A DNA stretch of 64,000 bases, from NCBI GenBank assembly GCA_003153435.1, contig PLYR01000050.1, positions 29-64,028 on the forward strand, given 5' to 3'. This stretch comes from Bacteroidota bacterium. GTDB lineage: Bacteria > Bacteroidota > Bacteroidia > Palsa-965. The position numbers and the translations under genes were made by a program. Within the stretch, counting starts at the first letter, position 1; each line of letters begins with the position of its first letter. The notes beneath the pieces are model-generated. The model made no database searches. It had not been told where the DNA came from and was given only the letters and a program-made list of their open reading frames with translations. Positions 1 through 64,000 of the stretch are shown piece by piece.

Positions 1-53
1 TCACTCTCCTGGCCTTTTTTATTGTCAGGCCTTTCACTTCATGGCTGCATTAC

Positions 54-539
54 TTACTTTTTACCGGCTGTGGTCATCTCTCTTAATTCTGCTCCTATAA
101 CATTCGCATCGGTGCTTATAGATGCTTTAAATGCCAGTTTTCGTGCCATGGCATCTGCGTTGAAGTCAATCATTTGTTTTCTCAGGTCGCTATTGTCTTT
201 TTCCAGGTGGGCCAATCTTCGGAAGGACTTGGTGTTCGTTCCCTTAGCTCCTTTTAAAATTTTGATATTTAATTCATTCTGAACTATTTTTTCCTCCAAC
301 TCTTTCTGAAAACTGATCCATCCATCCGTTTTTTCATTTTTCTTAGGAACAGAAAACTTGTCCTGCTCTGACGGAATAGGTATAGCTGCAAGGAGCGTGT
401 CTTTGTTAACTTTCTTCTGCTCTTTGACATGTTCAAATGCGTCATCCTGTTTTTGCTCACTCGTTTGACAGGAGAAAAATATAGGAATGACCAGACAAAT
501 GGCTGCATATCGGACTAACTGAGAAGTAAATGTTTGCAT
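54..539 (-). CDS. hypothetical lipoprotein
   Basis: N-terminal signal peptide ending in lipobox-like FFSC (MQTFTSQLVRYAAICLVIPIFFSC); no recognisable catalytic motifs. Confidence 0.45.
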   Translation of the reverse strand: MQTFTSQLVRYAAICLVIPIFFSCQTSEQKQDDAFEHVKEQKKVNKDTLLAAIPIPSEQDKFSVPKKNEKTDGWISFQKELEEKIVQNELNIKILKGAKGTNTKSFRRLAHLEKDNSDLRKQMIDFNADAMARKLAFKASISTDANVIGAELREMTTAGKK

Positions 540-560
540 AGGATGTAGATTGTTATAGAC

Positions 561-1379
561 TTAATACAAGTTAATCGGGGCACGATGTTCATTGTTCCAT
601 TTCTCCATCGTAAATATCTGTTTGTAAGACTTGGGTTTTATCCCAAGACTCCCAGTATAAGGATGATCGAGCAAGATGATAATAAAAAGGATCATCCCAA
701 TGAACATCCCAAGAAGTGAGTTCAATATGGCATGCATCCTAGTATGTTCAATATCAAGCATCATGGCACAGATTAGGGTTATAAATGCGCCAACAATCAT
801 AGGTAGCCAGATGGGAGAAGGGATCTCCGTTTCTCCTGATGTCCTTTCGCTCCGATATGCAGCCAGTTCATTTAGATGATGAAACATTTCGGATACCAGC
901 TGAATCTGAAAGGAGTTTTTAGGATTCAGTCGCTCCATTTTGTAAAATACTTTATTAAAAGCCTCCGGGGTTTTCTGGTTAGGTTTCATGCGTTCCATAT
1001 TCGGAAATTCCTCATCAATCACATTATAAACAAAATCAAGGTATACTCCCATTAGTTGTTTGGATTCTACTGTATCTGGATAGAACTTAATATCTCTGTA
1101 TAGTCCCATGGCTGAACTCCCTTCTTTTGCTACATTACTTCTTGTTTCATTTAATTGACCCCAAACCACAAATACCACAAAACTTAACAGTAGTGAATAG
1201 AAACTGGCTATAGCGAAAAATAAAAAACCGGTGACCTCATTATGGGCGCGCAGAACTTTTATCCGGATGTACTTACGAAAAAGGTAGGTTCCCAATGCAG
1301 CCGAAAGTGCACCAAAAAGACTGAGTATAATGAAAAGCAACCATGGTGCAATTTGAAGCATGTAATATGTAATAGCCAT
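561..1379 (-). CDS. hypothetical integral membrane protein (possibly DUF4239-like)
   Basis: 272 aa. Two N-terminal TM helices and C-terminal hydrophobic helices (LPMIVGAFITLICAMML, LLGMFIGMILFIIILL). Family assignment from memory only. Confidence 0.5.
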   Translation of the reverse strand: MAITYYMLQIAPWLLFIILSLFGALSAALGTYLFRKYIRIKVLRAHNEVTGFLFFAIASFYSLLLSFVVFVVWGQLNETRSNVAKEGSSAMGLYRDIKFYPDTVESKQLMGVYLDFVYNVIDEEFPNMERMKPNQKTPEAFNKVFYKMERLNPKNSFQIQLVSEMFHHLNELAAYRSERTSGETEIPSPIWLPMIVGAFITLICAMMLDIEHTRMHAILNSLLGMFIGMILFIIILLDHPYTGSLGIKPKSYKQIFTMEKWNNEHRAPINLY

Positions 1380-1749
1380 TGGATGTATGATCTGTTTCTA
1401 TTAGGTGGTTACCCTGTTGTTGGTTGTTGAAATGATTGTCTGCAAAGTTGGGGAAGCAAAAGCTTAAACACTTACGCCAGTCTGACGATAAGTTACATGA
1501 TTCACAGATTAAAAAAATATTACTTAGTACTGTTGGTAAGCTATAGTAATCCTTCCTTTAATATCACCTATTTGTCCTGCCTGAATGAAGGCGCAGCTTT
1601 CCAGTTGCACCTTTCTTAATAAACCGAAGTATGCTGAGTTAAAATATATGACTTATGTAACTTATCCTTTTCAGCATATAACACTTCCACTGATGTGAAT
1701 ATCCACCTTTGCCATGTGAAACTGATTTCATAAATTAAAACCACATGAT

Positions 1750-3381
1750 ATGAAAAAGAAACTACTCATTATAAGTGCAGCCACCCTCCTGTTGGCCTTG
1801 GCCAACCGAAGTTTTGGACAGGCACCAAACCTCGGAACAGCAGCAAACTTTGCTCTGTTTTCTACTAATGGCGCTGTTAGCAACACTGGAATTTCTCAGA
1901 TTACCGGTAATGTTGGTACGAATAATGGTTCCAGCACTGCATTCGGTAATGTCAATGGAGTAATGCACGACATGGATGGAGTTAGTGGGAGTGCGCCGGC
2001 GTCTACAGATGTACTGTCAGCTTATAACCAGTTAAACTTTACCAAGGCTACCGTATTTCCTGCTCCTTTATTGGGTAATGGACAAGTATTAACGGCCGGA
2101 GTTGATTCGATTGCAAGTGCAGCCACTTTGAACATGGGATTAACATTGGATGGACAAGGTCATTCCAATGCAGTTTTCATTATTAAAATAACTGGATCCC
2201 TATCGACTAATGCGTCTGCTAAAGTCTATCTGATTAATCAGGCGATGGCATGTAATGTATACTGGGTGGTAGAAGGCCTTGTAAGTATGGCTTCTGGAAC
2301 GACCATGAGAGGAACAATCATCGCTAACAATGCCGCGATAAATATGGGTACAGGAGATACCTTGGAAGGCAGAGCACTTTCAATCGCTGGTGCTGTTTCC
2401 GTAAGTGGTGTCTTGGTGTATACTCCAATCGGATGTGGAAGCCCTCTATTGATGGGCCCAGCCGCACCTAATATGGGAGCAGCAGCCTGTTATGCAATAT
2501 TTTCAAGTGGTGGAGCAGTGACCAATACAGGTATAACAAATGTTACTGGTGATGTTGGTACTAACACAGGAGCCTGCACGGGCTTCAGCGCTTCAAATGT
2601 TACGGGTACGATTCATCCGGGTCCTGATGGGTCAACTGCACAATGTGCTTCAGATCTGTTGACCGCATATAATTACCTGCACACACTACCTGTTGATATT
2701 GAATTGTTATATCCTGCTCAGTTAGGAAACAATCTGGTTCTCACACCACATACCTACTACATGGGTGGAGCCGCAACACTTACCGATACTCTGATCCTGA
2801 ATGCAGAAGGAAGTGCAAATGCAGTTTTTGTTCTTCTGATTAATGGAGCACTTACCACCAGTACCTATGCCAAGGTCAAACTAATTAATGGAGCATTGGC
2901 AAAAAATGTTTATTGGGTAATGGAGGGCGCTGTAACTATCAATAATTATTCCATCATTAATGGAACACTTATTTCCCACAGTGGTGCGTTAGGTGCAGTG
3001 AATACGGGAGTTGTTCTTAATGGACAAGCGTTGACCACTGGAGGCGCAGTTACGACTGATGCAATAACTGCCGGAGCGCCAAGTATACCTGGGAATTGTA
3101 CCACCGTTGGAATCCATGAATCTAATCCGGCCAATACAGCAGCTGCAAATATTTTCCCTAATCCTTTCAACGGGGTTGCAACAATTGTACTTCAAAACAA
3201 CTTGTCGTTCGAAGGAACAGAATTCAAATTGTACAATGTAATGGGTGAGGAAGTAATGAATATTCTTCTTACTAATCAATCCACAACCCTGAACATGAGC
3301 CAGATGCCGAAAGGGATTTATTTCTATGAACTCATCAATCAAGCTAGAAAAGTTCAAACTGGTAAATTGATTTCCCAGTAA
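1750..3381 (+). CDS. T9SS-secreted protein with two tandem ice-binding-like (DUF3494) domains
   Basis: Signal peptide. Two internally repeated ~200-aa modules begin APNLGTAANFALFSTNGAVSNTGISQITGNVGTNNGS and APNMGAAACYAIFSSGGAVTNTGITNVTGDVGTNTGA, matching the DUF3494/IBP beta-helix N-terminal consensus. C-terminal ~80 aa (IFPNPFNG...KLYNVMGEEV...GIYFYEL) resembles a type IX secretion sorting domain. Confidence 0.75.
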   Translation: MKKKLLIISAATLLLALANRSFGQAPNLGTAANFALFSTNGAVSNTGISQITGNVGTNNGSSTAFGNVNGVMHDMDGVSGSAPASTDVLSAYNQLNFTKATVFPAPLLGNGQVLTAGVDSIASAATLNMGLTLDGQGHSNAVFIIKITGSLSTNASAKVYLINQAMACNVYWVVEGLVSMASGTTMRGTIIANNAAINMGTGDTLEGRALSIAGAVSVSGVLVYTPIGCGSPLLMGPAAPNMGAAACYAIFSSGGAVTNTGITNVTGDVGTNTGACTGFSASNVTGTIHPGPDGSTAQCASDLLTAYNYLHTLPVDIELLYPAQLGNNLVLTPHTYYMGGAATLTDTLILNAEGSANAVFVLLINGALTTSTYAKVKLINGALAKNVYWVMEGAVTINNYSIINGTLISHSGALGAVNTGVVLNGQALTTGGAVTTDAITAGAPSIPGNCTTVGIHESNPANTAAANIFPNPFNGVATIVLQNNLSFEGTEFKLYNVMGEEVMNILLTNQSTTLNMSQMPKGIYFYELINQARKVQTGKLISQ

Positions 3382-3400
3382 AAGCACTTTTCAAATTCTA

Positions 3401-3442
3401 AGCCCTCTTCCAAGGAATCAAATGGAAGAGGGCTTTTTTTTG
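3401..3442 (+). terminator. rho-independent terminator after the DUF3494 gene
   Basis: agccctcttcc / ggaagagggct 11-bp stem followed by T8, directly after the stop at 3381. Confidence 0.65.
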
Positions 3443-3771
3443 GAGTTATGTGTTGAGAAAACATGGATTGATGTAACTCTTAGCTTACTTCCTGTAACAA
3501 AATTGGATTCAAAAGAGTGCATCTTTGTATACCAAAATAGATCAAATTAAAACAAAAGATAAAAATGCAATTACTTGCACCTGCGTAACAACAACATAAG
3601 ACATCTCCTCTTCAACATGGCTCTCCAGCACTCGGGGAGAGTCACCCTTGAAGATGAAAAAATAATCTCCCCAATTGCCGATATCGATATTTTAGTCCTG
3701 CTTTAAAAATAGTCGGCAATTAAACTTACTCATCTAGAAAAAATAACTTAATTTGAAGGAGGAAAATCCAA

Positions 3772-4152
3772 ATGAAAACAATTGAACTGAAGACTACGAG
3801 CGTTAGCCTGAGAGATGATGGAATTATGCATATCCATATAAAAGGCGGAGTAGAAATGGATCTGGCTGATGCTGTCGCTGTAGTAGAGGCAATTGGAAAG
3901 CTTGGTGGAATGAAAAAATTTCCTGTTTTAATTGATTGTGAGGAGTTTTCTGCAGTTGACAAGGAAGCTAGAATATTCTCAGCAAGTAAAGAAGCGAATA
4001 TATATACCTTGGCCGATGCTGTTGCTTACCATTCTTTAGCTCATCAACTTTTTGCCAATTTCTATGTAAACCACAACAAGCCAGACGTGCCAACCAAAGT
4101 CTTTCCTGATAATGAGGCTGCTATTTCATGGCTAAAGACATTCAAAAGATAA
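3772..4152 (+). CDS. hypothetical protein (SpoIIAA/STAS-like fold suspected)
   Basis: 126-aa ORF with GGAGG 9 nt upstream of the ATG; no signal peptide. Fold guess is weak. Confidence 0.4.
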   Translation: MKTIELKTTSVSLRDDGIMHIHIKGGVEMDLADAVAVVEAIGKLGGMKKFPVLIDCEEFSAVDKEARIFSASKEANIYTLADAVAYHSLAHQLFANFYVNHNKPDVPTKVFPDNEAAISWLKTFKR

Positions 4153-4321
4153 TTAGTACCTAGGACTGGAGATAAGCAATAAGAAAGCCAAAATGAGGGC
4201 AAAACAGAGAGATTGGGCAGTCTGTAGTCATAACTTCCTTAAAGTGCAGTAAGAAGCCTTTAATGGTGTTAAATTCGGTAAAAAATTGGATAATCAAGAC
4301 TGTTCGTCTATGATAGCCTCT

Positions 4322-4960
4322 CTAAGTGGAGCTTTTTGATTTTAGAGTCAAATAGTAGGTGCAAGCATTGCTAACCATACATTCCGGGCATTTTGGACTT
4401 GTTGGTCTGCATATTTCTCTTCCCAGAAAGGACATTGCCATTCCAATCTCACCCCAATCTTCAGATGGGATGACTTCCATAATTTGGTTTTCAATTTTCT
4501 TTGGATCGGTACCGCTTGCAATTCCCAATCGGGGTGCAACCCTCAGCACATGAAGATCTACGATCACCCCTTCGGCTTTTTTGCCGGCTCCTCTTAAGAT
4601 AACGTTTGCGGATTTTCTTCCTATACCAGGCAATTCAGTCAGCTCCTTCATGGTAAGAGGGATATTGCTGTCTTTTTTGAGAGATTGAGAAAGACTTAAA
4701 AGCCACTTTGTTTTGTTTCCGAAGTTTCGGACTTTGCTAATGAATGGGTATAAATCTTCTCCATTTGCCTTTGCGAGAGATTGAAGGTTTGGAAATGCCT
4801 CAAATAATCGGGGGGTGATTTCATTAATATGTTTATCTGAATCCTGAGCAGAGAGAATGACTGATACCAACAGCTGGTATGTATTTTTGAATAGAAGCGG
4901 ATGTGGCTTCCCCTTATATACTTGTAAAAGAGGGGCTAAAGATTCAGACCAATTTTTCAT
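4322..4960 (-). CDS. nth: endonuclease III (DNA glycosylase/AP lyase)
   Basis: HhH-GPD motif LTELPGIGRKSANVIL and C-terminal 4Fe-4S Cys cluster CRPTSPKCPECMVSNAC. Confidence 0.9.
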   Translation of the reverse strand: MKNWSESLAPLLQVYKGKPHPLLFKNTYQLLVSVILSAQDSDKHINEITPRLFEAFPNLQSLAKANGEDLYPFISKVRNFGNKTKWLLSLSQSLKKDSNIPLTMKELTELPGIGRKSANVILRGAGKKAEGVIVDLHVLRVAPRLGIASGTDPKKIENQIMEVIPSEDWGEIGMAMSFLGREICRPTSPKCPECMVSNACTYYLTLKSKSST

Positions 4961-5183
4961 TGCTGCTAGGTGATTTCAAGGCAAAAATAAGAAATAAAAA
5001 GGAATCAAATTCTGATTCATCATTGTTGGTGAATGGCAGAGAGTATACGACCAAAGGAAGAAATCGATGTCTATGAATTAAAACGAAGCAAGAATGAAGT
5101 TCTTTTCGTTTCACCGCCAGTGTAAGAATCTATTAGACGGGAATAACAGCTAGTTATAGAGAAGGGGTAACGTGGGATAATTT

Positions 5184-5381
5184 CTATTTTCCTTTGGTGG
5201 AAACAAGTAGTTCACGAACATCGACCTCAAGTACATCTGCTATCTTTTTCAAAACAAGGATACTCGGCTGTGTTTTATTATTGCAGTAATTAGTAACCAC
5301 CACATAGCTCTTTCCAACTTTTTCAGCCAGCCATGCCTGGGATCTTCCCTGGTGTTTTAATATTTCTTTTATCCGATTCAT
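5184..5381 (-). CDS. XRE-family helix-turn-helix transcriptional regulator
   Basis: 65 aa, HTH signature QAWLAEKVGKSYVVVTNYCNNKTQPSILVLKKIADVLEV. Confidence 0.6.
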   Translation of the reverse strand: MNRIKEILKHQGRSQAWLAEKVGKSYVVVTNYCNNKTQPSILVLKKIADVLEVDVRELLVSTKGK

Positions 5382-5760
5382 TATTAAATAATTGATTAAT
5401 TAAGTGGGATAAAATTATGACTAATAACTCGCTTGTAAAATATCGTAATGCGATATATTTAATAAATTATCGATGCTATATTAATTGCTATTGAATTAGC
5501 TGTCTTTAGGGCTTTTATAGAGGCTTTGAATAACAAAGCATTTGTTAGCACAGAGTGGAGGCTGATCATTGTTCTGAAAGCTATATAAAAAACAGAACAT
5601 GGATCATAGGAAAATCTAAGGAATTGAAAAGAGATGACAAACAAGAAAAACGCTTATTTCTGCCTAAAATCAGAATCTTTGACAGAATAGGATGGAATCA
5701 AAATCATGCAAATATCTTCCACTAAATGAGTCTTATAAATAATACATCAGTAGAGAAATA

Positions 5761-5787
5761 AAAAAAACCTCCGCAGGGGAGGTTTTA
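5761..5787 (-). terminator. rho-independent terminator downstream of rplT (bidirectional shape)
   Basis: aaaaaaacctccgcaggggaggtttt: GC stem cctcc/ggagg flanked by an A-run and a T-run, 20 nt after the rplT stop on the minus strand. Confidence 0.55.
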
Positions 5788-5807
5788 AATTATAAAGTTC
5801 AAATATT

Positions 5808-6152
5808 CTATTTGAGAGAAGTAATGACGGCTTTAAATGCATCCGGATTATTCATCGCAAGATCGGCAAGTGTTTTCCGGTTAAGGGTAATACCCGATTT
5901 GTTCAGTTTACCGATGAATTCAGAATATGACAGACCATGTTCACGAACACCTGCGTTGATACGTTGTATCCAGAGTGAGCGGAAATTACGTTTTTTGGTT
6001 TTTCTATCGCGGTAGGCGTAGGTTTGACCTTTTTCAAAGGTATTCTTTGCAACGGTCCAAACGTTTCCTCTTGCGCCCCAATATCCTTTGGTTTGTTTTA
6101 GGATTTTTTTTCTGCGGGCTCTGGAAGCAACCGCGTTGACTGATCTTGGCAT
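5808..6152 (-). CDS. rplT: 50S ribosomal protein L20
   Basis: Translation [30 protein letters not shown]... is a canonical L20. Confidence 0.95.
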
Positions 6153-6271
6153 TTTGTTTTGTTTTTTGGCTTCAGCGTCACACCTTTGGCGTGATCTTGT
6201 TGCTGTTCACCTGGATTAATAATAATTGATTAAACCTCGTGTCCTGTAGTAAAACAGGATCACCTCATCCT

Positions 6272-6466
6272 CTAGAGGCAAAGCATATTCTTCACGTTGT
6301 TCAGGTCACCTGGGGAAACCATTCCGTCTTTTGTTAGACGACGTTTACGGTCAGTGGCCTTCTTTGTAAGAATGTGCCGCTTAAACGCGTGTTTCCGTTT
6401 GATTTTGCCCGAACCCGTAACTACAAAGCGCTTCTTTGCAGAGGATTTCGTCTTCATTTTTGGCAT
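6272..6466 (-). CDS. rpmI: 50S ribosomal protein L35
   Basis: [36 protein letters not shown] is a canonical L35. Confidence 0.95.
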
Positions 6467-6510
6467 TTCGCTTGTTTTTATTTATAGATGGATACTCGAA
6501 AATTCAAAGC

Positions 6511-7125
6511 TTACTTTTTCTTCTTTGGAGCCACAATCATGATCATCCTCTTCCCCTCCAGCAAAGGCAGTTGTTCTACCTTTCCATGCTCCTCCAATTC
6601 CTGGGCAAAGCGGAGTAGTAGGACTTCACCTTGTTCCTTAAACATAATAGCCCGACCTTTAAACATAACATATGCCTTAACCTTTGCTCCCTCATCAAGA
6701 AAATTCAGAGCGTGGTTCCTTTTGAAATTGAAATCATGTTCATCTGTATGCGGACTGAAACGAATCTCCTTTACGATAACCTTTGCAGTTTTTGCCTTCA
6801 GCTCTTTTTGCTTCTTTTTCTGTTCATAGAGGAATTTCTTGTAATCAATTACTCTGCAAACAGGAGGTTCGGCTGTCGGTGCAATCTCGACCAGATCTAA
6901 ATCTACTTCCTTTGCGATCTCAAGGGCTCTTTCAATTGAAAATACTCCCTGCTCAATCCCTTCACCAACCACACGAACGGTTTTCGCACGAATGCGTTCG
7001 TTGATATTATGTGCATCTTCTTTCTTCTGGAAACGGGGCCTGTTAAATGCGCCCCCTGGCCTTGAAAAAGTGCCGGCTGGTTTCTTGAATGCCGGATTAA
7101 AGGGTTTTTTAAATTCTGCTGAAAT
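6511..7125 (-). CDS. infC: translation initiation factor IF-3; 5' end extended to a probable non-AUG (ATT) start
   Basis: The ORF-track call begins at GTG 6972 (MVGEGIEQG...). The same frame stays open upstream to 7245 and encodes the conserved IF3 N-domain ...[30 protein letters not shown]. No ATG/GTG/TTG lies in that stretch. ATT at 7125..7123 (or ATA at 7164..7162) is a candidate start, consistent with the known AUU start of infC. Confidence 0.8.
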
Positions 7126-7160
7126 AAAGACCTCCGTTTTTAAGTTTGTATTCTCTTGTT

Positions 7161-9104
7161 TTATACTAATCTGGCTAACTTGCCATCGATTTCTTTTCCA
7201 ATAACGGCTGCAAAATCTGAAAGACTCATAGACCCTGCATCTCCATCACCTTGCTTTCTGACTGAAACCGTTTGATCCTCTTCCTCTTTTTCTCCTACAA
7301 TTAACATGTAAGGGATCTTTTTCACCTCAGTATCTCTGATTTTTCGGCCGATTTTCTCGTTCCGATCGTCAATAAGCCCGCGAATATCGTAATTATTTAG
7401 CAAATCCAAAACTTTTTTCGCGTAATCGTTGTATTTCTCACTGATTGGAAGTACCATAACTTGCTCAGGAGTAAGCCATAAAGGGAATTTTCCAGCACAA
7501 TGTTCGATCAACACAGCCACAAATCGCTCCAATGACCCGAATGGAGCCCGGTGTATCATGACCGGCCTATGTTTCTGATTATCACTACCAGTATATTCCA
7601 GTTCAAAGCGCTCCGGAAGGTTATAATCCACCTGAATTGTCCCTAACTGCCACTTCCTTCCTATAGCGTCTTTAACCATGAAATCGAGTTTTGGACCATA
7701 GAAGGCTGCTTCCCCAAGGACCGTAGTCGTTTTCAACCCTTTTTCTTTGGCAGAAGCGATAATCGCATCTTCTGCTTTTTTCCAGTTTTCATCACTTCCG
7801 ATGTATTTTGTCGTATTAGAAGGATCCCGGAGTGAGATTTGAGCCGTATAATCATTGAAATCGAGTGCTTTAAACACGTACAAAACAAGGTCTATGACCT
7901 TGCAGAATTCTTCTTCAATCTGGTCAGGTCTGCAGAAAAGATGGGCATCATCTTGAGTAAATCCTCTTACCCGGGTTAGGCCATGGAGTTCCCCATGCTG
8001 TTCATACCGGTAAACGGTACCGAATTCTGCCAAACGGATAGGCAGATCTTTATACGACCGGGGTTTGCTTTTATAAATCTCACAGTGGTGCGGGCAATTC
8101 ATCGGTTTAAGGAAAAATTCTTCACCTTCCTGTGGGGTCTTAATAGGTTGAAATGCATCTGCTCCGTACTTTTCGTAATGGCCTGACGTGACATAGAGCT
8201 GTTTATGACCAATATGAGGGGTGACAACAGGTAGATAACCAGATTTTATCTGAGCCTTTTGCATAAACTGGATCAGTCTTTCACGCAAGGCAGCCCCAGC
8301 CGGAAGCCATAGAGGTAATCCCATTCCAACTTTCTCAGAAAAACAAAACAGCTCTAATTCTTTTCCGAGCTTACGATGGTCTCGCTTTTTGGCTTCTTCG
8401 AGTAGTATTAGATATTCTTTGAGTTCTTTTTCCTTAGGAAAAGTGATCGCGTAAATACGGGTCAGTTGTTTATTCTTTTCATCACCTCTCCAATAAGCTC
8501 CGGCAATGCTCATGACCTTGGCTGCCTTAATAAAACCGGTGCTTGGAATATGAGGGCCACGGCATAAATCAGTAAATTTTCCTTGTTCATAGAAGGTAAT
8601 CGTCCCGTCGTTCAGATCTTTCAACAAATCGAGTTTATATTCATCCTTCTTTTCTGTGAAATAGGAAATAGCATCACTCTTGGAAACATCTTTCCTGATA
8701 TATGGGTTGTTTTGACGGGCTAACTCAATTATTTTGTCTTCAATTTTTTTGAAGTCTTCCGGGTTCAGTTGCGAACCTCCCAAATCAACATCGTAATAGA
8801 ACCCATTCTCAATTGGCGGACCAATACCGAATTTGATGCCCGGATATAGTGCTTCCAGTGCTTCTGCCAGGAGGTGAGCTGAAGAATGCCAGAGTGTAGA
8901 TTTGCCCAGTTCGTCATTCCAGGTCAGGAGATTAACACTGCTGTCCTGAAGAATCGGACGGGTAGCATCCCATACTTCTCCGTTAACTTTTGAGGCTAAA
9001 ACATTTCGTGCAAGGCCTTCACTTATACTCAGTGCAACTTGGAGAGAGGTTGTTCCTTTAGGGTATTCGCGCTGGGAACCATCGGGTAGAGTTATTTTTA
9101 TCAT
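7161..9104 (-). CDS. thrS: threonine--tRNA ligase
   Basis: 647 aa with a TGS-like N-terminus ([19 protein letters not shown]), class II aaRS core and a C-terminal anticodon-binding domain. Conserved thrS-infC-rpmI-rplT order. Confidence 0.95.
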
Positions 9105-9215
9105 AGCAGTTTCCTATTTACAACATAGGGTAGGTTAGTTTCGATGCGAAGATAGAGAAAAAGTTGCTTTGTAGCAGGCCTTTGCCTTCCAGGAAGGAAG
9201 AAGAGGGACTTAAAT

Positions 9216-9249
9216 AAAGATCCCGTTTCAGATTTGAAACGGGATCTTT
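9216..9249. terminator. perfect 15-bp-stem hairpin (bidirectional terminator candidate)
   Basis: aaagatcccgtttca-gatt-tgaaacgggatcttt, 50 nt downstream of the minus-strand gene ending at 9299 and upstream of the thrS promoter region. Confidence 0.55.
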
Positions 9250-9298
9250 ACCGATAAAATATTCTTAATCAAGAACAGCGCCGACAACAGCTATCAGT

Positions 9299-9748
9299 TC
9301 ACTTATATCCGATAAGTAATACCATACACCCGATCTTCCCGTTATCACCTTCTGTTGCAGGTGGGACTTCATATTCGATATAGTAGGTCCCTGTTTTGCT
9401 AGGCTCAAAGCTCCAGAACAGGTTATCAATACCGTTTGCGCTATCATACACCTTCTGACGCTTGGGATTGTTCTTATTCTTATCATAAATATTGACTTTC
9501 ACCTCTTCTTTAAATCCACTCGTTGCAAAAACCAGTTTGTAAGACTGGCCTGCATAGGCAGTAAATTCAACAGATATGGTCTGAGCTTTATCTTTAAATG
9601 TAAAAGAATTGTCTGCAAATCCATCATAACTGAATGGTTTGAGGTTGCTTTTGCATTTTTTTGCAATTTCTTTAGCATTACATTGTGCATGCAGATTACC
9701 CAGCAGGGATCCGGCAAACAAGAGGAGCATAGTAATTTTCTTTTTCAT
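9299..9748 (-). CDS. small exported protein, paralog of 9759..10220
   Basis: Start moved to the internal MKKKITMLLLFAGSLLGNLHA signal peptide, which removes the overlap with the upstream gene. Conserved C-terminus ...GKIGCMVLLIGYK shared with the neighbour. Confidence 0.5.
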   Translation of the reverse strand: MKKKITMLLLFAGSLLGNLHAQCNAKEIAKKCKSNLKPFSYDGFADNSFTFKDKAQTISVEFTAYAGQSYKLVFATSGFKEEVKVNIYDKNKNNPKRQKVYDSANGIDNLFWSFEPSKTGTYYIEYEVPPATEGDNGKIGCMVLLIGYK

Positions 9749-9758
9749 AGTCAATCGT

Positions 9759-10220
9759 TTATTTATACCCGAGCATGAATAATATGCATCCGGGAACTGC
9801 AGTAGAATCTGTCGGGGGAATTGAATAGTCAACAAAGACTTTCATCGAATGTGTGTGTTCAAATATATGTTCTTTCAATGTAGCAGGATCATCTTTGCTC
9901 GTCCACAAGAGCTTCCGGTTCCTGGCTTCTTTGTCCTTATTATAAACGTTAATAATGACAGGTTTAGTGATCGTCTCCGTATTAAACACAAAGCGGTATT
10001 TTTCACCAAGGAATAGGGGTACTTCCACTTCCTTCAGAGACTCTTTAACCTTATAGGCAATCTTTGTCATCTTGGCTGAATCGTATTTATACGGATCCAT
10101 TGTCTTGCGTGCTTTTTCTTTCAGGCTTTTTGAATCACAAACAGGCTCGTCGCTTGTTTGAAACCCACAGCAAAGTGTAAAAAGTATAAAGCTTATCAAG
10201 CCGATTAAGGTTTTGTGCAT
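9759..10220 (-). CDS. small exported protein/lipoprotein, paralog of 9299..9748
   Basis: Signal peptide MHKTLIGLISFILFTLCCG. Alignable to its neighbour across ~110 aa (P[FY]xYD...VFxT...VxINVYxKxK...) with C-terminus ...VPGCILFMLGYK. Confidence 0.5.
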   Translation of the reverse strand: MHKTLIGLISFILFTLCCGFQTSDEPVCDSKSLKEKARKTMDPYKYDSAKMTKIAYKVKESLKEVEVPLFLGEKYRFVFNTETITKPVIINVYNKDKEARNRKLLWTSKDDPATLKEHIFEHTHSMKVFVDYSIPPTDSTAVPGCILFMLGYK

Positions 10221-10228
10221 GCCGGATT

Positions 10229-11125
10229 TTATCCTTTTACAATAGAGGCCCTGATTTCGTCAATCTTGGCAGTAAGCTTGGTCAGTTCCTCTTTGCTGAT
10301 CTGAATCTTGTTGTAATCAATATCGTCCGGGGTATTCGCGAGAGCTTTGATTTCTGCAAAATCCTTGTATACATCACAGATTGAAGTGATGTTTCCAATC
10401 ACAGCAGTAATTCCAGCATCTTTCTTCTCACTTGCTTTCAGTGCTTTCACAATATTTCCGGCAATGGCCATCTGTTCTACTAGGCGCATAGCCACATTCT
10501 TTTCCTTGCCCTTTTCATATACCTTTCCTCCAATGTACATACTTTCAATCCAGGCTCCTGCAAAAACTGTTGCAGAAATATATTCTTGTTCATGTTCTTC
10601 TAGGATCATGTCTGTTTGCATCTGCATCTCTGCGATGATCCCTCCAAGGGAGTCTTCATTACTTAGGTTTTTTTCGAAACGATTTGCAAGGTTGTCGGTT
10701 TCAAATACTTTTTCAAGACCGAGTTGAGAAGCCAGGTCGCGGGAAGCCTTCATATAATTCTTGGAATCCTGTCCCTGCTTATTGAGTGCGCAGTAACTGA
10801 GATCGGCACTGTAAATACCCAGATTCAATGCCTGGCTGATCTTTCCGGAACTGTATTTCGAAGCATTCTCAGGTTGATTACAAATATTCGGAAAATAGCT
10901 TAGTCCTGCTTTTTTAAATATAGAAGCAATCTGAAGCGGGGAGGGCAGAGTAAATGTAGTTGGCTCTTCTTTTTGCACAACGGTCTTTGAATTGGCCGAA
11001 GTATCCTTGGCTTGAGAAGTAGTTTCCTGATCGGTGCTAGAGCTTGATCCGCAGGAGAAAAAGGAAAGGCAAACAACCGCTGCGAGGAGACTGTTCAAAT
11101 GTGAAGCAACCTTATTCAAATACAT
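10229..11125 (-). CDS. hypothetical lipoprotein (paralog of 20187..21044)
   Basis: Signal peptide plus lipobox LSFFSCGSS. Shares blocks LGIYSADLSY / AGAWIESMYI / EELTKLTAKIDEIRASI with the protein at 20187..21044 (LGVYGADLTY / CGGWIESLYL / EVQKISAEVKELRTRIT). Confidence 0.55.
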   Translation of the reverse strand: MYLNKVASHLNSLLAAVVCLSFFSCGSSSSTDQETTSQAKDTSANSKTVVQKEEPTTFTLPSPLQIASIFKKAGLSYFPNICNQPENASKYSSGKISQALNLGIYSADLSYCALNKQGQDSKNYMKASRDLASQLGLEKVFETDNLANRFEKNLSNEDSLGGIIAEMQMQTDMILEEHEQEYISATVFAGAWIESMYIGGKVYEKGKEKNVAMRLVEQMAIAGNIVKALKASEKKDAGITAVIGNITSICDVYKDFAEIKALANTPDDIDYNKIQISKEELTKLTAKIDEIRASIVKG

Positions 11126-11323
11126 ATGTTTGTCTTGTTTAATGGTTAATTTATCAGAAATTCTGCAGATGATTTTCGGCTAAGCTATAACTTTTTTTTG
11201 AATGACATACTCGGGAAGAAAGATTTTGACAGATTGAATAGAGATTCTCAGCCTGTCATTACTTAAGCTTTGATGCATTAAACGCAAAATAAGTCTTTTG
11301 TTTTCGTAATAGAAAAGTTTAAC

Positions 11324-11331
11324 TAAATTTG
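11324..11331 (+). promoter_or_regulatory. Bacteroidota-type -7 promoter box (TAAATTTG) upstream of the parvulin gene
   Basis: Matches the TAnnTTTG consensus 27 nt upstream of ATG 11358, with a TTG about 21 nt further upstream. Confidence 0.3.
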
Positions 11332-11357
11332 CTTCCCTTAAAACAATTATAATACAT

Positions 11358-13556
11358 ATGAAACACACCATTTTTAGTACTGCACTGGTAGCAGCAGCCT
11401 TTATCAGTGCCTCTTTGGCTTTCGCTCAGGGTATGGACAAAAATGCGGGTAACGGGAAAAAGGATGCTTCCCAGCATAACGCAGCGTCTGAGAAAAAGAA
11501 TTTAACCGACGGAACCTCCAGCGGAACAGATGATCCGATCCTTATGTCTATTGGGAACACCAATGTAACCCTTTCTGAATTTGAAAGCGTGTATACCAAG
11601 AATCGGGTGAAGGATGAGTCATCCAAAGATCCTAAGGCTCTTGACAACTATGTTGAACTTTTTGTGACCTTTAAAATGAAAGTGAAAGAGGCCGAAGAAA
11701 TGGGTCTTGATACTTCCGCTTCATTCAGGAATGAACTTAGTGGATACCGTAAACAGCTTTCCGCCCCTTATCTTACAGATAAAGATGTTAATGATCAGCT
11801 TCTCAACGAAGCTTATGAGCGGATGAAATGGGATGTGCATGCAAAGCATATCCTAATCCGACTCGATGAAAATGCCTTACCTAAAGATACAATTGAGGCA
11901 TATGAAAGGGCTATGATTGTTAGAAATCTCCTGATAGGGAAGCAGGTTTCACCCTCCATGCTTTCAGAATATGAGGCCATGGTGAGAAAACACATGGATG
12001 CAAAAAACCCAACCTCAAAGGATGGTGAAGAGGAAAAACGGATTGCTGCTATTAAAAACCTCGCAAAGACAATTGCTGGAGTTAAGGGTGAAGAAAAATT
12101 TGCAGTGTCTGCAAAAGCTGTATCGGACGACCCTTCTGCAAAAGACAATGGTGGCGACCTAGGATACTTTTCCTCCATGCAGATGGTTTATCCATTCGAA
12201 TGTGCGGCTTACAACACCAAGCCAGGAGAGATTTCCATGCCAGTCCGTACGAAATTTGGATATCATTTGGTAAAAGTTGAAGACAAACGCCCAGCCAGAG
12301 GAGAAATTCAAGTGGCTCATATCATGATCAATGCCAAAGCTGGATTACCAGCACAGGATTCGATCAACGCAAAAAATAAGATTGATGAAATTTATGCCAA
12401 GCTGGAAAAAGGTGAAAAATTCGAAGATCTTGCAAGTTCTTTCTCCGATGATAAGCAGTCGGCCCGAAAAGGTGGAGAACTGCCTTGGTTCGGAAGCTAC
12501 AAAATGCCGATTGAGTTCGAAACAGCTTCTTTCGCCCTTCAAAATAATGGAGATGTATCCATGCCAATAAAATCCCGTTTCGGCTGGCACATCATTAAAC
12601 GATTAGACCGCCGTGGAGTACCGAAATTTGATGATATCAAAAATGAACTAAAATCAAAAATTTCTAAAGACAGCCGCTCCAATAAGGGACGTGAATCGCT
12701 GATCGCGAAATTGAAGGTTGAGTATAAATTTAAAGAAACGCCCAAGTTAAAGGAAGAGTTTTTAACGGTAATGGATTCCACTTACCTTCAGGGTAAATGG
12801 AGTGCTTCCAGGGCTTCCAAACTGACCAAGACAATGTTTGTTCTCGCCAATCATAATTATACACAAGCAGACTTTGCCAAATATCTTGAAAGCCACATGA
12901 CCCGTAGGCCTAAAATTGAGCTTGCTGTGATCCTGAATGATAATTATAAGACCTGGGTCGATGAATCCATCATAAATTTCGAAGAAACTCAGCTGGATCA
13001 TAAATTCCCGGAGTTCAAAGCCCTCATGCAGGAATACCGAGATGGGATTCTGCTTTTCGATCTTATGGACAGAAAGGTTTGGTCAAAGGCTGTAAAAGAT
13101 ACTGTTGGACTGAAAGAATTTTACGAAAAAAATAAGAACAATTATATGTATGAGCAGCGCTCCGATGCTTCTGTTTTTTCTGCAGCCGATGCTAAGATTG
13201 CTGAAGAAGCCAGGAAAATGATCGAAAAAGGGAAAACAGATAAAGAGATTCTGGAAAAACTGAACAAAGAGTCTCAACTCAACCTCACTATCGATTCCAA
13301 AATTTTCAATAAAGGAGAGAACTCACAGGTTGATGCAAACTGGGCTCCTGGGTTATCACCAGTGAAGGAAGCGGAAAAGAAATTCGTATTTGTTCGGGTG
13401 AATAAAATTCTTCCACCAAGCCCTAAGACTCTTGCTGAAGCAAGAGGAGCAGCAACTTCAGACTATCAGAACTACCTTGAAAAGAGTTGGATTGAATCTC
13501 TCAAAAAGAAATACCCTGTAAACATTCACAGTGATGTGCTGGCAAAAGTCAAGTAA
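11358..13556 (+). CDS. periplasmic peptidyl-prolyl cis-trans isomerase, parvulin/SurA-like with two PPIase domains
   Basis: Signal peptide; two parvulin signatures (KFGYHLVKVEDKR, RFGWHIIKRLDRR). Confidence 0.8.
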   Translation: MKHTIFSTALVAAAFISASLAFAQGMDKNAGNGKKDASQHNAASEKKNLTDGTSSGTDDPILMSIGNTNVTLSEFESVYTKNRVKDESSKDPKALDNYVELFVTFKMKVKEAEEMGLDTSASFRNELSGYRKQLSAPYLTDKDVNDQLLNEAYERMKWDVHAKHILIRLDENALPKDTIEAYERAMIVRNLLIGKQVSPSMLSEYEAMVRKHMDAKNPTSKDGEEEKRIAAIKNLAKTIAGVKGEEKFAVSAKAVSDDPSAKDNGGDLGYFSSMQMVYPFECAAYNTKPGEISMPVRTKFGYHLVKVEDKRPARGEIQVAHIMINAKAGLPAQDSINAKNKIDEIYAKLEKGEKFEDLASSFSDDKQSARKGGELPWFGSYKMPIEFETASFALQNNGDVSMPIKSRFGWHIIKRLDRRGVPKFDDIKNELKSKISKDSRSNKGRESLIAKLKVEYKFKETPKLKEEFLTVMDSTYLQGKWSASRASKLTKTMFVLANHNYTQADFAKYLESHMTRRPKIELAVILNDNYKTWVDESIINFEETQLDHKFPEFKALMQEYRDGILLFDLMDRKVWSKAVKDTVGLKEFYEKNKNNYMYEQRSDASVFSAADAKIAEEARKMIEKGKTDKEILEKLNKESQLNLTIDSKIFNKGENSQVDANWAPGLSPVKEAEKKFVFVRVNKILPPSPKTLAEARGAATSDYQNYLEKSWIESLKKKYPVNIHSDVLAKVK

Positions 13557-13589
13557 TTAGCTATACGTATTCTACAACATAAGGAGAGC

Positions 13590-14492
13590 ATGAAGGACGA
13601 AAGGAGTCAATTTAGAGGACATTTTCGTTTCTCATGCTTTCTTGCTTTTATAACATTCACGGCCAGCCTTATTTTGCTCGCATCCTGCGGGCATTCGATT
13701 GGGAAAGAGGATAAAGGCCGTAAGCCCGTAGCAAGGGTTTACAATAAATATCTGTTTGAAGATGAACTTTTGGGGATTGTCTCTCCCGGAACTACTGCAG
13801 AGGATAGCTGTAAAATAATCGGAAATTTCATCACAAACTGGACCAAGGAGGCGCTTATCCTGAATAAGGCGGAGGCCAATCTTACCGATGAACAGAAGAA
13901 TGTTGAGAAAGCTTTAGAGGCTTACCGCCAGTCTCTTCTTCTCTATGCTTATGAAAAAGAACTTGTCAGGCAGAAGCTTGATACCGTTGTTACTGATGAG
14001 GAGATGGAGGAGTACTATAAAAGTAATCAGAATAACTTTCAGCTCAAAGACAATATCATCAAAGTGATCTATGTGAAGGTTAAGAAAAAAGCACCCCAAC
14101 TTGCGAAGCTCCGTAATCTATACCGATCTGACCAACCCAAAGACATCGAAGCATTAAAAAGTTATTGTCACGAGTTTGCAGAAAATTTTTATCTGGATGA
14201 TAATTCCTGGCTGCTCTTTGATGATCTCCTGAAGGAAATCCCAATTGAAACCTATAACAAAGAGCTTTTTCTCCGAAACAACAGGTTTGTGGAAGTGACT
14301 GATTCTCTCCATTATTATTTTTTAAATATAAAAGGCTTTAAAATAAAGAACAGTATGTCTCCGTTGTCTTTTGAACGGGAAAACATCCGGAACATTATTA
14401 TTAATAAACGGAAACTAATGCTCATAACTGCAATGAAAGAGGACGTATACCGGGATGCAAAGGAGAAGAAGGATGTTGAGCTTTATAAGTAA
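13590..14492 (+). CDS. hypothetical lipoprotein, SurA-N-terminal-like chaperone domain suspected
   Basis: Signal peptide plus lipobox LLASCGHS; sits inside the chaperone cluster. No PPIase motif seen. Confidence 0.45.
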   Translation: MKDERSQFRGHFRFSCFLAFITFTASLILLASCGHSIGKEDKGRKPVARVYNKYLFEDELLGIVSPGTTAEDSCKIIGNFITNWTKEALILNKAEANLTDEQKNVEKALEAYRQSLLLYAYEKELVRQKLDTVVTDEEMEEYYKSNQNNFQLKDNIIKVIYVKVKKKAPQLAKLRNLYRSDQPKDIEALKSYCHEFAENFYLDDNSWLLFDDLLKEIPIETYNKELFLRNNRFVEVTDSLHYYFLNIKGFKIKNSMSPLSFERENIRNIIINKRKLMLITAMKEDVYRDAKEKKDVELYK

Positions 14493-14530
14493 AATCCCTG
14501 TTGTCATAGCGAAATTACTATCTTTACCAC

Positions 14531-15895
14531 ATGAAATTAGTTAAACAAATCCTTGTTTTTGCCATCCTCGTTTTTTCCTTCAAATCCTATTCTCAACAGG
14601 TCATTGACCGGGTTGTATCTGTAGTTGGAGGAAATATTGTTTTGGAATCGGAAATCGACGCCCAGTACAATCAATATCTGGGTATGGGATATAAAGCTGG
14701 GCAAGCCACCCGCTGCACCATCTTGGAAGATATTATGTATCAGAAACTCCTGATTGCTCAGGCAGCGCATGACTCGCTGAAGGTAACCGAATCACAGGTT
14801 GACCAAGAAATTGAAAGAAAAATGCAGTATTATATCAAGCAATTTGGTTCAGTTGAAAAATTTGAAGCCTACAATGGAAAATCTGTTGAGGCATTTAAGG
14901 CGGATATCCGGGAAAAGCAGAAAGAATATCTCCTCTCCCAGCAAATGCAGGGAAAGATTACTGGAGAGTTGACTGTATCTCCGACTGAAGTTTATTCTTA
15001 TTTCAATGGACTGAATGCTGATAGTGTTCCTTACATCAACTCGGAAATCGAGATCGGACAGATTATCCGCAAGCCTGAGGTTAATCAGGAATTGAAACAA
15101 TATGCCAGGCAAAAGATTGAAGATGTCAGAAAAAAGGTAGTTTCAGGAGAAATGAGTTTTTGTGCAGCGGCCGGTTCTTACTCAGATGATCCTGGATCTA
15201 AGATGACCTGCGGTTTATACAAAGCAATCCAGCGAGGACAATTTGTGCCCGAATTTGAAGCAGTCGCATTTCACCTGAAACCGAACGAAATATCCGATGT
15301 GTTTGAAACTGAATATGGATATCATTTCGTCCAGCTTATCGAACGTCGAGGAGATGAGATCGATGTAAGACACATTCTGGTTGCAGTTCCGAATGCACCT
15401 GCGGATCTTCTTAAATCAAAAGCCACACTCGACAGCGTAAGAAAATTGATTATTGTGGATAGCATTAAGTTCTGTGAAGCGGCAGCAAAATATTCTCAGG
15501 ATAAAGACACAAAAAACGCTTGTGGTCTTATGGTAAATCCACAGAGTGGAACTACCCTCTTTGAAATGGATATGCTGGGCCAGATTGATCCTGCACTGGT
15601 CTTTACAATTGATAATTTAAAGCCAGGGGATATCTCCGAGCCAGTACTTATGCAGGGGAGGGATTCTAAGCAGGCTTACCGCATTATTTACCTTAAGCGG
15701 CGGACGGCCCCCCACAAAGCCAACCTGAAAGAGGATTTTCCAAAGATTCAGGAAGCGGCACTTGCCCAGAAACAACAAAAGGTAATCAGGGAATGGGTGA
15801 ACAGAAAGCTTACCACGACTTATGTTAGTATTGTGGATGATTATATGAGCTGCAAGTTTGAAAATAACTGGTCTAAAGCGGCAACGAAAAAGTAA
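14531..15895 (+). CDS. surA: SurA-like periplasmic chaperone / parvulin PPIase
   Basis: Signal peptide, SurA-N-like region and parvulin motif ETEYGYHFVQLIERRG. Confidence 0.8.
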   Translation: MKLVKQILVFAILVFSFKSYSQQVIDRVVSVVGGNIVLESEIDAQYNQYLGMGYKAGQATRCTILEDIMYQKLLIAQAAHDSLKVTESQVDQEIERKMQYYIKQFGSVEKFEAYNGKSVEAFKADIREKQKEYLLSQQMQGKITGELTVSPTEVYSYFNGLNADSVPYINSEIEIGQIIRKPEVNQELKQYARQKIEDVRKKVVSGEMSFCAAAGSYSDDPGSKMTCGLYKAIQRGQFVPEFEAVAFHLKPNEISDVFETEYGYHFVQLIERRGDEIDVRHILVAVPNAPADLLKSKATLDSVRKLIIVDSIKFCEAAAKYSQDKDTKNACGLMVNPQSGTTLFEMDMLGQIDPALVFTIDNLKPGDISEPVLMQGRDSKQAYRIIYLKRRTAPHKANLKEDFPKIQEAALAQKQQKVIREWVNRKLTTTYVSIVDDYMSCKFENNWSKAATKK

Positions 15896-15906
15896 AATAA
15901 TCTCCC

Positions 15907-16872
15907 ATGAAGTATAAAAACGACGTTGAAGCCCTTGATGCTTTTGTTGTGAAATACAAGGACCTCCGTAACGAAATTAAAAAAGTAATTATCGGACAGG
16001 ATGAGGTCGTTAAAGACGTGCTTATTTCTATTTTCAGTCGTGGCCATTGTCTTCTTGTGGGGGTTCCTGGTTTGGCTAAAACGCTGCTCGTGAATACGAT
16101 CTCCGATGCGCTTGGATTAAGCTACTCCCGCATACAGTTTACTCCCGACCTTATGCCATCCGATATTATTGGAACTGAGATTTTGGATGAGAGCAGGCAG
16201 TTTAAATTCATCAAGGGACCTTTGTTTGCCAATATCATCCTCGCTGATGAGATTAACCGTACTCCTCCCAAAACACAGGCTGCATTGCTTGAAGCCATGC
16301 AAGAAAGAGCAGTTACGGCAGCTGGTGTCCGCTATGAGCTTGCCAAACCGTTTTTTGTACTCGCAACTCAAAATCCGATAGAGCAGGAGGGGACCTACCC
16401 ATTGCCTGAAGCTCAATTAGATCGTTTTATGTTCAATGTCTGGCTGGATTACCCAAGCTATGAAGATGAACTTACGGTTGTAAAAAACACAACATCCAAC
16501 TACTCCACCAAGCTAAATAAGATTCTCGACGCGGAAGAAATTACACTTTTTCAAGACCTAGTTCGGAGGATCCCGATAGCCGATAATGTTCTGGAGTATG
16601 CGGTAAAACTTGCAAGTAAAACCAGGCCTAACACCTCTCATGCTACTCCGGATGTAAATAAATTCCTTTCTTGGGGTGCTGGTCCGCGAGCTTCCCAGTT
16701 CCTAGTTCTTGGAGCTAAGTGCAACGCCGCAATTCATGGTAAATATTCACCTGATATTGAGGATGTGAAAGCAGTGGCCCCTGCCATCCTGCGCCACCGT
16801 ATCGTAAGGAATTACAAAGCCGAAGCAGAAGGTGTGAGTGTCGACGGTATTGTGAAAGAGTTAATGATCTGA
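15907..16872 (+). CDS. MoxR-family AAA+ ATPase
   Basis: Walker A GVPGLAKT, Walker B ILADEINR and the typical MoxR length of 321 aa. Confidence 0.9.
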   Translation: MKYKNDVEALDAFVVKYKDLRNEIKKVIIGQDEVVKDVLISIFSRGHCLLVGVPGLAKTLLVNTISDALGLSYSRIQFTPDLMPSDIIGTEILDESRQFKFIKGPLFANIILADEINRTPPKTQAALLEAMQERAVTAAGVRYELAKPFFVLATQNPIEQEGTYPLPEAQLDRFMFNVWLDYPSYEDELTVVKNTTSNYSTKLNKILDAEEITLFQDLVRRIPIADNVLEYAVKLASKTRPNTSHATPDVNKFLSWGAGPRASQFLVLGAKCNAAIHGKYSPDIEDVKAVAPAILRHRIVRNYKAEAEGVSVDGIVKELMI

Positions 16873-16895
16873 AAACTGAATAAATCTTTTAGAAC

Positions 16896-17537
16896 GTGAA
16901 AAATATTTCGCTCGTAATTAATGGCATTCTTATTCTTGCAGTCATCGGACTGTATTATCTTCATTTTGCCGCTCCTTCGATGCCTGTTTCAGCTAAGGCT
17001 GGCTCTTTGAAAAAGGATAGCATTACTGGACCACCAGTAAAGCCTTCGGAATTGAAAGCTTCGGATATCGTATATGTAAATCTGGACACGCTTAACGCAC
17101 ATTTCGAAATGATTGTGGAAAATTCCAAGATTATCAACGGAAAGCAAAGTTCATTGGAGTCGGATTACAGAAGACTGAACGAAAAGTTCCAGAACGATTA
17201 CGAGGGTGCCCAGAAAGAAGCACAATCAGGCATGCTCTCAGCAGCAGCTCAGGAAGAAGTTAAAAATAAACTGACGATTGAACAAAATGAATTGGCTCAG
17301 AAGCAGGATCAACTTCGTGCAATTGAAGTAGAAGCCTCAAAGAAACAGGCCGAAGTGATGAAAAAATTGAACGAATACCTGATACGTTATAATGCCTCCG
17401 GGCACTACCGCTTCATCTTGCCTTACTCAGGAACAACTATTTCTCCTGTTCTGTTTGGACGCAGTGATCTGGATATTACCCCGGATGTATTGAAAGGGCT
17501 AAATGATGAGTACAGAGCTTCAAAATCCAGGAAATAA
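16896..17537 (+). CDS. OmpH/Skp-like periplasmic chaperone
   Basis: N-terminal membrane anchor or signal, a long coiled-coil middle, and C-terminal ...YRFILPYSG...VLFG...DIT typical of the Skp/OmpH family. Confidence 0.55.
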   Translation: MKNISLVINGILILAVIGLYYLHFAAPSMPVSAKAGSLKKDSITGPPVKPSELKASDIVYVNLDTLNAHFEMIVENSKIINGKQSSLESDYRRLNEKFQNDYEGAQKEAQSGMLSAAAQEEVKNKLTIEQNELAQKQDQLRAIEVEASKKQAEVMKKLNEYLIRYNASGHYRFILPYSGTTISPVLFGRSDLDITPDVLKGLNDEYRASKSRK

Positions 17538-17950
17538 TGGCAAAGACAACAGAACACCCACCTCTATCAGCCAAGATAGATAGCGTCAGGGAATTTCATG
17601 AAGTGTTTGGAATAGGCAGCCTTGACCAACCTGAAGGAACAATTTCTGAGAAAGATTATGTGCTCCGATATAATCTGATGAAAGAAGAGAATGAAGAGTA
17701 CCTCGAAGCCTGTAAAAGGGGAGATCTGGTTGAGATTGCAGATGCGCTTGGTGATAAAATGTACATTCTATTCGGAACTATTCTTAAGCATGGCCTCCAA
17801 CATAAAATTGCCGAAGTCTTTGATGAAATTCATCGTAGTAATATGTCCAAACTTGATGAGAATGGTAAGCCAATATACCGGGAAGACGGAAAAATATTAA
17901 AAAGCAGCAGGTACTTCAGGCCTAATATCCGGTTGGTTCTCGAACAATAA
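17537..17950 (+). CDS. MazG-like nucleoside-triphosphate pyrophosphohydrolase (all-alpha NTP-PPase)
   Basis: 137 aa. EExEEYLEA ... EIADALGDxxY pattern of the MazG/HisE-like family. Start overlaps the previous stop (TAATG). Confidence 0.55.
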   Translation: MAKTTEHPPLSAKIDSVREFHEVFGIGSLDQPEGTISEKDYVLRYNLMKEENEEYLEACKRGDLVEIADALGDKMYILFGTILKHGLQHKIAEVFDEIHRSNMSKLDENGKPIYREDGKILKSSRYFRPNIRLVLEQ

Positions 17951-17988
17951 TCTTAATAGTTTAAGGATTTTTACTTGCCATATCATTG

Positions 17989-18636
17989 CTATCTGGCATA
18001 ATACTCCAAACAAATGGTGGTGAGTTTCCATGCACCGATAGTAAGGATTACCGCTCCAACGAGCCTATTGATCCAGACCAGAAAGCGTGGCTTGATGAAG
18101 CGTTTGATGCGATCGGCCGTGAGCACCTTCAGGACATCTGTCGAGAGTACAATCGCCAGCGTTACACCGAAAAAAGCAAAAATATGACGGCTTGTGAAAT
18201 TTTTGTTCGAACTGACAACGCCAAGCCATGTAATCCAGAGAAGAATGACAACGGGGTTGAGCATATTCAGGAGAAAACCTTTAATAACCATCCAGGCCAG
18301 GTTCGGAGCCTTGATGTCGAGTTCCTTATCCTCGAAGCTGTTCCTTGGCTTTTTCTGAAGCATGATATATATTCCAAAAAGAACGAGAATAATTCCACCA
18401 GCAATTCCAACTGTGGTTTTGTGTGCAGGATCTACCAGATATTGAGAAATTCCCAGATAAGCCAGGAGCACACAGGTTACATCGCTTATAAATATTCCGA
18501 TAGCCAGTGCTATCCCTGATTTTACCCCATGATGAAGACTCGTCTGGATGAGAGCGAAGAACGCCGGTCCTACCCCAAAACAGAGGGCCAGACCAAGGGC
18601 CAGACCCTTATATATTGCTTCAAACATCAGGTTCAT
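17989..18636 (-). CDS. LysE/RhtB-family amino-acid exporter
   Basis: Six TM helices and an N-terminal LysE signature (GLALGLALCFGVGPAFF). Start trimmed to the internal MNLMFEAIY Met, giving an ATGA overlap with the upstream GH3 stop. Confidence 0.75.
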   Translation of the reverse strand: MNLMFEAIYKGLALGLALCFGVGPAFFALIQTSLHHGVKSGIALAIGIFISDVTCVLLAYLGISQYLVDPAHKTTVGIAGGIILVLFGIYIMLQKKPRNSFEDKELDIKAPNLAWMVIKGFLLNMLNPVVILLWITWLGVVSSNKNFTSRHIFAFFGVTLAIVLSTDVLKVLTADRIKRFIKPRFLVWINRLVGAVILTIGAWKLTTICLEYYAR

Positions 18637-20174
18637 ACGGGTCTGCTTTTGTAATCTGTCAGGAAGAGACTCCAATCTTCCAAACGTTTGTTTTTCAGTA
18701 CCCTCGGAAATTTATTCTGTCCCCCTTCTTTGCCCTGTGTTTTCATCCACTCATAAAATACTCGGAGTGGATAGACTTCAACGAAAATTTCTTTTAGAGC
18801 TGCAATCCGTTCAACCCGGTAATCGTCGTTGATGGCCTTCAAATTTTCATCCAGTTTTTTCTTCAAAACGGCAGGATCTATAACACTGTCAGAACCAATG
18901 AACCATTTATGAGCAAAAAGAGTTTCATAGTTGATTCCGGCAACAGCGAATTCTTTGATATCAACATTCATTTCTTCCGCTGTCATCCGGATGGCTCGAT
19001 TCATATTGTCCTGAGACAGATGCTCACCACAAAGACTTAAAAATTGCTTCGTCCTTCCTGTAATTGCTATTTCACAATGCTCAACATCGGTAAATCGAAT
19101 GGTATCTCCGATCAGATAACGCCAGGCCCCAGAACAGGTACTAAGCAAGAGTGCATATTCGGGCCCTTCCTGAACATCTTTTAATGTAAGGGCTAGAGGG
19201 TGAGAAACCATTTCACCTTCTCCATCGAAATTCTCAGCATTGAAAGGAACAAATTCAAAGAAAATGCCAGTATCCAGAGCCAGTTTCATTCCTTCCGCAT
19301 TAGGCCTGGCCTGAAATGCGATAAAGCCTTCAGAAGCCAGGTATGTTTCAAGGTAGCTGATAGGTTTACCAAGGAGCTTTTCAAAACCATTCTTATAAGG
19401 AAGAATGGAAACACCACCATGTACATAGATGCTGAGGTTAGGCCAGATATCGTGAATGGTTTTTACATTGTAATATTTAATAATACGCTCAAAGAGAATC
19501 TGGACCCAGGCAGGAACGCCAGCTACAACTCCTATATCCCAAGATTTGGCATTACGCGTCATCTCATCCAGTTTAGAGTTCCAATCGCGCTCCTTCGAAA
19601 TACGAGTGCCGGGCTTATAGAAATGCTGGAACCAGAAAGGCAGATTTCCTGTAGTAATTCCACTCAGGTCTCCTTCGAAATAGGTTCCATTAAAGTTAAG
19701 GTGAGTGCTCCCTCCAATCATCAACATCCCCTTGCCAAAGAAATTTTCATCCACATCATACTGTGCCAGAGAGAATAATTGTTTGGCACTGGTACGGCGG
19801 ATCGTCTTTATCATCTCCTTGGTTACAGGGATATGTTTGCTAGATGACTCAGAAGTTCCGGAACTTAGAGCAAAGTATTTAACTTCTTCCGGCCAACAAA
19901 CATAAGATTCACCGTTAAGGGAGCGGTACCACCACCTTCTGAACATGGAATTATAATCATGCGTATCCACATTTTTCTGAAACGTGTGAACCAAATCTTT
20001 TTCTCCCAGCATTGCAGAAAACTGGTAATGTTCTCCGAATGCTGTAAATTCAGCCTTGCTGAGTAAACGCCTCAGTGTCCTTTCTTGCAAAGCATACGCA
20101 TTTTTACGCCTGATCCGGGGTAGGTTTTTACGGAGTTTGATAGTCCGTTTAAGTATGGTTCCCAATATCGCCAT
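18633..20174 (-). CDS. GH3-family acyl-adenylate-forming amido synthetase
   Basis: 513 aa with a GH3-family N-terminus (TLRRLLSKAEFTAFGEHYQF) and an adenylating-enzyme core (SSGTSE...). Confidence 0.8.
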   Translation of the reverse strand: MAILGTILKRTIKLRKNLPRIRRKNAYALQERTLRRLLSKAEFTAFGEHYQFSAMLGEKDLVHTFQKNVDTHDYNSMFRRWWYRSLNGESYVCWPEEVKYFALSSGTSESSSKHIPVTKEMIKTIRRTSAKQLFSLAQYDVDENFFGKGMLMIGGSTHLNFNGTYFEGDLSGITTGNLPFWFQHFYKPGTRISKERDWNSKLDEMTRNAKSWDIGVVAGVPAWVQILFERIIKYYNVKTIHDIWPNLSIYVHGGVSILPYKNGFEKLLGKPISYLETYLASEGFIAFQARPNAEGMKLALDTGIFFEFVPFNAENFDGEGEMVSHPLALTLKDVQEGPEYALLLSTCSGAWRYLIGDTIRFTDVEHCEIAITGRTKQFLSLCGEHLSQDNMNRAIRMTAEEMNVDIKEFAVAGINYETLFAHKWFIGSDSVIDPAVLKKKLDENLKAINDDYRVERIAALKEIFVEVYPLRVFYEWMKTQGKEGGQNKFPRVLKNKRLEDWSLFLTDYKSRPV

Positions 20175-20186
20175 ATTGTGTACTCT

Positions 20187-21044
20187 TCAGGAACGTTGTG
20201 TTATCCTAGTTCTCAGCTCTTTGACTTCGGCCGAGATCTTTTGAACTTCTGACCAATTAAGGTGATTCGAATCTGCAGCCGTCTGGTAGAGATGGTCAAT
20301 CTTTTGTAAGGAAGTAAGTATTTCGGAAAAAGGCTCTTTCTTAAAATCATTCAGCAAACTGATCAGGTTCTTGAGATGCTTTTTCTGGTCAGACACTAAA
20401 GAATAAAGCTCCGTATAACTCCCGTTGTCCTCATTGATGCCAATAGTCTGAGTTGTCAAATAGAGACTTTCAATCCAGCCCCCGCAAACAACCAGGGCAG
20501 CCATTCCAAGCCTATCGTTCGATTTAAGTGTTTTATCAATTTCAGTGTAAGAATGGTACATAACATTCTGAAGTGTATCCTTGTTGGTTTCATTTATGTT
20601 GTACCTGTTCATCATATTATCATCGAATGCTGTAGGCACGCCAAGGTCATCAGCAAGACGTTTAATAGTTTTAATATGACTGGGAAACTCTTTGAACTCT
20701 CCGAGGGAAATAATATAGGTTAAGTCTGCTCCATAAACGCCAAGACAAAGTGATTTTGAATCAGTCTGGTTAACAGCAGCCAGTGCAGTCACGGGGTGCA
20801 GGAGTTCTGCCTTATAGAGCACATAAGAAGTGCTAAGGCGATGAAGGATATCAAAGGGAATAGGTACGTTACTGATCAGATGGTTATACTTTGAATGAGT
20901 AGAGTCCTGCAATTTACCGGTTGACGATGGAAGGGGCATAGAATCTCTTAGGTTCGTCACAGGGCTTGGTTTGTTGTTTCCACAACCTAAAACAAAAAGC
21001 AGAGGACAGAGAAGGAGTAAAAACGTCTTCCTGGTGAGCAGCAT
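20187..21044 (-). CDS. hypothetical lipoprotein (paralog of 10229..11125)
   Basis: Signal peptide plus lipobox LFVLGCGNN; conserved blocks shared with 10229..11125. Confidence 0.55.
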   Translation of the reverse strand: MLLTRKTFLLLLCPLLFVLGCGNNKPSPVTNLRDSMPLPSSTGKLQDSTHSKYNHLISNVPIPFDILHRLSTSYVLYKAELLHPVTALAAVNQTDSKSLCLGVYGADLTYIISLGEFKEFPSHIKTIKRLADDLGVPTAFDDNMMNRYNINETNKDTLQNVMYHSYTEIDKTLKSNDRLGMAALVVCGGWIESLYLTTQTIGINEDNGSYTELYSLVSDQKKHLKNLISLLNDFKKEPFSEILTSLQKIDHLYQTAADSNHLNWSEVQKISAEVKELRTRITQRS

Positions 21045-21049
21045 AGGAT

Positions 21050-22141
21050 TTATTTTAAATATGTGAGATCATGCTTGTTCTGAATTTTCCTCAGTGTTTC
21101 ATAGATCAGTAGGATGACGTTGTCTACATCTTTTTTCTGGACAGCTTCCACTGTTGTATGCATGTAACGCAGAGGAAGGGAGATCAGTACTGAAGGCACA
21201 CCATTTCTGGAATAGGCAAATGCATCTGTGTCAGTACCAGTTGAACGGGAAACGGCTTCACGTTGGAACGGAATTTTACTTTTTTGAGCCGCGTTAATGA
21301 CTGTTTGAAGGAGCTTGTTGTGTACTGCCGGTCCGTAAGTGAGCACAGGTCCTTTGCCACAGGAAATATCCCCATTCGCAATTTTATTCATCATAGGTGT
21401 CTGAGAGTCGTGGATAACATCGGTAATAATAGCGATGTCTGGTGCTAAGCGATGGGAGATCATTCTGGCACCATTAAGTCCAACTTCCTCCTGAACTGAA
21501 TTTACAATATAAAGTCCGAATGGAAGTTTGGTTTTCGTTTCATGAAGAAGACGCGCAACCTGGGCAATCATAAAACCACCCACCCTGTTGTCTAACGCTC
21601 TTCCGACATAAAATTTATCGTTCAGGATCATGAACTCATCTTCATAGGTGACTACACATCCAACATGCACACCCAGTTTTTCAACTTCTGCCTGGGAGCT
21701 GCATCCACAATCAAGGAAAATGTTTTTTATACTGGGTGCTTCTTCGCGGCCTGGTTCACGAGTATGGATGGCGGGCCATCCAAAAATAGCTCTGACAATA
21801 CCTTTGTCGGTATGTATATTTACGCGTTTCGATGGAGCTATTTGGTGATCAGATCCACCATTCTTGCGCAAATAAATAAATCCATCCTTAGTTATGTAAT
21901 GCACAAACCAGGAGATCTCATCTGCATGGGCTTCGATAACAACTTTATAAGATGCTTTAGGGTTGATTACTCCTACAGCAGTGCCATATGAATCAACAAA
22001 ATATTCATCTATATATGGTTTGAGGTAATCGAGCCATATTTTCTGTCCTTTCCATTCAAATCCGGTAGGGGAAGGGTTATTAATATATTGCTCTAAAAAC
22101 CGGAGCGACTCTTTGGTTACTGGGCTTTTTTTCTGTGACAT
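21050..22141 (-). CDS. M42-family glutamyl aminopeptidase (FrvX/endoglucanase-like)
   Basis: 363 aa with M42 metal-ligand motifs (HADEI, EEVGLNGA, ITDVIHD). Confidence 0.85.
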   Translation of the reverse strand: MSQKKSPVTKESLRFLEQYINNPSPTGFEWKGQKIWLDYLKPYIDEYFVDSYGTAVGVINPKASYKVVIEAHADEISWFVHYITKDGFIYLRKNGGSDHQIAPSKRVNIHTDKGIVRAIFGWPAIHTREPGREEAPSIKNIFLDCGCSSQAEVEKLGVHVGCVVTYEDEFMILNDKFYVGRALDNRVGGFMIAQVARLLHETKTKLPFGLYIVNSVQEEVGLNGARMISHRLAPDIAIITDVIHDSQTPMMNKIANGDISCGKGPVLTYGPAVHNKLLQTVINAAQKSKIPFQREAVSRSTGTDTDAFAYSRNGVPSVLISLPLRYMHTTVEAVQKKDVDNVILLIYETLRKIQNKHDLTYLK

Positions 22142-22315
22142 AGTAAATGATCGTGTATCCTACAAAGATAAAATTATTATTGAAGTATGGTGTCATTTTC
22201 CCTTCAGGTTGAAAGGGTCTTTTTACCTGAATTCATGTCGTTTTATCTGACCTAATTTTCCTATCTTTCTAGTCTCTTAGGAAAAATCAAAAAAAGAGTA
22301 ATACAATTCCCCATT

Positions 22316-23365
22316 ATGAATAAAACCCTCATCGTGTTTTCTCTTTCCCTGGTTCTGCCCTTGCTGATGCTGTCACAGACTGATACCGTCAAAGCTAAAT
22401 TTGTCGATGAACAGGAAGCTGAAAAATATTATAATATTGGTATTGACAACCTGAATGCCAAGCGGATAGCCGAGGCTCTCAATGCCTTTAATAAGGCTAT
22501 TGAAGTGAAACCCGCATTTGAGAAGGCCTATTATAACCGTGGGTTAACTTATCAGGACATGCTCCGGAATAAGGAGGCACTCGACGATTTTACGAAGGCA
22601 ATAGAGTTAAACCCGAATTCAGATCTTTATTATTATAGCCGAGCTCAGGTAAAAGCGAGTGGGACGGATAAGGATGGAGCAATTGAAGATTATGGGAAAG
22701 CGATTACATTAAACCCCAAAAATGCGGAGGCTTGCTATTACCGTGGTGTCCTCAAATTTGAGAAGGAAAATTATGCAGGTGCCAGTGCTGATTTTACTAT
22801 GGCCATAGAGTCTAAACCAGATTATGCATATGCTCTTAATGATCGGGGTAGCGCAAAAAGGATGCTCAATGATATTCCAGGGGCAATTCAGGATTACAGT
22901 AAAGCTATTAAAGCCAATCCGGGACTGGCCTTCATTTATAATAACCTGGGAAGTGTCAAGAAAAAAAACAATGATTTGCAGGGAGCTGTGGATGCATATA
23001 CTACGGCAGTAACAATGAAGACAGATTACTTCATTGCTTATAATAACAGAGGAATTGCAAAATTCGATCAAGGCGATTTTAAAGGAGCTCTTTCAGATTT
23101 TAACAAGGCCATACTGCTTAATTCAGAATATGCGTTCGCATATAACAACCGTTCAGCCGCAAAATTTAAATTGCTGGATTACAAGGGTGCTGTGGAAGAC
23201 TGTAGCCAGGCTATTAAGCTGAATGGAGCCTATGGTTATGCCTATATGAACAGGGGGATTGCCAAGGAGATGCTGAGAGATGAAAAAGGTTCCTGTCAGG
23301 ATATGAAAAAAGCCATTGAACTTGGTGTTGATCAGGCCAAAAATTACCTAAGTGATTGCAAGTAA
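22316..23365 (+). CDS. tetratricopeptide-repeat lipoprotein/secreted protein
   Basis: Signal peptide followed by about eight 34-aa TPR units (AYYNRG..., AYNNRG... repeated). Confidence 0.8.
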   Translation: MNKTLIVFSLSLVLPLLMLSQTDTVKAKFVDEQEAEKYYNIGIDNLNAKRIAEALNAFNKAIEVKPAFEKAYYNRGLTYQDMLRNKEALDDFTKAIELNPNSDLYYYSRAQVKASGTDKDGAIEDYGKAITLNPKNAEACYYRGVLKFEKENYAGASADFTMAIESKPDYAYALNDRGSAKRMLNDIPGAIQDYSKAIKANPGLAFIYNNLGSVKKKNNDLQGAVDAYTTAVTMKTDYFIAYNNRGIAKFDQGDFKGALSDFNKAILLNSEYAFAYNNRSAAKFKLLDYKGAVEDCSQAIKLNGAYGYAYMNRGIAKEMLRDEKGSCQDMKKAIELGVDQAKNYLSDCK

Positions 23366-25554
23366 ATAAAATCATTAAAAAAGAAATGATGCTTCACATT
23401 CCAAAATACATATTCGCGTTCCTATTCTTTTCAAGCAGCCTCATCTTGAGGGCCCAAACCAATGTAGAGTTTGAGAAGGAAAATTTTAAGGATAAGAAAG
23501 ATCAGTTAAGGGAAGCTAAAAGCAATATCAAGCAGGGTGATGAACTCTATGCAACTGCTTACGACCACTATAAAGCTGCTGTAGATCATTTTATTAAGGA
23601 AAGTCACTATGTTCCAGGTATTAACGATATCAGTGGAGCCGGATCCGGAGATTTTGCAAATGCGGTTGGCTTTTATAAAAAGGCGAATGAAATAAACCCG
23701 AATAATGCTGACTTGAATTATAAAATAGGGTTTTGCCTGATTTGGATGCCTGCAGGTAAATTCGAGGCGCTTCACTACTTTGAAAAGGCATATCAACTTA
23801 AATCTACTGTTGCTCCGGATATTCAATATTATCTGGGCCGGGGGTATCATCTGGATCAGCAATGGGAGAAAGCTATGGCTGCATACAAGGCTTATATTCC
23901 GCTACTTGACCAGAAGAAGTCAGATGACAACAAGGTATTAATTGCAGATGTGAACAAAAAAGTGGAAGAGTGTGCAATGGGCCTTGAGCTTTCCAAACAC
24001 CCTGAACGTGTGTTTATTGACAACCTTGGATGTCAGGTTAATTCAAAGTATCCGGATTATGGCCCTCTTATTTCAACAGATGAATCTGTGATGATATTCA
24101 CCTCAAGAAGAGATAACACTACGGGTGGTGGAAAAGCAGAATCGGGAGAATACAATGAGGACCTATATCTAAGCACCTGCAAGGAAGCAGGAGGTGCCTG
24201 GGGGCCTCCGCTCAATCTTGGAAAACCTATTAACACTGAGGAGCATGATGCCACGGCAGGATTGTCACCTGATGGAACAACTCTATATATCTATCGATTT
24301 ACACCCAGAGATGGGGGAGATATATGGGAATGTCACCAAAGTGGTGATACTTGGACGAAACCGGAGCGGATGAATAAAAATATTAATTCTGATGCCCATG
24401 AATCAACGGTGAGTCTATCCTATGATGGAAAGACACTGTATTTCGTAAGCGACCGTAAAGGAGGAATGGGAGGAAAAGATATTTACCTCTCCCGTCTTGA
24501 TGCCAAAGGGAAATGGGGACCGGCCGAAAATCTTGGTGCGCCAATCAATACAATGTATTCAGAAGAAGGTGTATTTATACACCCGGATGGTAAAACGATG
24601 TACTTCAGTTCTCAGGGGCATAAAACTATCGGGGGTTATGATCTTTTTAAATCCACACTCGTAGATGGAAAATGGACTGAGCCTGTAAATATGGGCTACC
24701 CGGTAAATGGGCCAGATGATGATGTGTTTTTTGTAATCTCAGGAAGTGAACGGCATGGGTATTATGCATCCAAGAAAAGTGAAGGATGCGGAGAGAAAGA
24801 TCTTTACAAGATTACATTTCTGGGACCTGAGAAACCATTTGCTATGAATGCAGAGGATAATCTCCTGGCCAGCGTTGCCTCACCTATAAAGGCCCGGGTT
24901 ATTGCACCACCGATAGCTATTAAGTCAGCAGCTCTGACCATTCTAAAAGGAGTAATCACGGATGCACTTACTGGAAAGCCATTGGAAGCCACAATTGAGC
25001 TTGTGGATAATCAAAGGAATGAGGTTATAGCTAGTTTTAAATCAAATAGTGCAAGCGGAAAATACCTGGTCACTCTTCCTGCTGGGAAAAATTACGGGAT
25101 TGCTGTGAAAGCCGAAAATTATCTTTTTCATTCTGAAAACTTTGATATTCCTAACGCTGCGGCGTTTCAGGAGGTTACAAAGGATATTGCCCTAAACAAT
25201 TTGGCAGTCGGAACGAAAATTGTTTTGAGAAATATTTTTTTCGACTTCGATAAATCCACCTTACGTTCTGAATCCACGAATGAACTGGAAAGGCTTACCA
25301 AGCTGCTAACAGATGTACCTACCTTGAAGATTGAGATTTCAGGCCATACCGATAATAAAGGATCGGCAGAATATAATCAAAAATTATCGGAGAGTCGGGC
25401 TAAGGCAGTAGTTGACTATCTGGTTTCTAAGGGAATAACATCAGACAGACTTCAGTATAAAGGCTATGGTTTAACCCAGCCTATGGCAGGAAACGAGACC
25501 GACGAAGGACGTCAACTTAATCGCCGCACAGAGTTTAAAGTGCTTAGTAAATAA
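23356..25554 (+). CDS. OmpA-family protein with N-terminal TPR, TolB-like beta-propeller repeats and a C-terminal OmpA peptidoglycan-binding domain
   Basis: C-terminus NIFFDFDKSTLR...GHTDNKGSAEYNQKLSESRAKAVVDYL...NRRTEFKV is an OmpA_C domain. Repeated DGKTLYF/DGTTLYI WD40-like motifs in the middle. 10-nt overlap with the upstream TPR gene. Confidence 0.8.
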   Translation: MQVNKIIKKEMMLHIPKYIFAFLFFSSSLILRAQTNVEFEKENFKDKKDQLREAKSNIKQGDELYATAYDHYKAAVDHFIKESHYVPGINDISGAGSGDFANAVGFYKKANEINPNNADLNYKIGFCLIWMPAGKFEALHYFEKAYQLKSTVAPDIQYYLGRGYHLDQQWEKAMAAYKAYIPLLDQKKSDDNKVLIADVNKKVEECAMGLELSKHPERVFIDNLGCQVNSKYPDYGPLISTDESVMIFTSRRDNTTGGGKAESGEYNEDLYLSTCKEAGGAWGPPLNLGKPINTEEHDATAGLSPDGTTLYIYRFTPRDGGDIWECHQSGDTWTKPERMNKNINSDAHESTVSLSYDGKTLYFVSDRKGGMGGKDIYLSRLDAKGKWGPAENLGAPINTMYSEEGVFIHPDGKTMYFSSQGHKTIGGYDLFKSTLVDGKWTEPVNMGYPVNGPDDDVFFVISGSERHGYYASKKSEGCGEKDLYKITFLGPEKPFAMNAEDNLLASVASPIKARVIAPPIAIKSAALTILKGVITDALTGKPLEATIELVDNQRNEVIASFKSNSASGKYLVTLPAGKNYGIAVKAENYLFHSENFDIPNAAAFQEVTKDIALNNLAVGTKIVLRNIFFDFDKSTLRSESTNELERLTKLLTDVPTLKIEISGHTDNKGSAEYNQKLSESRAKAVVDYLVSKGITSDRLQYKGYGLTQPMAGNETDEGRQLNRRTEFKVLSK

Positions 25555-26110
25555 AAGGATAAGGGTAATTATTGAGATATCCAGCGTGGCCTATAGACCT
25601 CGGCAGAAACTGGATTTATTTGGGAAGCAAGAACAATTCTGCTGGAACTGTTATGAGTGGTAGTTCCTTGACGAGGCTCCGATTGATGCTTATTATCAAG
25701 ATAAAGTCGGGCTACTGTAAAGCTGCCCGTATAAAACAACATTCCAAGTAAAGCCAGCTTTATTTGTAGTACGTGCCTCATTTTTGAGATTCTAAACCTT
25801 TTCTGTTTTCTTATTGTTTGAGGTCTGTAGCAACCTTACATCCCATCTCATGTGAGATTGGAATGTACGACTGAATATTCAATTCTTTGAAATTATAGTC
25901 AAATATAGTTTTTGTACGTGTTCCTACAGGTATAGTTACAAAATCATAAACCAAATCCACCGAATTATTAGCTGATATTTTAACACAGATTATCATTATT
26001 TCTTACATACCTTCCAGGAGAGACCTTGGAGAGCCTGTCCAAGTTCCAATTTCGACAAAGGAGGTGCTATTGATTACCAATTACTTATAATAATAGCTGA
26101 GTTGCCCGAG

Positions 26111-26144
26111 AAACAAGAATCCCCCCATATTATAGTATGGGGGG
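26111..26144 (-). terminator. rho-independent terminator of the mks/jet-like operon
   Basis: ccccccata-ttatag-tatgggggg is a perfect 9-bp GC-rich stem. On the minus strand it is followed by attcttgttt, 50 nt after the stop of the SMC-like gene. Confidence 0.6.
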
Positions 26145-26196
26145 ATCAAGAGTCGGGTTTTGTAAGGAAATTATGAACTCTTATGAACAAGGGCTT

Positions 26197-29100
26197 TTAC
26201 CTTGCCTCAATGAAATCATTAAGCAATTTTTTACTGTTTCGGGTCTTGAAGAAACTCATCGGTGAATAATTAATATCCTTATCCTTACCTCGGATGAGCA
26301 TGTGGAGGAACCAATCTTCATCAGTGTAGGATCCGAACGGTTTCGGAGTCATAGTGATCAATTGATATCCAAATTGTCCTGCAATCTGAGGAAAGAGATT
26401 AAAATTCAGGTCATCAATATTTGACAATTCTTCTATAATTATAAACTTAACTCCCGGACGTGTTCTATCTTTTTGAATAACAGAAAGTCGTCCGATACAA
26501 AGCAGAGCAAGGGCTGTGTATGCTTGTCCCCCGGATCCAGTATACTTAATCCCCACATCATCGAACAGACCAACTTTCAGTTCAAAATAGAATTTAGGAT
26601 TAAGAAGGTCGCTCAGTTCACAGTTCTTGATAGAGCTGAATGTTTTAGCGATGTTTACAATCAGTTTTTCAGGTGAATTCTGTGTTTTGTCAATATCTTC
26701 GATTTCAGTGAACAAGTCAGCTCCGAACTTCTGAACCTTTGCCTTTTCACGCATTTTTCGGATCCATTCTATAGTAATTTCCTTCTTTTCCAGGAATTCA
26801 ATTCTGAATTGATAGTTATTACTGATCCTGTTTTCTGTAAAGAAGAAGTTAAGCTCCGTAATAAGTTTGCGGAAGTTCTGGTACTGCCGGGCCACCTGGT
26901 CAAATACATTGAGGATAATTGTCAACTGCAGGTCACCAAATTTCTTGAGCTCCTCATTCAATTTTAGAAGTTCTGGGCCAATACCTTCCAGCCCTAGTTT
27001 ACCACAGAGCACATTCACCAGGGTCTGGAAATTGAATTTGTCTGTCTCCAGTTCCTGGTTTTTATTATCCTTTGTCTCATCAAAGGATTGGGCAATGCGA
27101 GCAAATTCATTTTCGAAATTACGGCGGTCTGTAACCGACTTTTCTGCCAGTTGAAGGATTCTTGCATTAGTATAATCTCCAAGATGTGGAAGGTCTTCCC
27201 ATTTGAGATTGGTGTCTTTTTCCAGATCATCCCGCTTCTCATCAAAGATGGCTTGCGTTTTTTCCAGTTCCAGCTTCAGTTGAGGTTCTTTTTCCTGACA
27301 GGCTTTGACTACTCCATCAATCGAAATCTGATTCCTGACAGCTGCTTCCTTTTCGGGTGCGGTTTCTTCAACCTTTCGTTCTAGTTGAGATTTCTGTGCA
27401 ATAATGTCTTCGATAGGCAGTGTTTCAAATTTGGGTTTGATCCACTCTACTTTGAAGGGCAGTTCTTCCTTAAGTTTGTTTATCTCGTATTTACATTTGT
27501 CGTTATCATCCAGGATCTGCTCAAGCTTGAGTTTGAATTCGGTCTGCTGTTGCGCAAGGCGAATTGCTTCCCTGTTAGCATTCTGATATTGACGGTCAAG
27601 TTCATCAAAGGCGCCGAGTTGTTCTTCATTCTCAATAAATGCTTCCATCACCGTTTTGTTCAGGTCCTCATCTATCTCGTAGGCTTCAATCTTTTTGCGA
27701 TTTTTATAAGCATCCGCCATATCAGCATTGTATCCTATTTCAAGAAGCTCGAGGTTCAGTTTGCGGATAAGCTTGAGCTCCTCTTCGGCATCCTTCAGGT
27801 TCTGGAGGATTTCTTTTTTGTCTTTTTCAAGTACCGTCTTAAGCTTCTTCGCATCGTCAAATTTTTGTTTGCCGACCATGGGAATCAACTCCCGAATTTC
27901 TCCGAGTATGAGCCAAAGTCCCCCATGTTTATCTGCCTCATAGCTGCTCAGAAGTTTCTGAGGATTGGTGGTGTATTTTAAGATTTCATCTTCCTTTCCT
28001 ACAGGTTTCTTGGTAGCAATATCCTTAAGGTGCATCAGAACGGATTCTTCCTCTTTGCTCAAGGGGCGTTTTTCACTTACAGCCCAATGGAATAATGAGT
28101 TTGCATTGCTTTTGTCATAAAGTTCAAGTAAGCCACTCAGTTGATCGATGGTTCGAGGCAATTCTGCAGCCTTTTCAGGATAATTCTTTAAGGCAGCAGC
28201 AAAATCACTCGCCCATTCGGAGCCTTCAAACTCGGAATAGCTTTTTATGCCTTTGAGAAGTTTCAGTTTTGCTTTGCGGTCCCGGTATTTTTCCTGTTCA
28301 CGCATTTTTTCCTGAGCAGCCTGCGCGCTCTGGTATCGTTTGAAGATGGGAGCAAGTTTTTCCAGTTCATTGACAAGGATGAAAAGTTCATTGGCTTGAG
28401 CTCTTTTTTCTTCAATCTTACGGTCACTCAGGGTAGGAATCAGGTCCTCATAGTATTTCTGCAGATGAGTGTTCACCGAAAGCAAGTCCTGATACGCCTT
28501 CAATGCATTTTCAGTGAGTATTTTTACTTCCTTTTTATTCTTGTCAAGACTTCTGACAGCTCCTTCATACCTTGTCTTGTTTTCATTGAAATGACGTTGT
28601 GCTTCAATGAAAAAATTATAGGCATGAATAGTATCTGCAGTCAGGAACTCATCTCTGGAGGCGACACTTTTGTCAAGCATCTTCTGCAGGGAGGTTAGTT
28701 TGGTTTGTTTCTGGTCCAGTTCTTTAATCAGGTCTCTGCTTGAATTATATTGCTTGATATAGTTCTCAAGTTGATCTTTTTGTTCTTCGAAAAGTGTTTT
28801 GATTTCATCATTGTCTTCGAAAAGAAAATTCTGAAGAGAGCGGGAATTTGTTACATCCAGTGTTTTGGCTCTGGAGAATGACTGAAGGATCTTCGCCAGG
28901 GCTTTCAGGTTAGTATCTTTGGTCAGGTCTATAGGCACAATGTGGTTTACGAAGAGTGTTTCGTAATAATTCATGATTTCTTCGTGCTGGAAGTAATCAT
29001 AAAGGTAAATATCAAAAGAAAGAGTGAGGTGCGCCTTTAGCTCCTTGAGTTCCATGACGGTTTTATTCGGTGCAAGGAAATCCGTAGCATGAAGAGGCCG

Positions 29101-29499
29101 GTCGAAATTTTCCAACTCCTTTTTGGAAAAATCGGAGTTCTTTTGAATGATAAAAGGCCTTACCGGGTAACGTGAGTTTTTGGGAATATAAACACCAATC
29201 GTCACGAATTTCCCTTTTGCCCTTTCAATATTGAAGAAGGCATAGGCATGGTCTACATAAGTTTTATTCAGAGGGATACCTTCAATTCTTCTTTCATTTT
29301 TATCCAGTCCTTCCGTACCTGGCTTCCATAAATCCCTTTTAGGGATCAGGATGAGTTGCATTAAGTCGGCTACAATCGATTTACCAAGGCCATTATCGCC
29401 GGTAAAATCGGTTCGAACCGGATGGAGGAGATAGTCGCAATTATTATGCTGGCGCACTCCTACGGTTGAAAGGGAATAGATCTTAGGATAATTGCTCAT
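26197..29499 (-). CDS. MukB/MksB/JetC-like SMC-family ATPase
   Basis: 1100 aa. N-terminal head with Walker A FTGDNGLGKS, then LIPK and ...IGVYIPKNSRYPVRPFIIQ, paralleling MukB GGNGAGKST...LIPD...KPFAIQ. About 700 aa of charged heptad-rich coiled coil follows. C-terminal head has the signature TGSGGQAYTALALL and a Walker-B-like KFIIIEEL. Confidence 0.8.
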   Translation of the reverse strand: MSNYPKIYSLSTVGVRQHNNCDYLLHPVRTDFTGDNGLGKSIVADLMQLILIPKRDLWKPGTEGLDKNERRIEGIPLNKTYVDHAYAFFNIERAKGKFVTIGVYIPKNSRYPVRPFIIQKNSDFSKKELENFDRPLHATDFLAPNKTVMELKELKAHLTLSFDIYLYDYFQHEEIMNYYETLFVNHIVPIDLTKDTNLKALAKILQSFSRAKTLDVTNSRSLQNFLFEDNDEIKTLFEEQKDQLENYIKQYNSSRDLIKELDQKQTKLTSLQKMLDKSVASRDEFLTADTIHAYNFFIEAQRHFNENKTRYEGAVRSLDKNKKEVKILTENALKAYQDLLSVNTHLQKYYEDLIPTLSDRKIEEKRAQANELFILVNELEKLAPIFKRYQSAQAAQEKMREQEKYRDRKAKLKLLKGIKSYSEFEGSEWASDFAAALKNYPEKAAELPRTIDQLSGLLELYDKSNANSLFHWAVSEKRPLSKEEESVLMHLKDIATKKPVGKEDEILKYTTNPQKLLSSYEADKHGGLWLILGEIRELIPMVGKQKFDDAKKLKTVLEKDKKEILQNLKDAEEELKLIRKLNLELLEIGYNADMADAYKNRKKIEAYEIDEDLNKTVMEAFIENEEQLGAFDELDRQYQNANREAIRLAQQQTEFKLKLEQILDDNDKCKYEINKLKEELPFKVEWIKPKFETLPIEDIIAQKSQLERKVEETAPEKEAAVRNQISIDGVVKACQEKEPQLKLELEKTQAIFDEKRDDLEKDTNLKWEDLPHLGDYTNARILQLAEKSVTDRRNFENEFARIAQSFDETKDNKNQELETDKFNFQTLVNVLCGKLGLEGIGPELLKLNEELKKFGDLQLTIILNVFDQVARQYQNFRKLITELNFFFTENRISNNYQFRIEFLEKKEITIEWIRKMREKAKVQKFGADLFTEIEDIDKTQNSPEKLIVNIAKTFSSIKNCELSDLLNPKFYFELKVGLFDDVGIKYTGSGGQAYTALALLCIGRLSVIQKDRTRPGVKFIIIEELSNIDDLNFNLFPQIAGQFGYQLITMTPKPFGSYTDEDWFLHMLIRGKDKDINYSPMSFFKTRNSKKLLNDFIEAR

Positions 29500-30139
29500 G
29501 GATATAATCTTCTGTTAGTTCAACTTCATTGATTTCGCGTGCATACATCTTTGCAAGACGGTCTATACTTGGCATAATTTCGAAGTGGAAGGCTTCCTGG
29601 TTTATCCAGTTAACCCATCCCATTCGCTCAAATTCGTTCAATGTACGTTCAATTTTACGTTTCACTTCGTCTTTTTCGTTAGGGGTATAGTTACGCTTGA
29701 GTTCTCCGTAGAGCAACCGCTGCCAGAGTTCTTTATGTTCCCCTTCTTCAGTAATCTGCTCGATATCATCCCAGGTCATTTCTTTTGCTTCAAAGAATTT
29801 TTCCTTAGAAGAATTCAACAGGAGGATACCGAAAACAACATGCTTGTCTTCAAGTTCCCTACACCTGTCGCGAGTGAAGCGGCCATACCCTTCTTCCGGG
29901 AAATCGAGGTAGAAATAGACATCTCTGTCGTTACTCTCCCTGCGGAGAAAACAGTTATACAGCAGCTCGTAGTAATTCTGAAGATGACCGTAGTTATCGT
30001 TTATATAATCCCATATTTTAGTATCGTAGCTGTAGTTCTGAATATGCTTTCCCTGTGTCAGGGCAAAGTTTGCTTCAGCAAAATACCGTATAGAGCTTTC
30101 TTTTCCTAGGAATTCGAAGGCTGAATTTTCATTCTCCAT
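29483..30139 (-). CDS. MukE/MksE/JetB-like small acidic subunit (putative)
   Basis: 218-aa acidic protein whose stop overlaps the SMC-like gene start by 17 nt. Position and size match MksE/JetB (DUF4194). Family not verifiable by eye. Confidence 0.45.
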   Translation of the reverse strand: MENENSAFEFLGKESSIRYFAEANFALTQGKHIQNYSYDTKIWDYINDNYGHLQNYYELLYNCFLRRESNDRDVYFYLDFPEEGYGRFTRDRCRELEDKHVVFGILLLNSSKEKFFEAKEMTWDDIEQITEEGEHKELWQRLLYGELKRNYTPNEKDEVKRKIERTLNEFERMGWVNWINQEAFHFEIMPSIDRLAKMYAREINEVELTEDYIHEQLS

Positions 30140-31434
30140 ATCGTTACGTCGTCGTTAAGGTTAAAAGTTCTTTCTTTTTCTATAATCAGATCTGCATCTG
30201 GATTTTTATTGTGTTGCTGGATGAGTCCGAAACAGACATCAATAGGGACTTCCAGATTTTGCTCAGCTGCATATATCTCGCTGAACCAGTCTTCAAATTC
30301 TATATGGCCACCAGCCTTAATCTTGACGTTGATATCTTCAATCCATTTGGAGATATGCTCTTGCCGGATGAGAACCTGCATATTTGCAGCCTCCTTTGCC
30401 ATACGCAGTTCCTCGTCTTCTGCCATTTCAATAACATCCTTGGGTATGACGTCATTGAAGTTAAGTTTAGGGACAAAACGGAATTTGCGTTTGAAATAAG
30501 GAAACACTTTCCGGTTGAATTCAGGAGGTAAGGTGATTTCACCTTCTATAGATTGCGCGGAACGGATCAGAGAGACGAGATATTTTTCTACTTTGAGTTT
30601 ATAGATCTGTTTGTAGCGTAATGAATCGTAAAGAGTTTTCAGACGCGATGAGGAGGTCTGGATCCGATCATTAATGGCGAGCACACGGCTATCAATGGTT
30701 TCGAAAAACTGTTCTATCTCCGCCCGGATCTTAAAATACCTCTCCCAGCTTTCCTTTTCCTTTAGAAAAGCAGGCTCCGCGTTCTTGATCCGGTCTAATG
30801 TATCTTGTTTGAAGTTAAGAGTCTGGGTGAGGCCCTCCGTTTGTTTTCCTATTTCGCGGAATACAAGAATGAATTTGTCGAGCAGTCCCCTTGCATTATC
30901 TACATCTGCTTTGAGTATGGATCTCAGTTCATATGTTTTCTTATCTACGAAACGCTGAAGATTTTCGATATGCCCAAGAATTCGTTTCTTGGCCGGGCCA
31001 TAGTGATTATAATACCAGTAATTCAGATTTTGGACATTGATCAGGTCCTCTTCAGTGAGAGGGAGTGTACGGCGGAATGTATAGATCAGCGGTAGATCGT
31101 CATATTGAGGCTGAACTTCATTAATTATTGCAGCGGTAAGATCTTTCGCATATACAGTGAGCTGATAGCGGTATTCACCCCCCCGTTTTGCAGTGGTATA
31201 AAAATATTGACTCAGTTTTTTGGAAATAGTCTCTTTCTGTATGCTTTTCTCCCTTCCAAGCATTTCGGCTACCTGATCAACGGTCTTCTCGAAGTCATGC
31301 TGGGAAAAGGCTTCGTCAATTTCTCCCTTTTCAATCTTATCGTTGAGTTCCATCAAAAGAATCACCGATTCCGGATTGGAAGGGAGTAATAATTCGTAAT
31401 TTCGGGTGATACTCTGGATCAGATCGCTCTCCAT
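30106..31434 (-). CDS. MukF/MksF/JetA-like kleisin subunit (putative)
   Basis: 442 aa, first gene of the operon, overlapping the next gene by 34 nt. Size and order match MksF/JetA (DUF3375). Assignment by operon context only. Confidence 0.4.
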   Translation of the reverse strand: MESDLIQSITRNYELLLPSNPESVILLMELNDKIEKGEIDEAFSQHDFEKTVDQVAEMLGREKSIQKETISKKLSQYFYTTAKRGGEYRYQLTVYAKDLTAAIINEVQPQYDDLPLIYTFRRTLPLTEEDLINVQNLNYWYYNHYGPAKKRILGHIENLQRFVDKKTYELRSILKADVDNARGLLDKFILVFREIGKQTEGLTQTLNFKQDTLDRIKNAEPAFLKEKESWERYFKIRAEIEQFFETIDSRVLAINDRIQTSSSRLKTLYDSLRYKQIYKLKVEKYLVSLIRSAQSIEGEITLPPEFNRKVFPYFKRKFRFVPKLNFNDVIPKDVIEMAEDEELRMAKEAANMQVLIRQEHISKWIEDINVKIKAGGHIEFEDWFSEIYAAEQNLEVPIDVCFGLIQQHNKNPDADLIIEKERTFNLNDDVTIWRMKIQPSNS

Positions 31435-31594
31435 ACTGATGCTCTGGTTTTTACAATAGGCTAAAATAGAGATTAAATATTCTATTATCTGTACTGTTTA
31501 AAACTCTGGAATATGTTTTGAACGTATTGAAAATAGGGCGTTTGGGGCTTGTGTGATTGTTGGTAAGTTATTGTCCCGGTAGGGTTATCCTGTC

Positions 31595-32296
31595 ATGTTT
31601 TTTTGTACTTTATTCAAAATGGCCCAACTCGAACTTATTGTAACGGAAGACGGTTCTCACACCCTTTATAACCCTGAACTCAAAGAGCATTATCATTCTA
31701 CCCATGGTGCCATTCAGGAAGGAATGCATATATTCATTAATGCAGGCTTGAGAGAGGTTGTCAAAAAGAAAAAACAGGTTCGGATATTGGAAGTTGGGTT
31801 CGGAACCGGCCTTAACTGTATGCTCACCATGCTAGAAGGATGGAGGACCGGCCTGGAAATAGATTATCATGCAGTTGAGCCCTATCCTCTATCTGAAAAA
31901 CTCCTTTGCACACTAAACTACGCTGGTTTGCTTGATTTTCAGGATAACCCTTGTGATTTTGAAATGATTCATACAGAAAATGAAGGGGAAATTGATCTGG
32001 GGAGTGAATTTAAGCTTACTAAGTATAAGCAGCCTATTCAGCGGTTCAAAGCTCTCCCGGCATTCTTTGATCTGGTTTATTTCGATGCTTTTGCACCAAA
32101 TGTGCAGCCAAGTATCTGGACAGGCTCTGTATTTAAACAAATGTATGACTGCCTGACTCCCGGTGGAATACTCGTCACCTATTGCGCACAGGGACAAGTG
32201 AGGAGGAACATGAAAGAGGCGGGATTCAGCATTGAGAAATTACCAGGCCCCCCTGGCAAGCGAGAAATGACCAGGGCGATTGTTCATACTAACTGA
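31595..32296 (+). CDS. MnmC-like tRNA U34 5-methylaminomethyl methyltransferase domain protein (DUF752)
   Basis: LELIVTEDGSHTLYNPELKEHYHSTHGAIQE and ILEVGFGTGLN match the MnmC C-terminal methyltransferase family. The true start may be the internal Met at 31619. Confidence 0.65.
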   Translation: MFFCTLFKMAQLELIVTEDGSHTLYNPELKEHYHSTHGAIQEGMHIFINAGLREVVKKKKQVRILEVGFGTGLNCMLTMLEGWRTGLEIDYHAVEPYPLSEKLLCTLNYAGLLDFQDNPCDFEMIHTENEGEIDLGSEFKLTKYKQPIQRFKALPAFFDLVYFDAFAPNVQPSIWTGSVFKQMYDCLTPGGILVTYCAQGQVRRNMKEAGFSIEKLPGPPGKREMTRAIVHTN

Positions 32297-32328
32297 GAGT
32301 GGTCAGGGGTTAATAACCGCAAATATTA

Positions 32329-33117
32329 CTAATCTGCTAAATACTTCTCCAGCAATTCTCTTAATTTCTCAGGTGTAAGTCCTTGCACAAGCCTTGCGTC
32401 TTTAGCGAGTGCAATATCTCCCGTTTGTTCAGAAACGACGATTGCCAATGCATCTGAGTTTTCGGTGATACCTACCGCGGCCCGGTGTCTCATTCCAAGA
32501 TGTGCCGGAAAGTCACTATCTTCTGTAACCGGAAGAACGCAGCGTGCAGCTTTAAGCTGGTTGTCAGTAATAATCAAGGCTCCATCGTGTAGCGGACTGT
32601 TTTTATAAAAGATGCTTTCAATCATTCTTACAGTGATTTTTGCTTCTATCGGGTCTCCTGTATTGGCATAAAACTTCAGATCTGAGGCTCGGGTAATAAC
32701 GATGAGAGCCCCTGTATGCTGTTCCGCCATATTCTTACATGCTTTAATGATTGCATTAAGATCGAGTTCAATCTTACCCCCCTTCATGTTCCATTCCATA
32801 AATCGTTTTACCAAACTTCCCTGACTGATAAAATTGGTAGTTCCGATAAAGATGAAGAAACGTCTGAGTTCCTGTTGAAAAACAATTAGAAGAGCAATAA
32901 ACCCTACGTCGATAAACTTTCCGAGAATATGACTAAACAAACGCATATTCATTGCACTAACAAGGAGCCAGATGGCATAGAAAAGCGTTACCCCAATCAG
33001 GATATTGATGGCCACTGTGCCCCGAACCAACTGGTAAAGCTGATAGAGCAGAATGGCAACCAGTACAATATCTATAAAAGCTCTCCAATCGAATTGACCG
33101 GACAATAAGTTAAGCAT
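32329..33117 (-). CDS. cdaA: diadenylate cyclase (c-di-AMP synthase) CdaA
   Basis: Three N-terminal TM helices plus a DAC domain with TGALIVI, DGALII and RHRAAVGIT motifs. Confidence 0.85.
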   Translation of the reverse strand: MLNLLSGQFDWRAFIDIVLVAILLYQLYQLVRGTVAINILIGVTLFYAIWLLVSAMNMRLFSHILGKFIDVGFIALLIVFQQELRRFFIFIGTTNFISQGSLVKRFMEWNMKGGKIELDLNAIIKACKNMAEQHTGALIVITRASDLKFYANTGDPIEAKITVRMIESIFYKNSPLHDGALIITDNQLKAARCVLPVTEDSDFPAHLGMRHRAAVGITENSDALAIVVSEQTGDIALAKDARLVQGLTPEKLRELLEKYLAD

Positions 33118-33125
33118 GTGTTTGA

Positions 33126-33647
33126 TTATTTCTTAATACAAGCCTTGATTTTTGAATCCAGTTCATCATAACTCAACTTTTTTTCCTGAAAATCCCTGGT
33201 TCCTGTATTGACGCAGGAGAAGAGGGTTGCCGGAATGGCCCCAGACCAGTCATGGCTGATTTTAGGAATAAAGATATTGGCATCCGATTCATCAAGCCAT
33301 AACACCTGTGCTTGAATCCTTTTACCGACAAGAAAATTATTCAGCTTCAGAGGGAATGCTTCTGGAAAATCAAGGCTTACAAGGAGGACTTTGACCGGTT
33401 TTCCTTTCCATGCCGAATCGATCCGGTTAAAGCCTGGAAGTTCAGCCACGCATGGACCACACCAGGTAGCCCAGAAGTTTACAATAAAGAGTGTATCCGG
33501 CTGTTTCAGTCGTTGCTCCAGGTAGCTTATTTTAATTTTAGAAGCTTGTTGGGCACGTGCAGGAAGAATTGATGATAGAAACAAGAATAGAATACACAGT
33601 GTCTGGCGCATGAACAAATTTAGGGTTTTTTGTATCTCATCGTTCAA
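33126..33647 (-). CDS. TlpA/ResA-like thiol-disulfide oxidoreductase (thioredoxin fold)
   Basis: Signal peptide and a WATWCGPC active site. Confidence 0.8.
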   Translation of the reverse strand: MNDEIQKTLNLFMRQTLCILFLFLSSILPARAQQASKIKISYLEQRLKQPDTLFIVNFWATWCGPCVAELPGFNRIDSAWKGKPVKVLLVSLDFPEAFPLKLNNFLVGKRIQAQVLWLDESDANIFIPKISHDWSGAIPATLFSCVNTGTRDFQEKKLSYDELDSKIKACIKK

Positions 33648-33722
33648 ACCGAATTATTCTTACCTTTAATCACAATAATAAAAATCCAGCGGTCCACTAA
33701 AGGTTCCGATTGATTTCAGAAA

Positions 33723-34157
33723 ATGGAGGGCGAGACACCAATTTATAAAATTATTCCCCCTGCAATCAGTTCTGCAGGTGTCTATTATTTTACAACCGAC
33801 AATGATGTTCAATACGAAGTCAGGTTTGGGAGGAGACAGGATAACATTCTTCATGCTACCATTGTGTTTGGGGTGATCAATGATGAGTACGAAGGGGAGG
33901 AGTATGTGGTCACCAATAAAGGAGAACTCTATAGGGTCATGCAGACGGTAGTGGAGATCGTCAAAATTTTCATGAAAGAGCATCCCAAAATCATGTGCTA
34001 TGAATTCACCGGTGTTGCAAAGGAAGGGGAAGATGAGAACGGAGTGACAGTCAGGATTAATTTATACCGTCGTTACCTTCCAAGAATTTTTGATAAGGAT
34101 TGGGAATTTGTGTTTAAAGGGAACTCAGCCCTTGTCACCCGAATCAGGAAGAATTAG
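33723..34157 (+). CDS. hypothetical protein
   Basis: 144-aa ORF filling an otherwise empty gap; no recognisable motifs. Confidence 0.35.
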   Translation: MEGETPIYKIIPPAISSAGVYYFTTDNDVQYEVRFGRRQDNILHATIVFGVINDEYEGEEYVVTNKGELYRVMQTVVEIVKIFMKEHPKIMCYEFTGVAKEGEDENGVTVRINLYRRYLPRIFDKDWEFVFKGNSALVTRIRKN

Positions 34158-34159
34158 AT

Positions 34160-34501
34160 TTACTTCCTTTTAATTTCCACCAGTTTTATCATCTTTCCTG
34201 CCATGCAGGTGCTCAGTCCATCTTTCAGGTTCTCATATTTAATGATTACTTTCAATCCATCCTGAGCAAACTCAAGTGGAAGCAAGGTTTGAGTGGCTAA
34301 TTTCTCTCCTGATTCCAACACAAGCAGCCATGTGCATCCGTCAACCTCATACTTCATGACCGTTGCAGAAACCCGTCCATCATCCTTATTGGAGCTGGCG
34401 GTTGTTGTTGTTCCTGTGGATGCATTTTTTCCAGTACTGCAGCTTTCGAAACAGACCAGGCCTATCAGCATCCATAAAATGAAACACCCTGATTTAAGCA
34501 T
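34160..34501 (-). CDS. hypothetical lipoprotein
   Basis: Signal peptide plus lipobox CFESCSTG. Confidence 0.45.
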   Translation of the reverse strand: MLKSGCFILWMLIGLVCFESCSTGKNASTGTTTTASSNKDDGRVSATVMKYEVDGCTWLLVLESGEKLATQTLLPLEFAQDGLKVIIKYENLKDGLSTCMAGKMIKLVEIKRK

Positions 34502-34564
34502 ATTGTAGATATTGTCTATTAAAAAAAGGTATTAAAGCTTTGACTTTAGTTGAGTAAATTATCC

Positions 34565-35662
34565 TTAGGGAATCTGAAAATTAATTTGAGTTGATGCATT
34601 AGTAGTTCCGAGAGGTGAGAGGCTGAAGTTGGTATTTGCGGAACTGACATAATCTCCTGTATCAATTATGCCATTTCCATTGGCATCGTAAAATGCATAG
34701 AAGTAATAATTTCCAGGGTGCATGTAATTGAATATGAAGGAGCCTGCAGACTGAGCCTTCAGGAAGACATAACGTGAGCGGGTGTTTAAGGCGGCTGAAT
34801 TAAGAGTGGTACCGATAAAAAGGGGTTGGGTGGTAACCATTAGAAAAACCCGGTTAGCTGAAGAGACGGTCAGGGTAGGGAGGACTGTATAAGAAAGGGT
34901 ACTTTGTCCGAGGTAGGGCTGTTGGGCTTCTGTATATGGATCTCCGGCAAGTTGATAGTAAATACTTTCCGTAACGCCTGAGAAGGTAGAAGAGAAATCC
35001 TGTACAAGTTTTTTTTGCGGATAAGTAAAGTTAGTTATCGCTGGCTGACAGGAAGTAGTATCTACCAGTTTGGCAGTCCACCTCATATGCAGGGCAGGAG
35101 CAGTCAATGTGTTGTATTTGTTAGTATAGGATTGAATGATCAGACTATCTGAATGGAAGCTTACATCGGTAATAGTTCGCTTGATGCCTTTTACGAAATC
35201 GGCGAACCTGTAGTAGGATCCAGAGGGTAATTCACTAACACTGTCAGCCTCCATGTATGCAACCCTCTGCATACCCGTAAAAGCCCCACCGTTTCTAAAT
35301 GCGAGCCGGTATTGTCCATTGTGGTAACAGATAAAGAAGGACATAAAAATATTATTAGCTGTATCCAGCTCATTCTTAGCCGAAATCTGTGCGGCACTAA
35401 TAGGGCGGAAGTCGACAATCCATTCGGGATAACTACCCAGAGCGGTAGTAGAAGTTACAGGACCGTCCCATATCCCTTTTATCTTTCCGAGAAGATTGTA
35501 GCCAAGAACAGGTGTAGAAGCATTCAGGACTGGCAAGGTTCCCGTAACCGGTGGGGGCGTGTTATTCGTGGAACTTTCTTTCTTCTTACAACCAGATGCA
35601 ACTAAAACCAAAACGGAAAAAGCAAGCATCACCCAAACCCAATGTTTCATATGATGTATCAA
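34565..35662 (-). CDS. hypothetical lipoprotein
   Basis: Signal peptide plus lipobox LVASGCKKK; Ser/Thr-rich linker. Confidence 0.5.
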   Translation of the reverse strand: MIHHMKHWVWVMLAFSVLVLVASGCKKKESSTNNTPPPVTGTLPVLNASTPVLGYNLLGKIKGIWDGPVTSTTALGSYPEWIVDFRPISAAQISAKNELDTANNIFMSFFICYHNGQYRLAFRNGGAFTGMQRVAYMEADSVSELPSGSYYRFADFVKGIKRTITDVSFHSDSLIIQSYTNKYNTLTAPALHMRWTAKLVDTTSCQPAITNFTYPQKKLVQDFSSTFSGVTESIYYQLAGDPYTEAQQPYLGQSTLSYTVLPTLTVSSANRVFLMVTTQPLFIGTTLNSAALNTRSRYVFLKAQSAGSFIFNYMHPGNYYFYAFYDANGNGIIDTGDYVSSANTNFSLSPLGTTNASTQINFQIP

Positions 35663-35686
35663 GAATGTTTGCAGTTGTAACTGAAT

Positions 35687-37642
35687 CTAACTTCGCTTTC
35701 CAAATTTACTCTTCCGGTCTGAAAAAGTGTTTCCATCTACTGGTGGTTCACTAGAGCGTTCTCTTGGTTTTTCCTCATTGCCATAGCTCCGTTTGCGGTA
35801 GCCGCCGCCGGAAGACGATCCTCCGTCGGAATAGCCTCCACCACCACCTCCGTAGCTTTTCTTTTTCCAGGAGCTGTCTCCTCCGCTTCCTCCACCTCCG
35901 TAGGGTCTCTTGCCCTTACCGAAGCTGTTATTGTCTCTGTATCCAGCTCCGCCTGATCCGTTGGATGGATCGATGCGTACACTTCTTCCTTTGAAGGTCT
36001 GATCCTTAAAGGCATTCATAAGGAAATCCTCTACTTCTTTAGCTGCATCGAAAAAGGAAAAACTGCTCTTGATGTCAATGCGGCCAATATTGCTTCCTTC
36101 TAAATTGCTGGTGTCACATATAAAGCGTAATAATCCTCCTTTATCCAGACCATCCATTTCACCTACATTGATGAAGAAACGGGTCATGTTAGCATCTCTG
36201 TCGGGTACACGGGAACGAGGCTCATCTGCACGCGTATCTCCACGCTGGTTGAAACGGTCGGAGGTGCGTTCGGGTCGCTCGAGGCTGCGGTTCTCCACAT
36301 TCAGATCAGGAGCATTTTTGTAATATTCCAGGAAACGATTGAATTCATCAGACACAAAGCGTTTGATCAGTTCTTCCTTGGTCAAGTCTTTAAGCTGGGA
36401 ATAAATCTGAGGAAGATATTTCTCAATGGCTGCCTCGTTTACTTCCACATCATGTATCTTGCTGATTAGTGCAAAGAGCTGTTTTTCACACACTTCACTT
36501 CCGCCTGGAACTTTCGCTTTGGTGAATTTCTTACCAATAATCTTCTCCAGCATGCGGATCTTTCCAACTTCACGGATATTCAGGATTACTATCGAAATTC
36601 CGGTTTTTCCTGCTCTGGCTGTTCGCCCGGAGCGGTGAGTATAGTTCTCTATTTCATCCGGAAGGTTGTAGTTAATCACGTGAGTGACATCATCCACATC
36701 GATACCCCTAGCTGCCACATCCGTAGCTACGAGTACCTGAAGGGTTCTGGAACGGTAGCGTTTCATAACCTGGTCGCGTTGGGCCTGGCTCAAGTCGCCA
36801 TGCAAGGAGTCTGCATTATATCCATCCCGGATCAGCTTTTCAGCCACTTCCTGGGTTTCAGCCTTGGTGCGACAGAATACGATACCGAATATATCTGGAT
36901 AGAAATCCACTATACGCTTCAGGGAGGCATAACGGTCGCGTGACTGGACAACATAGTAAACATGTTCAATATTGACATTTCCTTCATTCCGTTTACCAAC
37001 GGTAATCTGGAATGGTTCAGACATGTATTTACGAGCAATAGTTTCTACTTCGCGGGGCATGGTGGCAGAGAAGAGCCAGGTGCATTTCTGATCCGGAGTT
37101 TCGGATAGAATCATATCCAGGTCTTCTTTGAAACCCATATTCAGCATCTCGTCCGCTTCATCTAAAACAACACGAATTACTGTCTTGAGTGTCACTCCTT
37201 TACGATTAATCATATCAACCATTCGTCCTGGTGTTCCAACAACGATTTGGGCCCCTCTCTTAACATCTCTTAGTTGATTTACGATACTGGCTCCCCCATA
37301 AATGGCAACGATATTTGCACCCTGCGTATATTTGGTATAGGATTGTAAGTCCTTGGTTATCTGCAGACAAAGTTCCCTTGTCGGGCAAAGGATCAGGGCT
37401 TGAGTGTTACGGGAGTTAAAATCAACGGTTTGGATGAGCGGGAGGCCGAAAGCAGCCGTCTTTCCGGTACCCGTCTGAGCGAGTCCAACCAGATCCTTTT
37501 CTTCTTTCAGCAGAACAGGGATGGCCTGTTCCTGAATAGGAGTAGGGGTTTCAAACCCAAGTTCGGTGATTGCTTTTACGATATTCGGCTCAATTCCCAG
37601 CGCTTCAAATTTATTCATTTCTCTTTTGTTAATGAGGCGCAA
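35687..37642 (-). CDS. deaD: DEAD-box ATP-dependent RNA helicase (DeaD/CsdA-like) with a Gly/Arg-rich C-terminal tail
   Basis: Q-motif, AQTGTGKT, DEAD, SAT and HRSGRTARAG motifs. C-terminal ~120 aa has GGGGSGG/GGGGGGYS repeats. Start may be the Met 8 codons downstream (MNKFEALG). Confidence 0.9.
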   Translation of the reverse strand: MRLINKREMNKFEALGIEPNIVKAITELGFETPTPIQEQAIPVLLKEEKDLVGLAQTGTGKTAAFGLPLIQTVDFNSRNTQALILCPTRELCLQITKDLQSYTKYTQGANIVAIYGGASIVNQLRDVKRGAQIVVGTPGRMVDMINRKGVTLKTVIRVVLDEADEMLNMGFKEDLDMILSETPDQKCTWLFSATMPREVETIARKYMSEPFQITVGKRNEGNVNIEHVYYVVQSRDRYASLKRIVDFYPDIFGIVFCRTKAETQEVAEKLIRDGYNADSLHGDLSQAQRDQVMKRYRSRTLQVLVATDVAARGIDVDDVTHVINYNLPDEIENYTHRSGRTARAGKTGISIVILNIREVGKIRMLEKIIGKKFTKAKVPGGSEVCEKQLFALISKIHDVEVNEAAIEKYLPQIYSQLKDLTKEELIKRFVSDEFNRFLEYYKNAPDLNVENRSLERPERTSDRFNQRGDTRADEPRSRVPDRDANMTRFFINVGEMDGLDKGGLLRFICDTSNLEGSNIGRIDIKSSFSFFDAAKEVEDFLMNAFKDQTFKGRSVRIDPSNGSGGAGYRDNNSFGKGKRPYGGGGSGGDSSWKKKSYGGGGGGYSDGGSSSGGGYRKRSYGNEEKPRERSSEPPVDGNTFSDRKSKFGKRS

Positions 37643-37757
37643 AGGTAGTGATAAATAGGGTACGGCTGACGTAAGTTAGACATATGGTACCACAGGTAAG
37701 GGTCATGATATGAAGGGATTTGTGTAAGTTCGCCTAACTTTGTAAAAATCGATTGAT

Positions 37758-39188
37758 TTGAAAACGCTGCACCGTTTTACGCTGAAGTCATATCTCCTGC
37801 CGTTCCTGCTTACATTTTTTGTGGCACTTTTTGTCCTCTTTATGCAGTTTTTATGGAAATGGGTGGATGAACTGGTCGGAAAGGGACTCGATTGGAGTAC
37901 TATCATTCAACTCTTCTTTTATATCTCCCTTTCTCTGGTACCCCTTGCTCTTCCTTTGGCTATCCTGCTTTCCTCTCTGATGAGTTTCGGGAATCTGGCC
38001 GAGCATTACGAACTGGCGGCCCTTAAAGCATCGGGTCTTTCCCTTCAAAAGGTAATGGCTCCCCTGGTATTTTTTACGCTGGGAATCGCTCTTCTTGCAT
38101 TTTACTTTTCAAACAGCATCCTTCCTTATGCAAACTTGAAAATGAACCGGATGATGTTTGACATCCACAACCAGAAACCAGCCCTCAGCATTAAAGCCGG
38201 GGTTTTTTACAACGGAATTGACAATTACAGTATAAGGGTTGAAAGCAAAGGGGAGGACGGGAAGTCTATTCAGAAAGTGCTTATCTATGATCATACAGAG
38301 GATGGGAATAACCGTATTATTACGGCCGATTCTGGTCTTATGGAGATGACCAGCAATAAAAAGTACCTCATCCTTGACTTGAAAGACGGTTGTAGTTATG
38401 AGGAACTGGCTCGGGAAAAAGACCCAGCCAGCAGAAGCCTTCCCTTCCTGAGAAATAAATTCAAGCGACAAATCGTGCGCTTCGACCTGTCTGGGTTTAA
38501 GCCCAATCATACGAATGAGGATCTCTTCAGAGAAAATCACCAGATGCTAACATCCCGGCAACTCAGTATAATGCTCGATACTTTTAAAATTCAACGAAAC
38601 CGACTTCAGTCTGATTTTTCACAGACCTTGTCTAATGGATATATGCGAAATGCAGAGAAGTTCCTGAGTCAAAAGAAGCACAAGTCTGTCCCCGGTGATT
38701 CATCTTTCTTCAGCATGATGAATAAGCAGGACAAGAACATGATTATCGAGTCAGCCCTTGGGTTTGCCCGGACCATCAAAGGACAGGTGGAAGCAAGGCA
38801 GAATGAACTTGACAACAACAGGACATCAAGCACTCTTTTCGAAATTGAGCTTAATAAAAAATTCGCGCTTGCATTCTCCTGTCTGGTTATGTTTTTTATA
38901 GGAGCCCCGCTTGGTGCCATTATCCGGAAGGGAGGATTAGGTACACCGGTAATTGTTTCCATTCTTTTCTTTGTTCTGTATTGGGTAATCTCTATCAGCA
39001 CAGAAAAGATGGCCAAGGAAGGGGTGCTTCATCCTATCCCGGGTGTCTGGATTGCTCCGGTTTTATTGTTTCCTCTTGGAATCTTTTTTACGGTGAAAGC
39101 CACGAGCGACTCGGTACTCTTTGACCTTGACAGCTACCTGACCATTTTTAAGAAAAAGAAAAATGAGAATTCTCCAGGTTTGCAATAA
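37758..39188 (+). CDS. LptF/LptG-family LPS export permease
   Basis: YjgP/YjgQ architecture: three N-terminal TM helices, a periplasmic beta-jellyroll and three C-terminal TM helices. The ORF as given starts at TTG. Confidence 0.75.
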   Translation: MKTLHRFTLKSYLLPFLLTFFVALFVLFMQFLWKWVDELVGKGLDWSTIIQLFFYISLSLVPLALPLAILLSSLMSFGNLAEHYELAALKASGLSLQKVMAPLVFFTLGIALLAFYFSNSILPYANLKMNRMMFDIHNQKPALSIKAGVFYNGIDNYSIRVESKGEDGKSIQKVLIYDHTEDGNNRIITADSGLMEMTSNKKYLILDLKDGCSYEELAREKDPASRSLPFLRNKFKRQIVRFDLSGFKPNHTNEDLFRENHQMLTSRQLSIMLDTFKIQRNRLQSDFSQTLSNGYMRNAEKFLSQKKHKSVPGDSSFFSMMNKQDKNMIIESALGFARTIKGQVEARQNELDNNRTSSTLFEIELNKKFALAFSCLVMFFIGAPLGAIIRKGGLGTPVIVSILFFVLYWVISISTEKMAKEGVLHPIPGVWIAPVLLFPLGIFFTVKATSDSVLFDLDSYLTIFKKKKNENSPGLQ

Positions 39189-40350
39189 AATTCCTTACCC
39201 TCCCAAAGACGGTGGATCTCTTGCAATGCACCAGCTAAGTGAGTCTATGAGCCGGATGGGGCATGAGGTTAAAGTTTTGGCCATGGATACTCATAAACAG
39301 CAGTTTGACGAGATCCTCTGGGATGAAGCTTACCTCAAAAAATTCAGACCCGAAAAGGTTTTTATGGATACCCGAGTCAAAGCCCTGGATGCGATCCTCA
39401 ACCTTTTCTCTGATAAATCCTACCACATCGAACGTTTTTACTCTCAGGAGTTTGAAAACCGGCTGGAACAGATTCTTAAACTAGAAAAGTTCGACATTAT
39501 ACAATTGGAAAGTATTTATGTGGCTGCTTACCTGCCAGTAATCCGGAAACAGAGCAAGGCGAAAGTTGTTCTTCGGGCACATAATATTGAACATCTTATT
39601 TGGAAGAGACTTGCAGAAGGAGCTACCAACACCCTGAAGCGTAAATACCTGAGCCTGCTTGCTGAAAGGCTGAAAGTATATGAAGATAATATCCTAAAAG
39701 ATTTTGATGCTATTGCAGCCATCACGCCTGGTGATGCTTCCTATTTCAGATCGGCCGGCGTCACTGCACCTGTGGTGCATATTCCTTTTGGTATTGAAAT
39801 GAAACCGGTACGAAATGCCCCTATAAATCGGAATGCACTTTTTTTTATTGGAGCGATGGATTGGATCCCGAATCAAGAAACCATTCGCTGGATTCTTGAT
39901 AATTTATGGGATAAGGTTCATGCCCTTCATCCGGAAGTTTTTTTTCACATTGCAGGAAGAAAAATGCCCCGATGGATGGCGGAGTTGAACCGGGCAGGTA
40001 TTGTGATAACCGGGGAAGTGCCTGATGCCGAAGAGTTCATGGCAGATAAATCGATCCTCCTTGCGCCGTTCTTCTCAGGAGGAGGGATGAGGGTTAAGTT
40101 TATAGAGGCGATGTCGCAGAAAAAAACAGTGATTACCACATCTATCGGTGCCGAAGGAATAGCCGGAAGGGATGGGGAGCATTTCCTACTTGCCGAAACA
40201 TTTCCGGGGATGATGGCAATTCTTGATAAATGTCTCCGCAATCCGGACTTTACAAATGATATAGGTGCTAATGCTCGAAGCCTGGTAGCGGATAAGTATG
40301 ATAGCAAGAGAATCGCTGAGAAGTTAGGAGCACTCTATAAGGGGCTTTGA
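39163..40350 (+). CDS. glycosyltransferase family 4
   Basis: GT4 N-terminus (KIPYPPKDGGSLAMHQL) and a C-terminal EX7E-type region (GGGMRVKFIEAM). Confidence 0.8.
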   Translation: MRILQVCNKIPYPPKDGGSLAMHQLSESMSRMGHEVKVLAMDTHKQQFDEILWDEAYLKKFRPEKVFMDTRVKALDAILNLFSDKSYHIERFYSQEFENRLEQILKLEKFDIIQLESIYVAAYLPVIRKQSKAKVVLRAHNIEHLIWKRLAEGATNTLKRKYLSLLAERLKVYEDNILKDFDAIAAITPGDASYFRSAGVTAPVVHIPFGIEMKPVRNAPINRNALFFIGAMDWIPNQETIRWILDNLWDKVHALHPEVFFHIAGRKMPRWMAELNRAGIVITGEVPDAEEFMADKSILLAPFFSGGGMRVKFIEAMSQKKTVITTSIGAEGIAGRDGEHFLLAETFPGMMAILDKCLRNPDFTNDIGANARSLVADKYDSKRIAEKLGALYKGL

Positions 40351-40464
40351 GGTGTAGCCCCTGCAAGCGGTCGCAGGCTGTCTCTTTCTCCAATACCTCA
40401 TCGCAACAAACCGCGCCGGTAACTACGACTGGGACTTTTTCCCTATCTTGCCACAGATTCAAAA

Positions 40465-41646
40465 ATGAAACTTCTATTCATAACATCCCGTGTTCCATAT
40501 CCCCTTGATAAAGGTGATAAAGTCCGCTCATATCATCAGATTGCAGAGCTTTCCAAGTACCATGAGATCTGCCTTTTTTCCCTGAATGATCAGCCACTTC
40601 ATCCCGAAGCACTGGAAACTCTTAACAAGATTTGTTCCCGGGTAGTCATCATAAATCTGAACAAGGCGGAACTCTTTTTTAACTTGCTGAGGACCTTCAT
40701 TGGCAATAAGCCTATGCAAGTGGGCTATTTTTACAATAGCCGTACCCTTGAAGCTTTCCGGAAGGTCATGCTGGAGTTTAATCCTGATTCTATTTATTGC
40801 CAGCTCATCCGAACAGCCGAATATGCAAGGGGAGTCAGGATCAGCAAGACGCTTGATTATATGGATGTATTTTCAAAAGGTATAGAACGCCGAATCCCTC
40901 GGGTCTTTTTTTTTCAGCGCCCATTCTTCCGGATGGAATTCAGGCGGCTATTACACTATGAAAAGGAAATATTTTCTGAATTCGATAACCTGACCATCAT
41001 TTCCCGCCAGGATCGTGACCTTATCCCTCATCCCTCCCGGGCTGCTATCCATATTATTCCTAACGGGGTGGACTTGGAATTCTTTCATCCAGAAGAGAGC
41101 ATGAGGCAGGTACAAGAGAAGGAATTCGGAATTCTGTTCAATGGCAATATGAGCTATCCCCAGAATATAGAAAGTGCTGTATATCTGGTAGAGGAAATTA
41201 TGCCTGTAGTATGGAAGAAATATCCCCGAATGAAAGTGTTGATCTCCGGTACAACCCCTTCCGAGCGTGTGAAGGAGCTTGGATCCGACAGGGTGGTTGT
41301 GAGTGGTTGGGTCAAAGACATCCGGACGAGCTTTTCAAAAAGCAGTATTCTTGTAGCACCTATGCAAACCAGTATCGGTTTACAGAACAAACTGATGGAA
41401 GCGATGGCTATGAAATTGCCTTGTGTAACATCATCTCTTGCCAATAATGCTCTTGCTGCAAAAGATGGAGAGGAAGTAATGGTAGCAGATACCCCCCAAG
41501 CCTATGCCGATTCGATCTCACGCTTGTTCGAAGACAAACAGTTTGCTCAAACCCTGGCCCTTAAAGGTTATGAGTTTGTCCGAAAAAATTATGACTGGGT
41601 CAGGGCGGGGAAGATGCTGAATACGGTTGTCACCAATAAAAAATAA
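40465..41646 (+). CDS. glycosyltransferase family 4
   Basis: GT4 N-terminus (SRVPYPLDKGDKVRSYHQI) and a C-terminal sugar-nucleotide binding region (QNKLMEAMAMKLPCV). Confidence 0.8.
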   Translation: MKLLFITSRVPYPLDKGDKVRSYHQIAELSKYHEICLFSLNDQPLHPEALETLNKICSRVVIINLNKAELFFNLLRTFIGNKPMQVGYFYNSRTLEAFRKVMLEFNPDSIYCQLIRTAEYARGVRISKTLDYMDVFSKGIERRIPRVFFFQRPFFRMEFRRLLHYEKEIFSEFDNLTIISRQDRDLIPHPSRAAIHIIPNGVDLEFFHPEESMRQVQEKEFGILFNGNMSYPQNIESAVYLVEEIMPVVWKKYPRMKVLISGTTPSERVKELGSDRVVVSGWVKDIRTSFSKSSILVAPMQTSIGLQNKLMEAMAMKLPCVTSSLANNALAAKDGEEVMVADTPQAYADSISRLFEDKQFAQTLALKGYEFVRKNYDWVRAGKMLNTVVTNKK

Positions 41647-41649
41647 ATC

Positions 41650-42159
41650 ATGGAAGCCACAAGGAGCCTTGTTTTAAACAGCCAGCAGATAGACCAGAAG
41701 ATCATTCGTATGGCCTGGGAAATGTATGAAAATAATTTCTCTGAAACAGAAATTGTTATTGTAGGAATCAGGGAGAATGGCTTTATCCTGGCTCAGCGTA
41801 TCGGAAAAGTGCTTTCAGAGATTTCTTCGATTAAACTGAAAATGCTGGATCTTTCCATAGATAAAAAGAACCCAGTGGAACAGCAGGTTATTCTTAATTT
41901 TCCAATAGATGATCTGAAGGGGAAAGTGATTATAGTTATGGATGATGTGCTGAATTCTGGTAAGACACTCTTATACGGGATAAAACCCTTTTTGAACATC
42001 CCGGTTAAACGTTTGCAGACGGCAGTGCTGGTCGATCGGAGGCATAACCGCTACCCCGTAAAATCTGATTATACAGGTTTATCACTTGCTACTACGCTTC
42101 GTGAGCATATTTCTGTGGAGCTCGACAAGCCCGGGCAAGAGGCTGTTTACCTGGTCTAG
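41650..42159 (+). CDS. phosphoribosyltransferase-domain protein
   Basis: PRPP-binding motif VIIVMDDVLNSGKTL. Confidence 0.55.
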   Translation: MEATRSLVLNSQQIDQKIIRMAWEMYENNFSETEIVIVGIRENGFILAQRIGKVLSEISSIKLKMLDLSIDKKNPVEQQVILNFPIDDLKGKVIIVMDDVLNSGKTLLYGIKPFLNIPVKRLQTAVLVDRRHNRYPVKSDYTGLSLATTLREHISVELDKPGQEAVYLV

Positions 42160-42680
42160 ATAAGTTCCGGTTTAGCTATTTTTTTTTTGATGAATTCGGC
42201 AAGTTCACGAATATCAAGATCTTTGGCTTTGACCTTGTATTGGGCCTCGCTGTAAAAGGGTTCCCGGTTTTCAAGGTGTGAAACAATAAAGCCATAGAGA
42301 TCCTCTGCTGATTTTCCAGCGAGAATAGGTCTTTCGGATTTAGCGTTGCGAAGCCTGTTAACGAGGGTATTAGCGCTCATTTTCAGATAGATGGTTAGCC
42401 CGTTCTCATTCATGAGCTGCATATTATTGTAGTTGCATGGGGTTCCTCCTCCGGTTGAGATGACCAAATTATCACGGTTCATGAGGCTTATAAGCATATG
42501 ATGTTCCATCTCCCGGAAACGGTCTTCCCCGTCTTCCCGGAATATGTCGTGTACCGACTTGCCTACTGCTTTTTCGATCAATTCATCATGATCTACAAAC
42601 TCATATCCAAGCAAAGTCGCCAGTTTTTTGCCGGAAGTGCTTTTTCCGCTACCCATGTAACCGATCAGGAATATTTTCAT
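42156..42680 (-). CDS. aroK: shikimate kinase
   Basis: Walker A GYMGSGKST and shikimate-binding GGG (STGGGTPC); 174 aa. Confidence 0.9.
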   Translation of the reverse strand: MKIFLIGYMGSGKSTSGKKLATLLGYEFVDHDELIEKAVGKSVHDIFREDGEDRFREMEHHMLISLMNRDNLVISTGGGTPCNYNNMQLMNENGLTIYLKMSANTLVNRLRNAKSERPILAGKSAEDLYGFIVSHLENREPFYSEAQYKVKAKDLDIRELAEFIKKKIAKPELI

Positions 42681-42725
42681 TTGATTTCGTGTTTAACAAA
42701 GTTAAACCAAGGCTTTTAATCAAAG

Positions 42726-43187
42726 CTAATTGGGTAAGATTAGAATTTTTTCCTCTTCCAGAGTAATGCCATAATTGATTGAAATCATCCTGCCCTTTTC
42801 GAAGTAAAAATCCATAAGAGCATCGTCAAAACTTATACGTCGTTCGCCCCAGTCATGGTCCTCCATATCTATCTCTTTATAGCCTTGGAGAATAAAAAGG
42901 GCTTTTAGCTCGGGTTCAGAAAAGCTAAAGATCTTCTTTCCCCATAAGAGGGTTTCCGGATGGTCTATCTCTACACAGGTAAACTTGATACCTTGTTTGA
43001 CATCAAAGAAAAGGGAGAATCCTTTTTCCCAGAAATGCCAGATGAGTGACCTCTCTTCCGGAGTATCTCCCAGGGTTTCCGTTTCTTCCGGTTTGCCAAA
43101 ACAGCTCTCCGCATCCCTGGTTCCGGTTCCAAATAGGAGTGAATTAAGGCCTTTTTGAGGTTTAATGTCTAGAATCAGGGGTGGCAT
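42726..43187 (-). CDS. hypothetical protein
   Basis: 153-aa ORF; no motifs recognised. Confidence 0.35.
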   Translation of the reverse strand: MPPLILDIKPQKGLNSLLFGTGTRDAESCFGKPEETETLGDTPEERSLIWHFWEKGFSLFFDVKQGIKFTCVEIDHPETLLWGKKIFSFSEPELKALFILQGYKEIDMEDHDWGERRISFDDALMDFYFEKGRMISINYGITLEEEKILILPN

Positions 43188-43307
43188 GAGGTTGTGTTAC
43201 GTTCTTCTCAAAGATAAAAAAATTAACGGTAAAGTGTGCAATAACAACTAGTTGAGAAATATTGAGAAATAAAATTTATCCACTTTGAATAATCAGAATA
43301 AGTCTAT

Positions 43308-43315
43308 TATATTTG
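43308..43315 (+). promoter_or_regulatory. -7 promoter box (TATATTTG) upstream of tRNA-Lys
   Basis: Matches the TAnnTTTG consensus 35 nt upstream of the mature tRNA 5' end. Confidence 0.35.
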
Positions 43316-43349
43316 CAGCCGATTTAACAAATCATTTACTTTAAAATAG

Positions 43350-43425
43350 GATTCCGTAGCTCAGTTGGTAGAGCACAACACTTTTAATGTTGGGGTCCTG
43401 GGTTCGAGCCCCAGCGGGATCACCA
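43350..43425 (+). tRNA. tRNA-Lys (anticodon UUU), CCA encoded
   Basis: Cloverleaf folded by hand. Acceptor GATTCCG/CGGGATC, D-arm GCTC-AGTTGGTA-GAGC, anticodon stem CAACA/TGTTG with loop CTTTTAA, T-arm CTGGG-TTCGAGC-CCCAG, discriminator A, then CCA. Confidence 0.9.
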
Positions 43426-43434
43426 TGAAGCAGG

Positions 43435-43468
43435 AAAATCCGGAGCAGTAATGCTCCGGATTTTTCGC
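43435..43468 (+). terminator. rho-independent terminator after tRNA-Lys
   Basis: aaaatccggagc-agtaat-gctccggatttt hairpin with a T-run, nested in a longer tgaagc...gcttca inverted repeat. Confidence 0.55.
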
Positions 43469-43600
43469 TTCATGGCCCTGAAGCGATCGACTGAGGGGGA
43501 TCTGCTTCAGGGCAGAAAATCAGAGCGAGTGAGGAGTCCGAAAGCGACCTCACTTGTTTGCATTTGGGGCGAGAAGTTTATCCTGAGCGAAGTCGAAGGA

Positions 43601-43617
43601 AGCCCCAGCGGGATCAC
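43601..43617 (+). repeat. 17-bp direct repeat of the tRNA-Lys 3' end (copy of 43407..43423)
   Basis: agccccagcgggatcac is identical to the tRNA T-stem/acceptor 3' half and lies 194 bp downstream. It is embedded in REP-like sequence (tcctgagcgaagtcgaagga; gtcattccgactgcgcaaggaatgagc at 43729..43755). Confidence 0.6.
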
Positions 43618-43949
43618 AGAAGACTAGAATACAGAGCGGAGAAAGAGTGTTAATGTGCCCTTACTCTTTCTTCGCTTTGTTTTTTGTATACTCCTTTAAG
43701 ACTTCTCATTCTCTCTTTATCGAAACTGTCATTCCGACTGCGCAAGGAATGAGCGAAGAGGAGGAATCTCAGTTGGTTGGAATTCTGTCCTCTACGCCTC
43801 ATTTATTCTTGTTTTCCGTCATCCTGAACCCGATTCCAAACTGGTTGATGATTTCTATGCTCCGATCTTCCTGCAAGTACTTACGTAACCTGGAAACAAA
43901 TACATCCAAACTTCTTCCCAAAAAATAATCATCATCGCCCACACCGGTT

Positions 43950-45371
43950 TTAAATAAATTTATCCAACCGATAAATTCTGAAATCAGCATTATCAAAAAT
44001 CTGCTTGTAAGGGAGAATAACATCTCGTCCGAACGCACGCTTCAGTATTATGATGAACTTCAATCCTTTGCTTTTCAGCTTCGCAATATGACAACCATTC
44101 GATAATTGTTCATTATTCTCCACCCAGCCTTTTCGGTGTGAAAAATACATGGGGGTCGGGACTGCTCCGCTGTTAATCGCCACTAGATCATTTCTGCTGC
44201 CAAGCCGATCCATCACTTCTTCAAGCTGGATGATTGCCTTGTTTTCCTCTTTAATATAAAAATCAATGTTTTTGCGTGCAATGGATTCAATGGTGAACAA
44301 ACACAGCGTCAAGACAATCACTTTCTTATTTTGTATTTGCTCCATGCCATAAGCTGCTATTAAAGCCATTACAGGGGCGAAGGGGATGATGTAGTAGTCA
44401 TGAGCATAAAAGGTGAGGCCCGACTTCAGAACAATTGCTAGAAAACCTATTGTGGCTAGAGTGAATAGGTAAATAAGTTTTTTTTGATTTTTATATATTA
44501 TGAAAACCAATCCAAGAATGAAAATCAAAAAACCAGAATAGCCCAACGCTTCCAGATAAAATTTTTCAAGAGTGTCGTTGAGGTTACCCATAATTTCAGT
44601 AAGACCAACGGACATGTTTTTACCCATGAAGAAGTGGCTGAACTCATATTGTTTAGTTAAGTAAGGAACCCAGTAAAAATAAAAGACGGAGATTACAGTT
44701 CCGATGCAGGCAGTAACAACTGAAAAGTACACTTTTGCCCGGAAGGTGATTTCTTTATTAAATAAGAAAAAAGCATACAAAATGAGGATGTATCCAGAAG
44801 GAAGTTTAGATAAGACACCGAGGAGGGTGAAGAGTGCATAAAGCAGCAGATTCCTAACACTTTGTACCTTGTCAAGATAGTTGCTCCCATAATAAAAACC
44901 AATTGTAATCAGCGACATGGAGAACGTATCAGGCATTATTTTCCTTGAAAACGTAAACCAAACCGAAAGGAGAAGGAAAATGGTAGCCATGAACGCAATT
45001 CTCCCTTGAAAGTATTTTCGGATGAGAAGATAAAAGTAATACAGTCCCAAACTGGAAATAAGCAGATTAATTAATCGTCCGTACCAGTGGCCATATCCAA
45101 AGACAAGGGAACATAAATAAATGAGGTAATTGAGAAAAGGAAACTCCATGCCTGTAATCCCGGTTTTTTCTCCTGCAAAGTCAATTCTGGGATAAAATAT
45201 ATTATTATCCTTTTCAAGGAAATTACGGGCCACCATGGTAACAGTGGTTTGTCTCCAGTTGTGTGAAGTTTCCAAGGGGGGATTGGTAATTCCGTAGAGC
45301 CTTAATAGGAAGAAGAAAATTATCCAAACCCGGATATCGCCGGTAAATCTTTTTAGTATTGAGTCCTCCAT
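43950..45371 (-). CDS. ArnT/PMT-like membrane glycosyltransferase (GT39/GT83 family)
   Basis: 473 aa with about 11 TM helices and an N-terminal loop motif typical of dolichyl/undecaprenyl-phosphate sugar transferases (RLYGITNPPLETSHNWRQT). Confidence 0.7.
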   Translation of the reverse strand: MEDSILKRFTGDIRVWIIFFFLLRLYGITNPPLETSHNWRQTTVTMVARNFLEKDNNIFYPRIDFAGEKTGITGMEFPFLNYLIYLCSLVFGYGHWYGRLINLLISSLGLYYFYLLIRKYFQGRIAFMATIFLLLSVWFTFSRKIMPDTFSMSLITIGFYYGSNYLDKVQSVRNLLLYALFTLLGVLSKLPSGYILILYAFFLFNKEITFRAKVYFSVVTACIGTVISVFYFYWVPYLTKQYEFSHFFMGKNMSVGLTEIMGNLNDTLEKFYLEALGYSGFLIFILGLVFIIYKNQKKLIYLFTLATIGFLAIVLKSGLTFYAHDYYIIPFAPVMALIAAYGMEQIQNKKVIVLTLCLFTIESIARKNIDFYIKEENKAIIQLEEVMDRLGSRNDLVAINSGAVPTPMYFSHRKGWVENNEQLSNGCHIAKLKSKGLKFIIILKRAFGRDVILPYKQIFDNADFRIYRLDKFI

Positions 45372-45436
45372 ATCTTAACAGCATTCAATCTATCGATCTG
45401 CACATTCATCATCTGTTTATCTTTCCAAAGAATAAA

Positions 45437-45766
45437 TCAGCTTTTGTGACTAAAAAGATCTTTGGAGGAACCAACCAAACTTAGAAGCTCCTGCTTCGGA
45501 GGGCTCTCCAATCCATTCATCTTCAGTTGCTCCTGGAAAAATTTAAAAGAGGGTAATTCAAGCAGGTGTTTTTCATCTTCGGCGGAATGGAAGAAGGCTG
45601 TATGGGTAAAGGATATCCCATCGGCACTAAGGCAGACATGGTAAAGAATACCTGAATGATTTAGTCCCTCAAGATCGGACATTACTTTTCTGATATTCAC
45701 CTTATTTTGTTCAGCATATTCCTTTTTGGTAATATAAGTAACCCTGACTGTTTTCATACAACTCAT
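45437..45766 (-). CDS. hypothetical protein (ABM-like small alpha+beta protein?)
   Basis: 109-aa ORF; weak resemblance to antibiotic-biosynthesis-monooxygenase-like folds only. Confidence 0.3.
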   Translation of the reverse strand: MSCMKTVRVTYITKKEYAEQNKVNIRKVMSDLEGLNHSGILYHVCLSADGISFTHTAFFHSAEDEKHLLELPSFKFFQEQLKMNGLESPPKQELLSLVGSSKDLFSHKS

Positions 45767-45819
45767 TTTAATGATTTAATTCAGCTCTAATTTAGGATTA
45801 TAATTTAGATTTGATCCAC

Positions 45820-47013
45820 TCAATGCGCATAATCAATCAGGCCCATAGCCTTCAATACCTTTCTTCCATTCTTTTTAATATTGAAACGGTATCCCACAAA
45901 GAAGACGATTTTTCCAATGTAATTCTCGGTATTGAACAGCCCTGGGTTGAATGCATAATTGTTGTCGTATGTAGCCATAAGTCCACTGAAAAACCGGAGG
46001 TTATCATATCGTATAGCCATCTTCCCGTTTATATTCAATGACCCGTTTAATGGCATTAAGTGAGATTCACCTTCCTTGCGGGTATAGTTGATTAGCTGTC
46101 CCCCGAATCCTACATTCAACGCAGCGCTCAAAATCAATTTTTTATATACATAGGTATAACCATATCCGCCACTGACTCCAAAAGTATTGACGAAGATTTT
46201 AGTTACTTCTGAAAACAAAGTAGAGAACTCATGAACAAACGGATACCTGATTAGGGTGGAGTCGGAAGAAAAAAAGCTTACACTGGAATGATAAAAGCCA
46301 GCCATAAAAGAACCGGCACTCTTTCGTTGGACATCTGTAAAAGAAAAGGCCCCTCTGAGAGAATATTTTTTGTAGTTAAAGATGAAAAGCGTGTTGACTC
46401 CAAATGAGAGCACTCCCACATCCGGACGAAGAATAATGCTTCCAGGAGTTTGAAGACTGAAATCGTCTTCGCTGGCTTGATGTTCATAGAATCCTTTGTA
46501 TTGCTGAAAGTTGACATCAGTGATTACCCTGCGACCGATGAGGGTGAGCTGATAATCGTGGCTGGCGGTGCTTCCTCTGCCGGGCCTGGCACCAAAAGCA
46601 AGACCCGGAGCAAAACCAAAGGTGAGGATGACCGTGCTGAAGTTGAAGCCTACCTGATAAGGATTGTTGGGAAGGAATTTCAGTCTTTCATGTTTCTGCA
46701 AATCATTTAGATTGAAACCATAATATTTCTGGCTTACAGGAAGGGTGAGGGTAAGATTCCGTTTGGTATTCAGGATAAAACTGGTATCAAAATCTGTTGG
46801 GTGAGATGACAGCAATTGTTTTACATACCACCTGTGGGGATACATCATCTTATCCCAAAAGGTTGAGTCAGGAATATCAACGTCCTGAAATTTGTGAATG
46901 AGTGTATCTGCGGCTGTTTTTATTGTGCTGTCAAGCTGAGCGTGACTTTGCTTAGATACTCCTGAAAGAATGAGCAAAGCAATCAGATATTTCAGGGTCC
47001 AGGGTCGTTTCAC
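45820..47013 (-). CDS. hypothetical outer-membrane beta-barrel protein
   Basis: Signal peptide, alternating amphipathic beta-strand pattern and a C-terminal aromatic residue (…IDYAH). Family unknown. Confidence 0.5.
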   Translation of the reverse strand: MKRPWTLKYLIALLILSGVSKQSHAQLDSTIKTAADTLIHKFQDVDIPDSTFWDKMMYPHRWYVKQLLSSHPTDFDTSFILNTKRNLTLTLPVSQKYYGFNLNDLQKHERLKFLPNNPYQVGFNFSTVILTFGFAPGLAFGARPGRGSTASHDYQLTLIGRRVITDVNFQQYKGFYEHQASEDDFSLQTPGSIILRPDVGVLSFGVNTLFIFNYKKYSLRGAFSFTDVQRKSAGSFMAGFYHSSVSFFSSDSTLIRYPFVHEFSTLFSEVTKIFVNTFGVSGGYGYTYVYKKLILSAALNVGFGGQLINYTRKEGESHLMPLNGSLNINGKMAIRYDNLRFFSGLMATYDNNYAFNPGLFNTENYIGKIVFFVGYRFNIKKNGRKVLKAMGLIDYAH

Positions 47014-47257
47014 GTCTTTCTCCAGCTCTAAGCTTTTGGAGTGAGGAAAGTTACCTACTTATAGCCGGTTGGGTGTTGTACTTCAATACGGAAAGGTTAC
47101 ATAAGTTAATGAAAGTGTAAGCTACTGAAGAAGAAACCCCTGCTTAAGGAATAAATAAACAGTATAATGTTTCTGAAGAATCAAAAAGTTCCAGTCTCAT
47201 TCATCCACTGGAATTGACTTAAATTAATTCTCTACCGCTCAATAAGAGGTCTTTCTT

Positions 47258-47341
47258 AACAAGAATTTACTCTCTTTTGAACTATGTCTTCGCTTTCTTA
47301 GCAAGAAACTACTCTCTTTTAGCAAGATAGAGTTCTCTTTT
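47258..47341. repeat. three 21-bp direct repeats (AGCAAGAAACTACTCTCTTTT-like) with 21-bp phasing
   Basis: The copies are aacaagaatttactctctttt (47258), agcaagaaactactctctttt (47300) and agcaagatagagttctctttt (47321). The last two are tandem, and the first lies exactly two periods upstream. They sit 245-330 bp upstream of the 45820..47013 gene start. Confidence 0.5.
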
Positions 47342-47364
47342 GCTGTTTTTGAGGGGATTTCCTG

Positions 47365-47403
47365 AAAACAGAAATGAAGGCATTTCGCCTTCATTTCTGT
47401 TTT
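47365..47403 (-). terminator. rho-independent terminator of the SprB-repeat adhesin gene
   Basis: aaaacagaaatgaaggc-atttc-gccttcatttctgtttt is a perfect ~16-bp stem, 20 nt after the stop at 47422, with T-runs on both sides. Confidence 0.65.
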
Positions 47404-47421
47404 GAAATATTAATAGATCCT

Positions 47422-50400
47422 CTATCTCACCCTCACCACCCGTTGAGTGAACGAGGTTCTGCCCATTGTTACCTTCATCATATAAACTCCTTCTCCCATA
47501 TCATGATCAGAGGTGTTCAGCTGATAACTGTATGTTCCGGCTTCCTGGCGTGGGAGAAGGCTCGAAGAAACCTCTTCTCCGAGCATATTATAAACCTGGA
47601 TCAGGATTTCTGAGGGTTCAGAAAGTGAATAAGTGACTTTTACCTGATCCCGGAAAGGATTCGGAGAAACATGAATACTGTTGCTATAAACCGCTGGAGC
47701 TGGGATCATGCCGGTAATAACAGAGCTGTCGGGGCGAATATGCATGGAATCAACCTTGTAATCGAGGTTTGGATAGCTCTGATTCGTGGTGATAGTACGC
47801 ACATACTCAGAAGTCATACCAAGACCAGGGATATCTACAAAAACCTCGAAAGTGCCGTGAGGGAGGTTAGAGAATGTATAGGTTCCATCACCTGCGGTAG
47901 TATGTTGTGCAATAATTCCTCCGGGGTGTTGTTCAAGATTTACATCCAATCCCGGAACCGGATCACCGGGTGCAAGAACAATAGGAGAAACGGTTCCTGC
48001 AGCATAACGGGCTACAAAGCCTTGTGACTGATATACTGCCCCCGACATAGTTCCGCTTCCGGAAGTTGGAGTCAGGTCGATTAGCTTGATGTTAGCTGTA
48101 TCGGCAGTGGCACAACCTGCATTCAGTACAGTGGCATTAACCCACTGGTCTGTGTTGGCATAATAAGTTTTGATTGCTCCAGGATACGTTGCATGGTCTG
48201 CAATAGCATAAACCAGGAAGTTGCCTCCAGTGGAACTGTTGAAGTGATAACGTCCGGCAGAGATGGCTGCACTATCAACCACCAATTGACGGTGAAGAAC
48301 CGTGTCATAAGAAACGAGGTAGGTCCAGCCAGCGCTTACATTGCCCGAAACAGAATCGATGACTGTTCCTGTGATAGCCGGTGAAGGAAAGCTGCCAACG
48401 GTGTAGTTTCCAGAAGTAGAACATCCATTCGCATCATTAATGGCGCAGGTATAAGTACCGGCACATACTTGAGAAGTAAGGGCTCCCGAAGGACCAGCAG
48501 GAGTCCAGGAATAGGTGTAGGCACCGGTCCCACCGGTTACTGTTGCGGAAAGAGATCCGTCACAGGCACCGCCACAGGAGGAGGTGCTGCCACTTACATT
48601 TACAGCAATCGGAGGAGGCTCAATAACACCTGAAGTATCCCAGTTCTGGCAACCGTTTCCGTCAAATACGGTACACTGGTGAATACCTTTACACATGGAA
48701 GCTAGGGTAACCGAGGTAGCTCCGTTATCCCAGGAATAGGTATAAGCACCGGTTCCACCCGTTGCACTCACACTAATTATGCCATCGCATAAACCGTTAC
48801 AGGAAATATTATGGGATGTGGTGACCACATTCAGATTTGGAGGATCTACGATAGTGAAATTCTGTGAAGCGGTACAGCCCCCCATATCCGTAACGGTGCA
48901 GGTATAGGTACCTGAAGCCAGGTTACTGGCTGTTGAACTGGTTTGTCCATTGCTCCAGGAATAGGAATATGACATTACTCCTCCTGTAACAGAAACGGTG
49001 GCACTGGCACCAACATAGCCAAAGCAAAGATTACTAGTCTGTGAAGGTGTAATAACAATAGCGGATGGAGTATAGATCGTAGTTGTTTGAGTTAAGGTAC
49101 AGCCGTTGGCATCTACCAGGTTGCAGGTATAAGTTCCCGATACTAATCCACTAGCAGAGGGTGTGGTTCCTCCGGTCGGAGACCAGCTGAAAGTCCATGG
49201 CTTGGTGCCTCCACTTGCATTCAGCACCGCAGTACCTGTTCCACTGGCACAAACAGGATTGGTGGAAGTGATAGAACCGCTAAGTGAATCGGGTTGGGTA
49301 ATTGTTACAGCCTGTGATCCAACACAGCCATTGGAACCTGTTACAAAGACAGTAAGGTTTGCGGCGATCTGCCCTGTAATGTTTGCCGTAACCGAAGTAG
49401 CAGCGTTGTTCCAGGAGTAGGTATAAGGGGTGATTCCTCCGGTAGGAGTAGCAGTGGCGGTTCCATTGGCGCCACCATAACAGGAAACATTTGTACTGGT
49501 TGCTGTAACAATCGGGGCATTGGCATTGGTGACGTGTGCGGTATCTGTGAGTATGCATCCATTAGCATCCGTAACCGTAACAGTATAAATCCCTGCTCCG
49601 ACAGAGCCCAGGAAAGCGTTGGTTTGTCCGGTTGGGTTCCAGGAGTAGTTGTATGGGGTAGTTCCTCCATTTACGGTTGCATTGGCAGAACCATAGGCCT
49701 GACCACAAGTGGCGGATGACATGGTAGCCATTGTAATAGTGATGGGGGCTGCAGGTTGTTGTATTGCAGGGTTAACAGCAACCGTACAACCGAGACTATC
49801 GGTGATCAGGCAGGTATAAGTGCCGGCAGGAAGGTTGGGACAAGAAGCAGAAGATCCAGAGGCAGGCGCTGTCCAGGAGTAAGTGTAAGGTCCGGTTCCT
49901 CCAACAGGTGATGTCCAGGCAATACCATCAGAGCCTCCAAAGCAGCTGACATTATGTGTTGGACTTTCACCGGAATTAAAAAGTTGATTGTGATCCGATA
50001 TAGTCACATTCAGCATATTACTGCAACCTAAGGAATCCGTAGTAAAACAGGTATAATTACCAGCAGTCAAGCCGGTTGGAGTAGATGAAGTACATCCAAT
50101 CACGTTCCAGGAATAAGTATAGGAACCTGAACCACCGAACGCAGTTACCGTGGCAGATCCGTTATTTCCTCCGAAACAGTTCGGAGAAACAGTGCTGGCG
50201 CTTGTGGAGAGGGGGGTGTTTTCTGTAACCGTAACCGTAGGTGTGGTTGAGCAACCATTCATGTCCTGTACCAGACAACTATAAGTGCCGGCAGCTAGAT
50301 TGGTTAATGAATCAGTGTATCCGGTACTCTGAATCCAGGAATAGCTGTAGGGGGTAGTTCCTCCTGATGGATTAGCGATGGCAATTCCGGTGGATTGTCC

Positions 50401-50748
50401 TCCGCAATTTATCTTTACACTCGTAGGGGCTGTTGTAAGTGCCGGTGGCTCAGTGATGGTTGCGGTATAGGTTCCGGTACTTGATAACATATCATGTACA
50501 GTAAGTGTATAAATGCCGGGAGCCAGTCCTGTTGCTGTTAAAGTTCCCTGACCGCCACCTGGGGCCGGACTCCAGGTATAGGAAAATGGGGGAGTGCCGC
50601 CAGTAGCTGTGCCAGTTGCAGAACCATTGGCCATGCCATTACAGGTAACCATAGTGCTCGAACCGGAAACCGTTAGTTGCGCTTTCAGTGTCTGGAATCC
50701 AGAAGTTAATAGAAGGATAAGTCCAGACAGGAGTATGGATTTTTTCAT
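47422..50748 (-). CDS. T9SS-secreted adhesin-like protein with ~10 SprB-type repeats and a C-terminal sorting domain
   Basis: Signal peptide. Repeated ~90-aa modules carry CxGxxNGSAT...GGTxPYTYSWxP...GxYTCxVTDxNGC (the SprB repeat signature). The C-terminal ~90 aa (SPNPFRDQVKVTY...IQVYNMLGEEV...GVYMMKV) resembles a type IX secretion C-terminal domain. Confidence 0.8.
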   Translation of the reverse strand: MKKSILLSGLILLLTSGFQTLKAQLTVSGSSTMVTCNGMANGSATGTATGGTPPFSYTWSPAPGGGQGTLTATGLAPGIYTLTVHDMLSSTGTYTATITEPPALTTAPTSVKINCGGQSTGIAIANPSGGTTPYSYSWIQSTGYTDSLTNLAAGTYSCLVQDMNGCSTTPTVTVTENTPLSTSASTVSPNCFGGNNGSATVTAFGGSGSYTYSWNVIGCTSSTPTGLTAGNYTCFTTDSLGCSNMLNVTISDHNQLFNSGESPTHNVSCFGGSDGIAWTSPVGGTGPYTYSWTAPASGSSASCPNLPAGTYTCLITDSLGCTVAVNPAIQQPAAPITITMATMSSATCGQAYGSANATVNGGTTPYNYSWNPTGQTNAFLGSVGAGIYTVTVTDANGCILTDTAHVTNANAPIVTATSTNVSCYGGANGTATATPTGGITPYTYSWNNAATSVTANITGQIAANLTVFVTGSNGCVGSQAVTITQPDSLSGSITSTNPVCASGTGTAVLNASGGTKPWTFSWSPTGGTTPSASGLVSGTYTCNLVDANGCTLTQTTTIYTPSAIVITPSQTSNLCFGYVGASATVSVTGGVMSYSYSWSNGQTSSTASNLASGTYTCTVTDMGGCTASQNFTIVDPPNLNVVTTSHNISCNGLCDGIISVSATGGTGAYTYSWDNGATSVTLASMCKGIHQCTVFDGNGCQNWDTSGVIEPPPIAVNVSGSTSSCGGACDGSLSATVTGGTGAYTYSWTPAGPSGALTSQVCAGTYTCAINDANGCSTSGNYTVGSFPSPAITGTVIDSVSGNVSAGWTYLVSYDTVLHRQLVVDSAAISAGRYHFNSSTGGNFLVYAIADHATYPGAIKTYYANTDQWVNATVLNAGCATADTANIKLIDLTPTSGSGTMSGAVYQSQGFVARYAAGTVSPIVLAPGDPVPGLDVNLEQHPGGIIAQHTTAGDGTYTFSNLPHGTFEVFVDIPGLGMTSEYVRTITTNQSYPNLDYKVDSMHIRPDSSVITGMIPAPAVYSNSIHVSPNPFRDQVKVTYSLSEPSEILIQVYNMLGEEVSSSLLPRQEAGTYSYQLNTSDHDMGEGVYMMKVTMGRTSFTQRVVRVR

Positions 50749-50953
50749 GAATATCGTGTGTTTGTTATGAGACCAGTATGTGGCTACAAAGCTACGCTAA
50801 TTTCAAAATCATCGCGGAATCAGTGCAAGAATTTACCCACAATTTGTGATGGAAAGTGACCGGTTTATCTCTAAAATGGTAATAGATTGAAAACCGGGAG
50901 AGGAGCTAGTAAGAAAGTGTGTTGAAATTCAATAAAATTCCGACTTTTTTGAT

Positions 50954-51415
50954 TTATAACAATCGATTGCTGACCGCAACAATAATAAATCCTGCAGCAT
51001 ATAGGGTCAGGCAGAGATAATAGAAACTTCTCCTTTTAGGAATCGTCAGGAGTCCGAAAAAAGCAGCGGATACTCCTATCCCGAGTTGTATTACGACCGC
51101 ATTCAGCAGGAAGTGTACTCCAGGTATCAGCGTATTGATTCGCATATCTGCATCAGCCTTTGCTTTTTCATATGGGATACCCGTGTATTCAGAAGTTCCA
51201 TCACTCATGGCGATTACATTGTTGTATTCTTCCTGAGAAGAGAGTGCAGAAGAGGGGTAGAATGTAAAAATACAGTATGCCAAAAATGAGCCGATAACAA
51301 AGAAAGATATCTTACCCGGAAAGATCCCAAACTTTCGCTTTCTATGGCTCCTCCTGATATAATATAAGTTAACGGCAATCAAACAAATACCTACAATAAT
51401 ACTGGTCCACCCCAT
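50954..51415 (-). CDS. hypothetical membrane protein
   Basis: 153 aa with four predicted TM helices. Confidence 0.45.
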   Translation of the reverse strand: MGWTSIIVGICLIAVNLYYIRRSHRKRKFGIFPGKISFFVIGSFLAYCIFTFYPSSALSSQEEYNNVIAMSDGTSEYTGIPYEKAKADADMRINTLIPGVHFLLNAVVIQLGIGVSAAFFGLLTIPKRRSFYYLCLTLYAAGFIIVAVSNRLL

Positions 51416-51502
51416 GGTTCTGTTCTACCTTTTCGATTTTCTTTATTCCTGAAATAAAGACATAACCAAGTTCGTTAAAAAAAACAAATAGATAATATAT
51501 GA

Positions 51503-51805
51503 ATGTTAGGTGAGATTTTAAGGGAGCAAGATAAGATAATTATTCAACAGAACAGTTCCCTCTCTAACAAAGATTACCTTTGCTTCATGTTTGCTGATCC
51601 TGCGATTCTTTTAGACCTTGTAAAAATGCAGATGCCCTTTGGTAAATATAAAGGAGCCTTACTAGTAAACCTTCCCGTTTCTTATCTGGAATGGTTTCAA
51701 AGAAAAGGATTTCCTCCTGGAAAGTTGGGAATGCTCCTCATCACCCTTTTGGAGATAAAAATGAATGGGCTGGATCATCTGCTGGAACCCTTGAAGAAAA
51801 AATGA
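51503..51805 (+). CDS. DUF3820-family protein
   Basis: MPFGKYKG...L.DLP..YL.WF...GFP.GKLG.LL matches the DUF3820 signature. Confidence 0.55.
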   Translation: MLGEILREQDKIIIQQNSSLSNKDYLCFMFADPAILLDLVKMQMPFGKYKGALLVNLPVSYLEWFQRKGFPPGKLGMLLITLLEIKMNGLDHLLEPLKKK

Positions 51806-51808
51806 AAA

Positions 51809-52189
51809 ATGAAAGAATTTAAAAGTTATTTCAAGATTGGGGCCCCTCCGGAGGATGTATACCTTGCGTTGACAAACCCAATGACTATTCGTTTGTGGAC
51901 TGGGGAGGATGCTGTGATGAGTACTGTTCCCGGCTCCGAGTTCAGCCTCTTTGAGGAAAGCATCAGCGGCAAGAATATTGAATTCGTACAGGATAAAAAG
52001 ATTGTCCAGCAATGGTATTTTGGCGATGAAGGACCCGAATCGATTGTGACATTGATTTTACACCCTGATCACGCTGGAACCTCAGTGGAACTCCGACATA
52101 CAAATATTCCTGACGAAGCTTATAAGGATATTACGGAAGGATGGATCCATGCCTATTTCGGATCACTCGCAGATTTCTATCAGGAGTAG
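51809..52189 (+). CDS. SRPBCC-superfamily protein (AHSA1/Aha1-like)
   Basis: 126 aa. Opens with PPEDVYLALTNPMTIRLWTG, typical of the activator-of-Hsp90-ATPase-like SRPBCC domain. Confidence 0.6.
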   Translation: MKEFKSYFKIGAPPEDVYLALTNPMTIRLWTGEDAVMSTVPGSEFSLFEESISGKNIEFVQDKKIVQQWYFGDEGPESIVTLILHPDHAGTSVELRHTNIPDEAYKDITEGWIHAYFGSLADFYQE

Positions 52190-52238
52190 TGATTAAAGAT
52201 TTCATCAGCTCAGAAAAGGAGCTAAACCTCATTTCTAT

Positions 52239-53567
52239 ATGATTACGTTTGACGAATTAAATTTAAATAAGCCTTTGCTGAAGGCACTGGATGAAATTGG
52301 CTATATCTATCCTACACCAGTCCAGGAAAAAGTATTCCCGGTAATCATGTCGGGGAAAAATGTAACGGGTATTGCCCAAACCGGTACCGGAAAAACGATT
52401 GCTTACCTTCTGCCGATTTTGCGACAGCTCAAATATTCAGAGCAGATACAACCCAGGGTACTCATTCTGGTTCCTACCCGAGAGTTAGTCATACAAGTTG
52501 TTAAGGAGCTCAGTACGCTTACCACTTATATGAGTATTCGTTTTGGTGGTGTTTACGGAGGATCGAATATGAGCAGCCAGAAAGAACTTGTAGTCAGGGG
52601 TCTAGATGTGTTGGTAGCAACTCCTGGCCGTCTGATGGATCTGGCATTGAATGGAGTTTTAAGACTGAGTTCAGTGCAGCAACTGGTGATCGATGAAGTG
52701 GATGAAATGCTCAATTTGGGTTTTCGCTCTCAGCTTACAAACCTTATGGATAAACTCCCTAAGCGCAGACAAAATTTGCTGTTCTCAGCTACTTTGAGTG
52801 AAGACGTGGAGAAACTCATCCATGAATATGTGCTGGACCCACAGAAAATTGAAATCACTCCGCAGGGAACTCCACTTGAAAAAATAATCCAGCTTGTTTA
52901 TAAGGTTCAGAATTTTAATACCAAGATTGCACTTCTTGAGCACCTGTTGAATACCCAAGCGGAGATGAGCAAAGTCCTGGTGTTTGTGAAATCACGGAAA
53001 ATGGGAGATGAGCTCTACTCCAGGATCAGTGAAAAATTTCCGGAAAAGGTCGGTATCATTCACTCCAATAAATCACAGCCACAGCGTTTTAAAGCCATCC
53101 GGAAATTTGATGAAGGCAGTCACCGGGTCCTCATTGCCACAGATATCATCGCCCGTGGCCTGCATATGAGTGATATAACCCATGTCCTTAATTTCGACAT
53201 TCCGGATGTAGCTGGTGATTATATGCACCGTATCGGACGGACTGGAAGGTCTGATACCACAGGAACCGCTATTAGTTTTGTTAGCCCCTGGGAGGATCTA
53301 TTTCAGGAAGCTATTGAAGTTTTTATGAAGAAACGAATAACCGAACTGCCTTTTCCTCCTGAAGTGAAGGTATCCACAGTCTATACAGAAGAAGAAAAAC
53401 CATCGATGTCTGGAAAGGGTTCGGGAAGGTCTAAAGCTCTGAAAGAAACGCAAGGAGCCTTTCATGAGAAAAAAGACAAAAACAAAAAGGTAAACCTGGG
53501 TGGACCAGGGAAGCGATACGCTAAAACAGGAAGCGTAAGAAGTGCTAAGAAAAAGAAAAGATACTAG
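52239..53567 (+). CDS. rhlE: DEAD-box ATP-dependent RNA helicase (RhlE-like)
   Basis: Q-motif, AQTGTGKT, DEVD, SAT and HRIGRTGR motifs, plus a basic C-terminal tail. Confidence 0.9.
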   Translation: MITFDELNLNKPLLKALDEIGYIYPTPVQEKVFPVIMSGKNVTGIAQTGTGKTIAYLLPILRQLKYSEQIQPRVLILVPTRELVIQVVKELSTLTTYMSIRFGGVYGGSNMSSQKELVVRGLDVLVATPGRLMDLALNGVLRLSSVQQLVIDEVDEMLNLGFRSQLTNLMDKLPKRRQNLLFSATLSEDVEKLIHEYVLDPQKIEITPQGTPLEKIIQLVYKVQNFNTKIALLEHLLNTQAEMSKVLVFVKSRKMGDELYSRISEKFPEKVGIIHSNKSQPQRFKAIRKFDEGSHRVLIATDIIARGLHMSDITHVLNFDIPDVAGDYMHRIGRTGRSDTTGTAISFVSPWEDLFQEAIEVFMKKRITELPFPPEVKVSTVYTEEEKPSMSGKGSGRSKALKETQGAFHEKKDKNKKVNLGGPGKRYAKTGSVRSAKKKKRY

Positions 53568-53625
53568 GATAATGAATCCCGATCTGAGCAGCTGGTCGTC
53601 CTAATTATCTGATCGTTCCTCCATT

Positions 53626-54783
53626 TCAAGGGGCTGTGTAAAATGCCGAACTGAGGAACGCCTTGTTATTTTCATTGGCCATCATCTCAAAATCGGGCTG
53701 ACCCATGGTTTGCAGGCAATCGGAGAAAAGGTGGCTTTCATCTACTCCGGGTTCACGAAGAGTCATAAAGAAATCGGTGCCAAAGAGGATACGTTTGCGA
53801 AGGGAAGGGTCCTGAAAATCGGATTTGATCTGTTTCCTGATTCCAGCATCATAAAGGGAATAAGAAATATCGGTGTAGAAATTTGGATAGAGGGGGATCA
53901 GGCTTCTGACCTGTTCATACCAGGTATTGGAAGGGCCATTCTTCAGAAAAGCAAAAATCTCTTCATCTCCACCGTAATGGGCAAGGCACATCTTTAGCTT
54001 TGGAAATTTCTCCATCACATCCACATAATTTTCAGGCTTGATGAAATTGTTCTTGAAATCCTTTGTGGCAGCTGGAGGGAAAGTATAGCTGCGTAGGGGC
54101 TGGGATTTGTCTACCTTGCTAGCTACCTGAGGATTAAAGCTGGTGGAATTCAATACGTCTGCAGGCAAGGTATCGGGATCATAAAAAATACCGCCTTTGG
54201 AACAATGGGAGATGATAGGGATTTGATTCTGTTCCGAAAATTCGTAGACTTTATACAGGCGTGAGTCATAAGGATAATAACCCAGGGATGGATAAAGTTT
54301 TATTCCGATACATCCCTTTCCAGGACCCAGGTAGCGTTGAACAAAGGCCAGATTCTGATCGGCAGTCCCCATTCTGGGATCTATAAAAACGAAAGGAAGG
54401 CATTTGTTGGGATATCTTTTTCTTACTTCCAGCAGGTCATCCAATTGCTGTTCGTAGGGAATGTTCACTTCTCCGGCTTCCATGTATTTAAAATTTAGCG
54501 GAAGACTGACTATACGTGTATCTGAAGGAAAGGCTGTGATTTGATCTTCAAAGACCATATCCTGTGTTTTCATGATACCTACTTTAAGGAAAGGGACAAA
54601 TTCCTTGTATTTGGTTGTTCCAACAATGGCTATTGCAAGCTTGTTGATACCAAGAAAAGAGGTGTTCAGCAGCTTTCCAAGCAATAAGGCTTTTGTCTTC
54701 CCGCTCATATACTCCTTCAGAAATTGATTCGGGAGGTAACGACCGTTGAACGTATGAGCATGGCAATTATAGATGTTCTTCAT
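53626..54783 (-). CDS. amidohydrolase-2-family metal-dependent hydrolase (TIM barrel)
   Basis: N-terminal CHAHTF (HxH), internal ISHC, LAHYGG and FGTDF metal-ligand pattern. Confidence 0.65.
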   Translation of the reverse strand: MKNIYNCHAHTFNGRYLPNQFLKEYMSGKTKALLLGKLLNTSFLGINKLAIAIVGTTKYKEFVPFLKVGIMKTQDMVFEDQITAFPSDTRIVSLPLNFKYMEAGEVNIPYEQQLDDLLEVRKRYPNKCLPFVFIDPRMGTADQNLAFVQRYLGPGKGCIGIKLYPSLGYYPYDSRLYKVYEFSEQNQIPIISHCSKGGIFYDPDTLPADVLNSTSFNPQVASKVDKSQPLRSYTFPPAATKDFKNNFIKPENYVDVMEKFPKLKMCLAHYGGDEEIFAFLKNGPSNTWYEQVRSLIPLYPNFYTDISYSLYDAGIRKQIKSDFQDPSLRKRILFGTDFFMTLREPGVDESHLFSDCLQTMGQPDFEMMANENNKAFLSSAFYTAP

Positions 54784-55808
54784 GATCCGGCTGTGTTGGA
54801 AATGGTTTCTGTGACAGGTTTTTTTCCGGCTTTGCGAAGATCCACAAGCTTGCCCAGCAGATCAAACCAGAAGGGGGCCCCGAAGGATAAGATGCCGGCA
54901 GTAATCAGCCAGCCGATCAGTTTAGAAAGCAAGCCCAGGAAGACAATCCAGATGGTGTTTCCAAGTCCATTTTTTTCATAACAAATGTTCAGAGCTTCTT
55001 GATAAGTTGCAGGATAACTCCAGCCTATGGGAAGATCGTAGAGTTTCAAATCACTGTAAGCCTGATCAATAGTTTTAACGATTCCAGTCAGACTGTCTTT
55101 TGACATCCTTACACCTTGATGGCTCTGAACAAAAGTGGTGGCAGCAGTCTCCAGTTGGGATCTCAATGTTTGGTTATGGTAAAGCTCTCTGGTTAGCTTG
55201 ATCGAATCTACATTGATAACAATGGCCATTACAAGCCCGATGAGGAAGAGGCACCATTGCATTCTGTTCTTGTACCACCCACTGACCCGGTCCATATAAT
55301 CATTATACCATTTCTCCAGGTTCGATTTCAGTTCGGTATAAGACCCGGAACGTTCAATGAGGGTTCGGAAAAAAATTTTCAGATCACTGTATGCCATCAG
55401 ATCTGTTCCCGCGCTAAAGCGTTTCAGCAAGTCCGGTTCCTTTGGTATGTCATCTACCGTAATTGTCAAGGTAACTGGATCCTGCTTGAACAGCACGTTT
55501 AATTTCTCTGATTCATTACCTATTACATCAATTAATCCGGCTGAAAAGGATTCGGAAGTGATATAAAAAGGGAGGGAGTGCTGTGTCTTTTTAAGTTGGT
55601 CTATCAGAGGGTGATCATAGAGAAGTTCCGTGTAGTTTTTATTCAGTTTGCTATCGTCCAGTACTTCTTTTAGTGCATTCTTCAGAAAGAACCCCCGGGT
55701 TTGGAAAATAAACATAATCACTTCATTAATCCCGGAAGCTACAATACTCAACAGAAGCATGATGAGGACCAGAGATATCAATAATTGGACGATGGATGTG
55801 AACATCAT
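54780..55808 (-). CDS. hypothetical membrane protein co-transcribed with the amidohydrolase
   Basis: 342 aa with three TM segments (N-terminal, middle, C-terminal). ATGA overlap with the downstream amidohydrolase gene. Confidence 0.5.
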   Translation of the reverse strand: MMFTSIVQLLISLVLIMLLLSIVASGINEVIMFIFQTRGFFLKNALKEVLDDSKLNKNYTELLYDHPLIDQLKKTQHSLPFYITSESFSAGLIDVIGNESEKLNVLFKQDPVTLTITVDDIPKEPDLLKRFSAGTDLMAYSDLKIFFRTLIERSGSYTELKSNLEKWYNDYMDRVSGWYKNRMQWCLFLIGLVMAIVINVDSIKLTRELYHNQTLRSQLETAATTFVQSHQGVRMSKDSLTGIVKTIDQAYSDLKLYDLPIGWSYPATYQEALNICYEKNGLGNTIWIVFLGLLSKLIGWLITAGILSFGAPFWFDLLGKLVDLRKAGKKPVTETISNTAGS

Positions 55809-55877
55809 ATTCGGTTTTGGTTATTTGGAGATGGGTATCGAGATCATCTGGATTGCCTAACCGGCAACCATAGGATT

Positions 55878-56447
55878 TCAACCCATTTTCTGCCAGTCAT
55901 AGCAGACAATATCTCTTTCCACACTTCCCGTATCTGAGAACCTCATCATGGAGAAGGAAGGAGGAAATTCATGAAAATCCCCTTTCCACCAGGACCCACT
56001 TACAGCTCCGTTACAATAATAATCAATTCCCAGGTAATTTATATGGTCTATCATATGAATATGACCACTCAGACAGGTTTTGATATTCGGGTATTTATGG
56101 AACAAGGAGGTCAGTTCCTTTGCATCGGCATGAAGAGTATTGTTTGGAATACTCCAATGCTCACTGTCTCTGCTGCTGTGGTCGAACAGAGTGCAGATTG
56201 CCAAGATTGGGATATGGGTGACTATACAAATAAAGAATGTGCTTGGAGTGGAGGTGAACCCATCTTCAGCTGCTTTTCCACTTTGGATGTGAATGTCTGT
56301 CATGTGGGCCACATAGAGCGCACCGTCATTGGTATCAGGAGGGAATTTAGGAGCGGAGGTGAAAGAGGAGGAAAGTTGTGGGACAAGCAACGCTGCCCCT
56401 GAGAACCCCAGATATTTCAGAAACTTTTGCCTGCTGATTGTTTCCAT
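55878..56447 (-). CDS. calcineurin-like metallophosphoesterase, apparently short or truncated, with a Tat-like signal
   Basis: N-terminal SRQKFLKYLGFSGAALLV is Tat/Sec-like. Motif I DIHI and C-terminal GHIHMIDH are present. The central GD and GNH[DE] motifs are not recognisable in only 189 aa. Confidence 0.45.
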   Translation of the reverse strand: METISRQKFLKYLGFSGAALLVPQLSSSFTSAPKFPPDTNDGALYVAHMTDIHIQSGKAAEDGFTSTPSTFFICIVTHIPILAICTLFDHSSRDSEHWSIPNNTLHADAKELTSLFHKYPNIKTCLSGHIHMIDHINYLGIDYYCNGAVSGSWWKGDFHEFPPSFSMMRFSDTGSVERDIVCYDWQKMG

Positions 56448-56628
56448 TCCGGTTTCAAAGTTATCCGGCCATCATCATTCAAAACTTAACACAATGTTAA
56501 GTGTAGAACAAATTTGCCTCACTTCTGTTTGTGGTATGTTTTTATTATATCATATACGAAATTAGGTATATGAAATGACTAAATAACATAATCAGTTCAG
56601 AAATAATACAGAAACAGGAAACGGATGT

Positions 56629-58503
56629 TTAGCCAATCAGCTCAACGCTTCGTTTGATGAAGGTTGAGAGGCTTTCGCCTTTTAATAATCCCTGACTTAA
56701 CATGGCCAGATCTGATGCCTGACGCAAGAGTTGTTTTTTTCTGGAAGAGTCTTTTTCCTCCACAATCTTTGCAATTAAGGGGTGGTTTGTATTTACCACC
56801 AGGTTATGCATATCAGGAAGTGTTCCGTAGAAGTTATTACCTCCACCCATAGCACTCATGTCCTTCATCCGGCGCATGAATTCGGGGCGGGTAATCACAA
56901 TAGGCTGGTCGGTTTCACTCAGGGCTTCAAATTCAACTTTGAACTTTTCCTTTGGCATAATTTCTTCTACTAAGCCCTGAAGGCTTTTTTGCTCTTCCTC
57001 GCTCAGTTTGGACGGCATCCCATCATCCTTCTTGATTAAACGCTCTGCGCTATCGGAGTCAACTCTGACGAAAGTGCTGTCTTTGAGCTTGGATTCCAGA
57101 AAATTCACATAGTGAACGTCTATTGGGCTGTCCATCACCAAAACATCGTAACCTCTGGCTTTAGCTGCTTCTACATAAGAGTGCTGGTCGGTGGGGTGAT
57201 TGGTATAAAGGTATACCAGCTTTTTATCCTTATCCGTCTGGAGGGGTTTGATGTGGTTTTCGTATTCATCGAAGGTAAAACACTTACCCTCTGTGTTCTT
57301 AAATAGAGCAAAATTCTTTGCTTTTTCGAAAAATTTTTCCTCACTAAGCATACCATACTGAACAAATACACGGATATCTTCCCATTTCTGTTCGAAATCT
57401 GTACGATCTTTTTTGTAGAGTTCTTCGAGTTTATCAGCCACCTTCTTGGTAATATGAGCGCTGATCTTTTTAACGTTCGAGTCGCTTTGCAGATAGGAAC
57501 GGGAAACATTTAATGGGATATCTGGGGAATCGATAACACCCTGAAGCAGGGAGAGGAAATCAGGGACTATCTCGCCGACTGTATTCGTAACGAAAACCTG
57601 GTTGCAGTAAAGCTGAATCCGGTCTTTCTGAATCTCAAAATTGTTTTTTAAACGTGGAAAGTAAAGCACCCCAGTAAGATTGAACGGGTAATCTACATTC
57701 AGATGGATCCAGAACAAGGGATCTTCAAAAGTTGCAGGATATAGCTCATGGTAGAAGGATTTATAATCTTCATCCTTTAGCTCGGCAGGCTTGCGTGTCC
57801 AGGCCGGGCGTGGGTTATTGATGATGTTATCGGTAATAACCTTTGTTTCCTTACCAGCCTCATCCTTTTCCGTATTCTCCTGTTCCCCGAATTTGATTTC
57901 AATTGGAAGAAATTTACAGTATTTATTGAGGATATGTGTGATTCGTTCGTTTTCCAGGAATTCAAGGGAGTCTTCCGCGATGTGCAGAACAATATCTGTT
58001 CCCCGATCCTTCTTGTCGCTGGGGGAAATGGTATAATCCGGACTTCCATCGCATTCCCATCTCACCGCTTCTGATCCATCTCTGAAGCTGCGGGTAATTA
58101 CTTCCACCTTGGCCGAAACCATGAAAGCAGAGAAAAAACCCAATCCGAAATGCCCTATAATATTATTCACGGCATCGGTCTTGTCCTTGTATTGCTTTAC
58201 AAACTCTTCAGCCCCGGAAAATGCCACCTGGGTGATATATTTTTCAACTTCATCGGAGGTCATGCCAATACCATGATCGCTGATGGTCAGGGTCTTTTTC
58301 TCTTTATCCAGCTTTACTTCAATCTTCAGATCTCCCAATTCCCCTTTAAATTCTCCAAGTGAAGAGAGTACTTTGATTTTTTGGGTTGCATCTACTGCAT
58401 TGGAAACCAACTCACGCAGGAATATTTCATGATCAGAATAAAGAAATTTCTTGATTATCGGGAAGATGTTCTCAGTTTGGACATTAATTTTACCGGTGGC
58501 CAT
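56629..58503 (-). CDS. htpG: molecular chaperone HtpG (Hsp90)
   Basis: N-terminal GHKL ATPase with ENIFPIIKKFLYSDHEIFLRELVSNAVDA; full-length middle and C-terminal domains. Start set at the MATGK Met, 13 codons into the ORF-track call. Confidence 0.9.
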   Translation of the reverse strand: MATGKINVQTENIFPIIKKFLYSDHEIFLRELVSNAVDATQKIKVLSSLGEFKGELGDLKIEVKLDKEKKTLTISDHGIGMTSDEVEKYITQVAFSGAEEFVKQYKDKTDAVNNIIGHFGLGFFSAFMVSAKVEVITRSFRDGSEAVRWECDGSPDYTISPSDKKDRGTDIVLHIAEDSLEFLENERITHILNKYCKFLPIEIKFGEQENTEKDEAGKETKVITDNIINNPRPAWTRKPAELKDEDYKSFYHELYPATFEDPLFWIHLNVDYPFNLTGVLYFPRLKNNFEIQKDRIQLYCNQVFVTNTVGEIVPDFLSLLQGVIDSPDIPLNVSRSYLQSDSNVKKISAHITKKVADKLEELYKKDRTDFEQKWEDIRVFVQYGMLSEEKFFEKAKNFALFKNTEGKCFTFDEYENHIKPLQTDKDKKLVYLYTNHPTDQHSYVEAAKARGYDVLVMDSPIDVHYVNFLESKLKDSTFVRVDSDSAERLIKKDDGMPSKLSEEEQKSLQGLVEEIMPKEKFKVEFEALSETDQPIVITRPEFMRRMKDMSAMGGGNNFYGTLPDMHNLVVNTNHPLIAKIVEEKDSSRKKQLLRQASDLAMLSQGLLKGESLSTFIKRSVELIG

Positions 58504-58606
58504 AGGGTCTGTATTTAATTGGTTAATACGAAGTTCCGGCAATAGTCAAAGCATGTGCCAGTTGAATCATTGTGACAAAGTGGCAGATTGAGTCCAGGAG
58601 GAAGCT

Positions 58607-59413
58607 CTACCCTTTAAATTTCCAATACAAAGCACACAGATCCATGGTTATAGCAACGCTATAATGAATCAGTACTCCTAACCAGATAGAGCGGCTCTTA
58701 AGGCTCAGCACACCCAGAACAATTCCGGCAATAATGGCTGCGAGGGTCTCCGGGAGTGGTTTCCCGAAATGGATCATGCAGTAGGGAATGGTCATGATAA
58801 AAACTGAATAAAACCCAAAACGGTTTTTAAGGCCATGGAGTACAAATCCCCGGAAGAAGAATTCTAGGGCAAAAAACTGAAGAAAATAGAGAAGCTCCCA
58901 GATCATGAAATCGGGAAATGGCTTTTCCCCGGGCTTGAGGTCGTAAAAGGGGTAGCGCGACTGGAAGCTTTTGGTAGTAGCGAAATAAAGCACCAATGGA
59001 ATCATGACGCAGAGCATAACGAAATAGAGCCGGATATCTTTAAAAGCCCCTTTAAATCGCAGCCCGTAATCGCTCAGGTTTTGTTTAAATCCGAATCTGA
59101 TGATCAGCATTGGGATCACCGCATATATTTTAATGATCAGAATAGCCCACCAGCCGAGTCGCCAGAGCTGTGAAGCAGCCATCAATGATTCGAAGCGGGA
59201 AGCAAACCCTGTTGCATGGATGCTTTTTAAGAAATCGACTGTGAAAGACACATCCATGAAATAATGGATCAGAGTCAGGCCAAAGCCGATATAGATACAG
59301 ATGAAAATAATTCTCCCGTTTATAATGCCTTCATTAGCTTGGGAATGAGAAAAAGATTCGGCTTCCGCCTGAAGAAAGGTGTTTACGAAAATTCCGCGAA
59401 TGTATTGGAGCAC
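58607..59413 (-). CDS. CPBP-family (CAAX) intramembrane metalloprotease
   Basis: Multi-TM protein with the EExxxR motif (ALEFFFRGFVLHGL) and downstream His-containing helices. Confidence 0.75.
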   Translation of the reverse strand: MLQYIRGIFVNTFLQAEAESFSHSQANEGIINGRIIFICIYIGFGLTLIHYFMDVSFTVDFLKSIHATGFASRFESLMAASQLWRLGWWAILIIKIYAVIPMLIIRFGFKQNLSDYGLRFKGAFKDIRLYFVMLCVMIPLVLYFATTKSFQSRYPFYDLKPGEKPFPDFMIWELLYFLQFFALEFFFRGFVLHGLKNRFGFYSVFIMTIPYCMIHFGKPLPETLAAIIAGIVLGVLSLKSRSIWLGVLIHYSVAITMDLCALYWKFKG

Positions 59414-59652
59414 GGGCGAAGATAGGAAGAAATCAAAAGTAATCTGAGTCGATTTATTAATTCAAGACGAGTTTGTTTGTTTTCCTGACAAAATAGAAGG
59501 TTTGTTCGCATCGGTAAATTTCAAATTCATTGTCTCTGTATTCAAATACATATAATATATAGTATATTCCATAAATGAATTAGCAACTCACTTTTTTATT
59601 TTTGTAAACTTGCAAAGTATTCTTCAGAGAAAAACACAGAAACTGATATTGC

Positions 59653-60369
59653 ATGTTTACCTGCATTCTTGTAGATGATCAACCGGAGGTTGTTGCATTG
59701 TTCAGCAGCTATATAGAGAAATCTCCATTTCTAACCCTTCTGAGGGTATATGTTGATCCGTTTAAGGCATTGACAGATTACCATACAGACAGGATTGATA
59801 TGCTCCTGCTTGGCAAAGAGATGAAAGGGCTTTCAGGCAATGAATTTGTGAGAAAATTAAAAGAGAATTTAAACGGAGCGTTGCCTCATGTTCTTTTTAT
59901 TTCCAAGACACTCTTTCCTGTTCCTGCCGGTTATCTTATGGAGGAAGAGGAACAGATCCTTGCATCAGCCTCTTTTCATGAATTTGAGGCTTCCCTCAAA
60001 CGTATTCTGGATTATGGAAAAGTTTCTATGGCAGGCCTTGAGGAGATGGATTTTTTCTTTGCTGATACCAGCGGGAAAAAGGTAAAGGTGAATTTCTCGG
60101 ATATTTATTATGTGGAAGCTGCCGGGAATTATGTGACACTGGTAACCCGAACCGGGAGGCTAACGATTTATAAATCGATGCACGAACTAGAGGCTCTTCT
60201 GCCAGCCAATTATTTTCTCAGAATTCATAAATCTTATATTACTTCGTTGGGTTGTATTCATGCGATTACGAGGACGGAGATGATGCTCCAGGTGGAAGGG
60301 AAAATAATTAATTTCCCTATAGGTATCACTTATAAAAATAATCTGCTCAAAAAGTTAAAGCTGGAATAA
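59653..60369 (+). CDS. LytTR-family response regulator (atypical receiver)
   Basis: N-terminal CheY-like receiver (ILVDDQ acidic pair) and C-terminal LytTR DNA-binding domain (VNFSDIYYVEAAGNYVTLVT...FLRIHKSYI). Confidence 0.8.
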   Translation: MFTCILVDDQPEVVALFSSYIEKSPFLTLLRVYVDPFKALTDYHTDRIDMLLLGKEMKGLSGNEFVRKLKENLNGALPHVLFISKTLFPVPAGYLMEEEEQILASASFHEFEASLKRILDYGKVSMAGLEEMDFFFADTSGKKVKVNFSDIYYVEAAGNYVTLVTRTGRLTIYKSMHELEALLPANYFLRIHKSYITSLGCIHAITRTEMMLQVEGKIINFPIGITYKNNLLKKLKLE

Positions 60370-60413
60370 AAGAAGCGAATGCTATTTAATACTTTCGCCA
60401 CCTCTTTCACTCA

Positions 60414-60911
60414 TTATTTCCCAGGCTCTTTCACTCCTTTTTTATCATTTAACTCCTGCAAGACCTTTCTTTGGAAATCAACTTCTGCTTTGTAAAGAAG
60501 AGCGATCTTTTTGGAGGATAATACTTTTTTGAGTTTGCCATGACGCTCCTTGATAATATCGAGTTCTTTCTGCTTGAATTCGATTTCCTTATCTACAAAG
60601 AATTCAGCTTCTTTTTCAGTCATTGTTTTGAAATTCTGTTGTGCATCTTTCCGTTCGCCCATCCGGGTTCTTCTCAATTCCCTTTGTTTGACTTCGGCCT
60701 CATTGTAGACAGGCCAGAATTGCTGGGCCTCTGTTTCGGTCAATTCAAGAGCCGTAGTGATATAGGCAATTTTGAGAGTCTCCATTTTTTGTTTGGTCTC
60801 TTGCCTAGCCTCCTGCCTGGCTTCCTGTTTGGCTTCAATCTTGGTTTGAGATATTCCTACAGCTGAAATCAAGAGGAAAGCGGAAAAAGAAAAGTTGAAA
60901 AAATTATTCAT
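60414..60911 (-). CDS. periplasmic LTXXQ-motif (Spy/CpxP-like) protein
   Basis: Signal peptide, Lys/Glu-rich helices and an LTETEAQQF motif. Last gene of the ECF sigma operon. Confidence 0.5.
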   Translation of the reverse strand: MNNFFNFSFSAFLLISAVGISQTKIEAKQEARQEARQETKQKMETLKIAYITTALELTETEAQQFWPVYNEAEVKQRELRRTRMGERKDAQQNFKTMTEKEAEFFVDKEIEFKQKELDIIKERHGKLKKVLSSKKIALLYKAEVDFQRKVLQELNDKKGVKEPGK

Positions 60912-60913
60912 TG

Positions 60914-61525
60914 TTATTCTGTGCTTATGGTGTTAAGATCGGCTTCGTTTTCGATGAGATAATCGATGACGGCTTTTTTGTCGGCAGAAATATCTGCTAT
61001 ATCTGCTGCTTTCGCGGATACTGCAATATGGTCCTGTATTTCACTTTCTTCAATACCGTATAATTCAAGGTTTTCGATGACCTCTTTTTTATCTCCTTCA
61101 TTCAGAGCCGTTTCAGCAGCATATGCCGAAAGGGCTGCAGCTTGACCAGGATCCATTACACGAATACAAATCGTCAGCATAATAACCACAACTGCAAGTC
61201 CGGGTATCCAGAACTTTGGAACCAGCAACGCCTTTAATCGTTCGAAAGTAAATGCTGCCTTCTTCTGCTCCGTAATCCGTTCCTGTATAATAGTAGGTAA
61301 CCATTCGAAATAATCAACAGGGACCCGATAAGGTTCAGCTTTACTGATCTGAAGTTTGTCTGTAATAATTGAACACGCTATCTCGTTTTCAAGTGCATCA
61401 AAATAACCCTCAGGAACATCAAACCGCTCTCCTTCTTTTTTCTGCTCCGACGCTTTTTCGCCGGAGAGAAAAGAGAAAGGATTCTTGAAATCCTCGTTGT
61501 CTTCTATGTGGTTATTGGGGTTCAT
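60914..61525 (-). CDS. putative anti-sigma factor (single-pass membrane protein)
   Basis: 203 aa with a cytoplasmic N-terminus, one TM helix (WIPGLAVVVIMLTICI) and an acidic periplasmic tail. Lies directly downstream of the ECF sigma gene. Confidence 0.45.
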   Translation of the reverse strand: MNPNNHIEDNEDFKNPFSFLSGEKASEQKKEGERFDVPEGYFDALENEIACSIITDKLQISKAEPYRVPVDYFEWLPTIIQERITEQKKAAFTFERLKALLVPKFWIPGLAVVVIMLTICIRVMDPGQAAALSAYAAETALNEGDKKEVIENLELYGIEESEIQDHIAVSAKAADIADISADKKAVIDYLIENEADLNTISTE

Positions 61526-61647
61526 TTGTTAGTTGGATGCATCAAATCTTCAAAGGTTTAACCCGATCTTCAGAATATCTTCATCTTTGGTCTTTCAGGG
61601 CCTAATGTTTGTTGTAATATGCTTGTTATCAGTTATATATAATAATC

Positions 61648-62217
61648 TCAATCTTCACTAACTTCCTGACTTCCATTCAGCACAAAGGCCTCTATCTTCT
61701 TGACAGCTATATGATAAGAGGCTTTTAGGGCTCCGACCGAAGTATCCAGCACTTTGCTCATTTGTTCATATTTCATCTCATCAAAATATTTCATATTAAA
61801 CACAATTCTTTGTTTTTCGGGGAGGGTAAGTATGGCTTTTTGAAGTTTTTTCTGAATCTCATCTCCGGTAAAGAAATTATCGTCTTGCATGGATATTTGC
61901 AAACCGTATGCCACGTCATCGAAAGGGATATTCAGTTTCGCTTTTTTTTGTTTCAGGAAAGTAAAGGATTCGTTGGAGGCGATCCGATAAAGCCAGGTAA
62001 AGAGCTGTGAATCTTCTTTGAACCCATCTAATCCTTTCCAGGCCTTGATAAAGGTATTTTGAGTCACATCATCGGCATCATCATGATCAATGACCAGTCG
62101 ACGGATATGCCAGTATACACGTCGTTGATACTTCCGGACAATCTGATTGAAAGCAGTGTTACGGCTGGCTTCAATCCGGAACATCTCTACGAGCTCCTTA
62201 TCCGTGTATTCCTCCAT
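61648..62217 (-). CDS. ECF-subfamily RNA polymerase sigma-70 factor
   Basis: Sigma region 2 (DADDVTQNTFIKAWKGL) and region 4 HTH (QRIVFNMKYFDEMKYEQMSKVL). Confidence 0.85.
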   Translation of the reverse strand: MEEYTDKELVEMFRIEASRNTAFNQIVRKYQRRVYWHIRRLVIDHDDADDVTQNTFIKAWKGLDGFKEDSQLFTWLYRIASNESFTFLKQKKAKLNIPFDDVAYGLQISMQDDNFFTGDEIQKKLQKAILTLPEKQRIVFNMKYFDEMKYEQMSKVLDTSVGALKASYHIAVKKIEAFVLNGSQEVSED

Positions 62218-62232
62218 CAGTGCAGAATAGGA

Positions 62233-63198
62233 TTAAACAGTAACCGCTTGTTTCCTTCTGACTACGCTTTCTGCGGCCAGGATTATATGTGCTGCATCCA
62301 GTCCATATTTAGTCATCAGTTGCTCCGGTGTACCACTTTCTCCAAAGCTGTCTTTTACAGCAATCATTTCCATGGGAGTAGGAAGTTTCCTGGAAAGTAA
62401 CTGAGCAATACTGTCGCCAAGCCCTCCGTTCATCTGATGTTCTTCTGCAGACACCACACACCGGGTTTTAGCAGCAGAAGCAAGGATAGCTCCTTCATCC
62501 AGAGGCTTAATAGTATGAATATTGATAACCTCAGCCGAAATGCCTTTGGCTTGCAATGCAACAGCCGCCTCCAATGCTTGCCATACAAGATGTCCGGTTG
62601 CAAAAATACTTACATCTGTTCCTTCTTGGAGGTTAATAGCCTTGCCTATGATAAACTCCTGATTGGCAGGAGTGAAGTTGGGCACTACGGGCCTCCCGAA
62701 ACGGAGATATACGGGCCCGTGATGATCTGCGATAGCGATAGTGGCTGCCTTTGTCTGGTTATAGTCGCAAGGGTTGATGACGGTCATATGCGGGAGCATT
62801 TTCATGAGTCCGATATCTTCCAGAATCTGGTGGGTTGCTCCGTCTTCTCCCAGGGTAAGGCCGGCATGAGATGCACATATTTTTACATTTTTACCGGAGT
62901 AGGCAACAGATTGTCTTATCTGATCATATACCCTTCCGGTGGAGAAGTTGGCGAAGGTGCCGGTAAAAGGAATTTTTCCTCCGATGGTAAGCCCTGCAGC
63001 CATTCCAATCATATTTGCTTCCGCGATGCCTGTCTGAAAAAACCGTTCAGGAAACGCTTTCTGGAAGGCATCCATTTTAAGAGAACCGGTAAGATCTGCA
63101 CAGAGTGCAACAACGTTAGGGTGTGACTTTCCTAGTTCCAGGAGCCCTGCCCCGAAGCCCGAACGGGTGTCTTTTTTTTCTGATGCGGAGTATTTCAT
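62233..63198 (-). CDS. transketolase C-terminal subunit (pyrimidine-binding plus C-terminal domains)
   Basis: 321 aa. FQTGIAEANMIGMAAGL and the C-terminal domain are typical of split transketolase subunit B. No N-terminal subunit gene is adjacent. Confidence 0.9.
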   Translation of the reverse strand: MKYSASEKKDTRSGFGAGLLELGKSHPNVVALCADLTGSLKMDAFQKAFPERFFQTGIAEANMIGMAAGLTIGGKIPFTGTFANFSTGRVYDQIRQSVAYSGKNVKICASHAGLTLGEDGATHQILEDIGLMKMLPHMTVINPCDYNQTKAATIAIADHHGPVYLRFGRPVVPNFTPANQEFIIGKAINLQEGTDVSIFATGHLVWQALEAAVALQAKGISAEVINIHTIKPLDEGAILASAAKTRCVVSAEEHQMNGGLGDSIAQLLSRKLPTPMEMIAVKDSFGESGTPEQLMTKYGLDAAHIILAAESVVRRKQAVTV

Positions 63199-63249
63199 TT
63201 TTTAGCTGTAAGGTAATGTACGTAAATGTATGAATGATCGTGAATATTT

Positions 63250-63999
63250 CTAATAAAGCTTTATGGTGGTGGATATGCCAGATTCAATTTTAAACCGGCG
63301 TTCCACTGTATTCACCGATTTTTTAAAAATCTTTGAACGGAATTCTGCTCTGTAATTTCCGGGTTGCAGCACAATATTTTCTTGAGTCACCAAATCTTTG
63401 AGATTACAGACCCAGACTAATTTTTTTCCATCCTCCAGATAAATACTTCCGGAACCTTCCCCTTGTTTCATAAGGGTAAGGATTCCTGCTTGAGGAATGG
63501 TGATGGTCGTAGTCTTGCTTTGTGAAATGTCTATATCCGTCCTGATAATCCGGGGAAGGGTGAGGATCTCTACCTCATACTTCCCGCAAAGATAGTTCTC
63601 GGTCTGAATAAAATCCTGTACATGCAGGGTCTTCTTTTCCCCTTTTTTCCTGATTATGGCTTGCATGGACTTATAGGTGTTGGCCCCGTCGATATGTAAT
63701 GCCAGTGAGCCTTGTGGGGCATCCAGCGTAATAGTATTGTGCTTTCCGGCCTTCAATATGATATTGTCTTTTTCCACCGGGGGGATGGTATGAACCAGGA
63801 GCTTGTAGGAGATAGAAGGATTAATGTTTATAGTGTCTGGATTTCCTCTGTTGTTGATGGTGTGCAGATAATTATATTTGATTTCGCCGGTAGACTGGTC
63901 ATAAAATGTCATATCCACATTGGTCTCATCCGGTTTTTTATAGGTGTCGAGCAGGTTAACCTGGACCGTAGTGCGGTTGATGGCTTCGTTTACCACCAT
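63250..63999 (-). CDS. hypothetical protein, possibly 5'-partial at the window edge
   Basis: 249-aa ORF whose first Met codon ends at position 63999, one base from the window end; it may extend beyond the window. Confidence 0.35.
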   Translation of the reverse strand: MVVNEAINRTTVQVNLLDTYKKPDETNVDMTFYDQSTGEIKYNYLHTINNRGNPDTININPSISYKLLVHTIPPVEKDNIILKAGKHNTITLDAPQGSLALHIDGANTYKSMQAIIRKKGEKKTLHVQDFIQTENYLCGKYEVEILTLPRIIRTDIDISQSKTTTITIPQAGILTLMKQGEGSGSIYLEDGKKLVWVCNLKDLVTQENIVLQPGNYRAEFRSKIFKKSVNTVERRFKIESGISTTIKLY

Positions 64000-64000
64000 A

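Follow-up and report, generated by a model that had tools for sequence, protein, structure and literature searches.

The closest described counterpart of the protein discussed here is IBPv of Flavobacteriaceae bacterium 3519-10, from the Vostok ice core, which was published as the "first multi-domain antifreeze protein" and whose structure is PDB 5UYT (PMC5673226, PMC3245957). IBPv is secreted and hyperactive, with a thermal hysteresis of about 2.1-2.2 °C at about 50 µM, and its ice-binding site has been mapped by mutagenesis, the site mutants losing activity (PMC5673226, PMC3245957). It has been recovered from culture supernatant and in the extracellular fraction, and it improved the survival of E. 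coli through five freeze-thaw cycles by a factor of more than 100 (PMC5673226, PMC3245957). It folds as a triangular, right-handed beta-helix of six loops with an alpha-helix as brace (PMC5673226), and an anchored-clathrate mechanism has been shown for it (PMC5673226, PMC3245957). Most of the thermal hysteresis comes from domain B, to which domain A adds, and the authors have proposed a different target ice plane for each (PMC5673226, PMC3245957). In domain B, Leu at any of four first-row residues of the site lowers thermal hysteresis from 2.1 to less than 1 °C (PMC5673226), and a bulky Leu in domain A has been read as a handicap (PMC5673226, PMC3245957). The C-terminal 88 residues are disordered in the crystal, and their contribution was called 'unexplained' in the structure paper (PMC5673226). 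In Arctic sea-ice metagenomes, double-domain ice-binding proteins (IBPs) are the second commonest IBP architecture, chiefly in Flavobacteriales (PMC9957290).

The 64-kb stretch of DNA analysed here (the window) harbours at 1750..3381, on the forward strand, a complete coding sequence which the open reading frame list gives as a single ORF of 543 aa, from ATG to stop (stop codon 3379-3381), with a precursor of 55.2 kDa. A predicted signal peptide, two DUF3494 modules (A and B), a short linker and a T9SS C-terminal sorting domain (CTD) follow each other in this polypeptide. Its sequence and predicted structure indicate that it is, with good probability, an IBPv-type two-domain ice-binding (antifreeze) protein, exported through the T9SS by an uncultured Bacteroidia bacterium. 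A single HMMER alignment joins residues 24-542 to residues 2-510 of chain 5UYT_A (E 2.6e-153), with an identity of 54% overall, 59% in domain A, 57% in domain B and 35% in the CTD. IBPv has the same collinear layout, from the predicted signal peptide through both DUF3494 domains to a C-terminal tail of ~88 aa, and the architecture is thus not new, having already been solved and characterised. An identical protein is present in NCBI/ENA on contig ERZ27254241:k141_1904310. Moreover, DUF3494-DUF3494-CTD is the usual arrangement in a very large Bacteroidota family, of which this protein is an ordinary member. It matches more than 3,400 database clusters and at least 597 GTDB species, and 81 IBP-IBP-CTD genes were found in the 80 loci examined. 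Among cultivable relatives, Flavobacterium luteum NBRC 112527 has an orthologue of 54% identity. Conservation was read from two sets, 46 close relatives and 81 relatives from GTDB species representatives.

The initial annotation proposed that two complete DUF3494 modules are fused in tandem, and the profile searches confirm it. In a Pfam search of the whole protein, PF11999 (Ice_binding) is found in two stretches (E 1.3e-68). When scanned alone, residues 24-232 score 119.1 bits over profile positions 4-203 of 208 and residues 233-452 score 125.9 bits over positions 3-205 of 208, each well over the gathering cutoff of 28.7 bits; this near full-length coverage by each half indicates that both modules are complete. 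Domain A is encoded at 1819..2445 and domain B at 2446..3105, both on the forward strand. [quoted passage not shown] Domain A is nearer to IBPv domain A than to its own domain B (59% and 45% identity), so the duplication predates the split from IBPv. The motif AANFA[LI]FS..GAV[ST]NTGI[ST].[IV]TG[ND]VGTN, which had been described as the diagnostic opening of each module, holds in module A (from aa 31) and fails in its strict form in module B, where the stretch at aa 245 reads AACYAIFSSGGAVTNTGITNVTGDVGTN and two positions differ (NF to CY). The C of this variant is the conserved disulfide cysteine C247.

The residues on which the activity of IBPv depends are retained. Its ten row-1 sites, its mutated row-2 sites and its four disulfide cysteines correspond here to identical or equally small residues, and conservation extends to the rows of the hydrophobic core and of the ice-binding site, the domain A Leu among them. 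Mapped from the IBPv mutagenesis paper, the predicted site of domain A comprises A42, A215, A196, L177 and S150 in row 1 and S44, S217, N198, S179 and S152 in row 2. In domain B, the predicted row 1 is all alanine (A256, A433, A413, A394, A367), accompanied by T258, T435, G415, T396 and T369 in row 2. Predicted disulfide pairs are C168-C229 in domain A and C247-C450 in domain B, equivalent to C165-C226 and C244-C443 of IBPv. These functional residues are near-invariant among the 46 close relatives, and in the set of 81 A367 is kept in 80, A394 in 77, A413 in 75, and C247 and C450 in all. L177 is invariant in the close relatives (46/46) and present in 70/81 of the GTDB-representative relatives.

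The AlphaFold (AF2) model of the protein, with a pLDDT of 82.9, is consistent with the expected beta-helix. Each half is modelled with stacked short strands and a single long helix, at aa 77-96 in the first and at aa 294-310 in the second, giving a predicted DUF3494 beta-solenoid. The best Foldseek match is 5uyt_A (E 4e-43, TM 0.88, rmsd 3.0 Å over 419 columns), and the roughly 30 matches ranked after it are all solved DUF3494 ice-binding proteins. The reading of the gene product as a DUF3494 ice-binding-like protein and T9SS cargo is therefore supported by profile scores, by the predicted fold and by a CTD that scores over its cutoffs.

The T9SS C-terminal sorting domain claimed for this protein is upheld by two models, the curated NCBIfam one and that of Pfam. 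This type A domain (aa 468-541, 3151..3372, forward strand) carries the conserved PNPF, G-x-Y-x-Y and K motifs. PF18962 (Por_Secre_tail) recognises aa 468-541 with E 5e-12 and 46.3-50.9 bits (cutoff 27), and TIGR04183 recognises aa 468-542 of the 543 with 42.1-47.9 bits (cutoff 23), whereas the type B model CHU_C gives the protein 13-17 bits, under its cutoff of 27. A low-confidence linker (aa 453-467, 3106-3150, forward strand) precedes the domain; in the AF2 model, aa 453-463 have a pLDDT under 50 and are followed by a beta-sandwich, for which Foldseek finds the CTD of NucA in its T9SS-bound form (8glk_D, TM 0.85) and the mirolase CTD. P470, N471, P472 and G522 are found in 81/81 relatives. 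No literature connecting DUF3494 with the T9SS was found in our literature search.

T9SS cargo must first reach the periplasm, and needs an N-terminal Sec signal peptide to do so. Residues 1-23 (MKKKLLIISAATLLLALANRSFG; 1750..1818, forward strand) are read from the sequence as such a peptide, with the classic n/h/c regions (basic N-terminal stretch, hydrophobic core, small residue at position -1), and cleavage would fall before Gln24. The AF2 model has a helix at aa 2-18, then low pLDDT at aa 17-20. Gln24, at +1 of the predicted mature protein, is kept in 46/46 close relatives and 78/81 GTDB-representative relatives, and the alignment to the 5UYT chain begins at the equivalent Gln (chain residue 2). 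The host lineage is Bacteroidia, in which the T9SS is widespread; its ThrS groups with those of Bacteroidia MAGs. A second type A cargo in the window, a SprB-repeat protein at 47422-50748, suggests that the organism uses this route. No core T9SS machinery genes were identified in the 64-kb window; on T9SS_PorE, an OmpA protein resembling PorE reaches 300 bits, under the cutoff of 600.

An intrinsic terminator at 3400..3441 (forward strand) begins 19 nt past the stop codon and consists of a perfect 13-bp stem (3400-3412/3423-3435), a 10-nt loop and a run of eight T (3434-3441); its RNA fold has -26.6 kcal/mol (z = -5.4), and 0/200 shuffles are equally stable. Such a strong terminator indicates that the gene ends its own transcript. 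A consensus terminator scanner missed the hairpin because its loop limit is 8 nt. Upstream, a weak sigma-70-like candidate promoter (TTGCCA, 16 nt, TAAATT; 9/12 positions matched) lies at 1709..1736 on the forward strand, 14 nt before the ATG; the upstream region holds three sigma-70-like sites and 6.8 are expected from shuffled sequence, i.e. fewer than by chance. The Bacteroidota-type TAnnTTTG element has no match in 1380-1749. Opposite-strand and out-of-frame ORFs of 62-132 aa also occur within 1750-3381 and were taken as by-products of the long ORF. The GC content of the gene is 43.6% against 41.9% in the window, and its GC3 (34.6%) is somewhat under that of eight other window genes (39-50%); base composition is not decisive as evidence on a recent horizontal transfer.

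The surroundings of the gene are not those of a conserved locus. Relatives often lie in multi-gene IBP clusters, but the window gene does not, and a tblastn search over the 64 kb gave the gene itself and a weak CTD match to the SprB-repeat gene only. Across the 80 loci, no tested neighbour is broadly conserved and no operon partners were found. Just upstream-lying Bestrophin-like gene and 161-aa ORF counterparts were met in 3/80, the DUF7793 gene on the downstream side has a counterpart in a single other locus (35% identity), and nth, the HTH gene and rplT have none. The MAG names of the relatives presumably point to glacier-fed streams, permafrost and polar sites, but also to aquifers, springs, temperate lakes and soils, so the family is not confined to permanently icy habitats. 

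As an IBPv-type protein, the 55-kDa precursor would cross the inner membrane by Sec, with signal peptidase I probably cutting before Gln24. Its C-terminal 75-90 residues would then fold as a type A CTD, be recognised by the T9SS translocon and, as in known T9SS type A cargo, be removed at the outer membrane. The mature protein of ~43 kDa, with its two DUF3494 beta-solenoids, would be released to the surroundings or, less probably, stay on the cell surface. Each solenoid would present a flat face in which a row of small residues (Ala) runs beside a Ser/Thr row, ordering water at about 4.8 Å and docking onto ice. Domain B, which combines an all-Ala row 1 with a Thr-rich row 2, would be the stronger module and the main binder; domain A, where the conserved Leu protrudes into the groove, would be weaker and may favour another ice plane. 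Inhibition of ice recrystallisation, thermal hysteresis and better survival of freeze-thaw would be the expected effects. The analysis shows the architecture, the fold and the retention of the functional residues; secretion, CTD processing and, strongly, ice binding are inferred for this protein from a metagenome contig of uncultured Bacteroidia.

The release of the mature protein is the step at which a different reading may be proposed, namely that the protein is a cell-surface ice adhesin and not a soluble antifreeze. Many type A CTD cargos are covalently joined to anionic LPS by PorU/PorZ and not released, and if the T9SS sortase linked this one to surface lipopolysaccharide after CTD cleavage, its two solenoids could anchor the cell on ice or maintain a film of liquid around it. 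Two binding faces per polypeptide favour multivalent attachment, and the ice adhesins described for Shewanella frigidimarina and Marinomonas primoryensis are based on DUF3494 or on other domains that bind ice (PMC9957290). However, the long extender or repeat region of known ice adhesins is lacking here, and IBPv, with the same CTD, gives a band of the predicted size in the cell-free extracellular fraction. Relative to filtered water, that fraction of the IBPv host increased crystals 13-fold, against 2.7-fold with washed cells, about five times as much. We consider surface display unlikely, and a released antifreeze remains the preferred reading.

A second departure concerns the use of the two domains. 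The initial annotation suggested that a duplicated face would change avidity, an idea that is partly addressed in the literature by the domain roles of IBPv. The bulky domain A Leu is conserved in the family while domain B keeps its all-Ala row, a pattern that would be compatible with selection having tuned each face to an ice plane of its own. The family-wide conservation of a Leu that weakens activity argues that the A/B asymmetry has been selected and is not accidental. It is nevertheless improbable, in our estimation, that the domains form an obligate division of labour instead of a simple doubling of avidity. The radical version of this proposal, in which one or both faces are tuned to an ordered surface other than ice, is raised because the family is present in many aquifer and temperate-water Bacteroidota.

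Least probable is that fold and export are the same and the ligand is not ice, which would make the protein an adhesin delivered by the T9SS, or let it bind another ordered surface such as mineral, polysaccharide or biofilm matrix, with an 'ice-binding' label inherited from a few polar homologues. Many of the at least 597 GTDB species with the family are presumably from aquifers, springs, temperate lakes and soils, not ice; expression of IBPv is constitutive from 4 to 25 °C; DUF3494 proteins have been described as 'ice-binding and substrate-binding'; and temperate diatoms use a related family of beta-solenoids, PF20597 (Choice-of-Anchor A), which presumably does not bind ice, for underwater adhesion. 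This reading may be set aside as distinctly doubtful, given that the protein matches PF11999 and not PF20597, that the diatom adhesins lack ice-binding motifs, that most habitats of the listed MAGs presumably freeze in season or are cold groundwater, that it shares 54% identity with a protein of demonstrated hyperactive antifreeze activity, and that the residues whose enlargement abolishes IBPv activity stay small here and family-wide.

Taken together, the IBPv-type protein of the window is one more sequence in a family for which structure, ice-binding site and secretion are already on record and the double-domain layout is known from metagenome surveys. For specialists in ice-binding proteins, two points may be of use, the conserved domain A Leu and the identity of the IBPv tail as a T9SS sorting domain. 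The C-terminal 88 residues of IBPv score as a type A CTD (46.6 bits) and are probably cleaved off in the native host, so that the full-length recombinant form used in assays carries a tag which may be absent from the mature protein.

Among other known systems, FfIBP (4NU2), ColAFP (3WP9), EfcIBP (6EIO) and the Ca. Cryosericum IBPs (9LHN and related entries) belong, per domain, to the same Pfam family and have the same triangular beta-solenoid with a side alpha-helix (Foldseek TM 0.77-0.85 per domain, 24-31% identity), but they have one domain instead of two and their crystallised constructs have no T9SS CTD. The protein is related to the IBP_CFB equivalog group without being a member, as it scores 86.3 bits on NF045625 ('ice-binding protein', 275 positions), where the cutoff is 400, and this shortfall counts against the main reading. 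A DUF3494 module inside a larger exported protein is likewise seen in SfIBP_1 of Shewanella frigidimarina (6BG8) and in further multidomain ice adhesins. However, they combine one DUF3494 with Ig-like extender domains, whereas here the extra module is a second DUF3494, and they come from Gammaproteobacteria with other export or anchoring signals, the signal here being a T9SS CTD. With T9SS type A cargo such as NucA (CTD 8GLK) and mirolase (CTD 8QB1), the likeness is confined to the sorting tag, a beta-sandwich of ~75 aa at the extreme C-terminus which passes TIGR04183 and PF18962 and has TM 0.74-0.85 to the solved CTDs, and the passenger domains are unrelated. IBPv is the closest characterised homologue, and the protein differs from it at several residues. 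Its domain B row 2 is more uniformly Thr (T, T, G, T, T, against T, S, I, D, S in IBPv), G429 of IBPv is Ala, and C276 and C299 are two extra cysteines. The host is a different, uncultured Bacteroidia lineage, and activity has been measured for IBPv, whereas the protein described here is known from its sequence and model.

The ORF listing of the window gives 1750..3381 (+) as one unbroken reading frame of 543 aa. Pfam assigns two stretches of its product to PF11999 (Ice_binding, formerly DUF3494; E 1.3e-68) and aa 468-541 to PF18962 (Por_Secre_tail), and in NCBIfam the protein exceeds the curated cutoff of TIGR04183, the T9SS type A sorting domain. Scanned alone, domain A (aa 24-232) and domain B (aa 233-452) reached 119.1 and 125.9 bits against a PF11999 cutoff of 28.7 bits, each over nearly the whole 208-position profile, and the final 91 aa scored 50.9 bits with PF18962. 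These matches confirm the two tandem DUF3494 modules and T9SS tail proposed in the initial annotation. The motif cited there is exact in module A but differs at two positions in module B (AACYAIFS instead of AANFA[LI]FS). No second DUF3494 gene was found in the 64-kb window.

A PDB sequence search returned a collinear, end-to-end match (query aa 24-542, E 2.6e-153) to 5UYT chain A. This is IBPv, a 54 kDa two-domain ice-binding protein which Flavobacteriaceae bacterium 3519-10, an organism of the Vostok ice core (3,519 m depth), secretes (PMC5673226). The 5UYT sequence was reconstructed from the PDB alignment, and its numbering was checked against the residues named in the IBPv paper. Identity to IBPv is 54% overall, 59% in domain A, 57% in domain B and 35% in the C-terminal tail. 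The two domains of the window protein are 45% identical to each other (204 residues, E 4e-46), so that each resembles the matching IBPv domain more than its own partner; the duplication is therefore old and the architecture inherited. The AlphaFold2 model, for which 46 sequences were aligned, had a mean pLDDT of 82.9, with low confidence only at the signal-peptide end and in the linker (aa 453-463). The top Foldseek match in PDB was 5uyt_A (E 4e-43, target-normalised TM 0.88, rmsd 3.0 Å, 419 columns), and the proposed DUF3494 beta-helix thus withstood structure prediction. The C-terminal part of the model matched the solved T9SS C-terminal sorting domains (CTDs) 8glk_D (TM 0.85) and 8qb1.

In the reading that we consider probable, the window protein is of the IBPv type. 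Export would run through the Sec pathway first and the T9SS next; the protein would lose its CTD and be mostly released, and its two flat Ala/Ser-Thr faces are predicted to inhibit the growth and recrystallisation of ice, with domain B dominant and domain A auxiliary.

The N-terminus (MKKK, a hydrophobic stretch and NRSFG-Q) resembles that of a signal peptidase I substrate, and residue 2 of the 5UYT chain, where its match begins, is the corresponding Gln. Secreted Bacteroidota proteins typically have an invariant Gln at +1, which becomes pyroglutamate by cyclisation. For the C-terminal domain the type A CTD models score above their cutoffs, and the type B model CHU_C scores below its own. Among 81 full-length relatives from GTDB species representatives, PNP and G522 are kept in all, and Y524 and Y526 in 78 each. 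In IBPv, no electron density was seen for the final 88 residues, and what they add to activity was called 'unexplained' (PMC5673226). This tail (5UYT residues 443-531; cf. aa 453-543 of the window protein) scores 46.6 bits with TIGR04183 (cutoff 23) and, judged by its sequence, is a T9SS type A CTD. A literature search found no paper connecting DUF3494 proteins with the T9SS. IBPv is found in cell-free culture supernatant, is expressed constitutively at 4-25 °C, and over five freeze-thaw cycles its extracellular fraction improved the survival of E. coli by more than 100-fold (PMC5673226, PMC3245957). It is unlikely that the window protein keeps the ice ligand but remains attached to the cell, as a surface ice adhesin, given that IBPv occurs in supernatants and that washed cells have a weaker effect than its extracellular fraction.

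The window encodes a second T9SS cargo, a 1,107-aa protein (47422-50748, -) that combines a T9SS type A CTD with seven SprB repeats and a CarboxypepD_reg-like domain. It may act at the cell surface in gliding or adhesion, and directly downstream of its gene is one for a DUF4421 protein (45820-47013, -). At 22316-25554 (+), the end of a gene for a 349-aa TPR protein overlaps the start of one for a 732-aa TPR/PD40 beta-propeller/OmpA protein. The latter is PorE-like, yet its best NCBIfam matches, CHU_0125-family OmpA (330 bits, cutoff 620) and T9SS PorE (300 bits, cutoff 600), are both under cutoff.

Each IBPv domain has one flat face, with small residues in row 1 (A41, A212, A193, L174 and A147 in domain A; A253, G429, A410, A391 and A364 in domain B) and mainly Ser/Thr in row 2 (PMC5673226). 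A364L, A391L, A410L and G429L each lower thermal hysteresis from 2.1 to <1 °C, T214Y weakens domain A, and L174A strengthens isolated domain A (PMC5673226). In the window protein, row 1 of domain A comprises A42, A215, A196, L177 and S150, with S, S, N, S and S in row 2, and row 1 of domain B comprises A256, A433, A413, A394 and A367, with T, T, G, T and T in row 2. The alignment shows that the cysteines of both IBPv disulfides (C168-C229 and C247-C450) are kept, and the hydrophobic-core rows conservatively so. Functional positions are nearly invariant both in 46 close relatives and in the 81 GTDB-representative ones; in the larger set A367 is found in 80, A394 in 77, A413 in 75, the four disulfide cysteines in 80-81 and Gln24 in 78. 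The main rival to the IBPv-type reading, a non-ice role as an adhesive or surface-binding protein, as the broad habitat range of the family and the adhesive use of the same fold by PF20597 proteins might suggest, is unlikely, since the window protein shares 54% identity with an antifreeze of demonstrated activity and keeps exactly those residues that abolish activity when enlarged.

The Leu of domain A (aa 177, nt 2278-2280, the equivalent of IBPv L174) is present in all 46 close relatives and in 70 of the 81. Given that this activity-lowering residue is kept family-wide, the asymmetry between domains A and B looks, from the alignments, to be under selection. Domain B has two extra cysteines, C276 (nt 2575-2577) and C299 (nt 2644-2646). 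C299 occurs in 42/46 relatives, with C276 alongside it in only two, and most relatives have cysteines at the equivalents of aa 84 and 409, both absent from the window protein; apart from the two conserved bridges, the family is therefore variable in its disulfide pattern.

RNA folding shows a strong terminator hairpin 19 nt 3' of the gene (-26.6 kcal/mol, z = -5.4), and no convincing promoter match was found in the ~370 nt of non-coding DNA upstream. The neighbours (a Bestrophin-like membrane protein, a DUF7793 protein, endonuclease III, a small HTH protein and the rplT-rpmI-infC-thrS cluster) are not conserved beside the relatives' genes, save for the upstream pair formed by the Bestrophin-like (PF14023) gene and an adjacent 161-aa ORF (54-1379, -), in 3 of 80 loci. 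In these (L004, L011 and L032) the pair adjoins the IBP gene and the Bestrophin-like protein is ~74-75% identical, which suggests that these MAGs are the nearest relatives, rather than a functional linkage. Elsewhere, a three-gene operon (26197-31434, -) resembles an MksFEB/Wadjet-type condensin, with ORFs of 442 aa (no Pfam match), 218 aa (MksE; PF21980, 69.6 bits) and 1,100 aa (MukB N-terminal domain); no JetD-sized ORF was seen after it.

NCBI and ENA already list an identical protein, on the 84,959-bp contig ERZ27254241:k141_1904310. A protein search found 3,404 clusters at E <= 1e-20 among 8,000 candidates examined, and the best 120 of these have 535-599 aa, 96-100% query coverage, 62-88% identity and both Pfam families. 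At least 597 genomes among GTDB species representatives have a relative; by record titles, the matches listed include Bacteroidales, Chitinophagaceae, Saprospiraceae, Sphingobacteriaceae, Flavobacteriales, Crocinitomicaceae, Paludibacter and others. The names of the relatives' MAGs presumably refer to glacier-fed streams, a permafrost mire, polar sites and boreal lakes, and also to aquifers and springs, so that the family would not be confined to permanently frozen places. The best matches of the ThrS encoded in the window, at 81-93% identity, come from 'Bacteroidia bacterium' MAGs, one of them a Rifle-aquifer bin, and include no cultured relative. Two MAGs labelled 'Comamonas sp. lk' (L026, CALRRW020000011.1) and 'Candidatus Saccharibacteria' (L071, CAVXOV010000044.1) carry Bacteroidota-type IBP-IBP-CTD genes, 58-60% identical to the window protein, which probably lie on mis-binned contigs, or else reflect horizontal transfer.

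The IBP-IBP-CTD layout was found in 81 ORFs of the 80 fetched loci. Further IBP paralogues adjoin the gene in 34 of the 80 (e.g. L035 2923-3669, L022, L045, L016 and L023), in the form of a single-domain gene immediately upstream (~250-280 aa), another copy of the IBP-IBP-CTD gene or, downstream, a ~940-aa IBP-IBP ORF; unlike these, the window gene is solitary. The DUF3494/T9SS interpretation of the initial annotation was correct, but the tandem duplication and T9SS tail that it flagged as special are standard in the family. The analysis also yielded two small results, the T9SS identity proposed for the IBPv tail and the family-wide keeping of a 'handicapping' Leu in domain A. An Arctic Ocean survey placed double-domain IBPs second in abundance among architectures, with 455 proteins, of which Flavobacteriales account for 278, and also noted tandem IBP genes (PMC9957290). 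The window protein is one of a known kind that is widespread and has a solved structure.

Follow-up and report, generated by a model that had tools for sequence, protein, structure and literature searches.

A nuclease-less MksBEF-type SMC operon in an uncultured Bacteroidota bacterium and its four-gene Wadjet-like relatives

Three adjacent genes in a 64-kb window (the whole stretch of DNA analysed here) from an uncultured Bacteroidota bacterium raise the question of whether they encode a second condensin or a Wadjet-type defence system, the two options left by an earlier sequence-only reading. According to the ORF list of the window, the genes are located on the minus strand, are each ATG-initiated, and encode proteins of 442, 218, and 1100 aa, with overlaps of 34 and 17 nt exactly as that reading gave them. 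Their order is F-E-B (kleisin-KITE-SMC), which agrees with the proposed resemblance to mukF-mukE-mukB and jetA-jetB-jetC. The operon is closed by a single terminator, a G+C-rich hairpin (26147-26118, minus strand) with a T-rich tail, which lies 50 nt past the SMC stop codon and corresponds to the hairpin noticed before. The features of the locus are as follows.

30106..31434, minus strand: mksF/jetA-like kleisin gene (442 aa; ORF plus AlphaFold2/Foldseek)
29483..30139, minus strand: mksE/jetB-like KITE subunit gene (218 aa; Pfam PF21980 MksE)
26197..29499, minus strand: mksB/jetC-like SMC ATPase gene (1100 aa; Pfam PF04310 MukB_N plus family profile against PDB)
30106..30139, minus strand: 34-nt overlap of kleisin and KITE genes (translational coupling; ORF coordinates)
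29483..29499, minus strand: 17-nt overlap of KITE and SMC genes (ORF coordinates)
29377..29400, minus strand: Walker A codons (GDNGLGKS, residues 34-41; G-x-x-G-x-GK-S/T core in 133-137 of 139 family members)
26524..26538, minus strand: ABC signature codons (GSGGQ, residues 988-992; Ser in 137/139 and Gly in 134/139 family members)
26428..26445, minus strand: Walker B codons (FIIIEE, residues 1019-1024; catalytic Glu E1024 in 138/139 family members)
26118..26147, minus strand: intrinsic-terminator-like hairpin closing the operon (12-pair stem with 6 G-C pairs, 6-nt loop, then CTTGTTTCTC)

The 1100-aa protein is predicted to be an SMC-like ATPase with a MukB-type head. Its N-terminus matched Pfam PF04310 (MukB_N) at 29.8 bits (cut-off 23), which was the sole Pfam match above threshold, while a match to the AAA_29 P-loop was sub-threshold. 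The family profile A4 found its best PDB matches in the MukB heads 3euj (3.4e-5) and 1qhl (1.1e-4), and MukB heads were the only globular domains retrieved, without SbcC, Rad50, or RecF, so the earlier preference for MukB over SbcC holds. FTGDNGLGKS (32-41), the head-strand motif PFIIQ (115-119), and GSGGQ (988-992) with the SGGQ signature were all located where a MukB-like protein had been recognised from them, and the intact ATPase motifs suggest that the protein is ATPase-competent. In the Walker B motif, the Asp before the catalytic Glu is replaced by Glu, an unusual substitution that all 58 members of the subclade share, those from four-gene systems among them, whereas the 81 members of the basal clade have DE. 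Judged by composition only, two arms poor in Pro/Gly (~225-420 and ~560-830) surround a hinge richer in Pro/Gly (~420-560), which gives the usual SMC layout. The proposed coiled coil of ~700 aa is thus seen as coiled-coil arms, but it is split by the hinge and does not form one stretch.

The 218-aa protein matched Pfam PF21980 (MksE) at 69.6 bits (cut-off 27; E=5.3e-19, residues 19-197), whereas the matches to MukE were weak in both Pfam (12.5 bits, cut-off 25) and NCBIfam (11.7 bits, cut-off 250). On these profile matches, it is an MksE/MukE-type KITE subunit encoded beside the SMC gene, as had been expected. The 442-aa protein had no family match in Pfam, NCBIfam, or PADLOC. In its AlphaFold2 model (pLDDT 76.8), winged-helix domains at the N- and C-termini enclose a long helical bundle and, after it, a disordered linker (residues ~303-340). 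The best 16 PDB matches of the model in Foldseek were all MukF or JetA kleisins (16/16), including 9gm7_C (lowest E, 6.6e-7), 7nz2_C1, 3euh, 1t98, 9qe0_E (Wadjet-II JetA), and 8q72_E (JetA). The TM-scores are low (0.2-0.34) because several domains are flexibly linked. The model therefore points to a MukF/MksF/JetA-type kleisin with winged-helix domains at both ends, in line with the fold suspected before.

Together, the three genes encode an MksBEF-type (MukBEF-like) SMC complex in the sense of Petrushenko et al. 2011. Pseudomonas aeruginosa MksBEF (PA4686-PA4684) and the three-gene mycobacterial MksB likewise combine a MukF-like kleisin, an MksE KITE, and a MukB-like SMC without MksG/JetD; they are chromosomal, as is the window operon, and their KITE belongs to the same Pfam family (PF21980). 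In contrast, the window operon comes from a different phylum, its kleisin has no detectable sequence similarity to theirs, its SMC similarity is marginal, and its four-gene sisters can still be identified, so that the nuclease loss can be placed on a tree. P. aeruginosa MksBEF also has Hi-C and genetic evidence, whereas the window operon is known here from sequence.

Gene order and a nuclease-free, three-subunit chromosomal complex are shared with the MukBEF of E. coli and other gamma-proteobacteria, and MukF and MukB gave the best structural matches of the kleisin and the best PDB sequence matches of the SMC head, respectively. E. coli MukB is about 1486 aa in length. The window SMC is much shorter, the MukE and MukB family models matched the window proteins weakly or below cut-off, and the NCBIfam MukB and MukF models did not match the operon proteins, which places the operon outside MukBEF sensu stricto. 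Nothing seen here points to partners such as MatP or to contact with topoisomerase IV. Smc-ScpAB has the same SMC-kleisin-KITE architecture and a presumed loop-extruding ATPase, but the window kleisin is of the MukF/JetA type with an N-terminal dimerisation domain and the head is of the MukB type; moreover, the Smc, ScpA, and ScpB models matched neither the three operon proteins nor the 30 other window ORFs scanned. The kleisin-KITE-SMC order is also that of Wadjet (JetABCD/MksBEFG/EptABCD, types I-III), and the fold of Wadjet JetA (9qe0_E, 8q72_E) is matched by the window kleisin.

The absence of a JetD/MksG partner, which had been remarked on at the locus, was borne out across the entire window. 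No JetD-like sequence was found in the 64 kb by tblastn, nor by a JetD-family profile run over all six reading frames (best E 0.59). Around eleven related three-gene loci, for which 2-10 kb of sequence was read, there was likewise no jetD/mksG gene or remnant (tblastn, JetD-family HMM). With PADLOC v2.0.0, the JetA, JetB, and JetC models did not match the three operon proteins at E<=1. Lacking a defining subunit and unmatched by the PADLOC Wadjet models, the operon does not count as a Wadjet system. The choice that had been left open, a second condensin or Wadjet-type defence, can be refined: the operon descends from a four-gene Wadjet-like lineage, but it is not itself a Wadjet and bears the marks of genes fixed in the host.

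The SMC family is small and isolated (304 clusters among 1.84 billion representatives), and Wadjet models gave sub-threshold scores or none against it; within the family, weak PADLOC matches were limited to the deep outgroup L017 (JetC1 2.2e-7, JetB1 3.9e-3, JetD1 1.8e-5). The family includes a Wadjet-like system in the cultured Flavisolibacter nicotianae, which these PADLOC models do not recognise. Four-gene operons make up the majority of the sampled lineages, in which relatives were chosen by possession of the operon, so that the carriage rate among related species cannot be read from them. A fourth, overlapping gene was present in L006, L010-L012, L015, L017, L018, L020, and L021 (the SMC gene of L010 is split). 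Wherever a four-gene relative was examined, jetD either overlapped the SMC gene or lay immediately next to it, so the four-gene unit is normally inherited together. The fourth protein measures 281-332 aa among those examined and about 282 aa in the nearest ones, which is shorter than the solved JetD/MksG chains (365-374 aa), and it retains the Toprim motifs E...DxD. Its model (pLDDT 89) had the best matches in MksG 8b7f (6.4e-6), JetD 7til (2.4e-5), and Topo VI-A, suggesting that it folds like MksG/JetD.

In a neighbour-joining tree of one protein, the SMC (midpoint root), all 200 bootstraps recovered the three-gene clade of the window as monophyletic, and 199 of the 200 nested it with two four-gene groups; in none of them did the four-gene groups exclude it, and the deeper outgroups are four-gene. 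A second three-gene lineage arose independently, and jetD loss thus appears to have occurred at least twice within the family.

With each loss, the setting changes from defence islands or mobile elements to housekeeping genes. Six of the nine four-gene relatives adjoin restriction, helicase/PLD, or mobile-element genes, while the neighbours of the window operon are all housekeeping genes, with an OmpA/PD40 protein and an MnmC-type methyltransferase encoded on its flanks. This arrangement is kept identically in L002 and L016. Among three-gene sublineages, the genomic position varies (mnmC/ompA, dapF, trehalose/gyrB), which fits old vertical descent with rearrangement but also fits transfer. GC (0.408-0.418 vs 0.425±0.021 for other window genes) and GC3 (0.433-0.457 vs 0.428±0.040) of the operon are those of its host, as is its codon usage. 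The synteny and composition checks suggested earlier both point to fixation in the host.

The operon is under strong purifying selection, as judged from codon comparisons with its relatives. Protein identity is 88-96 % despite saturated synonymous sites (identity 0.31-0.42 at four-fold degenerate sites, 0.91-0.98 at codon positions 1 and 2), and dN (0.03-0.08) is below that of the flanking M42 peptidase, CdaA, TPR, and MnmC-like genes (0.09-0.42). Six species-level relatives with complete copies (L001-L004, L009, L013) keep the three reading frames intact, as do four more metagenome contigs that carry the operon in full (L014, L016, L019; P0029/P0001/P0188); in L005, L007, and L008, the SMC gene is partial or has no single intact ATG-started ORF in the scan. 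The 34-nt overlap also occurs in L001 and L016 as well as in the four-gene relatives L006, L011, and L012, and the 17-nt overlap is kept in L001-L004 and L016.

Since its closest relatives are four-gene anti-plasmid systems, the operon looks like a defence machine without its DNA-cutting subunit, kept as stable host genes. We incline, by a modest degree, to the explanation that it encodes a Wadjet-derived, nuclease-less MksBEF-type complex that serves the host in chromosome folding or segregation. In such a complex, an SMC ATPase dimer with MukB-type heads would be joined by a MukF/JetA-type kleisin and an MksE KITE subunit; the kleisin probably dimerises via its N-terminal winged-helix domain, giving a putative dimer-of-dimers assembly. 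The operon goes back to a four-gene lineage of Wadjet-like systems (JetABCD/MksBEFG) that is specific to Bacteroidota, and on the line leading to it jetD/mksG, the gene of the Toprim nuclease, was lost. With the nuclease lost, DNA cutting would no longer be possible, and the activity left is likely ATP-driven DNA loading and loop extrusion, which the host may employ for its chromosome by analogy with P. aeruginosa MksBEF and MukBEF.

A less probable reading, which still deserves serious weight, is that the operon acts in defence against plasmids or other extrachromosomal DNA, either as a JetABC-like sensor with a nuclease encoded elsewhere or by compacting, silencing, or mis-segregating small circular DNA without cleavage, as Smc5/6 does on viral episomes. 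The Wadjet-like closest relatives, the three sensor/motor subunits, all intact and under selection, and the Smc5/6 precedent for SMC-based, cleavage-independent restriction (PMC10586767) speak for it, and the jetD search in the host spanned 64 kb of genome, which leaves room for a distant nuclease. However, jetD is normally inherited with its SMC gene as one unit, restriction in tested Wadjet systems needs all four subunits (PMC10586767), and the three-gene sublineages have no other partner gene in common. In addition, the context is core genome and not a defence island, and the operon proteins evolve slower than those of neighbouring housekeeping genes, unlike typical defence genes. It is very doubtful that the operon is a canonical Wadjet whose effector is an unrecognised neighbour or a small ORF in the 640-bp downstream gap. 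That stretch indeed has no annotated feature (25555-26196, ORFs all <=70 aa), but the terminator directly follows the SMC gene, the flanks encode the OmpA/PD40 and MnmC-type proteins, downstream genes differ wholly among three-gene sublineages, and Rfam gave no match.

The missing effector gene and the split SMC gene of L010 could be taken as signs of a decaying, functionless remnant of a defence system, a reading that is effectively refuted by the selection analysis and has very little probability left: proteins remain conserved at saturated synonymous sites, frames are intact in relatives with complete copies, and catalytic motifs and translational-coupling overlaps are kept. We give least credence of all to an SbcC/Rad50/RecN-type repair ATPase beside two unrelated small genes, despite the automatic JGI name 'exonuclease SbcC' and the sub-threshold P-loop match. 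Neither the Pfam nor the PDB profile search matched an SbcC/Rad50 head, MukB being found instead; the protein is accompanied by a kleisin of MukF/JetA fold and by an MksE KITE protein, and no SbcD/Mre11 gene lies nearby, which leaves the protein outside SbcCD.

The preferred reading, a nuclease-less chromosomal complex derived from Wadjet, touches on SMC reviews that propose descent of MukBEF/MksBEF from Wadjet-like defence systems after nuclease loss (PMC10586767), a proposal resting on distant comparisons. Here, versions armed with the nuclease (four genes) and disarmed ones (three genes) stand close to each other in one small family (SMC identity 39-44 %), so that the loss can be placed on a tree. 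They form matched natural pairs in which the change from an SMC immune sensor to a chromosome organiser can be studied. A bolder possibility, to which we assign a low probability, is that a disarmed Wadjet-type motor was recruited as the main or even only chromosome-organising condensin at least two times in this family. If true, the origin from defence that has been proposed for MukBEF/MksBEF would have been repeated here independently, with armed sister lineages extant for direct comparison. Some Bacteroidetes have been reported without a known condensin (PMC10197239), and the Wadjet-like family found here bears on that report.

The operon occupies the minus strand of the window, with the following features.

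31434-30106, minus strand: ORF of the kleisin, 442 aa
30139-29483, minus strand: ORF of the KITE protein, 218 aa
29499-26197, minus strand: ORF of the SMC ATPase, 1100 aa
26428-26445, within the SMC ORF: Walker B codons, reading IIIEE where the canonical motif is hhhhDE
26147-26118, minus strand: hairpin with a 12-pair G+C-rich stem and a T-rich tail, 50 nt past the last stop codon

The three ORFs lie exactly where the sequence-only reading had placed them, and their overlaps of 34 nt (442- and 218-aa genes) and 17 nt (218- and 1100-aa genes), the quoted motifs and the terminal GC hairpin are all present. The 34-nt overlap is also found in close and distant relatives, indicating an inherited operon feature rather than chance. 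A sigma-70 promoter scan, which does not cover Bacteroidota promoters, found 16 against 13.3±3.7 expected, which is chance level; thus, no promoter is claimed for the operon. The ~560 bp downstream of the terminator (25555-26117) contain no ORF longer than 70 aa and no Rfam match, and in the related locus L016 a gene of 98 aa, which has a relative in another locus (L007), is called in the corresponding region.

The 218-aa protein matches Pfam MksE (PF21980; 69.6 bits, cut-off 27), and the N-terminus of the 1100-aa protein matches MukB_N (PF04310; 29.8 bits, cut-off 23). PADLOC and NCBIfam returned no usable match for the window proteins, and matches to BrxA (E=1.2e-3) and TrlF (E=2.5e-3) were discarded as far below any cut-off. 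The 442-aa protein has no sequence relative in Pfam, NCBIfam, PADLOC or PDB. Since querying PDB with the sequences of the three proteins, or with a profile of the kleisin family, gave coiled-coil noise only, fold comparison was used. In the AlphaFold2 model of the kleisin (27-sequence alignment, pLDDT 76.8), an N-terminal winged helix is followed by a long helical bundle and a disordered linker, with a second winged helix at the C-terminus; the best 16 Foldseek matches of the model in PDB are without exception chains of MukF or JetA (E down to 6.6e-7), which identifies the modelled 442-aa protein as a MukF/JetA-type kleisin. The checks on both smaller partners agree with the earlier assignment.

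The SMC cluster (26197-29499) is publicly named 'exonuclease SbcC' in JGI/IMG and 'hypothetical protein' in NCBI. The earlier claim that the large protein is MukB-like rather than SbcC- or RecF-like was put to its own refutation test, in which a profile of 40 diverse SMC family members was searched against PDB. The only globular matches were the MukB heads 3euj (E=3.4e-5) and 1qhl (1.1e-4), with none to SbcC, Rad50, RecF or RecN. An SbcC identity of the SMC is thus unlikely, and the 'exonuclease SbcC' label was supported by none of the tests run. Instead of the single ~700-aa coiled coil described previously, composition suggests a normal head-arm-hinge-arm-head layout. One three-gene sublineage (L009:10001-13864 and L014:10107-13967) possesses an acidic, low-complexity C-terminal extension of ~185 aa, which is absent in the window SMC.

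The sequence-only reading had also noted the missing JetD/MksG partner, and nothing JetD/MksG-like was found within the 64-kb window. Nine related loci (L006, L010, L011, L012, L015, L017, L018, L020, and L021) have a short fourth gene (281-332 aa), which either overlaps the SMC gene at its 3' end or directly adjoins it; their hosts include a Bacteroidales chromosome (L006), Dysgonamonadaceae (L010), Cytophagales (L011), and the isolate Flavisolibacter nicotianae (L012). In the Dysgonamonadaceae MAG, the SMC gene (L010:10001-13311) is split into ORFs 10001-11236 and 11464-13311, representing a pseudogene or an assembly error. Coordinates of the other four-gene loci, as positions within each locus, are as follows.

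L006:8009-14180
L011:8057-14171
L012:4737-10849, Flavisolibacter nicotianae GCA_003628535.1
L015:4048-10232
L017:3985-10151
L018:4056-10219
L020:213-6406
L021:411-4752

The fourth-protein family comprises at least 151 clusters and has no Pfam domain. Its AlphaFold2 model (pLDDT 89) best matches C. glutamicum MksG (8b7f, 6.4e-6), P. aeruginosa JetD (7til, 2.4e-5), and topoisomerase VI-A (1d3y), and its Toprim motifs, Glu and DxD (ILCEN...CDWD), do not vary; according to this fold match and these motifs, the four-gene relatives are true Wadjet/MksBEFG-type systems. PADLOC gave no match or sub-threshold matches only for these relatives. The four-gene family is found mostly in Bacteroidota, is unrecognised by PADLOC v2 and Pfam except for MksE, includes one cultured-strain member, and may be an undescribed Wadjet type.

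When 1.84 billion representative proteins were scanned exhaustively by phmmer, with the window SMC as query, only 304 matches (E<=1e-3) were obtained, showing that the family is small and isolated. A neighbour-joining tree of the SMC, distance-based and midpoint-rooted, was built from 139 full-length members (905 columns) and bootstrapped with 200 replicates on 34 taxa, the relatives having entered the sample because they carry the operon. The three-gene clade of the window (window, L001, L002, L013, L009, L014, and the family member P0182) was monophyletic in 200/200 bootstraps and nested with the four-gene groups L015/P0184 and L006/L011/L012 in 199/200; a clade of these two groups excluding the window clade was never recovered (0/200). 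The deeper branches (L020, L021, L017 clade, and L018 clade) are four-gene. A second, independent JetD-less three-gene lineage (L019:4042-9408), located in a housekeeping context, grouped with its four-gene sister L020 in 200/200 bootstraps and with the window clade in 0/200. Among four-gene lineages, JetD similarity broadly falls as SMC distance grows, which argues against repeated gain. On this midpoint-rooted, one-protein tree, the parsimonious reading is that the ancestor had four genes and that jetD was lost independently at least twice.

All neighbours of the window operon are housekeeping genes, encoding M42 peptidase, OmpA/PD40 protein, MnmC-type methyltransferase, CdaA, thioredoxin, DEAD-box helicase, LptF/G, ThrRS, HtpG, shikimate kinase, and Nth. 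Gene order is the same in L002 and L016, relatives ~90 % identical, and the GC, GC3 and codon usage of the operon fall within the range of the window; both comparisons had been proposed with the sequence-only reading. With synteny kept, composition in range, and no integrase, transposase, flanking tRNA or repeat boundaries around the operon, a recent insertion was rejected. In the L016 locus (~89 % identical), an extra 588-aa gene (L016:8018-9784) that the window lacks separates the operon from the mnmC-like gene, indicating an insertion/deletion polymorphism upstream of the operon. Compared with L002 and L016, identity is 31-42 % at four-fold degenerate sites (saturated) and 91-98 % at codon positions 1 and 2; because dS is saturated, these identities were used in place of a dN/dS ratio. 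The dN of the three operon genes is 0.03-0.08, lower than that of the flanking housekeeping genes (0.09-0.42). The operon is under strong purifying selection in a core-genome setting.

MAGs with the three-gene operon include JABDAO01, JBIOHC01, PLXK01, JABDCB01, DASYGQ01, JACRAL01, SCSP01, JAHEYJ01 and GCA_016853205.1. Other three-gene loci likewise have housekeeping neighbours, namely dapF, sigma-70 and ribosomal protein genes (L014), gyrB and trehalose synthesis genes (L013), or FeoAB, Skp and Lon genes (L019). The neighbours of four-gene loci are, by contrast, McrA-like/HNH and SRA-HNH genes (L012), a group II intron reverse transcriptase and DUF1016 (L015), helicase, nSTAND and PLD genes (L017), and methyltransferase, transposase or recombinase genes (L006, L011). 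No family member was found in plasmid and phage collections.

Three-gene MksBEF without MksG is already known, and the window locus, which agrees with MksBEF in every testable feature, adds a new, very divergent member to this kind. It differs from Wadjet in two respects, lacking JetD and matching no Wadjet model, and also falls outside strict-sense MukBEF, Smc-ScpAB and SbcCD. What is new is a Wadjet-like family, centred on Bacteroidota, that had gone unrecognised, a nuclease loss that is phylogenetically resolved and repeated, and the shift of genomic neighbourhood accompanying each loss. No published description of the SMC family was found in the literature searched.

The window operon encodes the MukBEF/JetABC subunit set with intact ATPase motifs, has no nuclease gene at its locus, and descends from an armed (four-gene) ancestor. 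Conservation across the 139 SMC family members covers Walker A, the Ser and Gly of the signature motif, and the catalytic glutamate of Walker B. The EE of Walker B is common to a 58-member subclade including four-gene systems, in place of the DE seen in the basal clade of 81 members; the substitution is thus older than the nuclease loss and is not a sign of decay, which is an unlikely explanation of the operon. A hidden effector in a neighbouring gene is likewise unlikely, and a search for a substitute partner or effector gene conserved across the three-gene sublineages found none. The main rival is continued defence, which would rely on a nuclease whose gene lies elsewhere or on silencing without cleavage; we regard it as possible but doubtful.

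We lean modestly towards an MksBEF-type complex derived from a Wadjet-like ancestor by loss of the nuclease and used on the host chromosome. According to MukBEF and JetABC structures (PMC10586767), the MukF-like N-terminal domain of the kleisin probably brings two SMC dimers together into a dimer of dimers, which would load onto DNA and extrude loops with ATP; with JetD absent, no cleavage would follow loading. The retained activity would most plausibly serve the chromosome, as does P. aeruginosa MksBEF, which a review suggests itself arose by JetD loss (PMC10586767).

In one three-gene locus (L013:1-13510), a gyrB-like gene, a DNA_topoisoIV-domain gene and a Y1 transposase lie ~4 kb away from the operon. 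Since E. coli MukB is linked to topoisomerase IV, finding type II topoisomerase genes this close is intriguing, but may be coincidence. Finally, two further genes in the window would fit a gliding Bacteroidota organism from cold soil or permafrost. One (1750-3381) encodes an ice-binding-like protein whose C-terminal tail is of the type IX secretion kind; the other (47422-50748), in a locally G+C-rich stretch (0.49 vs ~0.42), encodes a type IX secretion protein of 1108 aa with SprB repeats.

Follow-up and report, generated by a model that had tools for sequence, protein, structure and literature searches.

The tRNA-Lys gene in the stretch of Bacteroidota DNA analysed herein (the window, 64,000 nucleotides in full) is followed at short distance by a second copy of its own 3' end, which raises the question of whether an integrating element once used this gene as its attachment site and, if so, what is left of the event. 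Our analysis favours, at somewhat better than even chances, a decayed scar of the attL/attR type that a tDNA-targeted integration would have produced, and which now lies within a rearranged junk zone holding a truncated MITE end, a fragment of a response-regulator gene and an out-of-context ArnT-like gene (Table 1).

Table 1 Features of the tRNA-Lys locus, with positions in the window
Feature	Position	Strand	Remarks
tRNA-Lys(TTT), intact, CCA encoded	43350..43425	+	ARAGORN; Rfam RF00005, 70.4 bits
Core copy 1, AGCCCCAGCGGGATCAC	43407..43423	+	Belongs to the live tRNA
Segment X, 90 bp	43424..43513	+	Not after the tRNA in L092, L093, L005, L095
Hairpin H1	43423-43475	+	-40 kcal/mol, z -9.9; 24 bp; terminator-like
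Hairpin H2	43475-43513	+	-23.8 kcal/mol, z -5.5
Hairpin T1	43514..43565	+	-18.9 kcal/mol, z -2.5; orthologous to the native tRNA-Lys terminator of relatives
Segment Y	43566..43600	+	Start aligns with L092; end is the MITE/REP-like motif
Solo terminal-inverted-repeat motif, ATCCTGAGCGAAGTCGAAGGA	43580-43600	+	Bacteroidota MITE/REP-like family; both ends truncated
Block of 1.84 kb lacking a counterpart in L092	43583..45424		7-bp microhomology GTTTATC (43576-82, 45415-21)
Core copy 2, displaced tRNA-Lys 3' fragment	43601..43617	+	17/17 against copy 1
Hairpin T2, native-type tRNA-Lys terminator	43618..43690	+	-29.9 kcal/mol, z -6.5
Degenerate composite, GTCAT...GAGCG...ATC family	43729..43771	+	Family pattern, by reading of the sequence
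OmpR-family response-regulator gene, 3' fragment	43802..43950	-	~46-50 codons; Pfam PF00486; database matches
ArnT-like/GT39 (PMT_2) glycosyltransferase gene, full length	43950..45371	-	Missing here in all relatives

Using ARAGORN, a single tRNA was predicted across the whole window. A second complete tRNA gene is absent, since an Rfam scan of positions 43150-44000 at E ≤ 10 also returned one tRNA, and nothing beyond tRNA-Lys was found at either the gathering or the E ≤ 10 threshold; a 10-nt match to the D-arm at 43768, where no tRNA is called, was taken as chance. Core copy 1 spans A58-G59-C60 of the T-loop, the 3' strands of the T-stem and the acceptor stem, the discriminator A and one further C. 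The 17-mer occurs exactly twice in the window, and still twice when two mismatches are permitted, while 0.02 copies are expected from shuffled sequence. Both copies lie on the plus strand, at the distance of 194 bp given in the preliminary description, which holds when measured from start to start; 177 bp separate the two, and copy 2 begins 175 nt past the end of the tRNA gene. Identity is confined sharply to the 17 nt, as the adjoining segments (3' of copy 1, and on either side of copy 2) show no significant mutual similarity. Full identity between unrelated flanks makes the block att-like and unlike an old tandem duplication, and the idea that a larger unit was simply duplicated in tandem within the window was discarded, given that unrelated sequence follows the two cores. 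Identity begins at A58, and thus the full 7-nt T-loop is not common to both cores.

A chance or repeat-borne match, or an empty attB left by excision as the preliminary description had suggested, could be proposed from the REP- and MITE-like motifs nearby and from a site free of element genes, yet we find these readings hardly credible. Precise site-specific excision leaves one core, whereas here two are still in place as an attL/attR-like pair, and the shuffled expectation speaks against chance. In ~1.8 Mb of related loci the 17-mer is found at tRNA-Lys 3' ends only, and seven non-tRNA matches in IMG/VR fall in unrelated GC-rich sequence or a terminator. The copy is a genuine displaced tRNA 3' fragment and not part of a dispersed repeat. 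The motif TCCTGAGCGAAGTCGAAGGA, which had been placed beyond the repeat, in fact immediately precedes core copy 2 (43581-43600); it is single-copy in the window and has no stable fold (z 0.27). Palindromic MITE/REP-like elements of the type GTCAT...GAGCG...ATC, for which we know of no published name, were found in L021, L104 and Pedobacter loci, where full elements comprise two terminal inverted repeats starting with GTCAT around a ~30-40 bp core (83-105 bp overall). Positions 43580-43600 match such a terminal repeat in L043 at 21/21, but the window motif is solo, without GTCAT and ATC, and the second, inverted repeat that characterizes these elements is missing from the window. The degenerate composite further downstream includes a small GTCATTCC/GGAATGA hairpin, and a literature sequence search for the CCTGAGCGAAGTCGAAGG motif returned nothing relevant. 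The family motif does not include the 17-mer, and the motif in the window is a bystander or a deletion edge, not the source of the 17-nt duplication.

The flank of copy 1 is new, whilst that of copy 2 is of the native type. Segment X provides the 'CA' that finishes the CCA of tRNA-Lys and carries hairpins H1 and H2; this combination of CCA and H1 after ...CAC was seen in the window only, whereas L092, L093, L005 and L095 go straight to T1 or T2 with no CCA. Within H1, an inner perfect stem of 13 bp (43435-47/43452-64) is followed by a T-run, and the outer stem is akin to the stem of H2 (CCATGAAGC / CCCTGAAGC). The T1 orthologue stands directly 3' of tRNA-Lys in L092, L005 and L095, with ~39/47 aligned columns matching L092 by our own count and CAGAAAATCAGAGCGAG matching L005 at 17/17. 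The first ~17 nt of segment Y continue the alignment with the sequence 3' of T1 in L092, up to GTTTATC (43576-43582). T2 consists of a 19-bp stem and then TTTTTTGT, and the tract 43601-43682 aligns with L093, from the tRNA end into the sequence beyond it, at 83% across 89 columns (E 3.8e-16); copy 2 plus its flank (…CAC|AGAA) also matches the L005 tRNA end plus flank at 21/21. The hairpins listed in the preliminary description were thus borne out by folding as H1, H2, T1 and T2. H1 and T2 are each followed by a T-run, and T1 and T2 are conserved right after the tRNA in relatives. A simple consensus terminator scan called none of the hairpins, as their loop or T-run lies outside its rules, and they are therefore called terminators on structural grounds.

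In 16 syntenic relatives, the shared order runs up to the 3' end of the tRNA and breaks off precisely there (at 43423/43424 in L005, L007 and L092-L096). The tRNA-Lys sequence up to ...GGGATCAC is the same in the window and in these seven, and the sequence 3' of the gene differs in most lineages. The closest relative, L092 (~92% nucleotide identity), lacks ~2 kb that are present here, so that 43424-45424 is strain-specific relative to that genome. Single-copy sites occur in relatives, and the predicted uninterrupted junction was found in L093, where T2, native only there, comes directly after the tRNA. Integrating elements use this tRNA-Lys in relatives: L100 carries a tyrosine integrase (Arm-DNA-bind_5/SAM_5/Phage_integrase) 171 bp downstream of the gene, and in the IMG/VR proviruses L001 and L003 an integrase follows directly after an identical tRNA; the provirus L004, in which an integrase also adjoins the identical tRNA, shares the L003 flank. 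A serine-recombinase/IS island occupies the same tRNA in L007, whose tRNA-proximal flank is shared by L096. In the integrase-bearing elements, the restored tRNA end is followed by a terminator hairpin that the element itself supplies, the part played here by H1. The IMG/VR scan with the 17-mer yielded no contig with two copies and no attR for the integrase-bearing relatives, and querying INPHARED with either the tRNA or its 3' 32 nt brought up phage-encoded tRNAs and, apart from these, a single chance match in a GC-rich coding region.

These observations are consistent with a tyrosine integrase having joined an element attP that carried a tDNA fragment to the T-loop/acceptor region of the tRNA gene, which would give the order tRNA-core-[element]-core-native flank. 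The inserted DNA would have split the tRNA-Lys body from its 3' end, leaving the latter attached to native-type T2, and would have supplied its own 17-nt copy, now completed to CCA, together with its own strong hairpin H1. The element, with integrase and cargo, would later have been deleted, leaving 177 bp of hairpins between the cores. Later reworking may then have placed T1 within the interval and the truncated MITE end against copy 2, shortened the response-regulator gene and misplaced the ArnT-like gene. Recombination between the cores would rebuild a tRNA-T2 junction as in L093, the predicted empty-site junction running from ...GGGATCAC straight to AGAAGACTAGAATACAG and the predicted junction of the 194-bp circle being GAAGGA-core-CATGAAGC. 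T1 is native and chromosomal in L092, L005 and L095, so the interval cannot simply be element DNA and must have arisen through two or more events or have a recombinant past. Because copy 2 abuts the truncated MITE end, its left edge may reflect a later deletion and not the crossover. We infer that an integrase created this particular junction, and likewise the order and number of events. On balance, we lean towards tRNA-Lys being a rearrangement hot spot that holds a fossil pair of cores; this is not an empty site and, judging by the evidence so far, not a mobile unit either.

The same arrangement could descend from a second tRNA-Lys gene that has decayed, starting either from an ancestral order tRNA-T1-tRNA-T2 or from a tandem duplication limited to the 3' end and its terminator. 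A deletion or MITE event would then have removed the promoter and first 57 nt of the distal copy, with 17 nt and T2 remaining. Tandem tRNA-Lys(TTT) pairs adjoining aroK do exist in the Flavobacteriales L028 and L084. Moreover, tRNA end and terminator together form a tandemly repeated unit of 125 bp in L103 (copies ~88% alike, by our own reading), L093 has a second partial module, and simple deletions could turn such an ancestor into either the L092-type or the L093-type site. That copy 2 abuts the end of a truncated repeat on its left also suits this history, as do the related AGAA..CAGAGCG.AG arms with which T1, T2 and, less clearly, H1 open (by reading; the within-window comparison is non-significant), such 5' arms being expected if the terminators are paralogous. 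However, none of the 16 syntenic relatives has a second tRNA-Lys, which would require many independent losses. The cores also agree at 17/17 although T1 and T2 show no significant similarity, and an old duplication should have eroded the non-functional core: at the divergence of the flanks, 17 unchanged positions would be expected at ~0.6^17, or about 2e-4 by our own estimate. The new CCA and H1 after copy 1 are left unexplained as well, and we therefore regard a decayed second gene as unlikely.

Further downstream, the 760-bp gap had been described as wholly non-coding, which proved wrong since 43802-43950 on the minus strand is the end of a response-regulator gene. The fragment covers positions 31-77 of 77 in Trans_reg_C (PF00486; E 2.7e-4) and has 56 database matches at 60-74% identity (E down to 4.6e-13). 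The receiver domain is missing, as is the first half of the wHTH domain, and homology sets in where the glycosyltransferase gene ends, at its stop codon. Two homologues, P0122 and P0125, were followed as a lead to a donor locus and dropped, as they lie in ordinary HK-RR operons with no tRNA-Lys near; they are short matches beside a separate receiver-domain ORF and probably represent split response-regulator genes. The nearest homologues of the ArnT-like gene (62-65% identity) have a panC-GT5-PMT_2-BamH context that is not present in the window, and the gene was probably displaced or acquired. No Pfam match (E ≤ 0.1) was obtained for the ORFs 43451-43627, 43647-43928 and 43650-43802. Pfam matches of 34 ORFs (~23-63 kb of the window) were ordinary or unassigned, with no integrase, recombinase or transposase among them, and the whole window holds no integrase, excisionase, serine-recombinase-like or mobile-element gene, including between the cores.

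The strain-specific sequence also bears on whether the scar arose in place. In L092, T1 is followed without a break by the counterpart of the sequence from 45425 on (orf109, DUF4421), and the block containing copy 2 differs from that genome by a single indel with a 7-bp microhomology, so the scar may have been imported ready-made. By this account, 43583-45424, with the motif, copy 2, T2, the response-regulator fragment and the ArnT-like gene, would be foreign DNA from a T2-type relative that entered ~25 bp past the resident T1 through illegitimate recombination at GTTTATC, and the displaced tRNA fragment would have been made by integration in the donor. The join in L092 is exact, with no missing or extra bases beyond the microhomology; T2 is native only in L093 while T1 is native in the nearest relative of the window; and the ArnT-like gene is outside its usual context, its GC content being slightly lower than that of the window (0.382 vs 0.419). 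Still, one deletion in L092 accounts equally well for the indel, and the microhomology is not distinctive (149 of 1000 shuffles score equally). A longer direct repeat around the block was sought, and just this non-significant match was found. No donor-like locus uniting T2, the response regulator and PMT_2 was found either, and we hold an import to be quite unlikely. As an integration would still be needed to make the fragment, it is a variant of the fossil-scar explanation and not an alternative mechanism.

Two perfect direct cores, and an interval whose terminator keeps the tRNA functional, would also suit a 194-bp non-autonomous unit (core plus 177 bp) that is still moved at tRNA-Lys by an integrase encoded elsewhere, and short modules of tRNA end plus terminator occur in L093 and L103 too. 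We consider a unit of this kind very improbable. No further copy of the 177-bp interval was found in the window or in 115 fetched loci (~1.8 Mb), and an H1 hairpin scan of IMG/VR gave no match. The interval also holds T1 and ~17 nt of its flank, which are chromosomal in L092, the window is devoid of an integrase, and a tyrosine-integrase attP, arm sites included, normally takes up ~250 bp (Hudson et al. 2015, PMC4383910). A broader idea, to which we give very little weight, is that, in this Bacteroidia clade, a tRNA-Lys 3' end and a terminator travel together as a short mobile cassette, an integrase-less mini-element of ~100-200 bp exchanged at the tRNA-Lys T-loop by integrases acting in trans. 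If true, the recurrence of these cassettes in the window, L093 and L103 would be accounted for, as would the exchange of H1/T1/T2 alleles between lineages. It is the possible mobilisation of such very short cassettes that would be of wider interest.

Reading the locus as a fossil scar means that this uncultured lineage of soil or peat Bacteroidia has a recombination hot spot at tRNA-Lys, and it would account for the ~2 kb that are strain-specific. In annotation, the 17-mer should be treated as neither a gene nor a repeat family, and the response-regulator ORF as a fragment of a pseudogene. Fragments of tDNA displaced in this way are a textbook mark of integration by an integrase and a common, well-understood type of scar, and hence no new mechanism is called for. 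An independent displaced TCCCAGCGGGATCACCA fragment in L103 likewise starts in the T-loop.

Among known systems, degraded or tandem island arrays arise where successive integrations at tRNA hot spots push older tDNA fragments outward. The locus resembles them in its serial modules of tRNA end plus terminator (H1, T1, T2) and in downstream content that is variable in most relatives. It differs in having a single intact displaced fragment: alignment hints at a third, degenerate core before T1 (43487-43513), but this putative middle fragment is statistically unconvincing, as 3% of background windows score equally, and was not counted. Islands and prophages in tDNA are reportedly bounded by a regenerated tRNA gene and a displaced 3' fragment (Reiter et al. 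1989; Williams 2002; Hudson et al. 2015, PMC4383910). In Islander, islands of 2-200 kb are recognised by an intact tDNA and a cognate displaced fragment, and known crossover sublocations are the anticodon loop, the T-loop and the T/acceptor junction (Hudson et al. 2015, PMC4383910). Measured against this scheme, the full tDNA at 43350-43425 and the cognate fragment at 43601-43617 are on the same replicon and co-oriented, and the gene comes before its 3' fragment, as expected. That fragment is terminal (A58 to the discriminator plus 1), its flank is the native flank of L005 and L093, and it overlaps no conserved protein domain. The start of the block at A58 is compatible with the T/J class, although the left edge abuts a truncated repeat and is possibly secondary. 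A tyrosine integrase gene between tDNA and fragment is absent, and the spacing of 194 bp (start to start) contrasts with the 2-200 kb of islands. Unlike a tDNA island, the interval is without integrase or cargo and contains the native-type terminator piece T1; for these reasons, and given the 194-bp span, the locus is a remnant and not an island. It resembles tDNA islands in that copy 2 has a native-type flank, the live gene has a new one and integrase-bearing elements occupy the same tRNA in relatives.

A single tRNA gene, tRNA-Lys(TTT), was called by ARAGORN in the window, and a 17-mer from its 3′ end, AGCCCCAGCGGGATCAC, is present both within the gene (copy 1, 43407-43423) and downstream of it (copy 2, 43601-43617), with no other site in the window when up to two mismatches are allowed. 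Since shuffled sequences predict 0.02 copies, the second exact copy noted in the preliminary description is real, as are the hairpins listed there (H1, H2, T1, and T2), which are unusually stable; the inner stem of H1 is a perfect 13 bp followed by a T-run. On the cloverleaf, the 17-mer spans the final three bases of the T-loop (A58-C60), the 3′ strands of the T and acceptor stems, the discriminator A, and the +1 C. The identity ends sharply on both sides, and local alignments of the segments after copy 1, before copy 2, and after copy 2 do not exceed shuffled controls. The suggestion of an empty attB left by excision is untenable, because excision leaves a single core and two are present; we regard an empty site, chance, or a REP family as scarcely credible origins of the pair. 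A D-arm 10-mer, CTCAGTTGGT (43360-43369), also recurs at 43768-43777, 408 bp past the tRNA, where no tRNA-like structure was called and the match is probably due to chance.

Features of the tRNA-Lys locus and sites of the GTCAT-type motif (window positions unless a comparison locus is named; folding energies in kcal/mol)
Feature	Location	Strand	Energy	z	Remarks
tRNA-Lys(TTT)	43350-43425	+			ARAGORN; Rfam 70.4 bits
H1	43423-43475		−40	−9.9	
H2	43475-43513		−23.8	−5.5	
T1	43514-43565		−18.9	−2.5	
T2	43618-43690		−29.9	−6.5	
Response-regulator fragment, OmpR-type	43802-43950	−			last ~46 residues; Pfam Trans_reg_C positions 31-77 of 77
ArnT-like (PMT_2) GT39 gene	43950-45371	−			full-length; between the putative tRNA scar and orf109; co-oriented with DUF4421/orf109 genes
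GTCAT...GAGCG...ATC motif	43580-43600				solo, cut at both ends
GTCAT...GAGCG...ATC motif	43729-43771				degenerate composite
GTCAT...GAGCG...ATC motif	L021 3385-3490, 4284-4366				
GTCAT...GAGCG...ATC motif	L104 13193-13280				
GTCAT...GAGCG...ATC motif	L032 4655-4730				

The TCCTGAGCGAAGTCGAAGGA motif, which had been placed beyond the second copy, in fact lies directly before it (43581-43600), is single-copy in the window, and has no fold. The terminal inverted repeats of palindromic MITE/REP-like elements of 83-105 bp in several Bacteroidota (L021, L104, and Pedobacter loci), a family for which we found no published name, have the pattern GTCAT-YYY-GAGCG-nAG-nnGA-RRR-ATC. The truncated motif before copy 2 probably marks a deletion edge; as the cause of the 17-nt duplication the motif was rejected, as it lacks the 17-mer. 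Nor is the gap wholly non-coding, as had been proposed: its minus strand encodes the C-terminal residues of a response regulator (56 database matches, 60-74% identity, E down to 4.6e-13), a gene fragment because the homology starts at the stop of the upstream ArnT-like gene.

Syntenic loci were retrieved via aroK from species-representative genomes (L005, L006, L007, and L008) and via alignment of the 153-aa protein adjoining the tRNA from metagenomes (L092-L104), the closest relative being L092 (97% amino-acid and about 92% nucleotide identity). A single tRNA-Lys(TTT) stands beside the 153-aa gene in 16 syntenic loci, while L006 stops short of that position. Nucleotide synteny with the window halts exactly at 43423/43424 in L005, L007, and L092-L096, and the sequence past the tRNA differs in most lineages. 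In L092, L005, and L095 the tRNA ends in ...GGGATCAC, without CCA, and is followed at once by a hairpin starting (A/T)GAAA(A)T(A)CAGAGCGAG, of which T1 is, judging by sequence, the orthologue (17/17 identical to L005 at its start, and matching L092 in about 39 of 47 aligned columns by manual count). The tRNA of L093 runs directly into another hairpin, AGAAGGTCAGAATACAGAGCGGAG..., and this tRNA end with its hairpin aligns to copy 2 plus T2 (43601-43682) at 83% over 89 columns (E 3.8e-16); copy 2 and its next four bases are moreover identical to the tRNA end and flank of L005 (21/21). Given these native flanks, copy 2 has the appearance of a 3′ end from a formerly intact tRNA-Lys gene, with a putative native-type terminator still joined, and recombination between the two cores would restore an L093-type tRNA-T2 junction. 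The 90 bp after copy 1 (segment X, 43424-43513), present in no relative, begin with CA, by which an encoded CCA is completed, and continue with H1 and H2; this CCA is lacking from the tRNA genes of L092, L093, L005, and L095. About 160 nt downstream of its tRNA, L093 has a second partial module (3235-3325, minus strand), GGAGATCAC then AGAAGGCTAGAA... with a T2-like hairpin, followed by a small gene pair that is toxin-antitoxin-like as judged from sequence and also lies past the tRNA of L005.

Decay of a second tRNA-Lys gene, or partial duplication in tandem, is a rival origin; the related 5′ arms of T1 and T2 as well as known tandem pairs in Flavobacteriales speak for it. Against it, a second tRNA-Lys is missing from all 16 clade members, and T1 and T2 are unrelated apart from those arms, yet the cores are perfect, so that we consider this origin rather unlikely. 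The tandem tRNA-Lys(TTT) pairs adjoin aroK in two genomes (L028 7581-7743; L084 9638-9874). The neighbourhood of aroK and tRNA-Lys must therefore be ancient, and duplication of the tRNA gene can occur in it.

In relatives, tRNA-Lys(TTT) is an integration site, and the predicted islands or integrases were found. The syntenic L100 encodes a tyrosine integrase of 418 aa (Arm-DNA-bind_5, SAM_5, Phage_integrase), whose gene begins 171 bp past the tRNA and reads in the same direction, and L099 has the same tRNA-proximal flank. Integrases of this architecture also lie directly past tRNA-Lys in the IMG/VR proviruses L001 and L003, where the tRNA 3′ half is identical to that of the window; the flank of provirus L004 equals that of L003, and all three bring their own hairpin past the tRNA end. 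Targeting of tDNA is known for tyrosine recombinases only (PMC4383910). In L007 (5492-7080) the gene next to the tRNA encodes a large serine recombinase (Resolvase, Recombinase, and Zn ribbon), with an IS (rve) and a gene for an AlwI-type endonuclease after it; the recombinase abuts the tRNA 3′ end, its ORF running antisense through the terminator into the tRNA, and L096 (1-1708) has this tRNA-proximal flank in common. An independent displaced tRNA-Lys 3′ end occurs in L103, where a second TCCCAGCGGGATCACCA, beginning in the T-loop, lies 125 bp downstream: past the tRNA (7339-7414), a 125-bp unit (the last 17 nt of the tRNA, its terminator, and ~35 nt of flank) is repeated in tandem (~7215-7340, minus strand), its two copies about 88% alike by reading. 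Within the window, no ORF resembles an integrase or a serine recombinase, and the 34 ORFs searched with Pfam (about 23-63 kb of the window) gave ordinary or unassigned matches, with no integrase, recombinase, or transposase domain. Three window genes in a row (26197-31434, minus strand), encoding an MksE-domain protein (PF21980) between ORFs of 1100 and 442 aa, may form a Mks/Wadjet-type condensin-like operon.

In L092 the order is tRNA, T1, and then, after ~25 bp, sequence homologous to the window from 45425 on (orf109, DUF4421, and a 1108-aa protein). Relative to L092, the window therefore has two extra pieces: segment X and a 1.84-kb block (43583-45424), either gained here or lost in L092, comprising in this order the truncated motif, copy 2, T2, the degenerate repeat, the response-regulator fragment, and the ArnT-like gene. 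The block junctions share GTTTATC alone (43576, 45415), a microhomology of 7 bp that does not stand out statistically. No related locus has a homologue of the ArnT-like gene; its closest homologues, at 62-65% identity, belong to a panC-GT5-PMT_2-BamH context, none of whose genes is in the window, and it was probably displaced or acquired. Its C-terminus is four residues longer than theirs, which suggests a stop codon derived from the junction. As a variant of the integration mechanism, the scar could have formed in another genome and been imported inside this block, which we think improbable. Of the 14 TTTATCC sites on the plus strand of the window, three lie within 700 bp of one another at this locus (43275, 43577, 43959), two of them on rearrangement junctions (the left edge of the block, and the point where the ArnT-like gene meets the response-regulator fragment), and an exact 11-mer, AAATTTATCCA, is found at both 43272 and 43956; these recurrences could be microhomology for illegitimate recombination, or chance.

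On balance we lean towards reading the 17-mer pair as a fossil of tDNA-targeted integration. The integrated element would since have been deleted, its left edge with a putative terminator (CCA and H1) presumably still serving the tRNA, and the old tRNA 3′ end with T2 would have been left stranded downstream. T1 belongs to the native sequence of the nearest relatives yet lies inside the interval, which calls for at least two events or a recombinant history. A live miniature element is very improbable, as no further copy was found in any data searched and the interval holds chromosomal-type sequence. The feature is real and of a well-known kind, and adds a new example from an uncultured Bacteroidia lineage. 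According to the principle behind Islander, the published criteria for tDNA-integrated islands, integration splits the gene, a fragment borne by the island regenerates it, and the displaced fragment shows where the far end of the island lies (PMC4383910). The window fragment agrees with these islands in all geometric respects, being a cognate, downstream, terminal 3′ fragment in the same orientation and outside protein domains, and its T-loop start is compatible with the T-loop/junction crossover class. Unlike Islander islands, which measure 2-200 kb, the window has an interval of 194 bp and no integrase between the repeats, and the locus thus compares with the fossil of an integration rather than with a present island.
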